From NCBI GenBank assembly GCA_964551445.1, contig CAZKCG010000014.1, forward strand, positions 38,689 to 102,688: DNA of 64,000 nucleotides. The letters are read 5' to 3'. The position numbers were made by a program, and so were the translations under genes. Shown one piece after another: positions 1 through 64,000 of this stretch (position 1 is the stretch's first letter; every line of letters starts with the position of its first letter). The notes beneath the pieces were generated by a model. The model was not told the origin of the DNA and did not search any database. It was given only the letters and a program-made list of their open reading frames with translations. Source of the DNA: an uncultured bacterium. GTDB taxonomy: Bacteria > Muiribacteriota > UBA9980.

Positions 1-2652
1 TTCGCAAGAACGCCGCAAAACCCGTATTTTTTATGGTCTCCCATTATCGGATCGTTCGAGTATCCGCTGGAGACTATAACTCTCGCTCCGGGATCGATCG
101 CCAGCAATTTTTCGATCGTTTCCCGTCCGCCCATGCCGCCGCGTATGACTATGTCCATTATGACGATGTCGAATAAAAGCCCGGACTCCAGCCGTTTCCG
201 GTATATCTCAAGCGTTTCATCCCCGTCGCGGGCCGTCTCCACAAGATATCCGCCATCGCTCAAAACCTCGCTCAGCGGGATGAGAACGTCTTCGTCATCA
301 TCCATTATAAGTATGCTGCCCCTGGAAATAGCGCCGGCGAAGGTTTCATTTTCCGTTCCGGCCGGCGCACGGCTCGAAACGGCCGGAAGGTATATATGAA
401 AACTGGTTCCGGAACCGGCTGTCGAATCCACGCTTATATAACCGCCATGATTTTTTATGATCGAATAGGTCGTCGAAAGCCCGAGGCCGCTGCCGCCGGT
501 TTTCGTCGTGAAGTAAGGGTCGAATATTTTCGTGATATTTTCCCCGGATATTCCGGAACCGTCGTCGCTTATGGTCACCGCGATATATTTTCCAGCCAAA
601 AGACCTGAGTCCTGATCTTTTTCAAACTCAAAATTTTCCGTTTTAATTTTAACGCATCCGTTATCCGCGATAGCCTGCTTCGAATTGATAACGATATTAG
701 TTATTACCTGCGTGATCTGGCCTTCGTCGGCTTCCGCGCTCCACAGGCCGTCAAAAAGATCGAGCTGTAAAACCACGTTCGACCCGGCAAGCGCGAACTG
801 AGCGGAAAGTTTTATTATCTCGTTTATCGAGCAGAGTTTTTTTATCGGAGCGCCGCCGCGCGAAAAAGTTATGAGCTGTTCGGTAAGGTTTTTCGCCTTA
901 TGCGACACGCCCTCGGCGCGGGCGAGTATTTCCCTGGTTTTTTCATCGTTCTTTATCCTGTTTTTCGCAAGCGAAATATTACCGATAATTCCCATAAGCA
1001 CGTTGTTAAAGTCATGCGCAATACCCCCGGCGAGTATTCCGAGCGATTCGAGTTTAGAGGTTTTTAAAGCTTCCTCCTCCATCTTCTTTCTATCGGTTAT
1101 ATCGCGCGATACGCCGACGATGTACTTTTTCCCGGCATTGTCGATATATAAAGTTTTTTTGCTGAGAAAGACCTTCACGGACCCGCCCGCGCCCGGCATC
1201 CGCTCCTCGCCTATGTAGGCGTTCCCGCTCTTTAAAACCGCGTTATCTCCGCTTACGGCTATATTCGAAGCTTCACCCGGAAAAATATCCATATCCGTTC
1301 GGCAGATTATATCTTCACGGCTTTTGCCGATGAAACCGCATAGCGAATCATTGACGAGAATATACCGGTGCAGCTCGTCTTTGACGAACATCGGATCTCC
1401 GACGGAATTTATGATCTTTTCCAGATAATCTCGCGATCCCTTAAGATCAGCCTGCGCCTGTTTTCTCTCGGCAGTTTCCATTACAAGCGATATGAGTTCG
1501 GTTATGGTGACCGCGAAATCGATGTCCTCCTGATCCCAAATCCGGTAACTTTTCTGATGTTCAACGCACAGCACTCCCACTATTTTTCCATGCAGCCAGA
1601 TAAGGGTGTCCATCATCGAAAAAATATTATGATCGCGAAGATATTTCCCTGCAAACTCCGCCGTACGCAGATCATTCCCGGCATCGTAAGCCGCAATGGT
1701 CCTGCCTTCCCTGAGCGCTCTGAAATAAACCGGGAAATCCGCAGCCATGAGTTTCGCTCCGCATTCAAAAGAACCGTCTCGATTATCATACAATTGTTCG
1801 CATATTATCGCCGAATAACCTTCGTCATACCGCCAGAAGCTAACCCTGTCGGTCTCGAATTTTTCCGCGGCGGCTTTTAATAAACGCTTCAGCGCCGGAG
1901 TCAGATCGGTATTATCCGTTTTGGTCAATTCCAGCGTTATCTGCTGATATTTAAGACGCTTCAGCGCGCGCGCTGTATAGATCGTATTTTTATGCCGGTT
2001 AATAAAAAAAGCGGTGATGAGAATGATGGTAAGAAGCGTTACCGACAGCGGCGCCGCTATGCTTTTATAAATTTCGATCTCCCATTCTCCGGCAAGCATA
2101 TCGATATTTAAAACGCCCACGGGTTTTCCGGTCTTTTTATCTCTGATCGCGACGATCCCCGACACGAATGTTCCCCATTTATCGGTATAAGGTCCAATGG
2201 TCGCCGGAACCCCTGAAATAATAACCTCTTTCCATCCCCGCGGCGCGTCCTCATAAACTTCGCCCTGAACGGCAAGTTGCTTTTCGGGATTTGTGTATCT
2301 GTCAGGTTCGGAATCAAGATAAAAAACTACTTTATCTTTTCGCAGAACGGATATGCAGATATAGCGAATATCGGACTGTGAATTTCCGATGCGCGTAAAA
2401 ATTTCTTTTTGTTTTATGAAAAGGGCGCGGTCTTTTAAAAAAGAATCGTCAACTACCGAATTTATTATATCGTCAGAAATGCCCGACGACACGATGTGAG
2501 CTTTGGAAAGAAGAATTGCACGAAGCTCATTATCCCTGGCGCGGGCGGTTTTATATATTATGATCGAGCCGGCCGCCATTATCAATATGACGCATAAAAA
2601 AAGAGGCCACCATAACTTTATAAACGATCTGAACTTTTTCAATTTATCCATA
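1..2652 (-). CDS. Hybrid sensor histidine kinase, 3'-partial (C-terminal receiver runs off the window start)
   Basis: The long minus-strand frame is open from the ATG at 2652-2650 to position 1, and the ORF track omits it because it has no stop inside the window. The reverse-strand translation shows an N-terminal TM segment, a PAS/GAF-like region, an H-box (…HDFNNVLMGIIGN…), HATPase motifs and a C-terminal CheY-like receiver (…IVIMDIVIRGGMGGRETIEKLL…). Plus-strand ORFs 133..1880 are antisense artefacts. Confidence 0.75.
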
Positions 2653-2834
2653 ACTTCTAAAGCCTCTGAAAGCAGCTCTTTCAAAAACCCGACCCCAAAA
2701 AATCCGTTCGATCCGCGTTTTTCTAAAACGCCGGCAATTAATTGGAAACTCTTTAAGTCATTATACCTTATTCTTTTTAAAAAAGTCAACCCGGCCGGCT
2801 GAACAGCCGGTTATATTTTTTTGTATCTTTTTTT

Positions 2835-2863
2835 ATTGACAAACAACCCGACTTCTGATATAA
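2835..2863 (+). promoter_or_regulatory. Consensus sigma70 promoter (TTGACA-17 bp-TATAAT) driving tRNA-Ala
   Basis: TTGACA at 2835-2840, a 17-bp spacer, TATAAT at 2858-2863, about 13 nt before the tRNA 5' end. Confidence 0.7.
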
Positions 2864-2876
2864 TGACTTTCGTTTC

Positions 2877-2949
<73 letters not shown>

Positions 2950-2961
2950 TACAAATATTCA

Positions 2962-2994
2962 AAAGGGCGAATCTTTAATTCGCCTTTTTTTATT
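2962..2994 (+). terminator. Rho-independent terminator after tRNA-Ala
   Basis: Hairpin GGGCGAAT-cttta-ATTCGCC followed by TTTTTTTATTTT. Confidence 0.7.
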
Positions 2995-3142
2995 TTCCGC
3001 CCGGTTCAGCTTTTATTTGATTTTATCTTTCTGATGTTATAAATCGCGATATCCGCATCCAGCGGCTCCATGGCCGCAAGCTCACACTTTCAAAATAAGA
3101 TCAAAAATAACAAAAATTAAAAACGACGAGGAACGATCCTGT

Positions 3143-3985
3143 ATGAGCGCATTCGTAAAAACCGACTTTCATGTCCACCCGAACTACTCTTTCGACGCCA
3201 CGCACGAACCTATCGACGATTACTGCCGCCGCGCGCTCGAACTCGGACTCACACAGATCTGCTTCACGCCTCATTACACCTCCGTTCCGGAAGTCATCGA
3301 AAAATACGGTTTCGTAAGAAAGAACGGTAAAAAATTCCCGGTCCTGGGCGACTGGCTTTCAGACTATATCCAGGACGTGGGCTCGGCCGACAAAAAATTT
3401 TCAAAAAAAGGGCTGCGTGTTTTTTCAGGACTCGAGATCGATTACGACACCATTATACATGACGACCTCAAAAAAAGACTGACCGTTGAACATAACCTCG
3501 ATTACATGCTCGGATCCGTCCATATAGTCCATGACGGCCTCGACATAATGGTTCCGGGCGAAGCGAACGATATATTCGGCAAAATGAGCATCGACGCTTT
3601 TTTCGATATCTATTTCGCTAACGTTGAAAAAACTATCGATTCCGGCTTATTCAAATGCATGGCGCATCTGGAAGGCTACCGGCGCTACGGAACGAAAGAA
3701 AATCCCGAATACGGCGACGCGGCCCTTATTCCCTTCGCGCGTTTCGAACGCGTTTTCAAAAAGATGGCCGCCAGATCTATGGTCCTTGAAATAAACCTTT
3801 CCCTTTTCAGGCACGGCTTAAATATCATCAACCCCGTAGAGTCCGTTCTAAAGGTCGCTAAAGACTGCGGAATAACTCATGTAACGATCGGTTCGGACGC
3901 GCACCGCGTGGCCGATCTGGCGGGCAACATCGATTTCGCCGAACGCGCCTGCAAAGACATCGGATTTAATATTTTCACGCTGTAA
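3143..3985 (+). CDS. PHP-family metal-dependent phosphoesterase (histidinol-phosphatase HisJ/HisK-like)
   Basis: PHP motifs DFHVHPNYSFD, TPHY, LEIDY, GSVH and GSDAH. RBS GAGGAA precedes the ATG. Confidence 0.65.
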   Translation: MSAFVKTDFHVHPNYSFDATHEPIDDYCRRALELGLTQICFTPHYTSVPEVIEKYGFVRKNGKKFPVLGDWLSDYIQDVGSADKKFSKKGLRVFSGLEIDYDTIIHDDLKKRLTVEHNLDYMLGSVHIVHDGLDIMVPGEANDIFGKMSIDAFFDIYFANVEKTIDSGLFKCMAHLEGYRRYGTKENPEYGDAALIPFARFERVFKKMAARSMVLEINLSLFRHGLNIINPVESVLKVAKDCGITHVTIGSDAHRVADLAGNIDFAERACKDIGFNIFTL

Positions 3986-4027
3986 AAATTTAAAGCGATA
4001 AGATCAGGAAAAAGGCACGCCATCATT

Positions 4028-4402
4028 TTATGGCCGGGTTATATATTTCTCCAGCTCGAAACTTTTCTTTTCTTCGGTGGCTAAAAACATTCCATTTTTA
4101 TTTGAAAATACCGAACCGGAAGCCGAGCCGGAACCGCCGCAGAAAACGATCAGCGGAGTATCCGCGCTCAGCTTTCTTAGTTCGATCGCCACTTCAAAAC
4201 CAGTAACGGCCCTCATGAACATTTCAATGTAAACAGCATCGAATTTATGTCGTTCCAGAAGCCCGGCGGCTTTTTCCAGAGAGTCGGTTATCACCGCCGA
4301 ACAGCCATTCTCATAAAGAAATCCGTTTATTTTTAACGCCTTTTTTTCATCATCTTCTATCAAAAGCACCAGATGCATATTATTCAGCTTACCTTCCCTC
4401 AT
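4028..4402 (-). CDS. Stand-alone CheY-like receiver domain protein, degenerate (Glu at the phospho-acceptor position)
   Basis: beta1 is LVLLIEDDE (acidic pair conserved). The beta3 segment FDAVYIEMF has Glu where D57 is expected, and the T87 and K109 equivalents are not conserved. It overlaps the cheA stop by 14 nt (alternative start ATG at 4378). Confidence 0.6.
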   Translation of the reverse strand: MREGKLNNMHLVLLIEDDEKKALKINGFLYENGCSAVITDSLEKAAGLLERHKFDAVYIEMFMRAVTGFEVAIELRKLSADTPLIVFCGGSGSASGSVFSNKNGMFLATEEKKSFELEKYITRP

Positions 4403-6863
4403 ATCTTGAAATATCGAAGGTTTTTATTTCCTCTGTCTGCAGAGCTATTTTGAATTTATCCGCCTCACTCGAACTCACGAATAAAATTTTAAAATACATT
4501 TCAAAATTACCTTTATCGATCTCTTCCATCGTGGGTATGGTTTTAACGACGTCGCCATATTCTTTGAGGCTTTTGAAGAGCATGAAAGCATTGACCATTT
4601 TCATCGGAAGGTCAGGGACGAATTCGACAAGTATCGAATAAAGTTTCATCTCCTGAGCTATCTTTTCCGAGATCACGAGATTTTCATAAGCGGTTATCTG
4701 AAATTTTTCTGTTTTAACGTCGATCACTCTGACAAGTTTTTTTTCGGGAGTATCTTCCTTGAATTTCAAAACGCGCTCTTTAACAGCGGCATTCGAAACA
4801 ACCGGCTTAACTCCGTTCGCGATGGATTTCATACATTCTTCGAAAAATTTCAAAACATCGAATAAAAGATCTACCCGTTCTTCGTCGATAAACTCTAATC
4901 CGCTTCTCACCTTATCAAGCATGGTTTCGAGTTCGTGGGCTATCTCGGACATATTTTTAATTCCAAGCATGGCAGTTGAGCTTTTTATTGTGTGGACCGC
5001 CCGGAATATTTCTTTGACCGCTTCAGCATCTTCAGCGTTTTTTTCAAGATTTAAAATAGATTGCGTCATCATTGACAGGTTCTTTTGCGTATCAAGCGCG
5101 AAAGTTTCATAATCCTCCAAAAGTTCGACCTCATAAAATATGTTTTCTTCAGAACCGGCGGCATGCCCGACATCCTCTTTAACCGTTATACCTACCGCCC
5201 TTATTTGCTTTTCATCGATATTTAATTTCCCGGCTATATCTTTTGGCAAAATATTTGAAATCACGAAAAATTTGATACTCATATCGAAATTTTCAGGTGA
5301 AAAATCTATTATATTATCCGCTATTTGTGCGGTCATTGGAACTACAAAAAGGATATCGCCGCAGGTTTTTATTTTTTGATAAATATCAAACCGAGATTTT
5401 TCAGCTTTGATGATATCTTTTTCAAGCATGAGATCGATCTCATAAACCGGTTCATTATTATTGAAAGCATCGAGCAGTTTTCCCTGTGAATTAAGGGCGA
5501 TCTCGAGCATTACAGCCGGATCTATGTTTGAATCTATCTCGATCTTATATTTTTTAAGAGAATTTTCTTTTTGTTTGACGGACTGCTTTTTTGCTTGAAG
5601 CCCTGTATCTTCAGGATTAACACTCGATACAGCAGCGGTTTTCGAAGCATTTTCACGGCCCATGGCAAGATTTATTATTTCGGAAGCGTCGATTATAAGC
5701 CCGACCGTATCGCCGCTTAAAAGCGTCGTGCCCGAGATTCCCCGTATGTTGCTGAAACAGTCATCGAGCATTTTTATCACTATTTTTTGAGGCGGAAGGA
5801 AGCGATCGACGCATATCCCTATTACATCATCGCGTTCCATCACCACGACAATATTTTTGACTGTTTTTGGAGACGTTCCCGCCATCCTTCTGTATAATAA
5901 AGCGGTCAGATCGTATACCGTAAGAGTGCTTCCTCTGAACATTATAGTGCACTGACCCGAAACTGACCGAAGGTCCGCTTCGCTGACCGAAAGCGTCGCG
6001 ACCACGGTGGAAATAGGTATGGCGTATATCGATCCGGCGACATCTATCATAAGCGCGTCGGTTATATTTACGGCCGAAATAATGGGGATCTTGAATGTAA
6101 ACCGTGTTCCTTCATGTAGTTTCGAACTTATACTGATAACGCCGTTAAGTTTTTCCACGCTGGTCTTGACCACGTCCATGCCTACGCCGCGCCCTGAAAC
6201 TTCGGAAACGGTCTCACGCGTCGAAAAACCGGGAAGCAAAATAAATTCATATTTTTCCTCCCTCGTCATTTTCTCGAGTTTTTCAGGCGTCGTAAGCTCA
6301 CGATCGAGCGCTTTGGCGCAGACTTTTTCGAGGTCGATACCGCTGCCGTCGTCTTCGACTTCGACATATATAAAGCGGTCTTTTTTATAGGCGTTTATTG
6401 AAACACGGCCTTCGGCCGGCTTATTATTGGCCTGACGCGCTTCGGACGATTCGATGCCGTGATCGACCGAGTTTCTGATAACGTGAATAAGCGCGCCTGA
6501 CAGTTCCTCTATTATTGTTTTATCCACCAAAGTCTCATTTCCCGAAGCCATGAATTTAACAGGTTTCCCCTGTGTCTTCGAAAGATCGCGCACGAGTCGC
6601 TGAAGCGTGATCATCGTTTCCTTGAACTCGACCTGCCTTATGTCCATTACGTTTTTATGAAGATGGTTGGCGGTCTGGCGCGAGGTCATAGAGATCTGTT
6701 TTATAAGGTTGAACGTGGTTTTATCCAGTGGTTTTTGACCGGCGAATATCTCGTCAGCCGCTTTTTCGAGAATGGCAAGCCGCGTTCCGGTTATTATGAC
6801 CTCGCCGGTCTGGTCAAGCAATTTATTAAGATAAGACATCTTTACCTGGATAGTTTCTTCCAT
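4389..6863 (-). CDS. cheA: Chemotaxis histidine kinase CheA with permuted domain order (P3-P4-P5-X-P1(HPt)-P2)
   Basis: N-terminus is the P3 dimerization segment (MSYLNKLLDQTGEVIITGTRLA). It has the HATPase N-box HVIRNSVDHGIE, G-boxes (DDGSGID, GRGVGMD, GTRFTFKIP) and a CheW-like P5. Then an HPt signature FRAVHTIKSSTAMLG sits near residue 640. The C-terminal segment MVNAFMLFKSLKEYGDVVKTIPTMEEIDKGNFEMYFKILF matches a CheY-binding P2 domain. RBS AAGGTG precedes the ATG, and there are in-frame stops upstream. Confidence 0.85.
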   Translation of the reverse strand: MEETIQVKMSYLNKLLDQTGEVIITGTRLAILEKAADEIFAGQKPLDKTTFNLIKQISMTSRQTANHLHKNVMDIRQVEFKETMITLQRLVRDLSKTQGKPVKFMASGNETLVDKTIIEELSGALIHVIRNSVDHGIESSEARQANNKPAEGRVSINAYKKDRFIYVEVEDDGSGIDLEKVCAKALDRELTTPEKLEKMTREEKYEFILLPGFSTRETVSEVSGRGVGMDVVKTSVEKLNGVISISSKLHEGTRFTFKIPIISAVNITDALMIDVAGSIYAIPISTVVATLSVSEADLRSVSGQCTIMFRGSTLTVYDLTALLYRRMAGTSPKTVKNIVVVMERDDVIGICVDRFLPPQKIVIKMLDDCFSNIRGISGTTLLSGDTVGLIIDASEIINLAMGRENASKTAAVSSVNPEDTGLQAKKQSVKQKENSLKKYKIEIDSNIDPAVMLEIALNSQGKLLDAFNNNEPVYEIDLMLEKDIIKAEKSRFDIYQKIKTCGDILFVVPMTAQIADNIIDFSPENFDMSIKFFVISNILPKDIAGKLNIDEKQIRAVGITVKEDVGHAAGSEENIFYEVELLEDYETFALDTQKNLSMMTQSILNLEKNAEDAEAVKEIFRAVHTIKSSTAMLGIKNMSEIAHELETMLDKVRSGLEFIDEERVDLLFDVLKFFEECMKSIANGVKPVVSNAAVKERVLKFKEDTPEKKLVRVIDVKTEKFQITAYENLVISEKIAQEMKLYSILVEFVPDLPMKMVNAFMLFKSLKEYGDVVKTIPTMEEIDKGNFEMYFKILFVSSSEADKFKIALQTEEIKTFDISRYEGR

Positions 6864-6963
6864 AACGCACCTTCATTTACAAACTTTTTTATCGTGTCCT
6901 TAAAGACTGCTGTAAATATCTTGTTTTCGATATTTACAGCAATCTTCAAAGTTTTTCTCAATA

Positions 6964-9255
6964 TTACGCGTTTAGTGTTAACGATGTTTTGCGGTTTTTA
7001 CCTTCAAGGGCATACAACTCATGTTTGGGTTGTTTTGAAGTTTTCACCTTCGTCGACACCACTGCGGTGGCGCTTCTAACCGCGGCCGATTTTTTAACGC
7101 TTATCTGGAATGTTTCGATAAGGCTTCTAAGCGATTCGGCCGAAGACGAAAGTTCTTCAGCCGAAGAGGCCAGTTCTTCCGACGAACTCGCGTTTTGTTC
7201 CGTAATAGCAGCCACATTTTCAATAGCTCTTGAAACTTCGTTAGCCGTAGCGCCCTGTTCTTCGGTAGCCGCGGATATCTGTTCGATCGCCCCGGCGGTC
7301 TTTTCGACGCTCAAAAGTATCTTTTTAAGGGCTTCGCCGGCCTGTTCGGAAAGCTTCGAGCCGTCGGTTACTTTCTGCGTCGATTCCTTGATAAGACTTT
7401 TTATTTCTTTCGCTGCTGATGAAGATCTTTCAGCGAGTTTTCGCACTTCGTCCGCGACGACCGCAAACCCCATGCCGTGTTCACCCGCGCGCGCAGCTTC
7501 GATAGCGGCATTCAAAGCGAGAAGGTTTGTCTGGTCTGCTATTTCGCTTATTACTCCGATGATCTCAGCTATCTGTTCGGACGACTGACTGATCTGTTTC
7601 ATCGCTTCGATGGAGTTATTTACCGCCACTTCGCCTTCGCCGGCTTCTTTTTTTGTATTTTCGGCGAGCTGGTTCGTATTTCCAGCCGATCCGGCGATAT
7701 CGTTCGTCGATTTAGTAAGTTCGCCAATGGATGCCGATATTTCCTCGACCGTCGAAGCCTGGCTCTGAGCGCCTTGTGAAACGCTCTGAGCGTTAGACGA
7801 CATTTCGCCCGATACGGCGGAGACCTGCTCTGTCGCTTCGAATACCTGCGAGAAGGCGATGTCAAGATTTTCGATGACCTTGTTGATGTTGGTCTTCATC
7901 ACATTATAAGCGCCCTGATAGCTGCCCGTCATTCTGACCGTGAGGTTCTTATCCGCGGCCTGTTCCAGCACCGTTCCGCCGTCATTGATGATAAGTAGAT
8001 TGAGCGTGTCGATGCAGGTATTGAGGTTATTCTTAAGTTCGTTGAAATCGCCGTTGTATTTATCCGTGATTCTGGCGGGCACATCGCCTTTGGATATTCG
8101 GTCAACGTATTCAGCGGCCACGTTCAAAGGTCCGATAACCGCGTCAAGCGTATTATTAACGCCTTCGACGATCTTTTTGAAGTCGCCCTGATGCTTCAAA
8201 GCGTCCGCACGGGTTGCAAGTTTGCCTTCAACGGCGGCTTTTGAAAGCATTCCCGCATCGGCCACGAGAAAGTTAACAGCATCGATGCACTGATTGAGGT
8301 TGTTCTTAATCTCGTTGAAATCGCCGTTATATGTATCAGTTATCTTAGCGGGTATATCGCCTTTGGATATTCGGTCAACATATTCCGCGGCTACATTCAG
8401 CGGCCTGATAACTGCATCGAGTGTTTTATTAACGCCTTCGACGACACCCCTGAATTCAAAATTTATTTTATTAAGATCACCGCGAACGTCAAGGTTGCCA
8501 CCTACGGCGGCTTCAGTGAGTTTTTGGACTTCATCGATGAGTCCGTCAACGATATTTTTGACGTTAAGAGTTAAAAACCATCCTACGATGATCGCCAGTA
8601 ACATTCCAAAACCGAGTGCAAAGAACATCATGGTTTTGGCGGCCGCGTAATCATCGTCGACTTTTTTAGACATCTCAGCGACCTCTTGAGCATTAATACT
8701 GGATATTTCACTCAGCATTTTGTCGATATCGACATCGAACTTCTCACATTTAATAGAAGCGTTAAATGCTTTATCGTCGAGTTCAACAACGCGGGTATCT
8801 TCGAGCTTAACACCTGATGCTATTAATTTACTCTTTTCTTTAGACAGAGATACGATTCCCTCGATGCCTTTTTTCCATTCATTCCAATCAGGAACAAATG
8901 TGTCCCACACCTTCTTTTCGCTTCCGACATGCGGAAGCAGTTCGTATACCTTCCATGAGGCGTCGGCTGTTTTGAATGTGTTTTCAATGCCATCAATCAT
9001 CGAATTTATCATCGCGGAATCAGTCGTCATTCTCGGGTTGATCAGGCCACGAACGCCGACCACGATGTTTGCCTGGGCCACCTGAAGTTCGAGTATGGAT
9101 TTAACGCTTGGAACGTTATCATCGGTAATTACATCCGTCGATTTCATTATATTAACCATGCCGGTATATCCGGCATAGCAAACAAATGAAGCTATGGCTA
9201 CCAAAAAAATGAAAGCCGTGATCACCTTGTTTCCCAGTTTCATGTTTGAAAACAT
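6964..9255 (-). CDS. Methyl-accepting chemotaxis protein with a periplasmic sensor domain and tandem HAMP-like repeats
   Basis: N-terminal TM, a sensor domain, a second TM, a duplicated [14 protein letters not shown][IV]PA[KR]ITD.YNGDFNE.KNNLN segment, and the MCP signalling domain (…[37 protein letters not shown]…). Confidence 0.9.
8009..8445. repeat. Intragenic tandem duplication (two ~164-bp copies, period ~272 bp, ~85-90% identity) inside the MCP gene
   Basis: 8009-8172 and 8281-8445 align base by base. The plus-strand ORFs 7940..8191 and 8294..8650 translate to near-identical peptides. Confidence 0.8.
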
Positions 9256-9349
9256 AATTTTAATCCCCCTTTAATTTACTCTTTTATTTTTTTATTGCAC
9301 GGAATTAATTGTCATGTGGTTTTTTTGACGTTTGAAAGCGTAGTTTTTA

Positions 9350-10228
9350 TCATTGTTTAACTTTTTTAAAAGGATGCTCAAAACTAATATAGAAGAAAAC
9401 GCCTCGCTCGCCTTTACTCGGCCCGACCCCTATAGGAAAAGCAATTCCAGGAACTATTTGAAGCCCGTTCTTATAATTTATCGCCCAGCGCACTCCGGGA
9501 CTTACATAAAAACTTCTGGATTTCGTTGTCACGCCCGGGCCGGAAACGCTTTCTGACTGCGTCCATGCCGCTTCCAGCATCAGGTTAAAGTCCGGCTTCA
9601 TAAGGAAAATGAAACTCTGACCGAGGTTGAGATCTTGCGTGCGCGCTGTATTATCGAAAGCGTCTTTCGCGCTCGAAGTAACGGTAATTCCGGCATTGGT
9701 ATGCGACACCCATTTTTTAGAAAGCCTGACGCTTAACGGAAGATTGATCTGAACCCCGGGGCCGCCCCTGCCAAGCCCTCTTTTATAATCGCCTGTAGGT
9801 AGAACAAGTGAAAGTCTTGGCGAAAAAGCGTGTTTTTTATTTAAAACGGCCTGATAACGGTAATTCAGTAAAGTGTCTCCGGAACCGCCGTGCACTTCGG
9901 GACCTGAAGTTACGCGCAATCGCTGCAGGGTATAGCTCAACTGGTGTTTTTCGGTCGATGCCGGCCATTCCTGAGTGAAAGAATAAAGCCAGTCGTTCGT
10001 TTTCGTATTGCGCGAGAATGTGTTTATATGCTGGACCACACCCGGTTCCTGATTATAAGCTTCTTCGATCAAAAAACTGTTGTCGGAAATTATTTCTTCC
10101 TCTTCTATTTTAATTTCTTCGTTTTTTGCCGTTGATCGATCGTCAAGACTTTTTTGAGCATAAGCATGACAAAATGTATACAAGACAATCAAAACGGCCA
10201 AAATGCAACGCATTATTACTTTTATCAT
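9350..10228 (-). CDS. Exported protein with a signal peptide, possibly an outer-membrane beta-barrel; function unknown
   Basis: N-terminal signal peptide (MIKVIMRCILAVLIVLYTFCHAYA). The protein is rich in G/S/T/Y/N with alternating hydrophobic residues typical of beta-strands. RBS AAGGTG. It sits between the MCP and cheW genes on the same strand. Confidence 0.5.
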   Translation of the reverse strand: MIKVIMRCILAVLIVLYTFCHAYAQKSLDDRSTAKNEEIKIEEEEIISDNSFLIEEAYNQEPGVVQHINTFSRNTKTNDWLYSFTQEWPASTEKHQLSYTLQRLRVTSGPEVHGGSGDTLLNYRYQAVLNKKHAFSPRLSLVLPTGDYKRGLGRGGPGVQINLPLSVRLSKKWVSHTNAGITVTSSAKDAFDNTARTQDLNLGQSFIFLMKPDFNLMLEAAWTQSESVSGPGVTTKSRSFYVSPGVRWAINYKNGLQIVPGIAFPIGVGPSKGERGVFFYISFEHPFKKVKQ

Positions 10229-10381
10229 TTTTTACACCTTTTCATAAAAATTTCGGATTTCATTTCGAATTGTTAGTCATTCCAAGTCATTAGATTTCAG
10301 TAATTAATCAGCATCAGAACGACGGTCGCGAACCATCTAACGACTAACCACTAATGATCGACGATTCGTATGACTCGTCCT

Positions 10382-10858
10382 TCACGCCGCTCCATGTTGT
10401 ATCAGCGAATGTTCTTCGGATGAAAGTATTTTATCGATCTCGAGCAATATCAAAAGCCTTTTGTCGAGTTTTCCGATGCCCTTGATGTATTCTCTTCCGA
10501 TATTTGATATTACCTGCGGCGGCGGTTCGATCTGATCATCTGAAAGCCTTAAAACTTCAGATACGCCGTCAACGATTATTCCCATTACGCGGTCTAAAAC
10601 CGATACCACGACTATCCTTGATTCGTTGGTTTTTTCAGTGATCAAAAGGTTAAAGCGCTTTCTGAGATCGACTATCGGAATGACGTTTCCGCGAAGATTG
10701 ATAACGCCTTCGATAAAATCAGGCATTTGCGGAACTTTCGTTATTTCCTGCATTCTGATGATCTCCTGGACCTTCATGATGCTGATGCCGAATTCCTCGG
10801 AACCGATCCTGAAACTGACGAGCTGCTGGTTTTTCAAACCCTTTTTGTCCTCAAACAT
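10382..10858 (-). CDS. cheW: Chemotaxis coupling protein CheW
   Basis: Canonical CheW domain (…FRIGSEEFGISIMKVQEI…VINLRGNVIPIVDLRKRF…). RBS AAGGAG. Confidence 0.9.
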   Translation of the reverse strand: MFEDKKGLKNQQLVSFRIGSEEFGISIMKVQEIIRMQEITKVPQMPDFIEGVINLRGNVIPIVDLRKRFNLLITEKTNESRIVVVSVLDRVMGIIVDGVSEVLRLSDDQIEPPPQVISNIGREYIKGIGKLDKRLLILLEIDKILSSEEHSLIQHGAA

Positions 10859-10883
10859 GATTCACACTCCTTTTTTATAAAAT

Positions 10884-11366
10884 TTAAAGTGAAAATATTT
10901 TTTCTATATCAAGAATATTTTTGACTTTGCCGTTGACCCGGCACGACGCTTTAATAAAATCGCCGCCGGATCCGGCAGCCGCAGACACAACTTTTTCAGA
11001 TCCATTGATATCGATATCTTCAATTTCAATTACAGGATCTACGATAAGCGCCCTTTGCGTTTGGCTGATGTTAATTATTATGGCTGTTTGATCTTTCACT
11101 TCGGGAAGATTTAATTTTTTTCTCAGGCTGACGGCTGGGATGAACCTGCATTTGTGTTCTATGAAAAGATTCGTTCCAGCGGTTTCCCCCGGAACAAAAA
11201 GCGTCTTTACGGCTTCGATGATCGCTGCAATTGAGCTTATTTCTATGGCGTATTCATCGCCGTATAAATTTAAAACAAAATATTTATTGCGTTGTGAATT
11301 CTCAAATTCATCGTTAAATTCGTTCTGTAATATAGATATGTTTTTATCAGTAGTTTTCATTAACAT
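10884..11366 (-). CDS. Second CheW-like coupling protein
   Basis: CheW fold signature (…YFVLNLYGDEYAIEISSIAAIIEA…ALIVDPVIEIEDI…). RBS AAGGAG. First gene of the minus-strand che cluster. Confidence 0.8.
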   Translation of the reverse strand: MLMKTTDKNISILQNEFNDEFENSQRNKYFVLNLYGDEYAIEISSIAAIIEAVKTLFVPGETAGTNLFIEHKCRFIPAVSLRKKLNLPEVKDQTAIIINISQTQRALIVDPVIEIEDIDINGSEKVVSAAAGSGGDFIKASCRVNGKVKNILDIEKIFSL

Positions 11367-12116
11367 GACTTCTCCTTAAAGACATAATTGATTTAATTGC
11401 ACTTATTAAATGTCCCCGGCAAATGTTAATGGAATTAAGCTTCGCTAGCAGTTATTAATAAGTATGGATCAAACGGGCGCCATAATTGGTTGCGAATATT
11501 GATCCGCTGATAATAAATATCAACCCATGATTTTATTTCATGCGAATAATATAATTATTAAAATGTTGTTTGAATTTCGTGATATTTTTAAGAAGTATAA
11601 AATTTGCCTTATCAGAAGATAGAAAGAGGCGGGCCTCTCAGATAAGAAGAATCGAAAATACAAATAAGTTTCAAATATATCTTTTCTATTGAAATGCTTA
11701 TTTTCAAAGAAGTGAGTATCAATAAATTTATAAGCACCGCATCGATAAGCCCGATGGTGGTTAAAAATGAAAAAACCGCGCATTTTGAAATATCATCTTC
11801 AAACGCGGTTTTATGATAATGAAAAAAAGCCAGCGTCAGGGCGCAGCAAAATACTATAATTATTACCGGCAACTTTTTTTCATTGACATTTATTTTCATT
11901 TTTTCATCCTTTGTTGTAGTGCAAGTGCGCTGCTTATATAAAATTATCAATTCACGAACCAAAGTTATAGCATAAACCATGCCACCTATTATAAAAAGGC
12001 TCTAATATTGCGTTTCATTTAATTTAATATTTTTTTGCAAAAATAACTATTTCATTATTGCAACAGATGATTGACGAAATAATCTTCACAAGACTTATTT
12101 CTAACGTCTATAAGCC

Positions 12117-12261
12117 AAAAGCTTTTAAACATATCAGCTCTTCGTCGTTCCACTATTGGAACAGGTTAGTGAATATTAAAAAGTTATTTAGACCGCTAAC
12201 GGAACCTTACGCGCAAAAAGCTTTTAAATATTGTGTTTTAACATCGTTCCACTATTGGAAC
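12117..12261. repeat. Two direct copies (~99 bp apart) of a composite element: AAAAGCTTTT palindrome + ~20 nt + 16-bp palindrome GTTCCACTATTGGAAC
   Basis: Copy 1 is at 12117-12162 and copy 2 at 12215-12261. GTTCCACTATTGGAAC is at 12147-12162 and again at 12246-12261. It lies in the intergenic region between the bEBP gene 3' end and the che operon upstream region. Confidence 0.8.
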
Positions 12262-12284
12262 AAAAAACAAGGGACTGTCCCCAA
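12261..12284 (-). terminator. Rho-independent terminator downstream of the sigma54-activator gene
   Basis: On the minus strand: GGGGACAGTCCC hairpin followed by TTGTTTTTTG. Confidence 0.6.
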
Positions 12285-12339
12285 AAGTAATTTTTGAAGC
12301 AGCCCCTTATACTAAATTTGATAAAACATTGATGCGAAA

Positions 12340-14748
12340 TCAAGTCAAATTATATTTTTTCATCTTTCTCCACAGTGTTGTACGGCCAATATTCAGCATT
12401 TTCGCGGCGGCGGCATTGTCGTTCCCGGATCTTTCAAGCGCGCTTATGATCGTTGAGATCTCTGTGAGTTCAGACACCATTCGCAGCTGCTGTACGTCCT
12501 CGGCAACCTTAGCCCCGACGGACGCGAGCTTTCTGTATTCGGCCGGAAGGTCATTTAGAGATATAACATCGCCGGCGCAGGTAACAAAAGCCGATTCGAT
12601 AATATTTTGAAGTTCCCTGACATTTCCCGGAAACTCGTAATTTTGAAAAAAAGCGCGGATTTTGGCGCAGACGTCTTTTATCGATTTTGAATACTTCCGG
12701 TTAAGCTTCTCGATCAAATTACTGACCATAAACATTATATCTTCGGATCTTTCACAAAGAGGCAAAATTTTTATACCGATGATCTTCAGACGATAATAAA
12801 GATCTTCCCTGAACATGCCGTCTTTTATCCGTTCGGCTATATTCCTGTTAGTAGCCGCTATAACCCTTACATCGGCCTCGATCGTCTTACCCGAGCCCAG
12901 CGGCTCATATTTTTTTTCTTCAATAACTCTTAAAAGTTTTACCTGAAGATTGTATGGCATTTCGCTTATTTCGTCCAGAAAAATCGTGCCGCGATCGGCA
13001 AGCGTGAACCTGCCGGGTTTATTAGTTTTTGCGTCGGTGAACGCGCCTTTGACGTAGCCGAAAAGTTCGGATTCGATAAGCCCTTCTGGTATGGCGCCGC
13101 AGTTAACGACTATAAAAGGACCGTCTTTTCTCGCCGAAAGTTCATGTATTGTTTTCGCTATAAGACTTTTGCCGGTTCCGGAGGAACCTTCGATGAATAC
13201 GTTACAATCGATTCCAGCCGCGGTTTCGATCAGCCTGAAAGTTTCCTTCATAGAAGGGCTTATGCCTATAATATCATGAAATTTCCACTGCATGCCTTCG
13301 CGTGAAAGGCTATCAAGTTCCTGTTTCAGTTTAATGTTTTCAGTCAGATCGGTTATCAGGGTAAAATAACCGGTTATTTTACCTTCAAGATCGAATAACA
13401 TCGAAGTGACTCTGTTCACGACAATTATCTTTCCTTCTTTGTGCTTTAATTTGAGTTCGCCTCTAACCCGCTCGCCGCGTTTGAGCTTTTCAATACTTGC
13501 GGCACGCTCTTGCTGATCGATATGAACGAAAAAGTCGGTGGCGTCTTTTCCAATGACCTCGTCTGACGCAAGTCCAAGCATTTCAAGTATGCGTCTGTTG
13601 GCGAAGGCTATTTTTCCGTTCAGATCAAAAACAACGTAGCCTTCGCTTAAATTGTCAATTATATCCTTATATGTCTTTTTCCTCAATAAAAGTTCTTTGT
13701 TTTGTATCTGCTTTTCTGCGAGCAAGACCTTGTTTTCTTCCGCTGCCCTTTTATGCTCGATAATATGTCCCAGACGGTCAGCGATGGCATCTATCAATAA
13801 CCGCTCTTCCTTCATGAACGGTCCTTCATCAAGCTCCATTCGCTCTTCAATATAACATATATCGATCTTTCCGGCTGATTCGCCATTAACTTTGAAGGGT
13901 GCTGATTGTTTCCATGCGGTCTCAATGAAGTTTTTCGAACGGAATTCATCTTCACCGACGAATATTCGGGCACAGGCTATCTCCGGATAAAACCAGCTTT
14001 GTGGAAGGATTTCCGCAAGTTGCTGATATATTTCGTCCAGTGTGATGCCTTTCCGGGAGGTTATCTCGGTCAAATTATAAAATGCCTGCAGTTCTTTCTG
14101 CACGCGGTGTAATTGCTCGTTTTGCTTTTCGAGTTCGATCTTATTCACGCACAACTCGTAAATCAATTTATTTGATAGTTCCGCAAGCTTATGATTTGAT
14201 CGCGCCTCGGCACCCTTGATCTTTTCTTCCGTCAATCTTCTCAGTTCAGAGGCTTCGTCATGATCATTTTGATCATTTATCGCGGTCCCGGCCATCTTAC
14301 GGCTTGACTTCAACAAATCTTCCACCCATTTGCTCTCATATAATTCTTTTTTTATGTTCTCGTGCGCGTCAAACAGCTCAAAAGCCATCTCAATGGACGA
14401 ACGCAGGACAAAAACGCCGGAGTTCTTGACGACGTATCCATAGCGGGTAACTTTTTTTATTTTTTCAGCGTATTCCTTTTCGGTATGCGCGGTCATAAAA
14501 ATGATGGGAACATGACGTTTTTCAAGTATCCGCCGCGCGGCTTCGGTGCCATCGATACCGCTGCCGAGATCGATGTCCATGAGAATGAGATCTATCTTTT
14601 CATCGCCAAGCGCTATTTCACAAGCGGCCTCACCGGTATTAGCGATGAGCGCGCCCAAGCCAAAACTTTTCAAGATCTTAGCCGTGACCCGTGCGGAAAT
14701 TTCTTCGTCTTCAACGAGAAGGATGATTTTTGGTTCCTGTGCGCTCAT
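12340..14748 (-). CDS. Sigma54-dependent response regulator (NtrC-family enhancer-binding protein) with receiver, GAF/PAS and AAA+ domains
   Basis: N-terminal receiver (ILLVEDEE…LILMDIDLG). PAS segment (IIDNLSEGYVVFDLNGKIAF). Sigma54-interaction domain with Walker A GSSGTGKS and GAFTDA…ESELFGY. C-terminal Fis-type HTH (AAAKMLNIGRTTLWRKMKKY). Confidence 0.9.
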   Translation of the reverse strand: MSAQEPKIILLVEDEEISARVTAKILKSFGLGALIANTGEAACEIALGDEKIDLILMDIDLGSGIDGTEAARRILEKRHVPIIFMTAHTEKEYAEKIKKVTRYGYVVKNSGVFVLRSSIEMAFELFDAHENIKKELYESKWVEDLLKSSRKMAGTAINDQNDHDEASELRRLTEEKIKGAEARSNHKLAELSNKLIYELCVNKIELEKQNEQLHRVQKELQAFYNLTEITSRKGITLDEIYQQLAEILPQSWFYPEIACARIFVGEDEFRSKNFIETAWKQSAPFKVNGESAGKIDICYIEERMELDEGPFMKEERLLIDAIADRLGHIIEHKRAAEENKVLLAEKQIQNKELLLRKKTYKDIIDNLSEGYVVFDLNGKIAFANRRILEMLGLASDEVIGKDATDFFVHIDQQERAASIEKLKRGERVRGELKLKHKEGKIIVVNRVTSMLFDLEGKITGYFTLITDLTENIKLKQELDSLSREGMQWKFHDIIGISPSMKETFRLIETAAGIDCNVFIEGSSGTGKSLIAKTIHELSARKDGPFIVVNCGAIPEGLIESELFGYVKGAFTDAKTNKPGRFTLADRGTIFLDEISEMPYNLQVKLLRVIEEKKYEPLGSGKTIEADVRVIAATNRNIAERIKDGMFREDLYYRLKIIGIKILPLCERSEDIMFMVSNLIEKLNRKYSKSIKDVCAKIRAFFQNYEFPGNVRELQNIIESAFVTCAGDVISLNDLPAEYRKLASVGAKVAEDVQQLRMVSELTEISTIISALERSGNDNAAAAKMLNIGRTTLWRKMKKYNLT

Positions 14749-14787
14749 TCGTTTAACTTCCTGATATTTATTTTACTCAAGCCTTCC

Positions 14788-14819
14788 AAATGCGACATTT
14801 GAAATCAAATGCCGCATTT
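14788..14819. promoter_or_regulatory. Two tandem AAATG-N3-CATTT dyads 40-70 bp upstream of the bEBP start; candidate operator
   Basis: AAATGCGACATTT (14788-14800) and AAATGCCGCATTT (14807-14819), with centres 19 bp apart. Confidence 0.4.
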
Positions 14820-14924
14820 TCTTTAACCAATAGATAAAATAGAAGAGATATAGCTGTTGTTAGAAAAACCTTCGGTATCTAACCGATTTATTAAAATCGA
14901 GGGCCGCCGGCGCATCTGCAACTG

Positions 14925-14952
14925 TTCTCTATTCTCTATTCTCTCTTCTCTA
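14925..14952. repeat. Heptamer simple tandem repeat (TTCTCTA x4) just 3' of the AOR gene
   Basis: ttctcta ttctcta ttctctc ttctcta, read directly. Confidence 0.8.
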
Positions 14953-14965
14953 TTTCCTGCGTTTA

Positions 14966-16711
14966 TCACTTATACGCTTTTATCTTTTCGTTATATTCTG
15001 AAACTATGTCTTTCATAAGCTGAGGATCGATCATACCGTGAGGCGACACCGTCTCGAAAAACCGCTTGGCAAATGGATGTTCTTCGGTTTTAAATCCCAT
15101 TTTTTCGCGGATCGAAAGTTTTAGTTTCAATATTTCCTTCGCCGTGTTTTTGAGTTCGTCAGGCGTCTTCTCGATACCGACGACCGCGAGCGCGCGGCTT
15201 ACCGTTTCAAGGTCGTAAACTTCCCTCGCGAAGAGGCATATCACTAAAGAAGTATATACCGAACGGATGCTTTCCTCGGCTATTATAAGATCGGCTATAT
15301 TGGACGCTTTTAATTCCTTGAGTTTCTGATCTATCGAATATCCGGCGTTATCCAGATGCGAATGCCGTATCCCGGTGAGGCCGCCGGCCAGATGCGCCGG
15401 GCCCGTGAAATATCCCGATATTTCAAGGCCGCCGAGCTGAAGGGCGTAGTCGTATGTCGCGTCTTTTCTCGATCTGGTATATCTTGAAAGGCCGCATCCA
15501 AGGCCTTTGTAAAGATCGTTAGGCGGCATCGCTATATATTCGAGCGCCTTCAGATATCCCGCCGTCTCGCCGTATTTAAGTTCTACGAGCGTATCGGAAA
15601 CCTTAAGATCGCCCCGTTCGAGCGCTTCCGTCATGAAGCCGAGAATAACGCCGGCCGATATCGCGTCCATTCCCATCTCTTCGGTACGGTCGATGAGATT
15701 TAATATATCCGTAGGGTTTTTCATTCCAAGTTCAGTGCCCAGAGAAAAGACCAGCTCGTGATCGTACGATACGCCGTTGGATTCGTACTCGTACCCTTTG
15801 TCGAATAACTTTCTGAGGCCGCCGATGTGGATACAGCCGATCGGGCATCCCGAGCATGAGACCTTTCGTGATAATACCTGTTCCGCGAAAGCCTCGCCGG
15901 ATACGTTCTCGGCGAATTCGAAATTGGATTTTTTCAGGTTATAAGAAGGGAGTCCGTTTATCTTATTTAACGGAAGAAGGTTCTTCGGCGTTCCGAGCTC
16001 GTGATATTTAGCCATTAAATTCGTTTTCGTCGCTTTATCGTATATTTCTGAATAGAGCTTATTATATTCGGCGGGTTTTTTGATCTCGATGTCCTGTTCG
16101 CCTGAAATGATTATGCCTTTAAGATTTTTAGAACCGAACACGGCGCCGAGGCCGAGCCGGCCGAAATGACGGTAGCTGTCGACATTTACGCCCGCTATCG
16201 GAACCATATTCGCGCCCGCCGGGCCGATCCGGATTATGCTTCTGTTGCCGGGCGCGCCGGCCATGTTTCTCATATGCTGGCCCGATTCGCTTACCGGAAG
16301 GTTCCATATGGCTTCCGCGTCATGAAACGACACGTTATCAGGGCTTATGGTTATATAAACAGGGTCGTCGGCCCGGCCCGATATCACGAACGCGTCGATA
16401 TTTGCGAGCCTTATGGCCATCGCGAGGCGCCCTCCGGCGTGAGATTCACCGTATTCACCGGTCTGGGGCGAATAAAAAGACGCGACGGCTTTCGTACAGA
16501 CCGGAAAGATGGTGGTCATGGGGCCGATCGCAAAAACAGCGGGCTGTTCGGGCGCCAGAGGCGGAAGATCATACTTTACAAGTTCCGAAAAAATTTTCGA
16601 TGAAACTCCGGAGCCGCCGATAAAAGGCATAAGATCTTCACGGTTTTCAAATCTTATCTTTTTTTTATTGAGGTCTATATGTAATACGCGGATGTAATTC
16701 TGGTATATCAT
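14966..16711 (-). CDS. aor: Aldehyde:ferredoxin oxidoreductase (tungsten-containing AOR family)
   Basis: AOR-family N-terminal and catalytic signatures across the length (…MPFIGGSGVSSKIF…, …IDAFVISGRADDPVY…, …GLGAVFGSKNLKGIIISG…, …CSGCPIGC…). Start overlaps the stop of the upstream Fe-S gene (ATGA). Confidence 0.85.
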   Translation of the reverse strand: MIYQNYIRVLHIDLNKKKIRFENREDLMPFIGGSGVSSKIFSELVKYDLPPLAPEQPAVFAIGPMTTIFPVCTKAVASFYSPQTGEYGESHAGGRLAMAIRLANIDAFVISGRADDPVYITISPDNVSFHDAEAIWNLPVSESGQHMRNMAGAPGNRSIIRIGPAGANMVPIAGVNVDSYRHFGRLGLGAVFGSKNLKGIIISGEQDIEIKKPAEYNKLYSEIYDKATKTNLMAKYHELGTPKNLLPLNKINGLPSYNLKKSNFEFAENVSGEAFAEQVLSRKVSCSGCPIGCIHIGGLRKLFDKGYEYESNGVSYDHELVFSLGTELGMKNPTDILNLIDRTEEMGMDAISAGVILGFMTEALERGDLKVSDTLVELKYGETAGYLKALEYIAMPPNDLYKGLGCGLSRYTRSRKDATYDYALQLGGLEISGYFTGPAHLAGGLTGIRHSHLDNAGYSIDQKLKELKASNIADLIIAEESIRSVYTSLVICLFAREVYDLETVSRALAVVGIEKTPDELKNTAKEILKLKLSIREKMGFKTEEHPFAKRFFETVSPHGMIDPQLMKDIVSEYNEKIKAYK

Positions 16712-17139
16712 TATGCGTTCGCCTCCTTATCAGTTACGATCTCAAGACATCCGTGAGGGCAGAACTTAACGCACATACCGCAGTGCGTGCACATGAGCGG
16801 AAGTTTCAGTTCCGCGTCGAATTCAAGATAATTTATCTTGCATGCGTCAACGCACTTTTTGCATCCGATGCATTTATCTTTAATAAGCCTGGCGCCGCCG
16901 CCAACTTTTGGAACCATAGCCTCGGTAGGACAGACATAAGCGCAGGTAGGCTTCATGCAGCTTCGGCAGATATCGGCGACGTATTTTCCTGACATTCCCC
17001 CGGCCGTCCTTATTTTAAGCGCGCACCTTGAAACCGAATGAGACCGGTAATTTATCCTCGCGCACGCGATCATGCACGAATAGCAAATAATACACTTGTT
17101 CATTCCAGGGGCCTGTAATTTTCTCGACAATTCGATCAC
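16711..17139 (-). CDS. 4Fe-4S ferredoxin-domain protein (AOR-associated electron-transfer subunit)
   Basis: Several CxxCxxCxxxCP-type cysteine clusters (CIICYSCMIAC, CRSCMKPTCAYVCP, CIGCKKCVDAC, CTHCGMCVKFCP). Translationally coupled to aor. Confidence 0.8.
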   Translation of the reverse strand: MIELSRKLQAPGMNKCIICYSCMIACARINYRSHSVSRCALKIRTAGGMSGKYVADICRSCMKPTCAYVCPTEAMVPKVGGGARLIKDKCIGCKKCVDACKINYLEFDAELKLPLMCTHCGMCVKFCPHGCLEIVTDKEANA

Positions 17140-17363
17140 GCCCTTTATTTTAGTTAAAAAATTTGGTGTTACTTCTAATTATGTGTGCTAACGATGATGA
17201 GTGATATTAATTGCGGACCGGCACATTATTAATTAAATGCATTAGAAACTATTTAAAAAAGGCGGCTGCCAGGCCGCAACCACAACTATTCACTTTTCAC
17301 TGCCATCTATTCACTAAAAAACATTGATTGTATTCTACATTTATTTAAAATAAAAATCAAGAG

Positions 17364-17408
17364 CGCAAAAAAATGGGCTTCCAATTTTTTCGGAAACCCA
17401 TTTTTTTA
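17364..17408. terminator. Bidirectional intrinsic terminator
   Basis: ATGGGCTTCC…GGAAACCCAT stem flanked by an A-run upstream and TTTTTTT downstream. It lies downstream of the minus-strand secreted-protein gene. Confidence 0.6.
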
Positions 17409-17436
17409 TATTGATATTTTTAAGTTTTATTAAAGA

Positions 17437-19008
17437 TTACCAATTGAAAGGATTGAGCTTGCCTAAGACTTCCTTGCCTTTGTCTAAAGCTTCCTTACCC
17501 TTTTCGGCGATGTTATGAACTACTTCTTTGCCCTTATCGACAGCCATTTCAGCCATTCCGACAGGATTTACATAGAAGGTCGCGTTAACCTTGACCGGCC
17601 CGAGGGTGAATCCGACGTTCTGGAAACCGACCTTGTTAGCTTTAAATGAGAAGCCGCCCTGAACGCCCGCGCCAACACCGGCGCCTACGCCGCCGCCAGC
17701 GCCTACTCCAAAGAGGTCCTGGCCTTTATACTGAACCGCGTGGTTTACGTTTCCTTCGACCCATGCGCCGCATCTGGCTTCGGCTTTACCGCTGAGTTCG
17801 ATGCCGTTCTTTCCGAGATAAGCCGTGCCGTTAGCGCGTGCCTGAGCGCCGGCCATCACTTCGGCGCGGGCGGAAGTTTTCGTTCCATATCCGCCGCCAA
17901 GTTTGGTCGTTATCTGAGCTTCGTTTTCTGATTTGAAACCCGCGCCTATTTCGACCTTGCCTTTAGCGTCTAAAACGGCGCCGTCTTTCATCCATTTAGC
18001 GTTGCCTTCGCCTCTCGCCCATGCGCCGAGAGTGTTATCGGTGCTGGCTTTAACGGCGACATTGTCACCGAAGAACTTGCCGTTATATTCGGCTTTATAG
18101 CGGGGGCCTAAATAAGCGTCAAATTTAGTGAGCGATTCGTGAGCGGATATAGCGCCCTTGGCGTGGCCTTCAATGTCTCCGGTTCTTTCCCATGAAGCGC
18201 CGCCCATGCCGAACATGTTCTTGAAACTCTGACTGCCGTCCCCGCTCTTGAATTCTTTCATGGCGGATGCGAGAACTATTGAATTTTTACCGTTTTTGAG
18301 AATTCCATCAGCCAATATGTCTTTGGTAAGATCTACGCTTTTACCCGACTTGGCCGCGGCTGATTTCAGGAAATCAGCGAAATCAGCGGCTTTTTCTTTG
18401 CCGGCGTCAAGGGCTTTTTTGGCCTCGACCTTCATTTTAGCGAGAACGGGATGAACGGCGTCCATAGCTCCGTCTTTAGCGTCGCCTAACAGATCGATCC
18501 CCTTTTCCTTAAACTCTGTTATCATTTGTCTGTATTCTTCAAAGTCTTTCTTTTTACCGCCTATAAAATCTTTGACGCTGTCTATGGCGTTATTTACTTC
18601 GCTGGTGAACTTATCGGGAAGGCCTTTAGCCACTTCGGCGGCCTTTTCAGCTCCCTGCCCTACGGCTTTCGCGGCATTCGCTGCGGTGTCGACAGCCTGT
18701 TTTCCGGCGCCGAATATGGAGGATACCACTGTTTTAACCGCGGTCTTGGCAGTCTCATAAGCTTTTTTTACGACTTCCTTCGTGTTTTCAACGACCGACT
18801 TCGCCGCATTAACCGTAACACCGGCGACCGTCGAAACTGCGTCTACACCTTTTTTCACTGTATCTTTAACCGTATTTACCGCGCTTGAAACGACGCTAGT
18901 GGCCGATTCCCAGAATCCTGCGTGAGCGGGTTCCGGGGTAGCGAAGCAAAGGGTGAACATTATGCTCATGAAGATCGCGTATATTTTGAGTTTCTTATTG
19001 GTAAACAT
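17437..19008 (-). CDS. Secreted protein: N-terminal Ala/Lys-rich amphipathic-helix repeat region (apolipophorin/LEA-like) and a C-terminal Gly-rich beta region; function unknown
   Basis: Signal peptide (MFTNKKLKIYAIFMSIMFTLCFATPEPAHA). About 230 aa of KxxAxxAVK-type periodic repeats. The C-terminal half has GxG runs (GVGAGGGVGAGVGAGV) and alternating-polarity strands. The likely true start is the ATG at 19008 (RBS AAAGGA); the ORF track's GTG at 19017 is an alternative. Confidence 0.6.
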   Translation of the reverse strand: MFTNKKLKIYAIFMSIMFTLCFATPEPAHAGFWESATSVVSSAVNTVKDTVKKGVDAVSTVAGVTVNAAKSVVENTKEVVKKAYETAKTAVKTVVSSIFGAGKQAVDTAANAAKAVGQGAEKAAEVAKGLPDKFTSEVNNAIDSVKDFIGGKKKDFEEYRQMITEFKEKGIDLLGDAKDGAMDAVHPVLAKMKVEAKKALDAGKEKAADFADFLKSAAAKSGKSVDLTKDILADGILKNGKNSIVLASAMKEFKSGDGSQSFKNMFGMGGASWERTGDIEGHAKGAISAHESLTKFDAYLGPRYKAEYNGKFFGDNVAVKASTDNTLGAWARGEGNAKWMKDGAVLDAKGKVEIGAGFKSENEAQITTKLGGGYGTKTSARAEVMAGAQARANGTAYLGKNGIELSGKAEARCGAWVEGNVNHAVQYKGQDLFGVGAGGGVGAGVGAGVQGGFSFKANKVGFQNVGFTLGPVKVNATFYVNPVGMAEMAVDKGKEVVHNIAEKGKEALDKGKEVLGKLNPFNW

Positions 19009-19276
19009 TGGCACCACATCCTTTCGGCCAATATCCGGCCGGCATAAAATATTTAAAAATATTTTCCTTACTTTTAAGCCGTTCTTAATAATTATGACGG
19101 CTTGAATCTATTTAAAAAATCTGTAATGAGGCGGTTAGGTTTTCGGTTAATAATGAAAGCGATGAAAACTTGTCTTCTACTCTAATTATACGAAACGCAA
19201 AAAGCTTTGTCAAGGATGAATTAAAAAATATAATTTAAGCGCCTCCTGATGGGTCGGAGTTCTTTCTTTTAATTAG

Positions 19277-19305
19277 TTGAAAATGTATGTGAACTATGTT
19301 ATAAT
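19277..19305 (+). promoter_or_regulatory. Near-consensus sigma70 promoter TTGAAA-17 bp-TATAAT
   Basis: TTGAAA at 19277-19282 and TATAAT at 19300-19305, about 35 nt upstream of the 19340 start. Confidence 0.6.
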
Positions 19306-19339
19306 CTCGCTCGCCGGATTCTAATAAAAAGGCTGTATA

Positions 19340-21886
19340 ATGAAACAATATAAAGACGACGACAAATTAACGGACAAAAAGGATGATCTTTTTAACGGGG
19401 CTGAAAATTTCAACCCTGAAAAGTTATACCATACCGCTGAGACCGTAAGATTTTTCAGAAACGTTATCCGCACGGTCATATTTGTTATCATTTTAATAGG
19501 CGCAGGATGCGGTTTTTATCTGTACAATCGCATCGCTCCTAGATCTTCACGCGAAGAACCGGCTTCAGATGTCAAAACGCGTCAGGGCCAAGCTAAAACC
19601 GAAGCTGCACAGTCGAACGCCCCGGATGAAAACATGTCTGACGATGGCGACACCGTCGAAAATAATATCGACACGACGGCCGCCGTGGAAACTCAGGCGC
19701 CGGATGCGCAAAAGCAGGCAGCGGCTTTAAATGAACAGGGAATTCAAACGGCCGCCGTAGCGATAAAAAATTCAACGGCGCTGGCCGTCTCCACCGGCAA
19801 AACGGCGGAAGCCCTCTTGAAAAACGCCTCGATCAAAGCTCCTTCTACTGAAACCGTAGCCGTGACGCATCCCGGCGATACAAGAGCGGTGGCCGCCGCT
19901 AAAACTCAACCCGCCGCAACATACGAAGCCTCGATAAATAAAACCGGAACAACGGCGGAAATCGCAGCCGCCGTCACTAAGGACACAGCGGAAACTATAA
20001 TTGCCAATAATGGCGCAAAAGCCACGGCTGAAGTTAAGGCCAACGCCAAACCCGAACCGGCGGTTAATTTCGATATTACCCCGATAAACGCGCTCACGGC
20101 GGCCGGATCATACGACAAAGCCGTTCCCGCTATCATCGAGGCCCTTAAAATAAAAGGGTTGAATCAGGAGTCTTCCGACCGGCTCAACCTTTGCCTTTCC
20201 AAAATAAAGTTTTTCGCCGAAGCTAACCCGGCCGAAGCCGCGACTGCATTTTTGAAGGTCCGCACGATCAACGCTTCCGCTCTTCAATACGCGGTTTTAT
20301 ATCTTAAATTATTCCACAGGCAATATCCTGAAAAATGCAGGCTGCTTATCGATTCTGTCTTATCAAGCGTAAAGGTGACTTTAAGCGACGAAGAAAAGAT
20401 CGAGATAGCCAAGGCCTGCCTCGCTTCATCATTACTTCAGGAAACTTCACGGACCTTGAAAAATGTTATCGCCGCATCCGAACACGAAAAAGAGATCGCG
20501 GCCGTTAACTCAAGCTTAAAAATGGCGCAGGAAGCCGCCGTTCTAACATTGCCGGGAAATCCCTTTTCTAAAACTTTCCTCGCTCCGGATACCCTCGGGC
20601 TTTTTGATAAGAATAAACCGGCCGCAACACACTCGTCACATTTTTTCAGTTCGCCGGCCGTCATAAGAACGCTGTTTTTCAAACCCGGAAACGGCGCCGA
20701 GCTTTCCGCATGTACGGCGAAAGGTTCTATTTATACAATTAGTGCGGCGACCGGAAAATTCGAAAGAACCAGCGCGCCGGAAGGCGGGCCGATCGATCCG
20801 TTATGCGTTTTTAATTTTTACAGATCGTCGAATCACGCCCTTATAAAAAAAGGGGCCATCTATGGGCTTTCAGCCCTTGCCGATCAGATCCGGACTCCTT
20901 TTTCAGCCGCGTATATAAACAGCAACAAGTTCAATTATCCTTTCCTGATATCGCCGGATGAAAAATATATGGTTAAAATGACGCCGGACGAAAAAGTTAA
21001 GAACAGATGTTCCTTCGATATAGTAGAGCTTTCCGGCGGAAAGACCACTTTCAAGACATCCGCGGCGCTTTATTTTGAGAACACCCCAGATCAGAACGCC
21101 TTTTCGGCTGACATGAAGAAAAATTCCGTAGGGACCACTTTTGACAGCAGATTTTTTTATTATTTCAAGTCAGCGGAAGGATCCGGCGCGGCGGAAACTT
21201 CAGAAGCCGCCGTCCGGCTTCGCTTCTTTTCCCTCGATCTTGAAACTTCAGACGAAAAGCCGCTTTTCCAGATAAAAACGGCGAAACCTGAAAACATATC
21301 GGTATCATATTCCGGAGCGCTCGAAGCGATCATAGTCTCATTCAACGGAACTCTTTCGCTGCGCGGCTCCGAAGAAACCGGCGGGACCTGGATCATCAGC
21401 CGGACGGGCGACGCGGCTATCAGAATATCGCTCGAGCGGTACTCAAGTTTTGCGGCGCTTAAAACACCAACCGCTGCTTTTATCTTTGCCCTGACATCTG
21501 ACCGCGCGGCCGTAAAACTTATCGAGGTCAGAAAAAGCGATTTCAAAGAACTTTTATCATATACGGAGCAGTTGTTCAAGAAAGACCCGGAAAAAGCGCT
21601 GGAGATACTGGCCGGTTTCAATTCAAGGACCGGAGCGGGAACCGGCGGCGACCTTTTAAAAGCCGCGGCTGAATATAAATTGAAATCGGAAATATTCGAA
21701 AAGATCAAGATAGAACGGACGGTCATGGAGCTTAAAACATTGAAACGGCTTGAACTTCATAAGCTTTTAGTCGTAAAGGCGGAAGCGGCGCTTGCCGAAT
21801 ACGGCAAAAAATGGCCTGCTGAAACCGCTGAGATAGGCGAACTTAAGAATGAGATCGAGAAACGGGGCGGAAATGAAAAAAAATAA
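19340..21886 (+). CDS. Membrane-anchored hypothetical protein (single N-terminal TM; Ala/Thr-rich low-complexity region followed by a large globular region)
   Basis: One TM (VIRTVIFVIILIGAGCGFYLY). Ala/Thr/Lys-rich segment from about 60 to 250 aa. No recognisable catalytic motif. Confidence 0.5.
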   Translation: MKQYKDDDKLTDKKDDLFNGAENFNPEKLYHTAETVRFFRNVIRTVIFVIILIGAGCGFYLYNRIAPRSSREEPASDVKTRQGQAKTEAAQSNAPDENMSDDGDTVENNIDTTAAVETQAPDAQKQAAALNEQGIQTAAVAIKNSTALAVSTGKTAEALLKNASIKAPSTETVAVTHPGDTRAVAAAKTQPAATYEASINKTGTTAEIAAAVTKDTAETIIANNGAKATAEVKANAKPEPAVNFDITPINALTAAGSYDKAVPAIIEALKIKGLNQESSDRLNLCLSKIKFFAEANPAEAATAFLKVRTINASALQYAVLYLKLFHRQYPEKCRLLIDSVLSSVKVTLSDEEKIEIAKACLASSLLQETSRTLKNVIAASEHEKEIAAVNSSLKMAQEAAVLTLPGNPFSKTFLAPDTLGLFDKNKPAATHSSHFFSSPAVIRTLFFKPGNGAELSACTAKGSIYTISAATGKFERTSAPEGGPIDPLCVFNFYRSSNHALIKKGAIYGLSALADQIRTPFSAAYINSNKFNYPFLISPDEKYMVKMTPDEKVKNRCSFDIVELSGGKTTFKTSAALYFENTPDQNAFSADMKKNSVGTTFDSRFFYYFKSAEGSGAAETSEAAVRLRFFSLDLETSDEKPLFQIKTAKPENISVSYSGALEAIIVSFNGTLSLRGSEETGGTWIISRTGDAAIRISLERYSSFAALKTPTAAFIFALTSDRAAVKLIEVRKSDFKELLSYTEQLFKKDPEKALEILAGFNSRTGAGTGGDLLKAAAEYKLKSEIFEKIKIERTVMELKTLKRLELHKLLVVKAEAALAEYGKKWPAETAEIGELKNEIEKRGGNEKK

Positions 21887-24098
21887 CGGGAAATTTTTTT
21901 ATAAATACGATTCAATAGAAGAATATTTCAGGCCGGGCGGAACGATCGCGAGAAATCTTCGCGACTACGAAGAGCGCCCCGGACAGGGTGAAATGGCGTC
22001 GGCGATCTTCGGAGCGCTTTCGGACAGCAGGCACGCTTTGATAGAAGCGCCGTGCGGGATCGGAAAAAGCTACGCGTATATAATCCCGGCTGCGCTGTAT
22101 GCACAGAGCACGGGCGAAAAGGTCGTGATATCGACCAACACCAAAACGCTCCAGGAACAGCTCAAGGCGTCCGATCTTCCGACCATTTCTCATAAGTACG
22201 GACTTAACATAAGATATAAAATACTAAAGGGCAAGAGCAATTATATCTGCCTGAGAAAATTATACGACATTAAAAAAAGCGGCATACCACTTGACCTGTT
22301 CGGCGAATACGCGGCTGAAAAAATAAAATCCAGAACCGATATTTACTTAGACGCCATGAACGAGATCGACAGGCGCGATATAGCGGAATTCGAGGAATTA
22401 TCGCACGAAGCATCGACTGACATACATTTTCAGCGCATGATAGCCTGCCAGAGCGTCGACTGCGTCGGAGGCAACTGTGAATATTTCAAGAACTGCAACT
22501 ACTTCCGCGCGATACAGGAAGCACAAAAATCGGAGATCATAGTCGTGAACCACGCGCTTTACTTCGCCTGCCTCATGATCGAGGCGAATGAAAAGCTCGA
22601 GGCTTTGAGCGCTTTCGGCGCGGGCGAAGACGAGGATGGTAAAAGCCAGCAGGAAAAGGCGTTTTTAAACCCGATACCGTCGCATTCGCGCGTCATATTC
22701 GACGAGGCGCACCACATAGCCGACGTTGCGCAGAGCGGGTTTTCAATGTCATGCTCGCTTCACAAGTTCAATTCAACGCTTAACACCATCACATACGCGC
22801 TCAAAAAGAACGTGGGGAAAAAGGCGAAAAAGGTAACCGATAAGATCGCGGAACAGAAATACCTTGTGGAAGAGCGCATCAAGCTTTATTTCAACCATGT
22901 GGGAATGTCTCTCTTAGATGATTTTCTTACAAAAAAAGCCGAAGAGGGCGGCGGCGGTTCGTCAGCGGATGAAAGCGGCGCGGCGTCGGGACTTTCAAAG
23001 CTTATTCTTTTTAACGGCAATCACCTGGGCCGGATATCCGGGAATCCTAACGCGGATAACCTCATCGGCGCTCTTGAAACGCTTTCAGAAACGGCCAACG
23101 AGATAGGCGAGCTGCTGGTCGAAAAGAAGCTTCCGTTAAATATCACCGGCATCAACCGCATGATATCCGAAATGGTAACGGCGGCGGATCTGTGGTCGAA
23201 CGCGAGATCTTTAAGCGAAGAATATAACCTGTGGGGGTCGCTCCCGTTTCAAAGCGCCAGAAACAACAATTACGCAGACGTTGAAATGATAGCATCGCCG
23301 CTGGACGTTTCAAAGATCATCGCAAGCGAGCTGTTCTCGAAGAAAAAATCGGTCATATTGACCTCGGCGACGCTTTCAACGGAAAATAATTTCAATTACA
23401 TCAAAAACGAGGTCGGACTGACGAAATTCGCCCCGCTTGAAATAATGCTCGATTCGCCTTTCGACATCGAAGAACAGACCGGTTTTATAATACCGCCGAT
23501 AGAGGCGACCCCGAAGGACAGAAATTTCAACGAGGCCGTTTCACGCTGGGTCCAGGATATAATTTTAAAATCGGACGGGCGGACGCTGGTGCTTTTCACT
23601 TCCAGATATCTCATGGAATTCGTTTATCGCGAGGTCGGCATGAAATTGAAGCTCGACGGCTACGAGGTCCTTATCCAGGGCCAGATGCCGAAAGGAACGC
23701 TTTTAAGCAAATTTAAAAAAGACGTCAGATCAAGTCTTTTCGCTCTGGACAGCTTCTGGGAAGGCATCGACGTGCGCGGCGAATCGCTTTCCACGCTGAT
23801 AATTACGAAACTGCCGTTCAAGGTGCCGAGCCATCCTTTGAACGAGGCGCGGGATATTTACCTTAAAAAACAGAACAGGGACCCGTTTTCCGAATCGTCT
23901 CTCCCCTGGACGATACTCAAGCTCAAACAGGGAATAGGGCGCCTCATCAGGCATCAGAGCGACCGCGGTGCGCTGGTAATATTAGACACGAGGCTGCGCG
24001 ACACTTCTTACGGCAGGAAAATATCGGCGGCGCTTCCCAACTACAGAAAATTAAAAAATATCTCGGAAATAAAAGTTTTTCTGGAAAATAATCGATAA
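21873..24098 (+). CDS. dinG: ATP-dependent DNA helicase, DinG/Rad3 family (Fe-S helicase)
   Basis: Motif I (APCGIGKSYAYIIPA), VISTNTKTLQEQL, LKGKSNYICL, a four-Cys Fe-S segment (CQSVDCVGGNCEYFKNCNYF), a DEAH box (VIFDEAHHIAD) and C-terminal helicase motifs (…LDSFWEGIDVRGESLS…, …QGIGRLIRHQSDRGALVILD…). Start choice: ATG at 21873 (SD GGGG 7 nt upstream) versus ATG at 21849. Confidence 0.85.
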   Translation: MKKNNGKFFYKYDSIEEYFRPGGTIARNLRDYEERPGQGEMASAIFGALSDSRHALIEAPCGIGKSYAYIIPAALYAQSTGEKVVISTNTKTLQEQLKASDLPTISHKYGLNIRYKILKGKSNYICLRKLYDIKKSGIPLDLFGEYAAEKIKSRTDIYLDAMNEIDRRDIAEFEELSHEASTDIHFQRMIACQSVDCVGGNCEYFKNCNYFRAIQEAQKSEIIVVNHALYFACLMIEANEKLEALSAFGAGEDEDGKSQQEKAFLNPIPSHSRVIFDEAHHIADVAQSGFSMSCSLHKFNSTLNTITYALKKNVGKKAKKVTDKIAEQKYLVEERIKLYFNHVGMSLLDDFLTKKAEEGGGGSSADESGAASGLSKLILFNGNHLGRISGNPNADNLIGALETLSETANEIGELLVEKKLPLNITGINRMISEMVTAADLWSNARSLSEEYNLWGSLPFQSARNNNYADVEMIASPLDVSKIIASELFSKKKSVILTSATLSTENNFNYIKNEVGLTKFAPLEIMLDSPFDIEEQTGFIIPPIEATPKDRNFNEAVSRWVQDIILKSDGRTLVLFTSRYLMEFVYREVGMKLKLDGYEVLIQGQMPKGTLLSKFKKDVRSSLFALDSFWEGIDVRGESLSTLIITKLPFKVPSHPLNEARDIYLKKQNRDPFSESSLPWTILKLKQGIGRLIRHQSDRGALVILDTRLRDTSYGRKISAALPNYRKLKNISEIKVFLENNR

Positions 24099-24150
24099 AT
24101 AATTTATAATATAGCCTCATGTTTACGAAAAAGCTAGAAAGTAATGGTAT

Positions 24151-26964
24151 ATGAATCCGAATAATTATTTAAAAGACAACGAATTAACCGTACAGTTCTG
24201 GACAAAATTTAAAAAACGCCTGGTTTTTCTGGATTTTGAGACAACGGGGATCAACTTCGACTCCGACAGGATAATCGAAATTGGCGCGCTTGCGCTCGCG
24301 GGCAATGGGTGCGGCGAAGAGTATCAAACCTTCATCAATCCTCAGGTCCAGATCGCGCCGCTGATAACTTCGCTAACCGGCATTTCAAACGACATGGTCT
24401 GCGCCGCGCCGCTTATCGAATCACAGGCCGAAACCTTCAACGCGTTCTTCGCCGACGCGATCGTCATAGCGCATAACGCTAACTTCGAAAAGAATTTCAT
24501 CGCGCGCTTTTTCCCGGACGCTAAATGTTTCGAATTCATCGATTCGTGCGAGATCGCCATGCTCCTTCTTCCGACCCTCAAATACTACAATCTCGAAAAG
24601 ATACTCAATTTTTTCGGCATAAAGGAAAACGAGGACCACAGGGCGCTCGTCGACGCGCGAGACACTTATTACGCATTAAATCACATGATATCTTATGCTC
24701 TCGCGAATTCGAGCCCCGATTTTTTAAAGACGCTCTCATCGCATATCGATAAGGCCGCGAACGCATCGACGGCGCAGTTTTTTCACAATCTTTCCGCCGT
24801 TCACAAACAGCTCAACAAGGGCACGGCCAAAAAGCCGAAGCAGGCGGATGCCCCTGTAAAGCCTGAGACCCGTGGGCATCAGGGCCAGATATCTTTCGGC
24901 TTCATGCCGGAACCGAGCCTTGAAGAAGCGCTCGCTGCGGTTGCCGCGCACGGCGTCATCGAAAGCGGATACCTTCTGCAGTCAAGCTTCGTTGCCGATA
25001 TTATGAACGCCTTCGAGGAAGAAAAATACCTGCTCGCCGAGATACCGCATAAAGCAAACCGCATTAACTGCATCCTGCACGCGGCGGGGCTTTATTCGAA
25101 ACGCACGCGCGAGAACGTGCTTGTGATCGAATCGCACGCGCCTTCGGTCGACGAGATAGCGAGACACCACCTGCCCCGGGCGGCTGCGGCGTTCGGCGGA
25201 GAGGTCAAGTTCGGGATCTTGAAGGACCCTGAAAATTATATCTGCCAGTGCAATTTCAATTTTCTCGAAAGTTCGGCCGCGACCGAAGAAGAGAACTTTT
25301 TCATTCTCTATATCAAATCTTACCTCTCCGAATACCGGGACGGCAATCTCGAAAGCGTCGCGCCGTTTCTGACGAATAAATATCCCAAACTCAAGGAGAA
25401 ACTCGATTTTATAAAGGCCTCTGAATTTTTCTGCAGGAACGAAAGATGCGATATGCAGAAGAACTGCTGTTTCAAAAAAGCGATATACGAATATCAGAAT
25501 TCGGACGTGCTCATCTCGCCGCCGAATAATTTTTTCAAATGGCGCGACGCGGTCAAAACCCCGAAAAAAAATAATTTCAGCGTCATAGTCGATCAGGCGC
25601 ATAAATTCGAGGACACCTTCACCGAATCGTTCTCGGTGCGTTTCAATAAAGCCGACGTCATGACGGCGTTAGACGACGGGCTTAAATTCTGCGAAAAAAC
25701 ATTCGAGGGCCATGACGGCCACGACGACGCGGCGAACTGCAAAAGTTCGCTCGAGCACAGCATAGCGCAGGCCAACGATTTCTTCGGATACGCCGAAGGC
25801 ATATATTCGCACATCGCCAAAGACGACATAAGCCGCTCGGGCGCAAGTTCGACGATCCTTCTTGAACGCATGTTCGAGGACACCAACCTCCAGGAAAACT
25901 TTCTCGAAAAGCTAATCAATCTTTCGATAATTTTCAAACAGTCCGAAAAACACTTCGAAAAGCTGGTCCGATTCATCCCTAAAAATATGGCGGGATGCGA
26001 AAAAAGCCGCGCCGAGATCATTTACAGCATGAACAAGCACATACGCAACATGCGCAAATTCCGCGAATATTTTTTAACGATAATACAATCGGTAGACGCG
26101 ACCTACACGGCCTATCTGAAATACGATTTTTATAAAAAGGACTGGGGCTTCTGCACCGAACCCGTCGATATAGGAAGGATACTTTCCAAACAGCTTTTCC
26201 CGTTCGCGAAAAGCATGGTCTTTGTTTCGTCGTCTCTTTCGGTCAATTCGGACTACGATTTCATCAAATGGATACTCGGGCTTCAAAAATGCAGGAACCT
26301 CGAGGTGAAATCATACGAAAAATTCAGGGACACTACCCAGCATAGTTTTTTAATACCAAAGGAAATGCCTTATTTCGACTCCAAAAACACCGCCGCTTTC
26401 GTGGCGAAGCTCGGCGAGATCATATTAAAGATCGCCTCTAAAAAAGGCGGAAGGACCATGGTCCTTTTCAACTCGATCGAGAGGATGAACCAGGTCTATA
26501 AAAACGTGAGCGAAAGTTTTTCAAAACTCGGCATTATATGCTCCTGCCAGCGCTCGGAAATATTGAAATCGAAGATGCTCGAACAGCTAAGTAAGAACGA
26601 GACCTGCGTCATATTCGGCTCGCAGGGCCTGATGGACTTTCCCGACATGCAGGACGAATCCATCGACACGCTCATAATCGAAAAGCTGCCGTTCCCGTTC
26701 TTCGAGGACCCGAAGATCATTTCGCGCAAAAAACTGGCCGCGGCGAGGGGACTTCATGAATTTGAAGATTATATCCTGCCGAAAACGATATTAAAGATCA
26801 AACAGACCATCGGACGCATCAAAAGCGATAAAAACGGCAAAGGCCTTCTGGTCATCGCAGACTCTAAACTTATAAACGCGAAATATCTTCGCGAAATATC
26901 CCTGTCGATACCGGTCGGCAACACTTATTACACCTTTGAGGAATACTGGAGGGATCACAATTAA
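24151..26964 (+). CDS. DEDDh 3'-5' exonuclease (DnaQ-like) fused to a DinG-like helicase domain with degenerate ATPase motifs
   Basis: Exo I (FLDFETTG), Exo II (IAHNANFE) and Exo III (HRALVDARDTYY) motifs. The downstream DinG-like scaffold has its Walker A replaced (…IPHKANRINCIL…) and DQAH in place of DEAH (VIVDQAHKFED). The C-terminal helicase-C-like end is present (…LLVIADSKL…). Confidence 0.75.
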   Translation: MNPNNYLKDNELTVQFWTKFKKRLVFLDFETTGINFDSDRIIEIGALALAGNGCGEEYQTFINPQVQIAPLITSLTGISNDMVCAAPLIESQAETFNAFFADAIVIAHNANFEKNFIARFFPDAKCFEFIDSCEIAMLLLPTLKYYNLEKILNFFGIKENEDHRALVDARDTYYALNHMISYALANSSPDFLKTLSSHIDKAANASTAQFFHNLSAVHKQLNKGTAKKPKQADAPVKPETRGHQGQISFGFMPEPSLEEALAAVAAHGVIESGYLLQSSFVADIMNAFEEEKYLLAEIPHKANRINCILHAAGLYSKRTRENVLVIESHAPSVDEIARHHLPRAAAAFGGEVKFGILKDPENYICQCNFNFLESSAATEEENFFILYIKSYLSEYRDGNLESVAPFLTNKYPKLKEKLDFIKASEFFCRNERCDMQKNCCFKKAIYEYQNSDVLISPPNNFFKWRDAVKTPKKNNFSVIVDQAHKFEDTFTESFSVRFNKADVMTALDDGLKFCEKTFEGHDGHDDAANCKSSLEHSIAQANDFFGYAEGIYSHIAKDDISRSGASSTILLERMFEDTNLQENFLEKLINLSIIFKQSEKHFEKLVRFIPKNMAGCEKSRAEIIYSMNKHIRNMRKFREYFLTIIQSVDATYTAYLKYDFYKKDWGFCTEPVDIGRILSKQLFPFAKSMVFVSSSLSVNSDYDFIKWILGLQKCRNLEVKSYEKFRDTTQHSFLIPKEMPYFDSKNTAAFVAKLGEIILKIASKKGGRTMVLFNSIERMNQVYKNVSESFSKLGIICSCQRSEILKSKMLEQLSKNETCVIFGSQGLMDFPDMQDESIDTLIIEKLPFPFFEDPKIISRKKLAAARGLHEFEDYILPKTILKIKQTIGRIKSDKNGKGLLVIADSKLINAKYLREISLSIPVGNTYYTFEEYWRDHN

Positions 26965-28792
26965 CAGGCTCGAATACATACTGCAGAACGTTGAAAAACC
27001 TCAGCAGTACATAGGAAAAGAATACGGCCTAAAAACCCGGAGCGCGGAAGATGCCGCCGACAGAAAAAATAACGCCCGGTTTTTACTGTCGTTTCCCGAC
27101 ACTTACGATATCGGCATGTCCAATCACGCGATGAAAATAATTTATGAAATGCTCGACACGACGCCGGGCGTCATAGTAGACCGCGCATATATCCCCGACG
27201 ACGATTACGCGAAACTCTCGAAAGAACTTTCGTGCCCTCTGACCTCTCTTAATTACAGGCTTCCCGCGCTTGATTTCGACGTCATCGGATTCACGCTCGA
27301 ATACGAGCTCAATTTTTCGAACGTCCTTTATTTTTTAGATCTCGCCTGCATACCGCTTTTATCGGCCGAACGGCGCGAGGGCCATCCCATTATAATAGCG
27401 GGCGGGTCGGCATGCGTTAATCCAGAACCTATGGCTGATTTCATAGACGCTTTTTTTATAGGCGACGGTGAGCCTATGGTCCCGGAGATCGTCGAGGCCG
27501 TTAAAAATTCACGCGCCAAAGGTCTTTCCCGCGCGGAAACGCTCGCCGAACTTTCAAAGATCGAAGGCGCTTATATCCCTTCTTTCTACGAACCAGCTTT
27601 CGACGGCTTCTCGCAGACGGACCTTACGGCAAAAAACGAGAAGGCCCCGGCTAAAGCAAGAATGCGTCTGGCTCAGGACCTCGACGCGTGTTTTCACCCG
27701 ACCCATTATCCGGTGCCGAATTTCGAGACCATCTTCAACCGCGGCATAATCGAGATAGCCAGGGGCTGCAAGCACGCGTGCCGCTTCTGCCAGGCCGGCT
27801 TCATTTACAGGCCTTACCGCGAGCGTTCGCTCGAGGTCATTAAAAAGACCATACGAGAGATATTTTTAAACACCGGATATTCCGAATTCACCCTCTCATC
27901 GTTATCCGCCACTGACCACACGCATCTGCGTGAGATCATCGATTTCGTGGCCGGGCTCAATAAGAGCGGCGAAGAATTCTCGGAAACTCTTTTTTCGGTG
28001 TCGCTTCCTTCGCAGCGCATCTCGACGTTCTCGGTAGAACTCGCTCGCGCGCTTTCAAATAACAGAAAGTCGGGGCTTACCTTCGCGCCCGAGGCCGGGT
28101 CCCAGCTCATGCGCGACCGTATAAACAAAAACGTGACGGGCGAGGATCTTTTAGCGACCGCGGCAGCGGCAATAGACGCAGGATACAGGCTCATAAAGCT
28201 TTATTTCATGATAGGGCTGCCCCACGAAACCGACGACGATCTCCGGGAAATGGCAGTTCTTGTTTCAAAGGTCATGGATGTGGCCCGCGAAAAAAGGGCG
28301 AAGGCTTTCGCCATGAACGTGACATTTTCAACCTTCATTCCCAAGCCGCACACTCCTTTCCAGTGGGCGGCGCAGACATGCGAGGACGAGATAAAAAGGC
28401 GCCAGGCGCTTTTAAAGGAAGAATTGAAAAGATTTCGCAGCGTAACGATGAAATTCACGAACTACCGCGTTTCGGCTCTGGAATCGGCATTCGCGAGAGG
28501 CTCGAGGCTCCTTTGCAAGGTGCTTTTAAAGGCTCATGAACTCGGCTGCCGCTTCGACGCGTGGGACGATAAACTCAGATCAGGATCATGGGAACAGGCG
28601 TTCGCGGAATCGGGCATAGACATGAAAAGTTATATTTCACGGCCTTTCTCAATTGACGAGATACTCCCCTGGCAGATCGTCGATACGGGCGTCGCCCCGG
28701 CGTATCTTAAAAATGAATATTTAAAGGCGGCAAGCGCCGAACTCACTGAAAAATGCGACCCCGCAAGCTGTAAACGCTGCGGAGTATGCTGA
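26936..28792 (+). CDS. Radical SAM protein of the TIGR03960-like family (function unknown)
   Basis: Radical-SAM cysteine triad CKHACRFC (CX3CX2C) about 270 aa in, after an N-terminal domain. Overlaps the upstream stop. The start is uncertain: TTG at 26936, with a strong GGAGGG at 26948-26953 that could serve a downstream non-ATG start. Confidence 0.75.
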   Translation: MRNTGGITINRLEYILQNVEKPQQYIGKEYGLKTRSAEDAADRKNNARFLLSFPDTYDIGMSNHAMKIIYEMLDTTPGVIVDRAYIPDDDYAKLSKELSCPLTSLNYRLPALDFDVIGFTLEYELNFSNVLYFLDLACIPLLSAERREGHPIIIAGGSACVNPEPMADFIDAFFIGDGEPMVPEIVEAVKNSRAKGLSRAETLAELSKIEGAYIPSFYEPAFDGFSQTDLTAKNEKAPAKARMRLAQDLDACFHPTHYPVPNFETIFNRGIIEIARGCKHACRFCQAGFIYRPYRERSLEVIKKTIREIFLNTGYSEFTLSSLSATDHTHLREIIDFVAGLNKSGEEFSETLFSVSLPSQRISTFSVELARALSNNRKSGLTFAPEAGSQLMRDRINKNVTGEDLLATAAAAIDAGYRLIKLYFMIGLPHETDDDLREMAVLVSKVMDVAREKRAKAFAMNVTFSTFIPKPHTPFQWAAQTCEDEIKRRQALLKEELKRFRSVTMKFTNYRVSALESAFARGSRLLCKVLLKAHELGCRFDAWDDKLRSGSWEQAFAESGIDMKSYISRPFSIDEILPWQIVDTGVAPAYLKNEYLKAASAELTEKCDPASCKRCGVC

Positions 28793-28802
28793 TATCGGAA
28801 GC

Positions 28803-29507
28803 GTGATAAAATTGGAAGAGATAATAATACAGGCATGGTACAAAAAGACGGGAATAATTAAATACACTTCGCACCGCGACCTCATAAACACTTTTTATAT
28901 CGCGATGGGACGCCTTGCGCTTCCGGTCGTCTATACGGAAGGGTTCTCGAAAAAACCGAAGATCGCCTTCGCGCCGCCGCTGCCTCTCGGGGTGGCTTCG
29001 AACTGCGAGTTCGCCAACATTCATTTCAAAAAACCCTTGAAACTGACGATAGACGAAATACGGGAAAAGCTCGGCCGTTCATTTCCGGACGGATATGAAT
29101 TTTACGAAGCGAAGGAGACCACTAACGCCGAGGTAAAGGAAATGATGGCGAAGATATTCGGCATCAGATATTCTTACAGGCTCGAATTTGAAACGACCCC
29201 GGATATCGACGCGGGCCGGATAGCGTCCGCGGTGCTCTCGCGCGTGGCCGGGATCCTCGGAGAAAAAGAGATCGCGGTAACTCACAACGAAAAAACCAAG
29301 AACATAAGGCCTTATATTTTAGAGTGCGGAGTTTCCGGAAAACCCGTCGAAACCTCCGGCGGATGCGCGATAGAACTTTCGGCCGTTATAGCGTTCAAGG
29401 ACCACAGCACCATCAGGCCGCAGTTTTTATTCGACTACCTTCTCGCGGATATCCGCGGAAAAGTTTTATTCACTTACGACATAACCAAGGAAAAGATATT
29501 ATATTAA
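28803..29507 (+). CDS. Radical-SAM-linked DUF2344 (TIGR03936-like) protein
   Basis: About 230 aa. N-terminal …YTSHRDLINTFYIAMGRLALPVVYTEGFSKKPKIAFAPPLPLGV… is typical of this family, which is normally encoded next to the TIGR03960 radical SAM. GTG start. Confidence 0.65.
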   Translation: MIKLEEIIIQAWYKKTGIIKYTSHRDLINTFYIAMGRLALPVVYTEGFSKKPKIAFAPPLPLGVASNCEFANIHFKKPLKLTIDEIREKLGRSFPDGYEFYEAKETTNAEVKEMMAKIFGIRYSYRLEFETTPDIDAGRIASAVLSRVAGILGEKEIAVTHNEKTKNIRPYILECGVSGKPVETSGGCAIELSAVIAFKDHSTIRPQFLFDYLLADIRGKVLFTYDITKEKILY

Positions 29508-29644
29508 CATTTAAGAATATATTTAAGAGTTTTTTCATGCCGGACGGCGTTATATTTTTTTACGGCGTAATATCCTGAAAGATCAAAACGCTTACACGGC
29601 ACGGAACAGGAAATTTTATTATTTTATTGAAAGGGGTATGAAAC

Positions 29645-31129
29645 TTGGACAAAAAGATCATCATTCACGTCGATGACGACGAAACTCAGATAGCGATCCT
29701 CGAGGACAACCGGCTGGCTGAATTTTTCATCGAACGCGAAGACGCGATGCGCATCGTCGGAAACATATACAAGGGAAAGGTCTCGAACGTGCTTCCGGGC
29801 ATGCAGTCCGCGTTCGTGAACGTAGGCCTTGAAAAGGACGTTTTTTTACATATAGACGACATCGACGGATTCGGCGCTGGTTACGAAGGCGAGGCCATAG
29901 ACCCCGACATCAAGAGATCGCTTTCCATAAAAGACGTTCTTCAGGTCGGACAGGAAATAATAATCCAGATATTAAAGGAGCCTCTCGGCACCAAAGGCGC
30001 CCGCGGCACCACCTATATAACGCTTCCCGGAAGATATTGCGTGCTTCTCCCTAACGAACGGCACGTCGGCGTTTCACGGCGCATAATGGACGAAGGCGAA
30101 AGATCCCGCCTTAAAGCGTTAGGCGAAAGACTATGCCCGAAGGAAATGGGCCTTATCATAAGGACGGTAGCGTCCGGCACGACAGAGATAGATCTGGCCG
30201 AGATTGAAACCGACATCAAATTCCTGCTCCAGCTGTGGGAAAAGATCCTCGGGAGGATCCATAAAGCCGGAGTTTACGCGCTTATCCATAACGAACTCAA
30301 TATCGCGCTGAAGATCTCGCGCGACCTTTTCACATCCGACGTTTCGCAGATCATGGTGGATTTCCCGTCGCAATACGAAAAGATGGTGGAATATCTCGAG
30401 TTCATGGCGCCGCGCGAAAAAGAAAAGCTGAAACTCTATTCCGACGAGATACCCATGTTCGAAAAACTCGGCATCGACCGCCAGATAGAAAAAGCGCTGC
30501 GCACTCACGTCTGGCTTAACTGCGGCGGATATATAATCATTCAGAAGACCGAAGCGTTAACCGCCATCGACGTCAACACCGGAAAATTCACCGGTCAGGA
30601 CAGTCTCGAAGACACCGTTTTCAAGACGAACCTGGAAGCGGCTTACGAGATCGGCCGCCAGGTAAGGCTGCGCGATATCGGCGGCATCATAATAATAGAT
30701 TTCATCGACATGGTACGCGAGGACCACAAGAAAAAGGTCATGAACGTGGTCAACGACATCTTCAGCAAGGACAAGTCGAAAACTACGATACTTGGAATAA
30801 CCGAGTTCGGCCTCGTCGAGATCACGCGCAAGAGGGTATCCAAGTCGCTCAACGAAGTGCTTCAGCAGGCCTGCCCTTACTGCAAGGGAAGCGGAAAGGT
30901 CCTGGCGTCGAAGGTCATATCTTCGAAGGCGAGGAACGAGATAATAAAACTCGCGAAGATGTCGAAGGCTTCAACCGTCATGGTCAACGTCCATCCGGAC
31001 GTGGCGGCTTATCTTATCGGCGAAGAGGGCGGGCGCATCAGAACGCTCGAAACTCTAACCGGAAAATCTATCTATATCAGGCCCGAAGAAGGCTACCACA
31101 CGGAACAGATACTTGTCACGGCGAAATAA
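29645..31129 (+). CDS. rng: Ribonuclease G/E family endoribonuclease (Rng-like)
   Basis: S1 domain (…GNIYKGKVSNVLPGMQSAFVNVG…), RNase E/G catalytic core (…TEALTAIDVNTGKFTG…, …IGGIIIIDFIDM…) and a Zn-link CPYCKGSG. TTG start with RBS AAAGGGG. Confidence 0.85.
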   Translation: MDKKIIIHVDDDETQIAILEDNRLAEFFIEREDAMRIVGNIYKGKVSNVLPGMQSAFVNVGLEKDVFLHIDDIDGFGAGYEGEAIDPDIKRSLSIKDVLQVGQEIIIQILKEPLGTKGARGTTYITLPGRYCVLLPNERHVGVSRRIMDEGERSRLKALGERLCPKEMGLIIRTVASGTTEIDLAEIETDIKFLLQLWEKILGRIHKAGVYALIHNELNIALKISRDLFTSDVSQIMVDFPSQYEKMVEYLEFMAPREKEKLKLYSDEIPMFEKLGIDRQIEKALRTHVWLNCGGYIIIQKTEALTAIDVNTGKFTGQDSLEDTVFKTNLEAAYEIGRQVRLRDIGGIIIIDFIDMVREDHKKKVMNVVNDIFSKDKSKTTILGITEFGLVEITRKRVSKSLNEVLQQACPYCKGSGKVLASKVISSKARNEIIKLAKMSKASTVMVNVHPDVAAYLIGEEGGRIRTLETLTGKSIYIRPEEGYHTEQILVTAK

Positions 31130-31277
31130 ATAAAGAGGTTTTTACCGGCCGGCCCGAATCCATCTTTTAAAAATCATGGATCACGGCGGGCCGGCAGCAT
31201 ATCAGAGATCATTGTTTTTTCCAGAGCGATCTTGCATATCATAAGCGCAACCTGAATTTATAAAAAGCAGGCGCATA

Positions 31278-32357
31278 ATGAAAATAAGACACACGTCATC
31301 GCTTCTTACAACTCTTGGATTTTCGCATGCTCTCGTTGACGCAGTATGCGCCGCCGTCACGCTCGGAAGCGTCTTCAATCATAACATCACTGGCGAATCC
31401 GCCGTATTTTTAATTTTATTATATAATATCCTGGCTTTTGGAATGCAGGCTATAATAGGTTTTGGCGTCGACCGTATGAGGATATCGAAAATTTCATCGA
31501 TAGCCGGCATAGTTATTACTGCATCATCTATTTTCTTCGCCGGTTATTCGGCCGTCGCGGCGGTCGTAACCGCCGGACTGGGTAACGCTATTTTTCATGT
31601 CGGCGGCGGGAGGACGGCCCTTATAATGAAGCCGGAAAACGCTTCGATACCAGGAGTTTATGTTGCTCCCGGCGCCGTCGGTTTATTGATCGGCACTCTT
31701 TCGGCCAAATACCTCGACATAGCATCAGGTCCAATGCTGATCATCGCTGTTCTTTCGATAACCGCGCTTTCAATGTCGGTTTTTCCGGATGAAGACACAA
31801 GGTTCTCAAGGATCATCGCATTAAAAGATCCGGGCGGAATTGCAGTTTCTATGCTGCTTTTTTCGATAGCCGTCAGATCGTTCATAGGCTTCTCAATAAC
31901 CATGCCATGGAAAGACGATATGCTGCTTTTAATAACACTTACACTCGCCATATCCACCGGAAAGGCAGCTGGCGGTTTTTTTGCGGACAGGTTCGGCTGG
32001 GTCGAAACCGGCGCCGGCGCTCTGATTCTTTCGGCGCCGCTCATCTCGTTTCACAACGGATCGCCGGTTCATGCAATTATAGGATTCATGCTTTTTAACA
32101 TGACGATGCCGGTGACCCTTGCCGCGATGTTCAGACTTTTTCCCGGTTATCCGGGTTATTCATTCGGCCTTACCTGCCTCGCGCTCATAACCGGAATGCT
32201 TCCGGCGTTCACGCAACTTCGCGAATTTTGCGCTCCTTATTTTATTATCACGCTGATTTTATTATCGGCTGCTACTCTTTATACAGGTATCCAAAGAATC
32301 GAATACATCTCACGTACCGGTACGGAAATCACTGATACATTAAAGAACACGGCTTAA
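31278..32357 (+). CDS. Polytopic integral membrane protein with an internal duplication; function unknown
   Basis: About 10 predicted TM helices. The two halves share patterns (…LAFGMQAIIGFGVDRMR… and …AISTGKAAGGFFADRFG…). Confidence 0.5.
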   Translation: MKIRHTSSLLTTLGFSHALVDAVCAAVTLGSVFNHNITGESAVFLILLYNILAFGMQAIIGFGVDRMRISKISSIAGIVITASSIFFAGYSAVAAVVTAGLGNAIFHVGGGRTALIMKPENASIPGVYVAPGAVGLLIGTLSAKYLDIASGPMLIIAVLSITALSMSVFPDEDTRFSRIIALKDPGGIAVSMLLFSIAVRSFIGFSITMPWKDDMLLLITLTLAISTGKAAGGFFADRFGWVETGAGALILSAPLISFHNGSPVHAIIGFMLFNMTMPVTLAAMFRLFPGYPGYSFGLTCLALITGMLPAFTQLREFCAPYFIITLILLSAATLYTGIQRIEYISRTGTEITDTLKNTA

Positions 32358-32360
32358 ATC

Positions 32361-32705
32361 ATGAATTTAATAACCGCTTTATTTTTAACGATAATAATTG
32401 AAACTTTCACGGCCATATTATTCGGCTATAAAAAGCGGCGCGAACTTTTGGCTGTCGCGATCGTAAGCCTGGTCACCAATCCGGCGCTTAATTTATTCAT
32501 TGCCGCGGCATATTATTTGAAATTCATAAACATAAGTATCGGGCTCATATTATTTCTCGAATTGGTCGTCGTCGTTGTCGAATGGCGTATGCTGAAAAAA
32601 ATGCTGCTCAAAAGTTCAAACGATCTGCTCCTTCTTTCGTTCGCGATGAATTCAGCTTCATTTATGACGGGGCTGTTGTTAAGTTATCCGGTATTAAATC
32701 AATGA
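32361..32705 (+). CDS. Small hydrophobic membrane protein (~114 aa, 3-4 TM); function unknown
   Basis: Highly hydrophobic ORF immediately downstream of the previous gene, at the edge of an AT-rich islet. Confidence 0.4.
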   Translation: MNLITALFLTIIIETFTAILFGYKKRRELLAVAIVSLVTNPALNLFIAAAYYLKFINISIGLILFLELVVVVVEWRMLKKMLLKSSNDLLLLSFAMNSASFMTGLLLSYPVLNQ

Positions 32706-32719
32706 GGAACGATATAATT

Positions 32720-33148
32720 ATGATGAAATCAATTTTTATTTTGACAGCGTTATTTGTTTTGGCATCATTTGACGCCGCCCGTGCCGATGCTGTTAGCTAT
32801 TTAGCAGTCGGACTCGAGTTGCCGCTTCTTTTACTCAGCTTGCTATGTTTCATGATCTGTATTACAATGAAATTTTATTTGAATATAAAATATCCAGATA
32901 ACACATCTCGCCCAACCAAAGATAGTGAACCCGAGCGTGAAACGGACAATGACGGTTCCGGCTTAAACAAAATAATCAAAACTGGTATGCTGCTCACAAG
33001 ATACATATTTTATTTTGCGTTGTTTGTCACGGCGTTATCCTTTTTGGAGATCAGCTGTTCTTATAATAGAGAAAGATCACCGAGAGGTCTTTTCAACAAA
33101 TCTGAGCCGAAAACAGTTAAACCTACCCTTGAAAATTTAAGGTACTGA
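32720..33148 (+). CDS. Hypothetical exported/membrane protein (signal peptide + TM) in the AT-rich islet
   Basis: ATG at 32720 with GAGGA 11 nt upstream. N-terminus is MMKSIFILTALFVLASFDAARADA followed by a TM. The N-terminal extension shown in the ORF track (from 32582) overlaps the upstream gene and is rejected. Confidence 0.45.
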   Translation: MMKSIFILTALFVLASFDAARADAVSYLAVGLELPLLLLSLLCFMICITMKFYLNIKYPDNTSRPTKDSEPERETDNDGSGLNKIIKTGMLLTRYIFYFALFVTALSFLEISCSYNRERSPRGLFNKSEPKTVKPTLENLRY

Positions 33149-33177
33149 GTATTAAACAATAATGAAAGGCTATATTC

Positions 33178-34095
33178 ATGAAAACCGATATTCTACTTCT
33201 TGCGTTATTAGCAGTTCTCCTCGATTCAACTCCGGCAGTTGCGGATGGAGTTTCTCCTCCGGTTTCACTGCTGCTTGCAATTCCTTGTCTGGCGATGGGT
33301 ATAATCGGATTAGCAATGTATTTTTCATACCGGATATATTACAAACTTGATAACCCGGATCAAAACAACTATAAAATAAAATTTTACGATCATTATGAAG
33401 ATGACAGTTATGAAATGGCCGAAAAATCTAAAAAAGCCTGTGAATACTCACGAACTGCGAAATTTTCATTTATGCTCGCAATAATGCTATTAATGTTATC
33501 GGTATACGAGGAAGATTGTCAGAGCCGCAGCAAAACGGCAAGATTGCATAACAGAAATACGCCTGAAATAATCAGATTTCATAATCGCAGCAACTTTTGC
33601 TTGTCAATAAATGATGCAATTCGATCTTTTCGATATCGCAAAAACAAATTTCCGCGTGATTTGCATGAATTGAAACAAAACACTGAAAACATTCAAGATA
33701 AATTAATCGATCCATTAACAAATGTTTCCGACTGGGAAGTTCGCAGCTATTGTAACCAAGATGAATGGTATCGAACAGCAATAATCCCTTACTATCCAAG
33801 TTTACCACTATGGAACCCGGAAGCGCAATTTATGAAATGGCCGCGAAAAAATTTCATTCCAGATTTTAGAGTTGTAAATTTTATTGACGACCAGATTACT
33901 GAAAAATCAAAATGGATGAAGTACTCTTATAATGGCCAAGATTTTTTTTATATCAGTTCAACAGATATTTTAGATGAAGTGATACCGGTTTGGCATCAAT
34001 CATCGATTGACGGAATTATAGAAGTGAGGCCTCGAAAAGTTCCGGAGGAAGATAAAATTTTGCAACATATTAGAGAAATGCAATCAGAATATTAG
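33178..34095 (+). CDS. Hypothetical exported/membrane protein (signal peptide + TM + ~240-aa Cys/Trp-containing domain) in the AT-rich islet
   Basis: N-terminus MKTDILLLALLAVLLDSTPAVADG then a TM, the same architecture as the preceding gene. Local GC is clearly below the window average. Confidence 0.5.
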   Translation: MKTDILLLALLAVLLDSTPAVADGVSPPVSLLLAIPCLAMGIIGLAMYFSYRIYYKLDNPDQNNYKIKFYDHYEDDSYEMAEKSKKACEYSRTAKFSFMLAIMLLMLSVYEEDCQSRSKTARLHNRNTPEIIRFHNRSNFCLSINDAIRSFRYRKNKFPRDLHELKQNTENIQDKLIDPLTNVSDWEVRSYCNQDEWYRTAIIPYYPSLPLWNPEAQFMKWPRKNFIPDFRVVNFIDDQITEKSKWMKYSYNGQDFFYISSTDILDEVIPVWHQSSIDGIIEVRPRKVPEEDKILQHIREMQSEY

Positions 34096-34113
34096 CACGT
34101 GCTTCCCGGTCAA

Positions 34114-37100
34114 TTAAAGTTTCCCGCGCTTGGCCGGCCTCGCCGCGAGACCCGCCAGAATGAATATTATTCCCATGGAAAAACCCGCGAACAGATAGTT
34201 CATGCTGTTTTCATTATATTGAAAAATGGCCAGGCAATATATCAAAGAGATCGCCGCGAAGATCACGGCGCGCCTGTATCTTTTAGTTTTAAATATCGCC
34301 ATAACGGCCCAGACCGCTAAAATCACGCCCATGATATACCCGCCGAAAGCTAAAATTTCAAAGACCTTGTTCGAATAAAAGGAAAACTCGATGAAATAAA
34401 GCGGCGCGTTCTCAAAGCCGTCCGATTTTTTCAGATTTTCACCGCTTAAGTGAAGCGCGTTCGTCGCGAGTTCGGGAAACTCCGTCGAAACAGGCAAAAA
34501 GCCTTTTGCGTCGCCGCCGAATCGCATAAGCGGCGCCGGAAACCCTTGTGAAACTACGCCCTGATCCGATCCGGGTCCGGGCGAATTACCCGAAAGATAT
34601 GCCGCCTTCAATTTCTGCTGGACGGCTATCATCTCATCGACCGAAAGCGGCTTTCCGGACCCGGCGTCCATGAATTCGACTGCGCCCGCCGAAGCTGAAA
34701 GTCTTAAATTACTACTTATACCGGATAGCTGATAGCTGTCCATAAAATAAAACTCCCAGCTTATTCGCGAACACATAACGTCTATACGCGGGAGCTCGAA
34801 CTTCGCGGCGCCGAAATTTTCAAATTCAGCCGTTTTGGTCAGATAAACCAGTTCCACCATAAATGATCTGAATTCGTTATCCATAAGCGGCGATTTTAAA
34901 AGCGGTATGAAAACCGAGCCTTCCTCGTTTCTCGCCGGCTTAACAAGCCTTTCCCCGACCTTAAGGCTCCATGTTTTAGAGTTCGCGGGCAGGCGCATCC
35001 TTAAAAACTGAACGTTGTTATTTCTTACCTGATAACGCGCGCGCGTCAGAATATACCCGGCTTTCGTGACGAAGCTCTTATAGTCGGCCGAATCTATCAC
35101 GCACGGAATGGACGGCAGATCGGTATTTTTATTTATCGCAAGCGTCAGAGAGCATGGAAATTTCGATGTTTTGTATGAAAAAAGAACCGGCGAAAGCGCG
35201 CTTCTTTTTAAACCGCCGGGAATTTCCCGCTCGTCTATCGGCGTGAGATCGACCGTTTTAGTAACGCTGATATCGGCGTTTACCGATGAATCCAGCGCTA
35301 TATATAATTTTTTTTCATCCGCGTTCCGGGGCATCACCCACGGCGCGTTCACTTCTTTTTTCATGTCAGCTATCTGGCGCTCATAATCTATGGCAACGCT
35401 TAACTGCCCTTTCTGAGGCGCCCTGAATGTTACGGTTAAAATTTTGCCGCTTTTTTCGCTGAGCTTATCGCCTGGCTTATCGCCTGGCTTATCGCCTGGC
35501 TTATCGCCTGGCTTATCGCCGAGCTTATCGCCGGCCGCGGCCGTGATCTTCCAATCGTATATTTCAGCGGATGAATTCACCCGCGTTATAAGCGTTTCAG
35601 GCTGGATATCAAACTGCAGTTCGCGCAGCATAGTGTTTTCTATGTTATAATTATTCGTAATAACGGATGAAAAGCGTTCTTCTTCTACCGTCAATATCTG
35701 CGTTGAACTCACGCTGACGCGGGGTTCGCTTTTCGGAACCATCGTTCTGACCTCTTCCGATCTCGCGGCCTCTTCACGCGCTACTCTCATGCGTTTCTCG
35801 CGCTCACGCTGTTTCTTGTATTTTTCGTTGCGGATCTTCTCCTGAAGCGTTAACCGGAAGCGGTAGAAGCCGGCCGGAACGAGATTCGCGGAAGTTAAGA
35901 CCTCCGCCGTCCCGTCATCCGATCTCTGCGTTCGTATTATAAGGCCTGACGCGCTAATATCATATCCGGCGGGCGATCTTAATTCCATCATCATAAGCGG
36001 GCACTTCCCGGGCGAGAGATCGAAATAACGGTCGTCTTTATCGGATGCCAGGTCGGTCTTTAACGATACTTTGACCCGATATTCGCCGCGTCCTTCGAAA
36101 ACGGCCGAGTAGTTATCTTTAAAAGGCAATATCCTAACGGTTCCGCTTGCCCGGCCGTCATCATTCGAAGTTTTAGCGAAAGGTTTTATCAGGCTGGATT
36201 CCACCGTCGTTAAAGCGACGTTTCCAGAAAACAGCTGGACACGGGTATAATCGTCGTCGAAAATATCGATGAAATATTCGATATCTATATCCGCATGGCC
36301 GGCTGTAACGACAGCCGATATCAGCATTTTCTTTACGAGGTCCTTATACGGCAGGCTTTCACATTCCGCCGTGCCTTCAGGCAGTTTCAGGCTCACGCCG
36401 CCTTTTTCAACAGCACTTACCGAATCGAGTAAAAATTTCAGGTTGGCGTATTTTATAAAAACTCCGGATGATCTCTTTTTTAAAATATATCTGTTAAGAT
36501 CGCTCAGTTGAAAGAGCTGGACGTCGAGGGTCGCCGGATTATAAACGAGCTCTATCGCTCCCGGCGCGTCCGGTTTAAATTCGCCCGCCAAAGCCCCGGA
36601 GGGAATAGCGCATAACGCTGAAACGGTTATCGCCGCATATATAAACATCGCAAGCGTCGTTTCAGAAGCTGACGCGCGCGTGTTATCCGTTCCGGCCTTT
36701 CCGGCGGGCGCTCCGGATTCAAATAGTATCTTTATAAAGGTCCGATATATTCCGGGATCGGAAACGATCGATATAAGCTTCAGCGTAAAAAAAAATATCA
36801 CGCCGCAAAGCAAGCCTATCTGAGGATATTTTGCGATTTGCGGAATATATGCGTTCACGGTTTCCATAATTATAATTATTAAAAGCGCCGCGAGGATCAT
36901 CAAAACGGATCGCGGGCTGAAATCGAACGCGCCGCCTAGAAAATATGGCAGAACCAATCCCGATATCACAAGAACCGCCGATAATAACATATACGATCCG
37001 GATGTCATATATGAAATATTGATGAAAATATCCTGGTCCGGCATCACGAATTTTTTGTTCAGCAAATAGAACGTATTCGTCTTGACGAGATTGACTGGAA

Positions 37101-44550: not shown

Positions 44551-45906
44551 ATGGCAAAAACAAAGAAAGAACTAATAGCCGAATCTCAAAAATGGCTCGA
44601 TAGAATATCAGATAAAAATTTAACCCGCAAGAAACGGCAAACTATCATAACGGAAACAGTGGATAATTTCAAAAGCTATTACAACCGCGGATATCTCGAA
44701 TACAGGAAATCAGTGACGGAGGCCGGCGATTACTCGGCGGTGGAATGGACCGGGCGCGGTTCATACTTCACGGACATCCTCGGCAGAAAATACCTGGACC
44801 TCTTAGGCGGATTCGGAATATATTCGGCCGGACTGCGTCATCCGAAGATAGTAAAGGCCGTCCGCGACCAGCTTTCAAGGATGCCGCTGTCATCACAGGA
44901 GCTTTTAGATCCGCTGCGCGGAGCACTTTCGAAACTTCTGGGCGAGATCGCTCCCGGCGATCTGCAGTACAGCTTTTTCATAAACAACGGAACGGACGCT
45001 GTGGAAGGCGCGATGAAGCTCGCGCGTTTATATACCGGCAAGTCAGGTTTCATATCGTTTTTAAAGGGATTCCACGGCAAATCATACGGTTCGCTGTCGC
45101 TTATGGGTAAGGCGGAGTTCCGCGTGCCTTTCGAGCCTCTGCTTCAGGACGTTTATTTCGTGCCTTACGGCGACGCGACTGCTGTCGAGCAGGAATTGCA
45201 GCGCGCGAAGGACGTCGGGTTCGACATAGCGGCGGTCGTCGCCGAGCCTGTCCAGGGCGAGGCGGGGGCGATAGTTCCGCCACCCGATTTTTTCCCGAGG
45301 CTTAGAAAGATCTGCGACGATTTCGGCGTTCTTTTGATCGCTGACGAGGTCCAGACCGGGCTCGGACGCACAGGAAAACTTTTCGGCGTGAACCACTGGA
45401 ACATCTCACCCGATATAATGTGCCTCGGAAAAGCTCTCGGCGGAGGAGTAATGCCGTTATCAGCGTTCATCTCGTCGCCCAAGATCTGGAAGGTGCTGGA
45501 ACCCAATCCGTTCATACACTCATCCACTTTCGGCGGGAATCCGCTGGCCTGCGCCGCTGGAATAGCCGCTATAAACGTTACATTGAAGGACAGTCTCGCT
45601 GAAAAGGCGGCTAAATCAGGAAAATATCTGATGGGCGAACTGAAAACCATTCAGAACGAATATTCGGAATATATAATAGACGTCCGCGGGCTCGGACTTT
45701 TAATAGGCATAGAATTCATAGATTCGGAATTCGGTTACGCCGTAGCGGCCGGCCTTTTTAAGCGCGGGATACTGGTGGCGGGAACGCTTTTGAATTCCAA
45801 AACCATAAGAATAGAACCGGCGCTCGACATATCGAAAAAAGCGCAGGATTTCTTTTTAGCTGAATTCCATACTACGCTCAAATCCATAATAAAAAAAGGC
45901 TGGTAG
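44551..45906 (+). CDS. patA: Putrescine aminotransferase (class-III PLP aminotransferase, PatA/YgjG-like)
   Basis: Strong collinear similarity to E. coli YgjG (YLEYRKSVTEAGDYSAVEW vs FLEYRKSVTAGGDYGAVEW; LIADEVQTGLGRTGKLF; PLP lysine in LGKALGGGVMP; TFGGNPLACAA). RBS AAGAGG. Confidence 0.85.
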   Translation: MAKTKKELIAESQKWLDRISDKNLTRKKRQTIITETVDNFKSYYNRGYLEYRKSVTEAGDYSAVEWTGRGSYFTDILGRKYLDLLGGFGIYSAGLRHPKIVKAVRDQLSRMPLSSQELLDPLRGALSKLLGEIAPGDLQYSFFINNGTDAVEGAMKLARLYTGKSGFISFLKGFHGKSYGSLSLMGKAEFRVPFEPLLQDVYFVPYGDATAVEQELQRAKDVGFDIAAVVAEPVQGEAGAIVPPPDFFPRLRKICDDFGVLLIADEVQTGLGRTGKLFGVNHWNISPDIMCLGKALGGGVMPLSAFISSPKIWKVLEPNPFIHSSTFGGNPLACAAGIAAINVTLKDSLAEKAAKSGKYLMGELKTIQNEYSEYIIDVRGLGLLIGIEFIDSEFGYAVAAGLFKRGILVAGTLLNSKTIRIEPALDISKKAQDFFLAEFHTTLKSIIKKGW

Positions 45907-45914
45907 AAAAGATC

Positions 45915-47078
45915 TTATTTAATGATGTTCTTTAAACCGTCCACGCCGCTTATTATCTCTTTCGAGTTGGCTATGACGCTGCTCGCGCAGATAACGAGCG
46001 GCGCGATGAAGGTGGACACGAACTTTATCATGTTGTTTATGTCCAGAGGCCAGACGGGCATCTTAGCTACTATGCCGTGAAGGTTTTCAACCATTATTAT
46101 CTCGTCGGCCGACTCCATGTCGAAGATCCCTGATACGGCGACCTTTTCCTGAAGTTTAGCGTAATAAAAATTAGACGTGCGTTCGAGCCTTTCGAGCGCC
46201 TCTTTTTTTACCTTCTTCATTTTAACGTGCGCTCCGTAAAGCGAGGCCCAGAAAAGGAAGAAAGAGAATATATAAAAAATGATATATACCATGAAAAATT
46301 TGCGCGAGAACGGATCGAAGATAAAAAGCGCGGTGAAATAAAGCATGACGAGTATCAAAAAATAGTTGACCGCCATGGCGAGTGAACCGATGTCCTTGAG
46401 GCCGCCCGCGTGGTCAGGATGCATGGGTTTTATTTTTATGTCGAAGGCGACGGCGCGCTGAATGAACCATATGGTAACGACGCATTTATAAACGACGGTG
46501 AGTATCATCGCGAAATTTATAAGGACCAGGACCGCCCCGTAAACGCCCGTCGTGCCCGCGGCTATTCCGAGCCATGAGTTCTCTCTCAGGAAAAAAACGT
46601 ATAAACTTATGATTGCCGCGCTGACAAGCGAAAAATACTGAACGAAAGGCTTGTTGTAGATCCTGTCGAATTCTTTTAAAAGGCTTTTATATGAAAGGAT
46701 ATCTTCTTCGAGGATTATGTCGTTCTTTAAAAGCGATTCGCTGACCCGGCGTATCTTGTTGTAAAGATTGGTGATAAGGCCGGCGCCGATAGGCGCTAAA
46801 AGCCCGATCGAAAGATTGTCGATATGATACAGATACATCGGTTTAAGACCGTTACCGCCGTAAAATTGGCCGGCCAGATAACCTATCATGTAAAGCGCTC
46901 CGAATGAAAGAAAAAAATAAATGAATCCCGCGGCGAAAGCGTTATCGCCGGATAATTTAGACAGCACCTTATATATCGGGTCATGCCGGAACGCCTTTAT
47001 TGGCGACATTTCATGGGCGGAGCAGGCCGGTTCGAGCCTTATTGAATTGACGGCGTTTTTATCTTCCATATTTTCCAT
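45915..47078 (-). CDS. Hypothetical polytopic membrane protein
   Basis: About 8 hydrophobic helices. Convergent with patA, with only an 8-bp gap. Confidence 0.5.
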   Translation of the reverse strand: MENMEDKNAVNSIRLEPACSAHEMSPIKAFRHDPIYKVLSKLSGDNAFAAGFIYFFLSFGALYMIGYLAGQFYGGNGLKPMYLYHIDNLSIGLLAPIGAGLITNLYNKIRRVSESLLKNDIILEEDILSYKSLLKEFDRIYNKPFVQYFSLVSAAIISLYVFFLRENSWLGIAAGTTGVYGAVLVLINFAMILTVVYKCVVTIWFIQRAVAFDIKIKPMHPDHAGGLKDIGSLAMAVNYFLILVMLYFTALFIFDPFSRKFFMVYIIFYIFSFFLFWASLYGAHVKMKKVKKEALERLERTSNFYYAKLQEKVAVSGIFDMESADEIIMVENLHGIVAKMPVWPLDINNMIKFVSTFIAPLVICASSVIANSKEIISGVDGLKNIIK

Positions 47079-47609
47079 CCGTGTATTTTTAAGCTAATTA
47101 TACCATAACGCCGGCGCCTCATGCAAATCAAATTTAATAACGAACTTTATTTTATTCGTTCGGACCGCTTAATATAAACCAGGATAAAAAAACAAACCGG
47201 AAACATTCAATAACTATATCCGCAACAGATGATAATAAGCTGCCGTGTCATTACGAGCGGTATGCATCAATCTCGTTGTAACTTAAACAGACCGCTTCGC
47301 CGTCACACTACAGGCAATAACAAATTATTTCAGTCGCCTGATATATATACCGGTTTCAATACTTCCCAAAACGGCGCAAGATCTTTCAAATGCTATATAC
47401 TCAAGGAATACTCCACACGGCAAAACTTCATTTTCATTATCCCGCCGTCGTTATATTATTTTGTTTTTTTGGTGTGAAAAAAAATTTTTTTAGTGTATAA
47501 TGTTCTGCGGCCAAAAGATTTTTTACGCCGTCGGTTTTATACCATTGAGCTGATACCGCTTCAGCTTTCGATTTACTTTTAATTATGATACGAGAGGTAT
47601 TTTTAAGAT

Positions 47610-48839
47610 ATGATCAAAAGCCATAGAAAATCGCCGTTTAATTATATTCCGGCAGCCATTGCGTTACTTGTCCTTCTCATTGCGCTCCCGGCATTCGCCG
47701 GCGAACCTGACAGCGTTCCCGTAATAATAAAAAGGGTGCAGCGCTCGATAGTATATATAACGACCTTCAATGAAAAGAACGACCAGGTCGGATTCGGCAG
47801 CGGGTTTTTCACCGGCGGCACATGCGAGGTCGCGACCAACTTTCACGTTATGCAGGGCTGTACGAGCGCCGAAGTAAAGCTTTTCGACGGAAGCATCTTT
47901 CCCGTGGCGGGATCGCTCGCCGACGATAAAGAAAACGACGTTATGCGAATTAAAATAGACATGCCTCGCGAAAAAGCGCCGGCGCTTAAAATAACCGGAA
48001 ATATCCCCGAGATCGGCGAACGCGTCGTCGTTATCGGAAATCCCATGGGCCTTGAACAGACTGCATCCGACGGCATTGTCGCCGCCGTCAGGAACGACCG
48101 GGAGAATGGAAATGTAATACAGATAACGGCACCCATATCTTCAGGTTCAAGCGGAAGCCCTGTTTTTAATATGAGCGGCGAAGTTATCGGCATAGCGGTC
48201 TCAGCCATGATCGAAGGGCAGAATCTTAATTTCGCGGTGCCTGGAAAATTTATAACGGAACTCGTTTCACAAAAAAAACCTTTGCCTCTCGCCGAATGGC
48301 GCACATTCAATTCGGGCGAATGCCGCAAGAACTACTGCGAAGGACTTGGCCACGTCTGGCTCGACAATAACGAAAAAGCCCTCGAATATTTCAAAAAAGC
48401 TTACGCCATCGATTCCGACGATACAAGCACCATATTTTATCTGGGATATTGCAACGTAATGCTTGGAAATTCTGACGAGGCTATCGAAGCGTATGAAAAA
48501 GCCTCGGAATTAGAACCGGAAGATCCGGCGATACTTCTGGCGCTCGGCGAGGCTTATTATAACGCGGACAAGCTCGACGAAGCGGTTAAAGCTCTTAAAA
48601 AATCGATACAATACTCGGACAAGGACTATCCCGAAGCCCACTATGATCTCGGCCTTGTTTATATCCAGATGAAGGATCCGGAAGCGGCGGCGGCGGAATT
48701 GAAAAAACTGAAAAAACTCGACGCGAGCCTTGGCGAGGAACTTTCCGCGGAGATCAAAAAAGCATTCAAAGCCGGTGAAAAAAAAGGAGGCTCGGAACCG
48801 TTTGAAAAAGCCCCGCCGCGTCCGGGAAGGTCCGAATAA
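47610..48839 (+). CDS. Trypsin-like (S1) serine peptidase fused to C-terminal TPR repeats; secreted
   Basis: Signal peptide. Catalytic triad context H (ATNFHVM), D (ENDVMRIKI), S (GSSGSPVF). C-terminal TPR-like helices (…AIEAYEKASELEPEDPAILLALGEAYY…). Extended -10 TGTATAAT at about 47503-47510 upstream. Confidence 0.75.
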   Translation: MIKSHRKSPFNYIPAAIALLVLLIALPAFAGEPDSVPVIIKRVQRSIVYITTFNEKNDQVGFGSGFFTGGTCEVATNFHVMQGCTSAEVKLFDGSIFPVAGSLADDKENDVMRIKIDMPREKAPALKITGNIPEIGERVVVIGNPMGLEQTASDGIVAAVRNDRENGNVIQITAPISSGSSGSPVFNMSGEVIGIAVSAMIEGQNLNFAVPGKFITELVSQKKPLPLAEWRTFNSGECRKNYCEGLGHVWLDNNEKALEYFKKAYAIDSDDTSTIFYLGYCNVMLGNSDEAIEAYEKASELEPEDPAILLALGEAYYNADKLDEAVKALKKSIQYSDKDYPEAHYDLGLVYIQMKDPEAAAAELKKLKKLDASLGEELSAEIKKAFKAGEKKGGSEPFEKAPPRPGRSE

Positions 48840-48860
48840 AAACCTTGTAATGGTTTCTCT

Positions 48861-50771
48861 TTACCTTAATCTGAATATCATGGCGCCGAAAGGCGAAAGC
48901 TTGATATGAATTTCATCCTCTTTCAGCAAAGCCGTATTTTGGCCTTGCTGACTTTTTATAAATTCAGCTGAATCAAAGAGCGTTTGAAGTTTCGATCCCG
49001 CTTTTAAAAGAAAAAGTTCCTGTTTTATGATCCCGAACTCGATGCTTTTTTTAGAATTATTAAAACATGACACTACGGTTTCGTTCATATGCTTTCTGAA
49101 AAAGCAGAACATACCGCCTTCGGCGCGAAGGACCCTCATTCCGCCATACGCCAGCGCTTTTTCTTCTTTGCGTATCTTTATAAGGAGCTTGTAAGCGTTC
49201 TTAAGCGCGCCGTTCTGTTTCTTCTCATCCCATTGCATACTGGCGCGGCAGCCGGGATCGCCCGTGCCGGATAAACCGATCTCGTCGCCGTAAAAGACGG
49301 ACGGAATACCGGGAAAGCTGAACTGAAAAGACACCGCCATGAGTATTTTCGCAACATCATTATTCAACAGCGAATTATGCCTCGAAATATCATGCGAAGA
49401 GAGCTGGTTATACATTATATTAGCGTGCGCCCCCGGGATCTTGGCGTAAACGTCCATCAGCCAGTCGCGAAAAGCGCATATATCGATATTATTGGGATGG
49501 CCGCGGTGGTCCCGGCCCGAAAAATAATCGATGACCGGAAAAGTAAAGCCATGGTAGTTCATTACCGAGTCCATGGAAGTTCCGTCCAGCATATCGTTAC
49601 AGTCAAAGAAGTTCTCGGCCAGAATGAAAGCTTCCGGATTATATTTTTTTATGCTTTTACGCATCTGGCGTAAAACTTCCATATTATTGCGCGCGCTTCC
49701 GCCTTCTCCTATCATGTGCGCCACGTCCAGGCGGTACCCGTCGATACAATACGGCTCGCGAAGCCATTTGGCGGCCGCCGATCTCTCCGAGGCGTAAATA
49801 TATTCGCGCAATTCGCCGGACGCGTAATCGAGCTTTGGAAGATTCCCGTTGCCGAGCCAGCAAGCGTATTTTTTTCTGCGGGCGTCGTAAAAAGTAAAAA
49901 AACGGACGAAGGGTTCTTCTCCTTTTTGGGCCTTTTTGAACTCATCGCATGAAAAGCCGGAATGATTATACACGGCGTCGAGTACGACCTTTATTCCGGC
50001 CTTCCCGGCTTCTTTCATAAACCTTTCGAAAGCCTCGTTACCGCCGAGCAGCGGATCCACTTCGAAAAAATCCTGCGTATCGTACCTGTGATTGCTCGGA
50101 GATTTCAGCACCGGAGTGAAATAAATGGCGTTTATGCCGAGGTCTTTGAGATATCCAAGTTTTTGAGCCGCGCCGTTAAGCGTTCCGAAATAAAACTCAT
50201 AGCCGCATGAAGCCGGGTCCGGCGTTTCGCCCCATTTTTTAAGCGACGGTTTTATATCGCGGAAATAGGTCTTGCGCCTGCCGTATAACGCCTCAAACTT
50301 TTTTTGCATCGCTTTCCCGTCGGAATATTCTTCCGGAGAAAAGCCGTGCCAGAACCTGTCGGGAAATATCTGATAAAAAACCGAACGGGCAAGCCATTTG
50401 GGCGCGTCAAAATCCGCCGTCACCTTGAAATCAAAATAATCGTTAGGATGGTGGCCGAAAACGCCGCGTGAATTGAGCCAGTATATAGCGGTTTTAGTAT
50501 ATATCTTAAATCTTATATTCGTTATTTTTTTAAGGACGGGGATCTCGCCGGAAAACACTGCGTAGCCGTTCAGCCTTTTCGTTATAGCGGTTTTAGCGGG
50601 ATACTCCTCGTTGTCGCATGTCGTTCTTATGCGCACGTCGGTGATGTCGTCGAGAAGGCTTTCGGCGGCGTAAAGCCTGATCTTTATCTTCTTTCCGATG
50701 GAAGGATTTTCCGGAGTGACGCACGATTTCGTAGTGTCGAAATAAAGGCCTGAATATAATTTTTTGATCAA
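48861..50771 (-). CDS. Glycoside hydrolase family 13 enzyme (alpha-amylase / neopullulanase-like)
   Basis: GH13 conserved regions: GINAIYFTPV, GYRLDVAHM (catalytic nucleophile Asp), FILAENF (acid/base Glu), …SSHD. N-terminal extra domain. TTG start with RBS AAAGGA. Confidence 0.8.
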   Translation of the reverse strand: MIKKLYSGLYFDTTKSCVTPENPSIGKKIKIRLYAAESLLDDITDVRIRTTCDNEEYPAKTAITKRLNGYAVFSGEIPVLKKITNIRFKIYTKTAIYWLNSRGVFGHHPNDYFDFKVTADFDAPKWLARSVFYQIFPDRFWHGFSPEEYSDGKAMQKKFEALYGRRKTYFRDIKPSLKKWGETPDPASCGYEFYFGTLNGAAQKLGYLKDLGINAIYFTPVLKSPSNHRYDTQDFFEVDPLLGGNEAFERFMKEAGKAGIKVVLDAVYNHSGFSCDEFKKAQKGEEPFVRFFTFYDARRKKYACWLGNGNLPKLDYASGELREYIYASERSAAAKWLREPYCIDGYRLDVAHMIGEGGSARNNMEVLRQMRKSIKKYNPEAFILAENFFDCNDMLDGTSMDSVMNYHGFTFPVIDYFSGRDHRGHPNNIDICAFRDWLMDVYAKIPGAHANIMYNQLSSHDISRHNSLLNNDVAKILMAVSFQFSFPGIPSVFYGDEIGLSGTGDPGCRASMQWDEKKQNGALKNAYKLLIKIRKEEKALAYGGMRVLRAEGGMFCFFRKHMNETVVSCFNNSKKSIEFGIIKQELFLLKAGSKLQTLFDSAEFIKSQQGQNTALLKEDEIHIKLSPFGAMIFRLR

Positions 50772-50945
50772 AGCGGTATCATCCTTTCAAAATATAGCCG
50801 CCTGCGAAGCCAGGATGGCAGATCGGCGTTAACCCCATAGTTTAATCGTGTTACAACCCCTGAATGCGGTCTTAATCTTTCGATATAATAATTCTAAGTT
50901 ATCTGAAACGCTTTCGGCGCAGATATCAAATCCGGCTAATTATAC

Positions 50946-50974
50946 TTGAAATTTATATTTTTTTAAAGTATAAT
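50946..50974 (+). promoter_or_regulatory. Near-consensus sigma70 promoter TTGAAA-17 bp-TATAAT
   Basis: TTGAAA at 50946-50951 and TATAAT at 50969-50974, about 40 nt upstream of the 51013 start (RBS AAGGTGAT). Confidence 0.6.
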
Positions 50975-51012
50975 CAATATAAATATTCTAAGTTTTAAAA
51001 GGTGATATAAAA

Positions 51013-52791
51013 ATGAATAAAAAGTTGTTGTGGTTCCCCGTCATAGCGTCACTCATTTTATTAACGGCGGCCGTCCAAAATTGTTCCGCCGAAACCGGAA
51101 AGACCGCCGAACTCGAGCTTATACAGCAGGGGATCGACGCCGGAAACGATCTTTACATCGCGGAACAGCCTGAAAACGCCCTTAAAACATTTGAGGAGAT
51201 ACTTCCAGCCTCGAAAAAATCAGACGTCAGGGAATATTTGAGGGTGCTCGTTTATATCATGCGTATCCAGTATGAACAGGGAGATACCCAGGATGGCGAA
51301 AAGACCCGGACCAGGATAGACCGTGAAATTATAAAGATAAAAGACCCCGAATTTATAAAGAACCTCTTTATGGCCAGGGCGTCGATATACGCCAACGCCC
51401 AGAAATTCGACGAAGCCCAGGCCGACATAAAAAGATCGCTCAGGTCGCGCGAAAGCATGGAGAATCTTCTGACCGCGGCCATGATCGCCGCGCGCTTCCA
51501 GAAGAAAGACGACGCGTACAAGCTTTTGGACCGGGCTTTCTCCGGGAAAGATATGGCCGGCGAGACGCTCGAAGGGCTTATCATGAAAAACATAACGGCC
51601 GCTATAATATGTCTCGGCCTCGAGGACATGGACAGCGCCAGGACCTACATAGACTTCGTCATTGAAAATCTCCACAAAACAGTTGATAACAGTTATTTTT
51701 TATATGTTTACAAATCGCTTTTAAACAATATTTTTTCGTTTTTCGAGCACAGTCCGGCAAATATCGATTATTATGAAAAGATCTATAAAATGGCGATCGA
51801 AAAAGAAAATAAAAAATCGGCCGGCGAAATGTGCATAAATATCGCAAGTATCCTTGCGGGGGCCGGAGCTCGCGACGCGGCTGCTGAAAAACTCAACGAG
51901 GCTTTGAAACTTCTGGATATTGAAGGCCGGACCATCGACGCCAACGTGTCTTACGAAACGATCGAACACATGAACAAGATCGCGGCCGCGCTCATGAGAT
52001 GCGGCGAATATAAAAAGGCAGCGGCTCTTTTTGAAAGCATGACGATGGTTTATGAAAAGAAAGGCAACTTAAAAGACAGTTTCGAAAAAATAAGAAAACT
52101 CTCGTACTGCAAATTCAGAGCGAAACAATCTTTCTGGCGCCCGCTTATGGAAGAATTAATGAAAACGGCCGCCGAAACTCATGAAACGCTCGAACTGCTT
52201 CTTACCCAGAACGCTCTCGGCGAAGCGCTTTTAGAAACCGGGGAAAACGGCCTCGCTTATAAATACTTCGATCAGGTCTTCGAGGCCATCGATTCAAAAA
52301 AACCGGACGACTGCCCGTCTTCCGAATACGCGGAATTATATTTCAGCTCGATCTATAATCTTATAAGAGTTGCGGCCGCCGGCGGAAATACCGAAAAGGC
52401 GCTCAACCTCATCAGCAAATATGAGCAACTATACGAAAAATATAAAACTCAGAACCAGACTAAAAAGAAAAAGACCGGGAAAAGATCCGATTCGATAAAA
52501 AATTTCGTCGTTATAGTTGAATTCTCGGTATCGGAGATATCGTCCACAAGCGGAAAAGTCAAGCTTGAAAAAGCCCGTATCATGAAAGCGATGAATGAGA
52601 ACGAAGAGGCTTTCAAAGCTGCCGTCGAGGCCTCCGAGCTTCTGAAGAAAGGCGAAAGTTCAGCCGAACTTCTGGAAGCGGCCGGGATCGCGGCGTCCTT
52701 TGAAAAATTCAAGAATTTGCCCGAAGCTAAAAAGTTAGCCGGAATAGCTTCTAAATATAAAGAGATCAAAGACAGGTATTCCACAAAATAG
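51013..52791 (+). CDS. Secreted alpha-helical (TPR-like) repeat protein; function unknown
   Basis: Signal peptide (MNKKLLWFPVIASLILLTAAVQNCSA). Helical repeat character throughout. Confidence 0.5.
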   Translation: MNKKLLWFPVIASLILLTAAVQNCSAETGKTAELELIQQGIDAGNDLYIAEQPENALKTFEEILPASKKSDVREYLRVLVYIMRIQYEQGDTQDGEKTRTRIDREIIKIKDPEFIKNLFMARASIYANAQKFDEAQADIKRSLRSRESMENLLTAAMIAARFQKKDDAYKLLDRAFSGKDMAGETLEGLIMKNITAAIICLGLEDMDSARTYIDFVIENLHKTVDNSYFLYVYKSLLNNIFSFFEHSPANIDYYEKIYKMAIEKENKKSAGEMCINIASILAGAGARDAAAEKLNEALKLLDIEGRTIDANVSYETIEHMNKIAAALMRCGEYKKAAALFESMTMVYEKKGNLKDSFEKIRKLSYCKFRAKQSFWRPLMEELMKTAAETHETLELLLTQNALGEALLETGENGLAYKYFDQVFEAIDSKKPDDCPSSEYAELYFSSIYNLIRVAAAGGNTEKALNLISKYEQLYEKYKTQNQTKKKKTGKRSDSIKNFVVIVEFSVSEISSTSGKVKLEKARIMKAMNENEEAFKAAVEASELLKKGESSAELLEAAGIAASFEKFKNLPEAKKLAGIASKYKEIKDRYSTK

Positions 52792-52816
52792 CATAATAAT
52801 GGGTATTCCCTTACAT

Positions 52817-52852
52817 AAAAAGAGCCGCCATTATAAGGGCGGCTCTTTTTAT
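52817..52852. terminator. Bidirectional intrinsic terminator shared by convergent genes
   Basis: AAAAAGAGCCGCC-attataa-GGGCGGCTCTTTTTAT, with T-tracts on both strands. Confidence 0.75.
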
Positions 52853-52878
52853 GTATTCAAATGAACTGAAGTTTAAAT

Positions 52879-53886
52879 CTAAATGCTGACCTTTCCGTAT
52901 TTCATGGCGATAACGCCCCAGGTAAGCCCTCCGCCGAATCCGGCAAGAAGAACGGTCGAACCCTGTTTTATTCTGCCCTGCTGAAGGGCTTCGTGTATGC
53001 ATATCGGAATGGTCGCGGCGACGGTGTTTCCGTATTTATCGAGATTTATGAAGAATTTTTCCATCGGGCAGCCGAATTTTTTGGCGGCCGATTCGATGAT
53101 CCTGATGTTGGCCTGATGCGGTATTATAAGGTCGACGTCATCTAATTTCATGTTGTTTCTGGTAAGCACCTGTTCGATCATGTCGCCGACGATCTTGGTG
53201 GAGAACTTAAATACTTCCTTGCCGTTGATCTTGACGAAATGGAGCCGTTCCTCAACCGTTTTTACGGTAGTGGGCATGCTGGATCCGCCGGCCGGTATCA
53301 TGATATGGTCCGCTCCGCCGCCGTCAGCGCCGAGCAGCACGTCGAAGACGCCTTCTTCTTCATTGGTCGATACGCCGAAAACTACCGCGCCCGCGCCGTC
53401 TCCGAATAGAACGCAGGTGTTTCTGTCCGTGAAATCTATCACTTTTGAAAGGATGTCGGCGCCGATAACGAGCGCGTAATCATACATTCCGGTGGCTATG
53501 AAGTTTTTCGCCAGAGTGCTCGCGTAAACGAACCCCGAGCAGGCCACTTCTACGTCGAAAGCGGCGGCGTTCTTGCAGCCGAGTTTATGCTGGATTATGC
53601 ATGCGGTGGATGAGATAGGCCTGTCAGGAGTGAAAGTGGCGAGAATTATGACGCCTATCTGATCGGGCGTGACCCCCGCGTTTTTCATGGCCATCTGCGC
53701 CGCGGGAACGGCGAGGTCCGAAAGCGTCTGATCCGCTTCAACGATACGGCGTTCTTTTATGCCGGATCTGGTTATTATCCATTCGTCGGTAGTATCCACC
53801 ATTTTTTCAAGATCCGCGTTCGTCAGCCTTTTTTCGGGCAGGCACATTCCTGTGCCGATTATATTAGCTTTTCTTAATGTTTGCAT
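52879..53886 (-). CDS. fabH: 3-oxoacyl-[ACP] synthase III (FabH)
   Basis: FabH signatures (…IIGTGMCLPE…, active-site Cys in AFDVEVACSGFVYA, …IPHQANIRII…, …GNTVAATIPI…). True start is the ATG encoding MQTLRK (complement 53884-53886) with GGAGG 9 nt upstream. The ORF-track upstream ATG overlaps the SD. Confidence 0.9.
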   Translation of the reverse strand: MQTLRKANIIGTGMCLPEKRLTNADLEKMVDTTDEWIITRSGIKERRIVEADQTLSDLAVPAAQMAMKNAGVTPDQIGVIILATFTPDRPISSTACIIQHKLGCKNAAAFDVEVACSGFVYASTLAKNFIATGMYDYALVIGADILSKVIDFTDRNTCVLFGDGAGAVVFGVSTNEEEGVFDVLLGADGGGADHIMIPAGGSSMPTTVKTVEERLHFVKINGKEVFKFSTKIVGDMIEQVLTRNNMKLDDVDLIIPHQANIRIIESAAKKFGCPMEKFFINLDKYGNTVAATIPICIHEALQQGRIKQGSTVLLAGFGGGLTWGVIAMKYGKVSI

Positions 53887-53988
53887 TATTGATAACCTCC
53901 GCATAAATTATAAAAGAAAATTTACTGGATTATACATAAATTTGAAAATAATGTCAAGAAAGTTGAAGCCTATCTTGCAAAAAAGATA

Positions 53989-56133
53989 TTATTTGGCCTT
54001 GAACTTTATTATGCCCTCGTCTATAAAGCGCGTTTCAGAGTAAACGTCTATTTTATAAGCCTGATTTTTAGAAAGCGGTTTCCGAGGTTTAAAAGTGACG
54101 CACATTTTTTTGTCGGGAGAAGACTTCACCGCTATGGCCGACTGTATGTCGGCGGCCGCTTCGCGCGCTTTATTAAGAATGGGCTTGAGAGCGGAACCGG
54201 TCGAATCCAGCGCCATATTTTTGATCCCGCCGCGCCCGGCCGGTTCTTCCGCGACAAGCCTCGCGCAGATGTCGAATTCGAGCTCTGCTTCGCGGGTATT
54301 GTCGCATTTGACGAATTTTATTTTAACGTCGCCGACATCCTCGGAGATCGTGACCTCGAAAGTATCGCCAAGAGAGATGTTTCCATCATGCGGAAGCTTC
54401 ACCGAAGTCACTCCGGGGGCAGTTTTGAAAAAATAAGTTTCCGCCAGCGGAAAATTGATCCCGGAAGCGCTTTTTATATTATTAACGCAAACCTTGTAAT
54501 TACGGCCGAAAACGAGTTCCTCATAAGGCCGGAAATAGAGCTTTCTGCCGACCATTTCTATCTCGCCGGTAACGGGAATGAATTCGCCCTTCCTGCGTTC
54601 CGTGAAAAGAAGCATGGTATCGCTTTTCACGCTTGCGGGATTCATATCGGTCGAGAAAACGACGAAGACCTCGCTCTTTCGTCTAACGTCAGAACCCTCG
54701 GGCATTCTTAAAATTATGGCCGGAAGCGATCTGGCGTCGTCATATTCCTGAAAAGCGGGCGCGACTTTTTTCAGCCCCGTCTCGCCGGTGCTTCCGTTTT
54801 TTTGAAGCTTCGCCTCGTCCGTTTCGCGCTTGTCCTTAAGGGATACTTCGCCCGTTCCGTCGGTCAGTTTCGTTTCATTCGTGGACCCGTCAGGGAGCGC
54901 GCCGGACTGAACCGACGTATAACCTATGGTCTCAAAATTCCAGTCGAGTTTATATCTGACCTTATTTTCAGAAAAATCCATGTCGACGGTTTTAAAAATG
55001 CCGCCGTTAACCGACTTGTTCCTGACGCTGCCTGACGCTGCCGACGCCGCGGCCGAACCGGACGCGGAACCGGATGAACCCGGCGATGAAGCCGCGGCGC
55101 TTCCGCCGGTTGGGCCGTTCTGAGGCTTCTCATTGGCGCCGGGAGGCATATCGTGCTCAAAAACAACCGTTGCCGAATACATGGCGCCGCGTTCAAGCGG
55201 AGCGTTATGCGATATTGACAGAGAATTTCTGGCGGGATCCCATTTAGCGTCGATCTTGCCGGTATCGGAACCGCCGGGTTTGGCGTTATATTTCTGGCGG
55301 ACGTTGGCCGATCTGACCACCAGGTCGATCTTGCCGCCCTGTTTTTTTATCCGGCCGCCGTCGAATTTTATCTCCGCCGGGGCGTTTATGGATATATCGC
55401 GATCATTTCCGGCGGGATACATTTCGGTTGGATTAAAAAGGGCGAGTTCTTCATATTGAGGATCGATCCCGCCATCCGGGGACTGACCTGCCGCATCCGC
55501 GCTTCCCGGACCGGCCTCCGCATCCTGCGGTTTCGACGCGAACTTTACCAGTTCGTCGGAAAAGGTTATCGGATTTTCAAGCCTGGAAGACTCGAGTTTA
55601 ATATATGAATCCAGTTCCATTATGGAGTCTTTCGCGCCCGCGCCGAGGGACACGCTGGCGGAATCCGAGCCATGGGATTGAGGTTTTATGGTTTTAAGCT
55701 TTTCGACGAGCGAGTCGAATCCGGCCGCGCCATATAATTTAGAATTTAAGATTTCCGACTTGACGGCGCCGAGTTCTTTGGCCGTATCGCCCGCCGAACA
55801 GGTTTTTTTAACTTCCTCGCAAAGCGCCTCGCGCTTTTTATAAAGCGAGTTCAGCGAGCTTTCGGCATCCTTCGCGGCCGACATTTTAAGGCCTATCATC
55901 TGTTCGGAAAAAAATATTTTTTTGTTGAGCTCCGCTATTTCAAGCACCTTTGAGCGGACGTTAGACGGCTGCGCGGCGGGGGTCTGCTGAGGGGCTTCCT
56001 CTTTAAAGGCGCCGGCCGCGGAGTCATCTTTTTTTATGACGCTACTTTCATTTGTATCCTGCGAAAAAGCTTTTTCGGGAGGCTGGATAAAAAATGAAAC
56101 TCCGAGCATTACCGCCAAAAATATTTTTTTCAT
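53989..56133 (-). CDS. Secreted hypothetical protein with Ser/Gly/Ala-rich linkers and Ig-like beta domains
   Basis: Signal peptide (MKKIFLAVMLGVSFFIQPPEKAFS). Low-complexity GSAAASSPGSSGSASGSAAASAASGS linker. The ATG at complement 56131-56133 with AAGGTG 6 nt upstream is preferred over the track's GTG at 56142. Confidence 0.5.
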   Translation of the reverse strand: MKKIFLAVMLGVSFFIQPPEKAFSQDTNESSVIKKDDSAAGAFKEEAPQQTPAAQPSNVRSKVLEIAELNKKIFFSEQMIGLKMSAAKDAESSLNSLYKKREALCEEVKKTCSAGDTAKELGAVKSEILNSKLYGAAGFDSLVEKLKTIKPQSHGSDSASVSLGAGAKDSIMELDSYIKLESSRLENPITFSDELVKFASKPQDAEAGPGSADAAGQSPDGGIDPQYEELALFNPTEMYPAGNDRDISINAPAEIKFDGGRIKKQGGKIDLVVRSANVRQKYNAKPGGSDTGKIDAKWDPARNSLSISHNAPLERGAMYSATVVFEHDMPPGANEKPQNGPTGGSAAASSPGSSGSASGSAAASAASGSVRNKSVNGGIFKTVDMDFSENKVRYKLDWNFETIGYTSVQSGALPDGSTNETKLTDGTGEVSLKDKRETDEAKLQKNGSTGETGLKKVAPAFQEYDDARSLPAIILRMPEGSDVRRKSEVFVVFSTDMNPASVKSDTMLLFTERRKGEFIPVTGEIEMVGRKLYFRPYEELVFGRNYKVCVNNIKSASGINFPLAETYFFKTAPGVTSVKLPHDGNISLGDTFEVTISEDVGDVKIKFVKCDNTREAELEFDICARLVAEEPAGRGGIKNMALDSTGSALKPILNKAREAAADIQSAIAVKSSPDKKMCVTFKPRKPLSKNQAYKIDVYSETRFIDEGIIKFKAK

Positions 56134-56144
56134 CAAAATCACCT

Positions 56145-58862
56145 TTATTTTATAAGTTTTTGATAGTGTTCTTCAAGAACCTCGATCCTGGGTTTTATTC
56201 TGTTCATTAACTCCGGATTCTGTGCCGCGCCGTATCTTACCCTGTCAAGGACGGTTTTTATAACGGCGGCCGTCTCATTGGCGGCGGATACTTTATCGGT
56301 CTTAACGTGTTTTATGAGGCGGTCGAGCGATTCTTCAAGCTTGGGAGACGCTGGATCGAATTCTTTTTCGAGGTTGTTGAACACTTCATCGGCTCGAATA
56401 GCTGCGCCGATCGCGGCCGTTTCACTGGCGGCGGACTGTTTCCTGGACGACGCGCCATTACGGGCGGCGGGCATGGAAGTTATTTCATCGGAAAGCTCTT
56501 CAACACCCTTTTTAGCGGTATGAGAAAGCCATTTTATAACGCTGAAGTTATAATCCGGCGTCTGATGCTGCGACGTGAACGTGTAAACCGCGGTCCCGAA
56601 ATGTTGAGAACCAAAAACCGCTATTTTTCCGCCGGAAGGCATTATTTCGGCGGCCTCGATAACGACGGGAACGCCGTCGGGATATATTACCGCGTCGCCT
56701 GAAGCGTCGGCGTCGATATTCGTGCAGTCGCCGTCGCCGTAAGCGAGCTGAATAACCGTTTTATCGGCGGATGTTATGGGCGCCATATTGGAGTTCAACA
56801 TCGAAGCGGTGCCTGAAAAAAGAGCCGCCCTGACATCTGCCGGAATTATCTTTCTGTCGAAACAGTTAGCGAGAAGGACCCATTTCATAGACCCCGTGCA
56901 ATTTGTAGGATCGAGCACCTCGTCGTCGTTTATGCGGATATTAGAACCTGTCTGTTCGAGCACCCTGTTAAGCGTTTGAGGATTGGCAAGGCCTTTATAG
57001 TCGCATCTGCCGATCAGAAGAAGCCCGCCGCCAGCATCTACGAAGTTTTTGACGGCCGCGATCTCGTCTTTATTAAGTCCGGCTTCAGTTGTCGCGTATT
57101 CGGAAATTATCAATACGGAAGCGTTTTTAAGAGTTTCGTCGCTTATGCGCGAAGTATTCGAGACGGTCTGCAGGCCGTTGTTAAAAAGATTGATCTTCAG
57201 ATCCTCGAAATAGCCGCGGCCGAGATTCTCATGAGCTTCGTCGATCATGACGAGGCGCCTTCCCGGAGTTAATTTAAACGAGACGACGGCGATGACCTTC
57301 TGTACGGACCTTATCACGGCAAAAAGTTCAAAAACTTTACCCGATTTAGGCGTCCAGTCGAACGCGGCCTGGCCGTTATCGAGAGTTCCGGAAGTCGCCG
57401 CGAGTTTGTTGGCTTCGGATACGGCGTCCTCGTAAAGGGTTATCTGAGCGTCCGAAGGCGCCTGACTTATTTTAACAATAGCTTTTACCGGTTCGTAAAC
57501 GAAAAGTTTTTCAGGCACCGTAGAAAGAGAAACTTCCGGGACCGCCACGGCAGGGTCAGCGGCCGTCCTGAAATATCCGCTATCTTTTACAAGCTGGGAA
57601 AGATCTTTCTGGGAAACCGATTCAACCTCGAAATTATACGGAGTATTCGGTTTTAATCCGGTAATAGTGATCTTGTGATTGAGCGAATATCCGTCGCGGG
57701 CCTTTTCCATTTTTGCGGTATCGCCGTCTGCCCAGTATTTTACGCGCGCCGTCGAAAGCTGAGTGGTCTCCCATTCGATCGTCGCTGAATAAGGCGTTAT
57801 ATCGGTGGTTTTGGGTGATATCGGCATGGAGTTAGGAGTGCTGCCGGTCGAGAAATTTATCGCGGTGCCGTCCGACCAGCTTTCGATGGTCTTGTCGATA
57901 TCGGTGCGGTAAATCACCTTGCTGAAATATTCGAGATTTTTAAGCGTTGACGGAACCGGGTGTTTGAACTGGTTGTTGACGCCGCAGGATATGACGCTGA
58001 CCTCGGGGCGAAGTTTCGCCAGGTACGCGGGCGTGGAGGACGTAGCGGAACCGTGATGGCATACTTTATAAACATATGTTTTTATCATCTTTTCAGGGAC
58101 CGTCGCCAATATTTCGTCTTCGGCCGGCGCTTCCGCGTCGCCGCCGAACTGATAGACCATATTTTTATACTGCATTCTTAAAACTATCGAAAAATCATTG
58201 AGATTATTATCGCCGGCCGATTCGATAACGACGGAACCGGTGTCTTCTTTCGACATGCTCTTAACGAAAGAATAAGAGGTGAGGTCGCCGACCTTCATAT
58301 TATCAAGGGAGGATCTTGAATTTTTGGGTTTTCCCATATCAGGGAGTGTTTTCCATTCTTTCGGCGGATGCAGAACGGCCGCTTCGATCCCATCGCCAAG
58401 ATCGATCTTATCATCCTTCCATATTTTGTAAACCGGAATATTTTTAGCCTTGAGCAGTTTGAGGATCTCGGCGTACATCTGAGTGCTGGAAACGCGGTTC
58501 TCGTAAACCGCGCCGATCTCGATCTTTGGAATAAGCGCAAGAAGGCCGCCGATATGGTCGCGATGGGCATGAGACATTATAAGGATATCTATTTTTTTTA
58601 TGCCGTTAGCAGCGAAATAAGGAAGAATAGCTCCGTCCGCGGCGTTCGCCCGGTCGTCGCCGGCGTCGATCATGATTATCTTTCCTGAAGGCGTTCGAAT
58701 TATTTCACAGTCACCCTGGCCGATGTCAAGAAAGGTGACCTTTAATTTATCGCCCCTGTCCGACGCGAATATCAAAGCTCCGTTTATTGATGAGATAAAA
58801 AGAAAAACTATTAAAAGCGAAAAAAGAAATAAAGAAAATTTTCTGAGATTTATATACTTCAT
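56145..58862 (-). CDS. Secreted MBL-fold metallo-hydrolase (ComEC-type beta-lactamase domain) with FN3-like and additional C-terminal domains
   Basis: MBL motifs …VTFLDIGQGDCEII…IMIDAGD…ILIMSHAHRDHIGG. FN3-like segment (…TPYSATIEWETTQ…PNTPYNFEVESV…). Start ATG (MKYINL…) preceded by GGAGGG. The track's TTG N-terminal extension is rejected. Confidence 0.7.
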   Translation of the reverse strand: MKYINLRKFSLFLFSLLIVFLFISSINGALIFASDRGDKLKVTFLDIGQGDCEIIRTPSGKIIMIDAGDDRANAADGAILPYFAANGIKKIDILIMSHAHRDHIGGLLALIPKIEIGAVYENRVSSTQMYAEILKLLKAKNIPVYKIWKDDKIDLGDGIEAAVLHPPKEWKTLPDMGKPKNSRSSLDNMKVGDLTSYSFVKSMSKEDTGSVVIESAGDNNLNDFSIVLRMQYKNMVYQFGGDAEAPAEDEILATVPEKMIKTYVYKVCHHGSATSSTPAYLAKLRPEVSVISCGVNNQFKHPVPSTLKNLEYFSKVIYRTDIDKTIESWSDGTAINFSTGSTPNSMPISPKTTDITPYSATIEWETTQLSTARVKYWADGDTAKMEKARDGYSLNHKITITGLKPNTPYNFEVESVSQKDLSQLVKDSGYFRTAADPAVAVPEVSLSTVPEKLFVYEPVKAIVKISQAPSDAQITLYEDAVSEANKLAATSGTLDNGQAAFDWTPKSGKVFELFAVIRSVQKVIAVVSFKLTPGRRLVMIDEAHENLGRGYFEDLKINLFNNGLQTVSNTSRISDETLKNASVLIISEYATTEAGLNKDEIAAVKNFVDAGGGLLLIGRCDYKGLANPQTLNRVLEQTGSNIRINDDEVLDPTNCTGSMKWVLLANCFDRKIIPADVRAALFSGTASMLNSNMAPITSADKTVIQLAYGDGDCTNIDADASGDAVIYPDGVPVVIEAAEIMPSGGKIAVFGSQHFGTAVYTFTSQHQTPDYNFSVIKWLSHTAKKGVEELSDEITSMPAARNGASSRKQSAASETAAIGAAIRADEVFNNLEKEFDPASPKLEESLDRLIKHVKTDKVSAANETAAVIKTVLDRVRYGAAQNPELMNRIKPRIEVLEEHYQKLIK

Positions 58863-58937
58863 ACACCCTCCGGATAATATGTTTAAAAAAATTATCAACT
58901 TATAAAACAATGAACATTTGCAAAGAACGGTGCTTCG

Positions 58938-59234
58938 TTAAAAAATCATCGACGGAGGAGCGCGAAGGGAACTGGCACGGTAAAAACGGAGGTTGAAACT
59001 TTCGAACCACACCGTGAAAAATTTGAGGCGCCCGATCGTAACGACTAAAAAAATCAGAAAAAGAAGAGCCGCGGTTTTAATTGAAACGGAAAAAGCACAG
59101 AGAAGGCAGTTTTTTTCATCAAAACCGGGAGCCGTATGGTAGTGAAAGAACGAGAAAAGAAGAGCCAGAGCAAATAACGATATTGTTATAAGCAGCTGTG
59201 TTTTAAAGCCTTTTCCCGAAAAATGACCCTTCAT
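58938..59234 (-). CDS. Possible small membrane protein (98 aa); weak
   Basis: Two hydrophobic helices. No RBS checked. Could be non-coding. Confidence 0.25.
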   Translation of the reverse strand: MKGHFSGKGFKTQLLITISLFALALLFSFFHYHTAPGFDEKNCLLCAFSVSIKTAALLFLIFLVVTIGRLKFFTVWFESFNLRFYRASSLRAPPSMIF

Positions 59235-59352
59235 AAAACTCCTTTAAAAAACTCTATAATCAATTATACTACTAATAAAGGGCGCTGTCAACTTTTCGAG
59301 TAAAATAATAAATAAATAAGGCCGCCTATGACGGGTGCACAACACAATCAAA

Positions 59353-59387
59353 TAAAAAAGAGCCGGACTTGCGTCCGGCCCTTTTTT
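59353..59387. terminator. Bidirectional intrinsic terminator downstream of the C11 peptidase gene
   Basis: AAAAAAGAGCCGGAC-ttgc-GTCCGGCCCTTTTTTAA. Confidence 0.75.
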
Positions 59388-59412
59388 AACTATTTATTTA
59401 TTGGAAGGCTTA

Positions 59413-60675
59413 TTATTGAACCTGAGCTGCAGCAGGGATATATTTCTTTAAGAATGTCATCCATGCTGATTTTCCGAATTTAAGAGCTGCGTAGTCAGCA
59501 CCAGGAACCGATGTAGGAAGGTATATTGCAAGGCCTGTAGCGTTCTTCATTGTTGCGCCTGTAACGCCGTTCTCTGAAACGAGAGGGTTCTGGCCGTTAG
59601 CATAGAGAGCGATAACTTCAGCTACGAGAGCCTGGATCTCGGCGTCTGTAACGTTTTTCTGGAGGAGAGCGAGGAAATGGCCGAGATCTTTATTTGTTCT
59701 GTAGTAGAAAGCCTGGAGGCCGTAAGCAAGAACGTTTTTCTTCATTGTTGTAACGAAAGCCTTGTCGCTTGTTTTGTCAGCGAGCTTAGCGCAGAGAACG
59801 TCGAACTTAGCCATGAAAGCATCCATCTGAGCGAGATCGATCGAGGACTGTGTTCCAGCCTGGTTGATGCCCTGATAGTGAGCTTTGTAAGCCTGTACGA
59901 GAACTTTTGCGAAATCGCGGGCGTTCATTGTAGGCGTAGCAACGAGAGGAGCGAGGAAATCGTTGTAGGTGTATCCGTCGCCAGGTTCGGTTTCTTCGGA
60001 AGCAACGCAATATTCAACGTAGTCTTTTATTTCATATGTAACTTCGATCATCTGCATGAGGCAGGCATCCATTGTGAGGATGTCGAGTTTTTTGTTGCCG
60101 AGGAGTTTGTAGATGGAAGCCATAGCTTCGCCGAGCTGAGGTGTGGTGATGTGGTTTCCTGACTGGTCGTCATAGGAAATGCCTTTTACAGCCATGCTTC
60201 TTGTGCGGCTCCAGCCCGAACCGTGGTTCCAAATGTCAAGGGAATAATGTTTGGCAGGGTAGTTTTTTACGCCCCATGCAACGAAATCAACGAGGTTTTT
60301 TACGCTGCCCATGTCATAAACGCCGAGCTCTTCGATAACCTGTGAGTTCATCGTGTTGAGGTCGTTGTCTTTTGTTACATAGAGTTTTTTAGCTGTTCCG
60401 CGTTCGCGGTCTAAAAGGACTACTATGTTAACGTTGTCGGACGAACCGATCATTTCCATTTCGTTTACGTCTTTAACGCCGAACTGGTCGAGATTATTGT
60501 CTGCATTGAGGAATACCAGAAAGGTCCAATCTTTTTCGGCTCTGATCTCGCATGTTGAGTCACAGCTGCCGCCGTTGCTTGGACAGTTAGGATCGCATTT
60601 TGCCGCGTAAACATTGCCCACCATAACCAACATCATTACCATAACAAAAACCGCTAACATACCCCTTTTTGCCAT
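59413..60675 (-). CDS. Clostripain-family (C11) cysteine peptidase, secreted
   Basis: Signal peptide. Catalytic His in DIWNHGSGW and catalytic Cys in LTMDACLMQ, both characteristic of peptidase family C11. RBS GGTAGGGAG. Confidence 0.8.
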   Translation of the reverse strand: MAKRGMLAVFVMVMMLVMVGNVYAAKCDPNCPSNGGSCDSTCEIRAEKDWTFLVFLNADNNLDQFGVKDVNEMEMIGSSDNVNIVVLLDRERGTAKKLYVTKDNDLNTMNSQVIEELGVYDMGSVKNLVDFVAWGVKNYPAKHYSLDIWNHGSGWSRTRSMAVKGISYDDQSGNHITTPQLGEAMASIYKLLGNKKLDILTMDACLMQMIEVTYEIKDYVEYCVASEETEPGDGYTYNDFLAPLVATPTMNARDFAKVLVQAYKAHYQGINQAGTQSSIDLAQMDAFMAKFDVLCAKLADKTSDKAFVTTMKKNVLAYGLQAFYYRTNKDLGHFLALLQKNVTDAEIQALVAEVIALYANGQNPLVSENGVTGATMKNATGLAIYLPTSVPGADYAALKFGKSAWMTFLKKYIPAAAQVQ

Positions 60676-60957
60676 TTTAATACTCCCTACCTTTCAAATT
60701 TGTATTCGCCTGTCTGGCTAATTACGTATTGATTTTACATAATAAAAAAACTTTTGTCAAGGGTTTGAGTTAAATATTATTAAATTTTTAAAGTACCTGC
60801 CACCAAAGCGATTAAAAATAAGTTGTAAAAAATAATTAAATATGTTATATTCATTTTTTAAGATTGCTTTTATTTTGGTTAATTTTTGATTTATTATTGA
60901 GTATAAACATAAACATTTATTTTAAGGAAGTTTTATTAATTTAAAACATGAGGTGAA

Positions 60958-63171
60958 ATGATGCCAAGGACATGTAGTGAACAGGATGTCGAAAAAATCG
61001 TTAATACCGGATACCACGATCCATATGACATTCTCGGAATGCACGATATCGACTTTAACGGCGCCCGCAATTTATGCGTAAGGGCTTTCCTGCCGGATGC
61101 CCGCGAAGCTTTTGTTATTGAAGTATCAAACTCCAAAAACCGTTATAAAATGGATAAAGTTGACGACCGCGGCTTTTTCGAGGTTATTATCGCGCGAAAC
61201 GACAGGTTCAAATATAACATCGAGAAACATTTTTATGACGGCAATTTCACGACTTTTTATGATTCATATGCTTTTCCGGCCATCCTCACCGATTACGACC
61301 TTCACCTCTTTAAAGAAGGCAACCATCACCGCATACATGAAAAACTCGGCGCCCACTATCACGAATTCGAGGGCATCGGCGGAATATGTTTCGCCGTATG
61401 GGCCCCTAACGCCAAAAGGGTCAGCATAATAGGCGATTTCAACTCCTGGGACGGCAGGCGTCACGTAATGCGCGTCAGAACAGGCGTCGGCGTGTGGGAG
61501 ATCTTCATTCCCGGCCTTCCAATGGGCAGCAACTATAAATTTGAAATAAAGGCCGCCGCCGGGAATCTTATCGAAAAATCAGACCCGTATGCTTTCGCGT
61601 CCGAAGTTCGCCCTAAAACATCATCGATCGTTTATGACGTGAACAAATACACATGGAACGACAACGAATGGATGGAAAACAGGAAAAAACGCACATGGGC
61701 TGAAGAGCCCATATCGATCTATGAGGTCCATCCCGGCTCATGGATGCGCGTTCCGGAAGATAATAACCGTTTCCTGACATATCGTGAATTCGCCGAAAAA
61801 CTTGTGGAATACGTAAAAAAACTTAATTATACGCACATCCAGCTGCTGCCGATCACGGAACACCCGTTCGACGGTTCCTGGGGCTATCAGGTCACCGGAT
61901 ATTTTGCGCCTACCAGCCGCTACGGCTCGCCTGCGGACTTCATGTACTTCGTCGATTACCTACACCAGAACGGCATAGGCGTCCTTGTCGACTGGGTGCC
62001 GGCTCACTTTCCAAAAGACTGGCACGGATTCATGAAATTCGACGGCACCTGCCTTTATGAGCACGAAGACCCCAGAAAAGGCGAACACATGGACTGGTCT
62101 ACGCTCATTTTCAACTACGGCAGGAACGAGGTCAAAAATTTCCTTATTTCGAACGCGGTATTCTGGTTCGACAAATATCACATCGACGGTCTTCGCGTCG
62201 ACGCGGTAGCCTCGATGCTTTATCTTGATTATTCAAGAAAAGCCGGAGAATGGGTGCCGAACCAATACGGCGGCCGCGAAAACCTTGAAGCGATAGAATT
62301 TTTAAAATACTTAAACGGCATAGTCTATCAATACTTCCCCGGAATATTGATGATAGCCGAAGAATCGACCGCATGGCCGGCCGTTTCCCGCCCGACTTAC
62401 GTGGGCGGACTAGGGTTCGGGCTCAAATGGAACATGGGATGGATGAACGACACGCTGAAATATTTCGAAAAAGATCCCATTCACAGGCGCTATCACCACA
62501 ATATGCTCACTTTCCCGCTGATCTACGCGTTCACGGAAAATTTCGTCCTCGTATTATCGCATGACGAAGTAGTTCATGGCAAAAAATCACTGCTGGATAA
62601 AATGCCGGGCGACGCCTGGCAAAAATTCGCCAACGTCCGCCTGCTTCTCGGCTACATGTACGGCATGCCGGGGAAAAAACTTTCATTCATGGGCAACGAA
62701 CTGGGCCAGTGGCACGAATGGAACTGCAACCAGAGCCTTGATTGGCATCTGTTGAATTTCGACTCGCACAGCAAACTCAGTAGATATGTGGCCGACCTTA
62801 ATAACCTTTATAAAAACGAACCAGCCTTCTACCAGAACGACTTTTCAAATGACGGATTCGAATGGATCGATTTCTCGGATGCAGACCGCTCGATAATATC
62901 ATTCATCAGAAAAGGTAAAAATCCTGATGACGCACTTATATTCGTTTTCAATTTCACGCCCATGGTCTATCTCAATTACAGGATCGGCGTTCCATGGCAG
63001 GGCCATTACGACGAGGTCTTAAACTCCGATTCGGCCGATTACTGGGGCACAAACATCGGAAATTTCGGCGGCTTCCAGTCCGATCCGCTCGCGTGGCAGG
63101 GAAGGCCGGCGTCGATGAACTTAAATATTCCGCCGCTTGGTCTGCTGATATTAAAATACAAGAAACAGTAG
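60958..63171 (+). CDS. glgB: 1,4-alpha-glucan branching enzyme GlgB (GH13_9)
   Basis: N-terminal CBM48-like region (…[25 protein letters not shown]…). Catalytic regions …[13 protein letters not shown]…, …[14 protein letters not shown]…, …[11 protein letters not shown]…, …[15 protein letters not shown]…. Alternative start at 60961. Confidence 0.9.
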
Positions 63172-63240
63172 CGTCAGGCTTTGATCCCGGTAAATAAGGC
63201 TTGAAAATATAATAATACATTCATAACGAGAGGTCCTGTA

Positions 63241-63933
63241 ATGAAAAACGATAAGATCCTTATTATAGTTTTTGTATTCACGCTTTTAACTTCGCCGGCC
63301 GCGGCCGGCTCGGGAACCGATATTTCCGTGGGCGCCAGAGACAGCAAACTCTGGAGTTCCAATATTCCCATGCCTGTATCGAAAGAAAGAATCGAGCTTT
63401 TATCCAACGATACTTATCTCGATCTTTTACAGAACGGGGTAGATCTTCTGCTTCTCGGAAAATACAAAGACGCTATAACGAACTTCGAAAAATCCCTCAG
63501 AATAGATCCGCGGCAGCCTGAAGTTTATTATAATATGGGTATCGCCTATTTTCAGCTGAAAAAATATTCGAACGCCATCGTCCAATACAGGCGCGCCATC
63601 GATCTGAAAAATAATTTCGCCGAAGCCAGAAACAACCTCGGCGTATGCTACATAAAAGAAAAACTTCTCGATACCGGCATCGATCAGATAAGGCTCGCCA
63701 ACATCTACGCGCCTACAATGATCCAGCCGCTTGAAAATCTTGAGGAACTTAAAAATAAGAACACCGACTTTAATTATAATGCCAAACTTTTCAGAACGGA
63801 ACATGATCTTATAGAATCGTCTCCGTCAAGGATCTTTTCGCTTAACCTTAAGCTTTGCGCGCCTCTTCTTTCGATAACCGAACAAACTCTGACGCAAAAC
63901 GACCGTATCATGACTGACGAAAATGCCCGATAA
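63241..63933 (+). CDS. Secreted TPR-repeat protein
   Basis: Signal peptide. TPR-like helices (…AITNFEKSLRIDPRQPEVYYNMGIAYFQLKKYSNAIVQYRRAIDLKNNFAEARNNLGVCY…). Confidence 0.6.
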   Translation: MKNDKILIIVFVFTLLTSPAAAGSGTDISVGARDSKLWSSNIPMPVSKERIELLSNDTYLDLLQNGVDLLLLGKYKDAITNFEKSLRIDPRQPEVYYNMGIAYFQLKKYSNAIVQYRRAIDLKNNFAEARNNLGVCYIKEKLLDTGIDQIRLANIYAPTMIQPLENLEELKNKNTDFNYNAKLFRTEHDLIESSPSRIFSLNLKLCAPLLSITEQTLTQNDRIMTDENAR

Positions 63934-64000
63934 AAAATCGAAAACTTATACCCATCCCAACTCAACATTTATTCATTCTTTCCAATGAAGTTATCTATTA

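Follow-up and report, generated by a model that had tools for sequence, protein, structure and literature searches.

A CheA-family kinase with P1 and P2 behind the kinase core: a permuted domain order shared by a CheA clade

An 824-aa open reading frame (ORF) in the window, the whole 64-kb stretch of DNA that was analysed, very likely encodes a genuine and probably active kinase of the CheA family in which, as judged from its sequence, P1 and P2 have moved en bloc to the C-terminus, with an extra P2-like domain (P2') between P5 and P1. Homologue comparisons indicate that the swapped order defines an entire CheA clade and is not a one-off, and this permuted branch, present in several phyla, is apparently undescribed so far. 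The gene, the MCP gene before it and the segments of the encoded protein are the following.

6964..9255, minus strand: MCP gene (4HB_MCP_1 sensor, three HAMP_2 domains, MCPsignal)
6868..6874, minus strand: ribosome-binding site GAAGGTG, with the ATG 4 nt downstream; it overlaps an in-frame TGA (6875-6873)
4389..6863, minus strand: permuted cheA ORF, 824 aa, ATG at 6863-6861 and stop at 4391-4389
6624..6863, minus strand: P3 dimerisation hairpin, aa 1-80 (sub-threshold Pfam H-kinase_dim, 1B3Q alignment, AF2 helices), with His69 in LHKNVMDIR
6069..6623, minus strand: P4 HATPase_c kinase domain, aa 81-265 (Pfam, PDB alignment; N, G1, F and G2 boxes)
5664..6068, minus strand: P5 CheW-like domain, aa 266-400 (Pfam, PDB alignment)
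5553..5663, minus strand: linker 1, aa 401-437, predicted disordered, pLDDT below 50 at 406-437
5175..5552, minus strand: extra P2-like alpha/beta domain (P2'), aa 438-563, only in the Wallbacteria-type branch
5130..5174, minus strand: linker 2, aa 564-578, predicted disordered (AF2)
4755..5129, minus strand: P1/Hpt five-helix domain, aa 579-703, His624 codon at 4992-4994, Lys627 and Glu646 conserved
4653..4754, minus strand: Hpt-P2 connector, aa 704-737, of near-constant length across the clade (56-61 aa spacing)
4392..4652, minus strand: C-terminal P2 CheY-docking domain, aa 738-824 (Pfam and hhalign)

The earlier note had read a permuted CheA at 4389-6863 from the letters alone; these coordinates are correct and the gene lies on the minus strand, the plus-strand translation of the same interval being riddled with stops. 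The good ribosome-binding site, upstream in-frame stops and missing upstream HPt described there agree with GAAGGTG, with the TGA 4 codons before the ATG and with the MCP gene that ends at 6964, after a gap of only 100 nt; the TGA and the end of the MCP gene together rule out an in-frame Hpt at the N-terminus.

The kinase core aligns to P3P4P5 of T. maritima CheA over residues 3-396 in a PDB sequence search (1B3Q, E 2e-66), and Pfam matches HATPase_c at 124-261 (60.9 bits) and CheW at 270-398 (60.4 bits). Despite an H-kinase_dim match at 3-75 of 17.6 bits, under the 23-bit cut-off, a P3 dimerisation hairpin without an H-box is present and appears in the AF2 model as two long helices (9-41 and 48-76). 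Moreover, the HATPase with N, G1 and G2 boxes and the CheW-like P5 that had been noticed earlier were all found, the boxes reading HVIRNSVDHG, DDGSG and GRGVGMDVV, respectively, and an F box (PGFST) is added to them. At P3 position 69, canonical CheAs usually have Gln (161 of 191 sequences, with His in 9), whereas the permuted protein has His, as do 86 of 86 permuted sequences in an LHxxVMDIR signature; this Gln-to-His change, invariant in the permuted clade, is counted here against the model proposed below.

Behind the core, Pfam and PDB sequence searches place HPt and then P2, as had been claimed, and the comparisons confirm P3-P4-P5-P2'-P1-P2 as the true order. Specifically, Pfam Hpt matches residues 593-666 (46.8 bits), and residues 580-708 align to the CheA P1 structures 2LD6, 1TQG and 1I5N in the PDB sequence search (E 1e-12 to 1e-13 for 2LD6/1TQG). 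The Hpt phosphorylation-site motif and the P2 motif picked out from the letters both occur, FRAVHTIKSSTAMLG at residues 620-634 and LKEYGDVVKTIPTMEEIDKGNFEMYFKILF in the C-terminal P2, and His624 lies on helix B of the five-helix bundle in the AF2 model. The C-terminal P2 matches Pfam P2 at 742-819 (71.5 bits) and the canonical P2 by hhalign (99.3%). A region left unassigned after P5 does exist, although its length is about 180 aa (401-578) and not some 230 aa, and it holds the P2-like domain. P2' matches Pfam P2 with an E of 0.03 and the canonical P2 profile by hhalign with 85.8% (E 5e-6); it is modelled by AF2 at a pLDDT of about 88-92, and its best PDB match in Foldseek is P2 of T. maritima CheA (1U0S_A, prob 0.98, E 0.011). 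In the same model, confident domains are parted by segments with pLDDT below 50 (406-437, 564-580 and 704-712), while the pTM is 0.39 and inter-domain geometry cannot be read from it.

The order is not confined to this contig. Full-length colinear homologues number 16 (P0002-P0017), all from Candidatus Wallbacteria, with 100% query coverage and 59-83% identity, and a second group of ~135 clusters, of ~718 aa, has the core-Hpt-P2 order as well, so that the homologue search proposed in the earlier note did find the permuted order elsewhere. The hosts of the short type are Nitrospinota, Deltaproteobacteria/Thermodesulfobacteriota, Planctomycetota and Ca. Adiutrix, one of them with a complete genome (CP026657.1). 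These data bear on the reading that the ORF is a false join of a P3-P5 "split" CheA gene with an Hpt-P2 gene, or of two contig pieces. Going by the Candidatus Wallbacteria names, the source of the window is probably a metagenome-assembled genome, and the accessible text of PMC10782961 describes bipartite CheAs whose Hpt is encoded by a gene of its own, as such a join would have it. However, the ORF is unbroken and colinear from end to end in the 16 related clusters, which come from NCBI, JGI, ENA and Logan assemblies, the ~135 short-type clusters with the permuted order include a complete genome, and the Hpt-P2 spacing is constant. A mis-join or fusion error, named beforehand as what would overturn the claim, is excluded by this colinearity in independent assemblies, and the comparisons leave the artefact effectively refuted, with a negligible probability.

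The clade appears to comprise two branches, namely the Wallbacteria type (~825 aa, with P2'), which includes the protein of the window, and the ~718-aa type, for which a list of 120 clusters has every member at 52-100% identity along 97% or more of the length. The permuted order occurs in about 88 of the 120 top homologues and in 155 of all 342 proteins fetched. Neighbour-joining trees of the core, distance-based and including 110-191 canonical CheAs picked by similarity or pattern hits and not by class, place the Wallbacteria type and the short type in a monophyletic group in 100 of 100 bootstrap replicates (196 sequences) and in one clade in 50 of 50 replicates (277 sequences), and the permuted CheAs probably share a single origin. 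Across 57 permuted sequences, the N box (H127/R130/N131/D134/H135/G136), G173 of G1, most of the F box (211-215), G2 (224-232) and the Hpt residues F620/R621/H624/K627/G634/H643/E646 are invariant, and the G1 aspartates D171/D172, G175 and F213 are at least 90% conserved. A profile search of genome contigs with the permuted alignment hints that the order is rare: among the matches listed, which reflect generic CheA motifs, there was no permuted member and no Wallbacteria, and 80 of the 80 loci kept were canonical or had no Hpt. Lastly, a metagenome-contig search for the permuted protein returned only relatives at about 66% identity, and a representative search with the C-terminal half returned mostly multi-Hpt proteins and canonical proteins with N-terminal Hpt-P2.

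The permuted protein shares all five domain types and the catalytic motifs with canonical CheA (E. coli; T. maritima 1B3Q, 1TQG, 1U0S), and in both cases MCP and CheW genes adjoin. In contrast, the canonical order is P1-P2-P3-P4-P5, with P1 on the N-terminus of P3, whereas here it is P3-P4-P5-(P2')-P1-P2, with P1 on the C-terminus of P5; the permuted protein stays far under the cut-offs of the NCBIfam CheA equivalogs NF041336 and NF007835, with 334.9 versus 950 bits and 243.7 versus 793, the core alone aligning. Split CheAs, such as R. sphaeroides CheA3 + CheA4 or those with a separate Hpt gene in the operon, also break the covalent P1-P3 link, which indicates that P1 need not be tethered N-terminally (PMC10782961, accessible text), but they distribute over several polypeptides what the permuted protein holds in one. 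CheA-receiver hybrids (H. pylori CheAY; classes F3, F5, ACF, Tfp) likewise carry a functional domain that a linker joins to the C-terminal end of P5, and attachments there therefore appear compatible with CheA function (as far as the same text goes); they append a receiver, whereas the permuted protein appends Hpt-P2 and keeps no N-terminal Hpt. An Hpt C-terminal to the ATPase domain is also found in the unorthodox hybrid kinases ArcB, BarA and TorS, and the Hpt region has weak NCBIfam TorS matches. Those kinases have HisKA and a receiver, and neither a HisKA H-box nor an intervening receiver domain (Response_reg) was found in the ORF at Pfam E up to 1, for which reason the hybrid-kinase reading was rejected; as in CheA, there is no candidate phosphorylation site besides the Hpt His. 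Finally, CheAs with a duplicated P2 (Borreliales) or a duplicated Hpt-P2 share the second P2-like domain, and differ in that here P1 is enclosed by the two P2s, with the block placed behind P5. The P2'-Hpt-P2 block is colinear with an internal block of Hpt-P2-Hpt-P2 CheAs (P0139 and the neighbour in locus L087). The permuted order could plausibly have originated by fission and re-fusion in the other order, or by tandem duplication and trimming.

The neighbourhood of the gene is unlike that of every other Wallbacteria-type member examined. The MCP gene and two CheW genes lie directly upstream on the same strand, and the surrounding genes are the following.

4028..4402, minus strand: 124-aa receiver-like gene downstream of cheA, with a 14-nt overlap with the cheA stop
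9350..10228, minus strand: 292-aa signal-peptide protein within the che cluster, with weak Pfam matches only, possibly an outer-membrane beta-barrel
10382..10858, minus strand: CheW (151 bits), sharing 79-84% identity with its counterparts in the orthologous clusters
10884..11366, minus strand: second, divergent CheW-like gene (57.6 bits)
12340..14748, minus strand: REC-PAS-sigma54 AAA+-HTH activator, with which the same-strand cluster begins

In the four other Wallbacteria-type loci with an identifiable downstream gene (L085, L087, L088 and L089), a canonical long CheA of 1034-1096 aa, with the order Hpt-P2-Hpt-P2-P3-P4-P5, starts 7-10 nt after the permuted gene. This tandem, together with the CheA3/CheA4 precedent of R. 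sphaeroides in the accessible text of PMC10782961, is what would be expected if the permuted protein were half of a two-CheA unit, whose C-terminal Hpt would not, or not only, be the substrate of its own kinase and which would phosphorylate, or be phosphorylated by, a partner CheA. Such a division of labour is nevertheless improbable, considering that no second cheA adjoins the gene in the window, that no partner CheA was found near short-type members in 6 loci, that all kinase boxes and the His are retained, which makes the permuted protein self-sufficient on paper, and that the core of the neighbouring canonical CheA is not closely related. As to the origin of the gene, a recent duplication of the canonical neighbour is not supported, the core of the latter grouping with canonical CheAs, and neither is a transfer of the C-terminal block from it, since the score of the block against the neighbour does not exceed that against the short type.

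The output of the pathway can be approached from the receivers of the window. The receiver-like product downstream of cheA carries Glu where the phospho-Asp would be and is devoid of the conserved Thr and Lys, and is thus likely a pseudo-receiver; since the adjacent receiver has no phospho-acceptor Asp, the cognate CheY was not found in the window. Within the 64 kb, an intact receiver domain was found in the REC-PAS-sigma54 activator alone, and the large ORFs of the window yielded no cheR, cheB, cheY or flagellar genes, which would suit a non-motility "alternative cellular function" pathway that acts on sigma54-dependent transcription by way of this activator, much as in M. xanthus, where the NtrC-like CrdA receives the signal of Che3. 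Conversely, P2 is well conserved and is typical of CheY-docking CheAs, the orthologous clusters of related genomes have CheR, CheB, CheD, CheC/X and CheY, about 1.0 kb, made up of two gaps around a doubtful 122-aa ORF, lies between the activator and the first cheW, and the window is only part of the genome; the transcriptional output is therefore possible, if somewhat doubtful.

From the observed domains, their order and conservation, the clade and the predicted linkers, we infer kinase activity, phosphorylation in cis or in trans, a partner receiver and an output for the permuted protein. Specifically, the P3 hairpin would hold the protein in a dimer, P5 with the two CheW proteins and the MCP encoded upstream would couple the kinase to the receptor, and P4 would bind ATP and phosphorylate His624 on P1. 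P1 could reach the active site of P4 because it hangs on predicted disordered linkers (32 aa, P2' and 17 aa), and the unusual constraint on cis/trans geometry that had been anticipated in the earlier note is not evident; the P1-P2-P3 tethers of canonical E. coli CheA are comparable, and in short-type members P1 is carried by a predicted disordered linker of about 64 residues. Phosphorylated P1 would then hand its phosphoryl group on to a receiver domain bound at P2. According to the accessible text of PMC10782961, P1 that has been liberated still serves P3-P5 as a functional substrate, CheA can do without P2, and a receiver, in most cases C-terminal, is present in about 35% of CheAs; with C-terminal receivers and bipartite CheAs known as well, a C-terminal tether appears mechanistically plausible. 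The chemistry is most likely that of canonical CheA with a changed tether point, P1 on the C-terminus of P5, and no new mechanism. The permuted proteins could instead form a distinct, undescribed CheA class with altered wiring, for example with a shift from trans to cis or with P1 under the P5/CheW/receptor interface. The conserved three-gene REC-CheA-REC module in which the short type sits, with no adjoining receptor or CheW, may then be a receptor-independent, receiver-gated circuit, with the invariant His69 as part of the rewiring; this is unlikely.

No description of a CheA with C-terminal Hpt-P2 was found in the searchable full-text literature, and an earlier mention is possible. A survey of CheA architecture in 13,673 sequences covers the presence, absence and duplication of domains, and its accessible text does not mention their order (PMC10782961); surveys by domain composition miss order-level variants such as this one. 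Moreover, annotation pipelines name the permuted proteins inconsistently, as "CheW", "Hpt domain-containing protein", "ATP-binding protein" or "CheA". CheA is a model for the control of a kinase inside a large receptor array, and how the tethered P1 reaches P4, in cis or in trans and under receptor gating, is still debated. The gain in insight is moderate and not large, since P1 is already known to function once liberated and the arrangement is thus not mechanistically shocking. Because the order is real and common to a whole branch in several phyla, the permuted CheA is a natural test of tether position, and a conserved natural clade with P1-P2 at the other end of the protein offers a ready-made experiment on tether geometry.

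The permuted CheA is coded on the minus strand at 4389-6863 as an uninterrupted 824-aa protein, the plus-strand translation of the same interval being interrupted by stops. The ATG is preceded at 4 nt by an RBS (GAAGGTG) and at four codons by an in-frame TGA, and the upstream MCP gene terminates 100 nt away, so that there is no space for an N-terminal Hpt, and the ORF, its start signals and the missing upstream Hpt described in the earlier note all stand. Pfam finds the following domains in the protein:

residues 3-75, H-kinase_dim, 17.6 bits (below the cut-off of 23)
residues 124-261, HATPase_c, 60.9 bits
residues 270-398, CheW, 60.4 bits
residues 593-666, Hpt, 46.8 bits
residues 742-819, P2, 71.5 bits

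The order P3-P4-P5, then Hpt, then P2, which had been read from the sequence alone, is thus reproduced by profile searches that place Hpt and P2 after the CheW domain. In a search against solved structures, residues 3-396 align with the P3P4P5 of T. maritima CheA (1B3Q, E 2e-66) and with residues 263-646 of E. coli CheA (6S1K), and residues 580-708 align with CheA P1 structures. The kinase boxes are present (N, HVIRNSVDHG; G1, DDGSG; F, PGFST; G2, GRGVGMDVV), and the proposed HPt phosphorylation site is borne out by the Hpt motifs FRAVH624TIK and HELE646. The protein has every compositional feature of a CheA and departs only in domain order and in the resulting full-length equivalog scores; specifically, the NCBIfam CheA equivalog models match via the core only, with scores far under their cut-offs, as expected because the protein is non-colinear with canonical CheA. 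An ArcB/TorS-type hybrid kinase is ruled out, since Pfam finds no HisKA or receiver domain.

An assembly mis-join, which could have produced an artificial fusion, is countered by the recovery of the same order in 16 further colinear full-length proteins from NCBI, JGI, ENA and Logan, several named Candidatus Wallbacteria (818-834 aa, 59-83% identity, 100% coverage, except for one partial 742-aa sequence with 89% coverage and the homologue P0015 with 99%). Judging from these sequences, the permuted order is neither an artefact nor unique to the window. When the core, Hpt and P2 segments were mapped on each of the 120 best homologues, an N-terminal core followed by Hpt and P2 was found in about 88, the first canonical CheAs appearing at about rank 83. 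The non-Wallbacteria permuted members measure ~700-735 aa and carry the source names Nitrospinota, Thermodesulfobacteriota/Deltaproteobacteria, Candidatus Adiutrix and Planctomycetota. A list of 120 clusters, obtained in a search seeded with the homologue P0070, has identities of 52-100% throughout and mostly at least 97% query coverage (the others being a few truncated sequences and the homologues P0080 and P0082, in which an inserted P5 splits the best alignment), and takes in the complete genome CP026657.1, "Deltaproteobacteria bacterium Smac51". In the short type (~718 aa), P5 and Hpt are separated by a median of 64 aa and the Hpt-to-P2 spacing is almost constant (56-61 aa) and equal to that of the window's CheA. 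Overall, the permuted order occurs in 155 of the 342 proteins fetched and in none of the 80 best loci among the matches listed in a genome scan, and it appears to be rare; public annotation gives these proteins inconsistent names.

The stretch after P5, which the earlier note had left unassigned, in fact holds a predicted folded P2-like domain (P2'). Pfam P2 matches residues ~466-543 weakly (E 0.03), and a profile of 17 middle regions of the Wallbacteria type (~825-aa permuted CheAs with P2') matches the canonical P2 profile with 85.8% probability (E 5e-6, 85 columns). The full-length AlphaFold2 model contains an alpha/beta domain at 438-563 (pLDDT about 88-92); modelled alone (pLDDT 80, pTM 0.72), the domain has T. 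maritima CheA P2 (1U0S_A) as its best Foldseek PDB match (prob 0.98, E 0.011, TM 0.53 on target). The fold evidence for a P2-like domain is modest, with Pfam, profile-profile comparison, AlphaFold2 and Foldseek in concordance. Low-confidence AlphaFold2 segments (406-437, 564-580, 704-712) represent the predicted linkers and, together with the Pfam order and the middle domain, therefore give the whole architecture as P3-P4-P5-L-P2'-L-P1-P2.

In neighbour-joining trees of the P3-P4-P5 core (376 and 367 columns), which are distance-based and use a canonical CheA sample unbalanced by class (110 and 191 outgroup sequences), the Wallbacteria type, the short type and the two combined are each monophyletic in all 100 replicates with 196 sequences and all 50 replicates with 277. 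These trees are backed by a clade signature at P3 position 69 (LHxxVMDIR), occupied by His in 86/86 permuted proteins; among 191 canonical CheAs the residue is Gln in 161 and His in 9. The permuted CheAs probably have one origin, as far as core sequences can tell. The His69 stretch corresponds to 6630-6668 (-) of the window, close to the P3-P4 junction.

The gene lies in a same-strand cluster with the following order:

12340-14748 (-), sigma54 activator (REC-PAS-AAA+-HTH)
doubtful 122-aa ORF
divergent CheW
10382-10858 (-), CheW
9350-10228 (-), 292-aa signal-peptide protein, possibly outer-membrane, between cheW and the MCP gene
MCP
4389-6863 (-), permuted CheA
4028-4402 (-), 124-aa receiver-like gene, translationally coupled to cheA through a 14-nt overlap with its stop

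The 292-aa protein has a signal-peptide-like N-terminus and weak outer-membrane beta-barrel/DUF3187 matches. The receiver-like protein carries Glu in place of CheY Asp57 (YIEMFM versus CheY VISDWNMP), is devoid of the conserved Thr and Lys, and is probably a pseudo-receiver that would not be phosphorylatable. The sole intact receiver found within the window belongs to the sigma54 activator, and sigma54-controlled transcription is a real possibility as the pathway output here; no further che genes were found among the window's large ORFs. Elsewhere, an 859-aa ORF (41512-44091, +) matches Pfam MVP_shoulder (96.9 bits) and Vault_3 (37 bits) and is thus major-vault-protein-like in a bacterial genome, and a giant 1873-aa ORF (34114-39735, -) has a weak T2SS pseudopilin G domain at 754-834 as its sole Pfam match.

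Unlike the window, other Wallbacteria-type members (80%, 66% and 59% identity) share another, conserved cluster, in the following order:

REC-SpoIIE, STAS, REC-HATPase_c_2, STAS
CheW (missing in locus L087), CheR, permuted CheA
7-10 nt further on, canonical long CheA, Hpt-P2-Hpt-P2-P3-P4-P5, 1034-1096 aa (loci L085, 12500-15769; L087, 11491-14595; L088, 12500-15790)
Hpt-REC, CheX, CheD, STAS, CheY, CheB, CheC/X

Both cheA genes lie within this large cluster, alongside partner-switching genes (REC-SpoIIE, STAS, REC-anti-sigma-kinase) plus CheR, CheB, CheD, CheC/X and CheY; at these loci, cooperation of the permuted CheA with the second CheA is a real possibility. The window's CheW (10382-10858) shares 79-84% identity with the CheW of four such clusters (L085, L086, L088, L089), against 59-67% for the respective CheAs, and the window therefore seems to carry a rearranged version of this cluster, in which an OMP-like gene and the MCP accompany CheW/CheA instead of CheR. 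The short type lies in a conserved three-gene module, in which the permuted cheA, its start overlapped by the gene for a CheY-like receiver (129-162 aa), is followed by the gene for a double receiver of ~300 aa; the module occurs in Nitrospinota, Deltaproteobacteria bacterium Smac51 and Planctomycetota (L001, L003/L004, L094, L095, L096, gene at 7001/8001 onward). Among six short-type loci, which amount to five distinct contexts since L001 and L002 cover one region assembled twice, none has CheW next to the cheA, and an MCP is near in only one, L096.

The best-supported reading is that the permuted CheA would carry out ordinary CheA chemistry with a relocated P1 tether. The core-to-P1 tether of the Wallbacteria type, linker-P2'-linker, mirrors the canonical P1-linker-P2-linker-P3 arrangement, taking the linker lengths of E. 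coli CheA as reference. Ordinary chemistry is favoured because the catalytic residues are all conserved throughout the permuted clade, AlphaFold2 predicts P1 on long disordered linkers, and, according to the text of the 2023 CheA survey and the work it cites (PMC10782961), P1 retains full function when liberated, P2 can be dispensed with, CheAs are functional in split form, and a receiver domain occurs in about 35% of CheAs, mostly C-terminal after P5. On these grounds, together with the canonical-like tether, the unusual constraint on cis/trans phosphotransfer geometry that the earlier note expected is not seen in any strong form.

The permuted order is apparently undescribed. No description of a C-terminal Hpt-P2 order in CheA was found in the searchable full-text literature, and an earlier mention elsewhere may exist. 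The text of the architecture survey of 13,673 sequences (PMC10782961) covers presence, absence and duplication of domains, not their order, and the CheA account of a CheW-architecture study, which lists 12 major CheA architectures, makes no mention of a C-terminal Hpt. The permuted CheA is a real, conserved variant of a well-known kinase, and its clade amounts to an experiment of nature on how P1 is tethered and is a candidate for a new class of CheA.

Follow-up and report, generated by a model that had tools for sequence, protein, structure and literature searches.

The 64-kb stretch of DNA analysed here (the window) encodes a giant membrane protein of 1873 residues, in the interior of which lies a pseudopilin module resembling GspG, the major pseudopilin of type II secretion. 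The definition of type IV pilins rests on a class III signal at the N-terminus, and these proteins are regarded as subunits that polymerise. In the giant protein, by contrast, strong selection maintains the pilin fold, but both the signal and the helix of the filament core have been lost. In several phyla, different pilin subtypes occupy the same position of giant membrane proteins, a pattern that suggests repeated and so far undescribed conversion of a pilus subunit into a fixed part anchored in the membrane. We propose, with a probability of roughly 45%, that the membrane-locked, non-polymerising pseudopilin head couples a giant periplasmic scaffold to the pseudopilin system of the cell.

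RESULTS

The giant protein is encoded by a single gene

The start codon of the giant gene is preceded at 7 nt by the ribosome-binding site GGAGG. The frame is free of stops over 1873 codons, as the initial annotation had reported without naming the strand, which is the minus strand (Table 1); the same coordinates translated on the plus strand yield nothing but stops. The four peptides quoted there (ISMPQF, AKSTKARQDCDTFSQAVQKY, LKDPWGNRYELDF and SKGPDGRAGTKDDI) were all found again, at aa 745-842, and the described embedding in a multi-pass protein was confirmed, with an N-terminal signal peptide, real transmembrane (TM) clusters at aa 656-750 (a span that takes in the α1N equivalent), 914-1045 and 1793-1866, and an internal module at aa 727-842.

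The single frame might also be an artefact in which frameshift, mis-assembly or the collapse of a multi-gene locus joined an ordinary gspG to its neighbours. Separate adjacent genes for the two super-modules do occur in one distant lineage (L009, with P0044 and a gene of 1319 aa), and helix TM8 of the window protein looks like a signal peptide. However, the head of L009 is still fused to its upstream module, the junctions are under strong purifying selection, and independent assemblies keep super-module A, the TM helices, the head, the conserved motif and the second TM cluster in one stop-free frame. These assemblies are the one related metagenome-assembled genome (MAG) found in the genome scan (L001/L002), a metagenome contig (L011) and a partial Wallbacteria protein that ends at TM cluster 2 (P0008); super-module B is also present in L011 and in L001/L002 taken together. 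We consider an artefactual fusion vanishingly improbable. A first metagenome scan with the whole protein as query gave no match, and only four came from a word-indexed protein search in which the head was the query. At the site of the (PGDK)n repeat in module B, a relative has a different repeat, DAADAADAA.

Table 1. Features of the giant gene, its product and its upstream region
Feature	Residues or distance	Position in the window	Strand	Basis or remark
Giant ORF	1873 aa + stop	34114..39735	minus	ATG start, no internal stop
Sec-type signal peptide	aa 1-33, hydrophobic core aa 7-25	39637..39735	minus	hydropathy, sequence
Periplasmic super-module A, β-sandwich domains	aa 34-650	37786..39636	minus
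TM cluster 1	aa 656-726	37558..37770	minus	hydropathy
Pilin α1N equivalent, VD-LVKIGAVLLFFGLIISISMPQF	aa 727-751	37483..37557	minus	aligned to PulG
α1C and globular head	aa 752-842	37210..37482	minus	profile, PDB and AF2 matches
Conserved motif GVFSVPVNLVKTNTFYLLNKKFVMPDQDIFINISYM	aa 876-912	37000..37110	minus	runs into TM cluster 2
TM cluster 2, four strongly hydrophobic helices	aa 914-1045	36601..36996	minus	hydropathy
Periplasmic super-module B	aa 1046-1690	34666..36600	minus	paralogue of module A
(PGDK)n-encoding 12-nt tandem repeat, 5.8 copies		35463..35532	minus	inside module B
C-terminal TM cluster 3, three helices	aa 1793-1866	34138..34359	minus	hydropathy
Candidate σ54 -24/-12 promoter TGGAATGAGATATGCA	-76 to -61 from ATG	39796..39811	minus
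AATGTTGCA element	-169 to -161 from ATG	39896..39904	minus	within a ~35-nt conserved island

Parts and membrane topology

The sequence is most readily interpreted as that of a polytopic inner-membrane protein, of which three parts lie in the periplasm and three TM clusters serve as anchors; this topology was derived from hydropathy, charge and helix parity. The signal peptide and the even number of TM helices in cluster 1 (two strong and two marginal) point to a periplasmic central loop; periplasmic placement is further backed by the four strong helices of cluster 2 and from the location of KR-rich loops on the inside in cluster 3. In cluster 2, a KR-rich loop (aa 993-1024) was assigned to the inside, and in cluster 3 KTKRYRR and the basic C-terminus lie there. 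The protein had been described as a surface protein; the host, however, is probably a member of Candidatus Wallbacteria, and because Wallbacteria are diderm an inner-membrane location is the better reading.

The signal peptide could be cleaved at AVEA|A. A lipoprotein signal at VGSGC was ruled out: none of Leu, Val and Ile occupies position -3 of the motif, and in the relative the signal is of the ordinary AxA type. Within cluster 1, the strongly hydrophobic H1 (aa 678-700) lies between the marginal H0 and H2, all three being helices in the AF2 model, and three-way identity is just 20%. The last helix of cluster 2 is signal-peptide-like (...SALCAIPSGALA|GE). Two R+C units (aa 330-655 and aa 1337-1682) are each followed by TM helices, and super-module A terminates in such a unit with ...FEWRIFVPEGF, super-module B in ...SWEFYFMD. 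The R+C module profile found no solved-structure relative by sequence, and the fold search returned only generic β-sandwich matches (OST1/ribophorin I and the N-domain of M1 aminopeptidase), so no catalytic function can be assigned. The GVFSVPVNLVKTNTFYLLNKKFVMPDQDIFINISYM motif is 94% identical to that of the nearest orthologue (dN/dS 0.03) and has counterparts in P0001, P0002, P0007 and P0044; AF2 confidence over it is low.

The embedded module has the fold of GspG

The likeness to GspG that the initial annotation had pointed out was borne out by profiles, PDB sequences and structure prediction. The Pfam T2SSG profile (PF08334) matched aa 754-834 over its positions 6-104 of 108, with a marginal 21.9 bits against a gathering cut-off of 21, and TIGR01710 (gspG) matched aa 729-836 with 24.5 bits, far under its equivalog cut-off of 88.85. 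PulG/GspG chains were the best phmmer matches among PDB sequences, the hydrophobic helix aligning with mature PulG residues 3-51. In the AF2 model, a single helix of 52 residues (aa 729-780) is joined to a small β-sheet, pLDDT is ~97 over the head and the adjoining end of α1C (aa ~759-839), and the top structural matches of the head are EpsG and PulG. The module has the 'lollipop' fold of pseudopilins, i.e. an α1 of ~50 residues and a β-sheet head packed on α1C.

Along α1C and the head we found the motifs AKSTKARQDCDT, LKGKY, DPWGNRY and SKGPDG...TKDDI, the last of which resembles a calcium loop. SKGPDGRAGTKDDI aligns with FSLGPDGVPESNDDI of PulG, and its S, G, D and D positions do not vary within the subfamily. 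In GspG, the calcium-binding loop lies between the last strands. The Ca-type loop of the giant is apparently intact and may bind calcium, with acidic residues of GxDG...DD as presumed ligands, as in the EpsG and PulG structures. Head and α1C are 86% identical to the nearest orthologue. The head alone is 60-62% identical to two free prepilins with N_methyl/TIGR02532 matches (P0010 and P0012) and 76% identical to a free pseudopilin of Wallbacteria.

The class III signal is lost while the head is conserved

In a class III signal, a hydrophilic leader at the N-terminus has Gly or Ala as its last residue and precedes a hydrophobic stretch of 20-25 residues (PMC10191384). The signal by which pilins are recognised (IPR012902/PF07963/TIGR02532) is missing from the giant, where the corresponding segment begins at aa 727, after TM helices; the N_methyl and TIGR02532 profiles gave no match to the giant protein, whereas they do match its free homologues. 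In the alignment of VD-LVKIGAVLLFFGLIISISMPQF with FSLIELMIVIAIIGILVAVALPQF of free prepilins, Gly-1, Phe+1 and Glu+5 are all missing, and the residues at -1/+1/+5 are S/V/K in the window protein, A/V/K in a second orthologue and I/E/P in L011, so that Glu+5, which is frequent though not universal in pilins, is replaced by K, K and P. Thus, the initial annotation was right that the prepilin-peptidase motif is lacking. A pairing of Lys+5 with Glu5 of a neighbouring free pseudopilin was ruled out by the Pro of L011 at this position, and a prepilin leader made from an internal translation start by the lack of any Met between aa 687 and 748.

The α1N equivalent is a TM helix, and it evolves like the other TM segments, with a dN/dS of 0.34 and a three-way identity of 22%, compared with a dN/dS of 0.04-0.05 and a three-way identity of 58-68% for α1C and head (dN/dS values are approximate, dS being near saturation).

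Because the class III signal peptide is absent, the embedded pseudopilin is most probably left uncut by prepilin peptidase. If this enzyme or another membrane protease nevertheless cut before α1N, the C-terminal product might enter a fibre. Such a precursor would accord with the small -1 residue of two orthologues (Ser and Ala), given that leaders can end in Ala and that Ala is found at -1 of a few free homologues, and Glu5 may be missing in tip subunits. It is, however, very hard to reconcile with the Ile of L011 at -1, with the unconserved +1 and +5 positions and the unconserved α1N altogether, and with an upstream sequence that is a hydrophobic helix instead of a hydrophilic leader. Moreover, seven downstream TM helices would hold the released product, which would therefore not be extracted into a fibre, and we regard processing as highly improbable. 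Among the functions suggested in the initial annotation, that of an anchor stays viable and that of an adhesin is neither favoured nor disfavoured by the data, but nucleation or capping of a pilus-like fibre is unlikely because a tip subunit must exit the membrane: the module is held by ~9-11 other TM helices, and its α1N shows no pilin-like constraint.

Related giants carry different inserts in the central loop

The protein belongs to an unnamed family of giants with two β-sandwich super-modules and a TM cluster after each. Membership was established by BLASTP and jackhmmer. A member has the super-module either in two copies within one protein or as a single copy in each of a pair of adjacent genes. 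The window protein has the R repeats of ~170 aa and, ahead of a TM cluster, the terminal R+C unit with W-x-[IV]-x-[VI]-P at its end, as well as a central loop with the terminal G-[VI]-x-[SP]-[VLI]-x-[VI]... motif and TM helix, a loop that in the family often holds a pilin-like insert.

P0044 is collinear with the window protein over the module end, the TM helices and the head (E 8e-30), but its head resembles the free pseudopilin P0024 (76% identity) much more than the head of the window protein (only 43%). In a neighbour-joining (NJ) tree of 31 sequences, P0044 and P0024 grouped with 83% bootstrap, and the embedded heads were monophyletic in 0/100 replicates. At the same position, the Verrucomicrobia-type giants P0001 and P0002 have a pilin-like domain of the H-X9-DG/DUF1559 type, for which 1374 prepilin-type homologues were found, and the Planctomycete member P0007 has STN (secretin/TonB N-terminal) repeats in its central loop, which is empty in P0003-P0005. 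The embedding had been called unusual, and an internal, most probably uncleavable module is indeed what we see; it is not unique, however, as homologous giants carry a pilin-like domain of their own lineage there.

These data also bear on whether the head is an autonomous domesticated domain, which would bind another ligand or space the super-modules with no link to pili or secretion, and which would have been captured just as a ready-made N-in TM helix with a small, stable, Ca-type periplasmic head. We take this to be a serious alternative, though still a doubtful one. The relaxation of α1N, as in any TM helix, and the variable loop of the family, STN-containing or even empty, are consistent with it. 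So are the closest homologues of the head: about half of the close homologues are without a class III signal, a generic N-terminal anchor replaces it in roughly 60-70 of the 148 closest, and ~21 of the 148 occur as internal or secreted forms, among them tandem heads (P0009) and α2-macroglobulin-like proteins (P0104 and P0086). With so many signal-less homologues, the head evidently can work without a filament. On the other side, three pilin-type subtypes are found at the same position, each matched to its lineage, and the window head keeps every residue that is invariant among free prepilins. The lineage match could reflect which cassettes of 'TM helix plus periplasmic head' were capturable.

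PVC genomes contain hundreds of such 'TM helix plus periplasmic head' paralogues. In the α2-macroglobulin-like proteins, the heads are inserts. P0104 was rejected as a relative of the giant, being an unrelated protein of this kind with tandem DPWG repeats, and its equal length of 1873 aa is coincidental.

Upstream elements are common to free pseudopilin genes

The σ54-like site of the giant gene matches at 8/11 positions, a relaxed pattern that alone is not rarer than chance; it is kept in the relative as TGGAACGGGATATGCA within a diverged intergenic region. TGGAAATGTTGCA was ruled out as a σ54 site by its wrong spacing. Further upstream, the AATGTTGCA element is a candidate enhancer-binding-protein site, the island around it (approximately 39880-39915) is conserved with L001, and it occurs as a single copy in the 64-kb window against 0.36 expected.

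At 4/4 loci examined (L007, L008, L010 and L012), ATGTTGCA lies 100-250 nt 5' of a free pseudopilin gene, and the giant gene likewise has this element upstream. The canonical TGGCAC-N5-TTGC is present at 2/4 of these loci, and σ54 response regulators adjoin free pseudopilin genes. The sharing of ATGTTGCA and of a σ54-type promoter architecture speaks against a domesticated domain with no pilus link, whereas the lack of assembly genes nearby speaks for it: no type II secretion (T2SS) or type IV pilus (T4P) assembly genes (ATPase, platform, secretin, prepilin peptidase) were found within the 64-kb window or adjoining the free pseudopilin genes examined, which leaves the partner machine unseen, and no gsp cluster (GspD/E/F, minor pseudopilins) was found among ORFs of at least 100 aa in the window.

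DISCUSSION

Proposed role of the embedded head

In our model, super-module A, a central loop of pseudopilin and conserved motif, and super-module B would face the periplasm after Sec-dependent entry. With α1N converted to one TM helix, the pseudopilin would stay in the membrane and would not polymerise, and its head would act as a fixed 'pilin mimic', i.e. a docking module for the giant periplasmic scaffold. The head may then engage the modular pseudopilins that the cell itself makes under σ54 control, or else the fibre they form or the platform that assembles them, and such docking would anchor or position the scaffold relative to the pseudopilin machine. The coupling itself we infer from the lineage-matched inserts of related giants and the shared upstream elements, with the archaellum stator as a precedent.

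A wider and rather unlikely reading is that the type IV filament machines of several phyla (Wallbacteria, Verrucomicrobia, Planctomycetes and others) share an accessory not recognised before, namely the giants. In each lineage the scaffold would plug in via a membrane-locked mimic, either of the pilin proper to that lineage or of a secretin N-domain, and it would serve as anchor, stator or terminator of a pseudopilus, as a bacterial counterpart of ArlF/ArlG.

If docking is true, poorly known phyla would possess a new class of accessory component for type II secretion or type IV pilus-like machines. The giants would then match, in bacteria, the stator of the archaellum, and they would account for some of the very large families of 'prepilin-like' paralogues in PVC bacteria. 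If docking is false, the protein is still a clear case of domain domestication, and matches to PF08334 and other pilin-like profiles in these phyla could not be read as evidence of secretion systems.

Comparison with known systems

GspG, EpsG and PulG (PF08334, TIGR01710; PDB 4lw9 and 5wda) have the same long α1 and small β-sheet head as the embedded module, and both sides have DPWGxxY, SxGPDG...DDI and the equivalent of Pro22 (MPQF). Unlike GspG, the embedded copy is internal, has no leader, no Gly-1, Phe+1 or Glu+5 and no N_methyl match, lies outside any gsp operon and has an unconserved α1N; the subfamily to which it belongs, and not GspG, has an invariant A-K-Q-D-C-D-T on α1C.

The free modular pseudopilins (P0010, P0012 = MEZ7891194.1, P0014 and the Wallbacteria gene of L010) are proteins of ~320-340 aa, encoded in tandem beside σ54 two-component regulators. 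They are 54-76% identical to the embedded copy over α1C and head, with identical invariant residues, and share the ATGTTGCA element and the σ54-type upstream architecture with the giant gene. In contrast to the embedded copy, they have a canonical K/R-G|FSLIELMIVIAIIG class III signal and a C-terminal extension of ~200 aa.

The unnamed giants (P0001-P0007, e.g. a hypothetical protein of Roseibacillus ishigakijimensis, and P0044/P0158) come from the PVC group and other bacteria. Like the window protein, they are built from R-repeat and R+C units that end in W-x-I-x-V-P before a TM cluster, and they have two super-modules, the conserved motif and TM helix before module 2, and an insert in the central loop. 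The window protein has fewer R repeats and is shorter overall, and its insert is a GspG-like head of the Wallbacteria type instead of one of the H-X9-DG, P0024 or STN type. Several of the other giants adjoin ECF sigma/anti-sigma or VWA genes, which the window gene does not.

Modular type IV pilins (e.g. PilB and PilC of S. sanguinis) likewise combine a pilin and unrelated modules in one polypeptide, but with an N-terminal IPR012902 module that is processed and polymerised and an extra module that is C-terminal (Raynaud et al. 2021; PMC8179133). In the giant, the pilin module is internal, is without IPR012902-type motifs and, as judged from its sequence, would be unprocessed and membrane-locked. 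A parallel in role is offered by ArlF/ArlG (FlaF/FlaG), duplicated archaellins turned into the anchored stator of the archaellum (PMC8667602; PMC4425475), in which a filament-subunit paralogue serves as a static membrane-anchored accessory, as we propose for the giant. ArlF and ArlG differ from it in being small, separate, monotopic archaeal proteins of an archaellum operon, with a different head fold and no giant polytopic host.

Results

Integrity and surroundings of the giant gene

The initial annotation had described a single uninterrupted ORF encoding a giant protein, and this reading is borne out on the minus strand (see the table), the plus-strand frame of the same interval being full of stops. 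All the peptides it quoted lie within aa 745-842 of the product. A search of species-representative genomes recovered one related MAG, in which the giant gene is broken across two contigs with a 12-residue overlap; each piece is in a single frame and is 67-70% identical to the window protein, and the housekeeping genes flanking the giant gene are 86-95% identical between the two genomes. A more distant orthologue on a metagenome contig, L011 (58% identity across the middle region), keeps one frame from the first beta-sandwich super-module (module A), across the pseudopilin, as far as the C-terminal stop. The single frame is thus kept in both the related MAG pieces and L011, which answers the earlier concern about a collapsed multi-gene locus, and we regard an artefact as scarcely credible. 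The database label of a near-identical but partial protein (P0008, HNY11766.1) is Candidatus Wallbacteria bacterium, which makes Wallbacteria the probable phylum. These bacteria are described as OmpM-bearing diderm Terrabacteria (bioRxiv 10.1101/2021.05.31.446380).

Features of the giant gene and of its surroundings in the window
Feature	Position	Strand	Description
CheA-like kinase	4389-6863	minus	domain order reverse of canonical CheA
Four-ORF block	31278-34095	plus	359, 114, 188 and 305 aa, family searches without match; GC 0.39 vs ~0.48; between RNase G and giant gene 3′ end
Giant ORF	34114-39735	minus	1873 aa, ATG start, uninterrupted; GGAGG 7 nt upstream
Tandem repeat	35463-35532		12-nt unit, 5.8 copies, 96% matches; encodes (PGDK)n in module B
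A-K-Q-D-C-D-T	about 37432-37455		aa 761-768; single cysteine C766
Second upstream island	-76 to -61 from giant gene start		TGGAATGAGATATGCA; GG and GC at sigma54 spacing, a relaxed sigma54-like pattern alone being no rarer than chance
Element in first upstream island	-169 to -161 from giant gene start		AATGTTGCA; sole copy in 64-kb window, 0.36 expected
Membrane ORF	40177-40920		247 aa; no family match; not found at corresponding position in relative
sigma70 consensus	41033-41061	minus	TTGACA-17-TATAAT, 12/12; upstream of the 247-aa membrane ORF
Vault-like ORF	41512-44091	plus	859 aa, bacterial Major Vault Protein-domain ORF; MVP_shoulder PF11978 96.9 bits, Vault_3 PF17795 37.1 bits; divergent, upstream of giant gene and small membrane ORF

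In the related MAG the four-ORF block is missing and the giant gene stop is directly followed by RNase G, therefore the block is a lineage-specific insertion. Elsewhere in the window, the CheA-like kinase belongs to a chemotaxis cluster that also contains an MCP gene and two CheW genes; its HATPase_c (aa 124-261) and CheW (aa 270-398) domains precede Hpt (aa 593-666) and the response-regulator-binding P2 domain (aa 742-819), which occupy the C-terminus.

A GspG-like module without pilin hallmarks

The Pfam model T2SSG (PF08334) scores 21.9 bits over aa 754-834, a slim margin over the gathering score of 21, and the NCBIfam gspG model TIGR01710 reaches 24.5 bits over aa 729-836, far under its equivalog cut-off of 88.85. 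PulG/GspG chains rank best in a sequence search of the PDB, with the hydrophobic helix aligned from mature PulG residue 3. An AF2 model of aa 640-1060, built from 31 input sequences, has one 52-residue helix (aa 729-780) and after it a small beta-sheet. The pLDDT is ~97 for aa ~759-839, a stretch that covers the globular head and the end next to it of alpha1C, the C-terminal part of the pilin helix alpha1. Thus, the embedded GspG-like module proposed in the initial annotation is real. The head has a genuine GspG fold with an apparently intact calcium-type loop, and may bind calcium.

In a class III signal peptide, which stands at the N-terminus, the last residue of the hydrophilic leader is always Gly or Ala, and Glu5 is common (PMC10191384). 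The embedded module starts at aa 727, immediately after hydrophobic helices. Neither N_methyl nor TIGR02532 matched the giant protein in profile searches, and the equivalents of residues -1/+1/+5 are S/V/K in the window protein, A/V/K in the related MAG and I/E/P in L011, so that the prepilin-peptidase motif is indeed absent as first noted; Pro22 is retained, and Gly14 in two of the three orthologues. That the protein is nevertheless the precursor of a processed pilin seems to us most improbable.

Selection was compared between the window gene and its nearest orthologue (Nei-Gojobori; dS is ~1.1, near saturation, and the dN/dS values are approximate), and identity was taken three ways among the window, related MAG and L011 orthologues. 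For alpha1N, the N-terminal hydrophobic pilin helix, dN/dS is 0.34 and identity 22%, and for the TM clusters 0.18-0.35 and 20-39%; the values are 0.04 and 68% for alpha1C, 0.046 and 58% for the head, 0.03 and 57% for the motif after the head (aa 876-912), and 0.14-0.16 for modules A and B (identity 61% at the end of module A, 38% in module B). No segment of a true pilin is as well conserved as alpha1N. The embedded alpha1N behaves as an ordinary TM helix, and the soluble part of the pseudopilin is the most constrained region of the whole giant protein. The class III signal has been lost and alpha1N relaxed, with alpha1C, head and following motif under very strong constraint.

Topology and the giant-protein family

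Topology was derived from hydropathy in three orthologues, helix counts and charged loops. An N-terminal signal peptide is followed by three TM clusters. Of the helices in cluster 1, two are strongly hydrophobic (aa 678-700 and aa 729-750, the latter being the pilin alpha1N) and two are marginal; cluster 2 (aa 914-1045) consists of four strong helices. Cluster 3 (aa 1793-1866) comprises three, and its cytoplasmic side is identified by the KTKRYRR loops and the basic C-terminus. With an even number of helices in clusters 1 and 2 and an odd number in cluster 3, module A, the head of the pseudopilin and module B would each lie in the periplasm.

Module B is a paralogue of module A, with which it aligns collinearly (E 2e-22), and both align to repeated modules in seven distant giants (P0001-P0007, 1073-2998 aa) from Verrucomicrobia (Roseibacillus), Planctomycetes (Thermoguttaceae) and metagenomes. 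Local jackhmmer searches gave the common design, in which ~170-aa R repeats lead to a terminal R+C unit ending W-x-I-x-V-P and then to a TM cluster; a protein contains this arrangement twice, or else two neighbouring genes encode it once each. The window protein is a member of this as yet unnamed giant-protein family. At the place of (PGDK)n in module B the related MAG has an unrelated DAADAADAA repeat, and the site therefore looks like a hypervariable spacer.

Free and signal-less relatives of the head

With aa 700-915 as query, an exhaustive phmmer search through 1.84 billion representative proteins returned 380 at E <= 1e-3. Ranking next to the orthologue are ~320-340-aa proteins with the domain N-terminal, 48-64% identity and a canonical signal, as in the free pseudopilin P0010 (MLLRSKKG|FSLIELMIVIAIIGILVAVALPQFAAMTEDAKKTKAKQDCDTF...), and N_methyl and TIGR02532 are above cut-off in them; the head of a free gene in a Wallbacteria MAG is 76% identical to the window head. 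The free genes stand in tandem and adjoin sigma54 response regulators (loci L007, L010, L012). Residues invariant in the subfamily are A-K-Q-D-C-D-T on alpha1C, LKGKY, DPWGxxY, SxGPD and DD, the first being invariant in 12/12 aligned members (embedded, free and anchored) and missing from classical GspG.

Among the 148 best homologues, a class III signal is present in ~50-58, ~60-70 have only a generic hydrophobic N-terminus, and in ~21 the head is internal or secreted, including the tandem heads of P0009; loss of the pilin signal with the head kept is hence common in this subfamily. The last group also includes two alpha2-macroglobulin-like proteins with 3-4 DPWG repeats (P0104, 1873 aa; P0086, 1986 aa), whose mid-protein insert of three or four tandem GspG C-terminal sub-domains (DPWGxxY...GPD..GT.DD) is another non-pilin use of the same head.

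Upstream elements

The spacer in front of the giant gene has diverged from that of the relative except for two conserved islands. ATGTTGCA also occurs at each of the four free-pseudopilin loci examined, 100-250 nt upstream of the free gene and, at the Wallbacteria locus, in three copies, and canonical TGGCAC-N5-TTGC promoters lie just upstream of the free genes in L010 and L012. In the relative, the giant gene is preceded by a gene for a homologue of sigma54 activators. These shared elements and the activator point to a sigma54/enhancer-binding-protein regulon that the giant and free pseudopilin genes may share.

The central loop in other giants

P0044 (1902 aa, metagenome) is collinear with the window protein over module end, TM cluster and head (26.5% identity, E 8e-30), and the following gene encodes a separate 1319-aa super-module protein. 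Its head is 43% identical to the window head vs 76% to the free prepilin P0024. In an NJ tree of alpha1C plus head (100 bootstrap replicates), P0044 and P0024 pair at 83%, the three Wallbacteria-type embedded heads cluster (62%) amid free pseudopilins, and all embedded heads are monophyletic in 0/100 replicates.

In the Verrucomicrobia-type P0001 and P0002, ...AILSVLSAMLLPALSAANRKAQRINSVNNLKQVGLAAHIF...VLYADGSV directly follows the first TM cluster. This loop segment alone gave sub-threshold pilin matches only; it has 1374 significant homologues in a large protein collection, and among the matches listed nearly all are 240-280-aa prepilin-type N_methyl/DUF1559 'H-X9-DG' proteins (best homologue, 56% identity across 96% of the segment). 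The loop of the planctomycete member P0007 has two STN (secretin/TonB N-terminal) repeats (38.1 bits, cut-off 28.4), and that of P0003-P0005 TM helices only. The central loop is therefore a variable slot, in which the lineage's own pilin type has repeatedly been taken up or has arisen by conversion.

Distant giant homologues in loci L005, L006 and L009 adjoin ECF sigma factors, a zf-HC2 anti-sigma factor or a VWA/SLBB protein, and P0007 itself contains FecR_C plus STN, which hints at trans-envelope signalling in the L005/L006/L009 lineages; no ECF sigma, anti-sigma or VWA/SLBB gene flanks the giant gene of the window.

Discussion

We propose, at a probability of roughly 45%, that the embedded head is a membrane-locked pilin mimic, which docks the giant scaffold to the cell's pseudopilin system. 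Since the module is held by other TM helices, it would be neither cleaved nor polymerised. The docking partner of the giant scaffold, which would be periplasmic, would be the cell's own set of pseudopilins, the pseudopilin fibre or the platform. The many signal-less homologues of the head and the absence of assembly genes nearby speak for the main rival explanation, namely that the head is an autonomous domesticated domain and pilin cassettes were merely the most available 'N-in TM helix plus periplasmic head' units; this is quite possible, though we would not put it at even odds. A full-text literature search, of incomplete coverage and thus no proof of absence, found neither an embedded uncleavable pilin module nor the giant family described.

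Compared with known systems, the membrane-locked mimic that we favour would work partly like a pseudopilin head. It differs from a type IV pilin in the defining N-terminal class III signal and Glu5, and from GspG in its sub-equivalog score and its operon context; a 'modular pilin' (PMC8179133) needs an N-terminal IPR012902 module, and the window protein lies outside that definition. The closest conceptual likeness is to ArlF/ArlG, duplicated archaellins that turned into the anchored stator of the archaellum (PMC8667602, PMC4425475).
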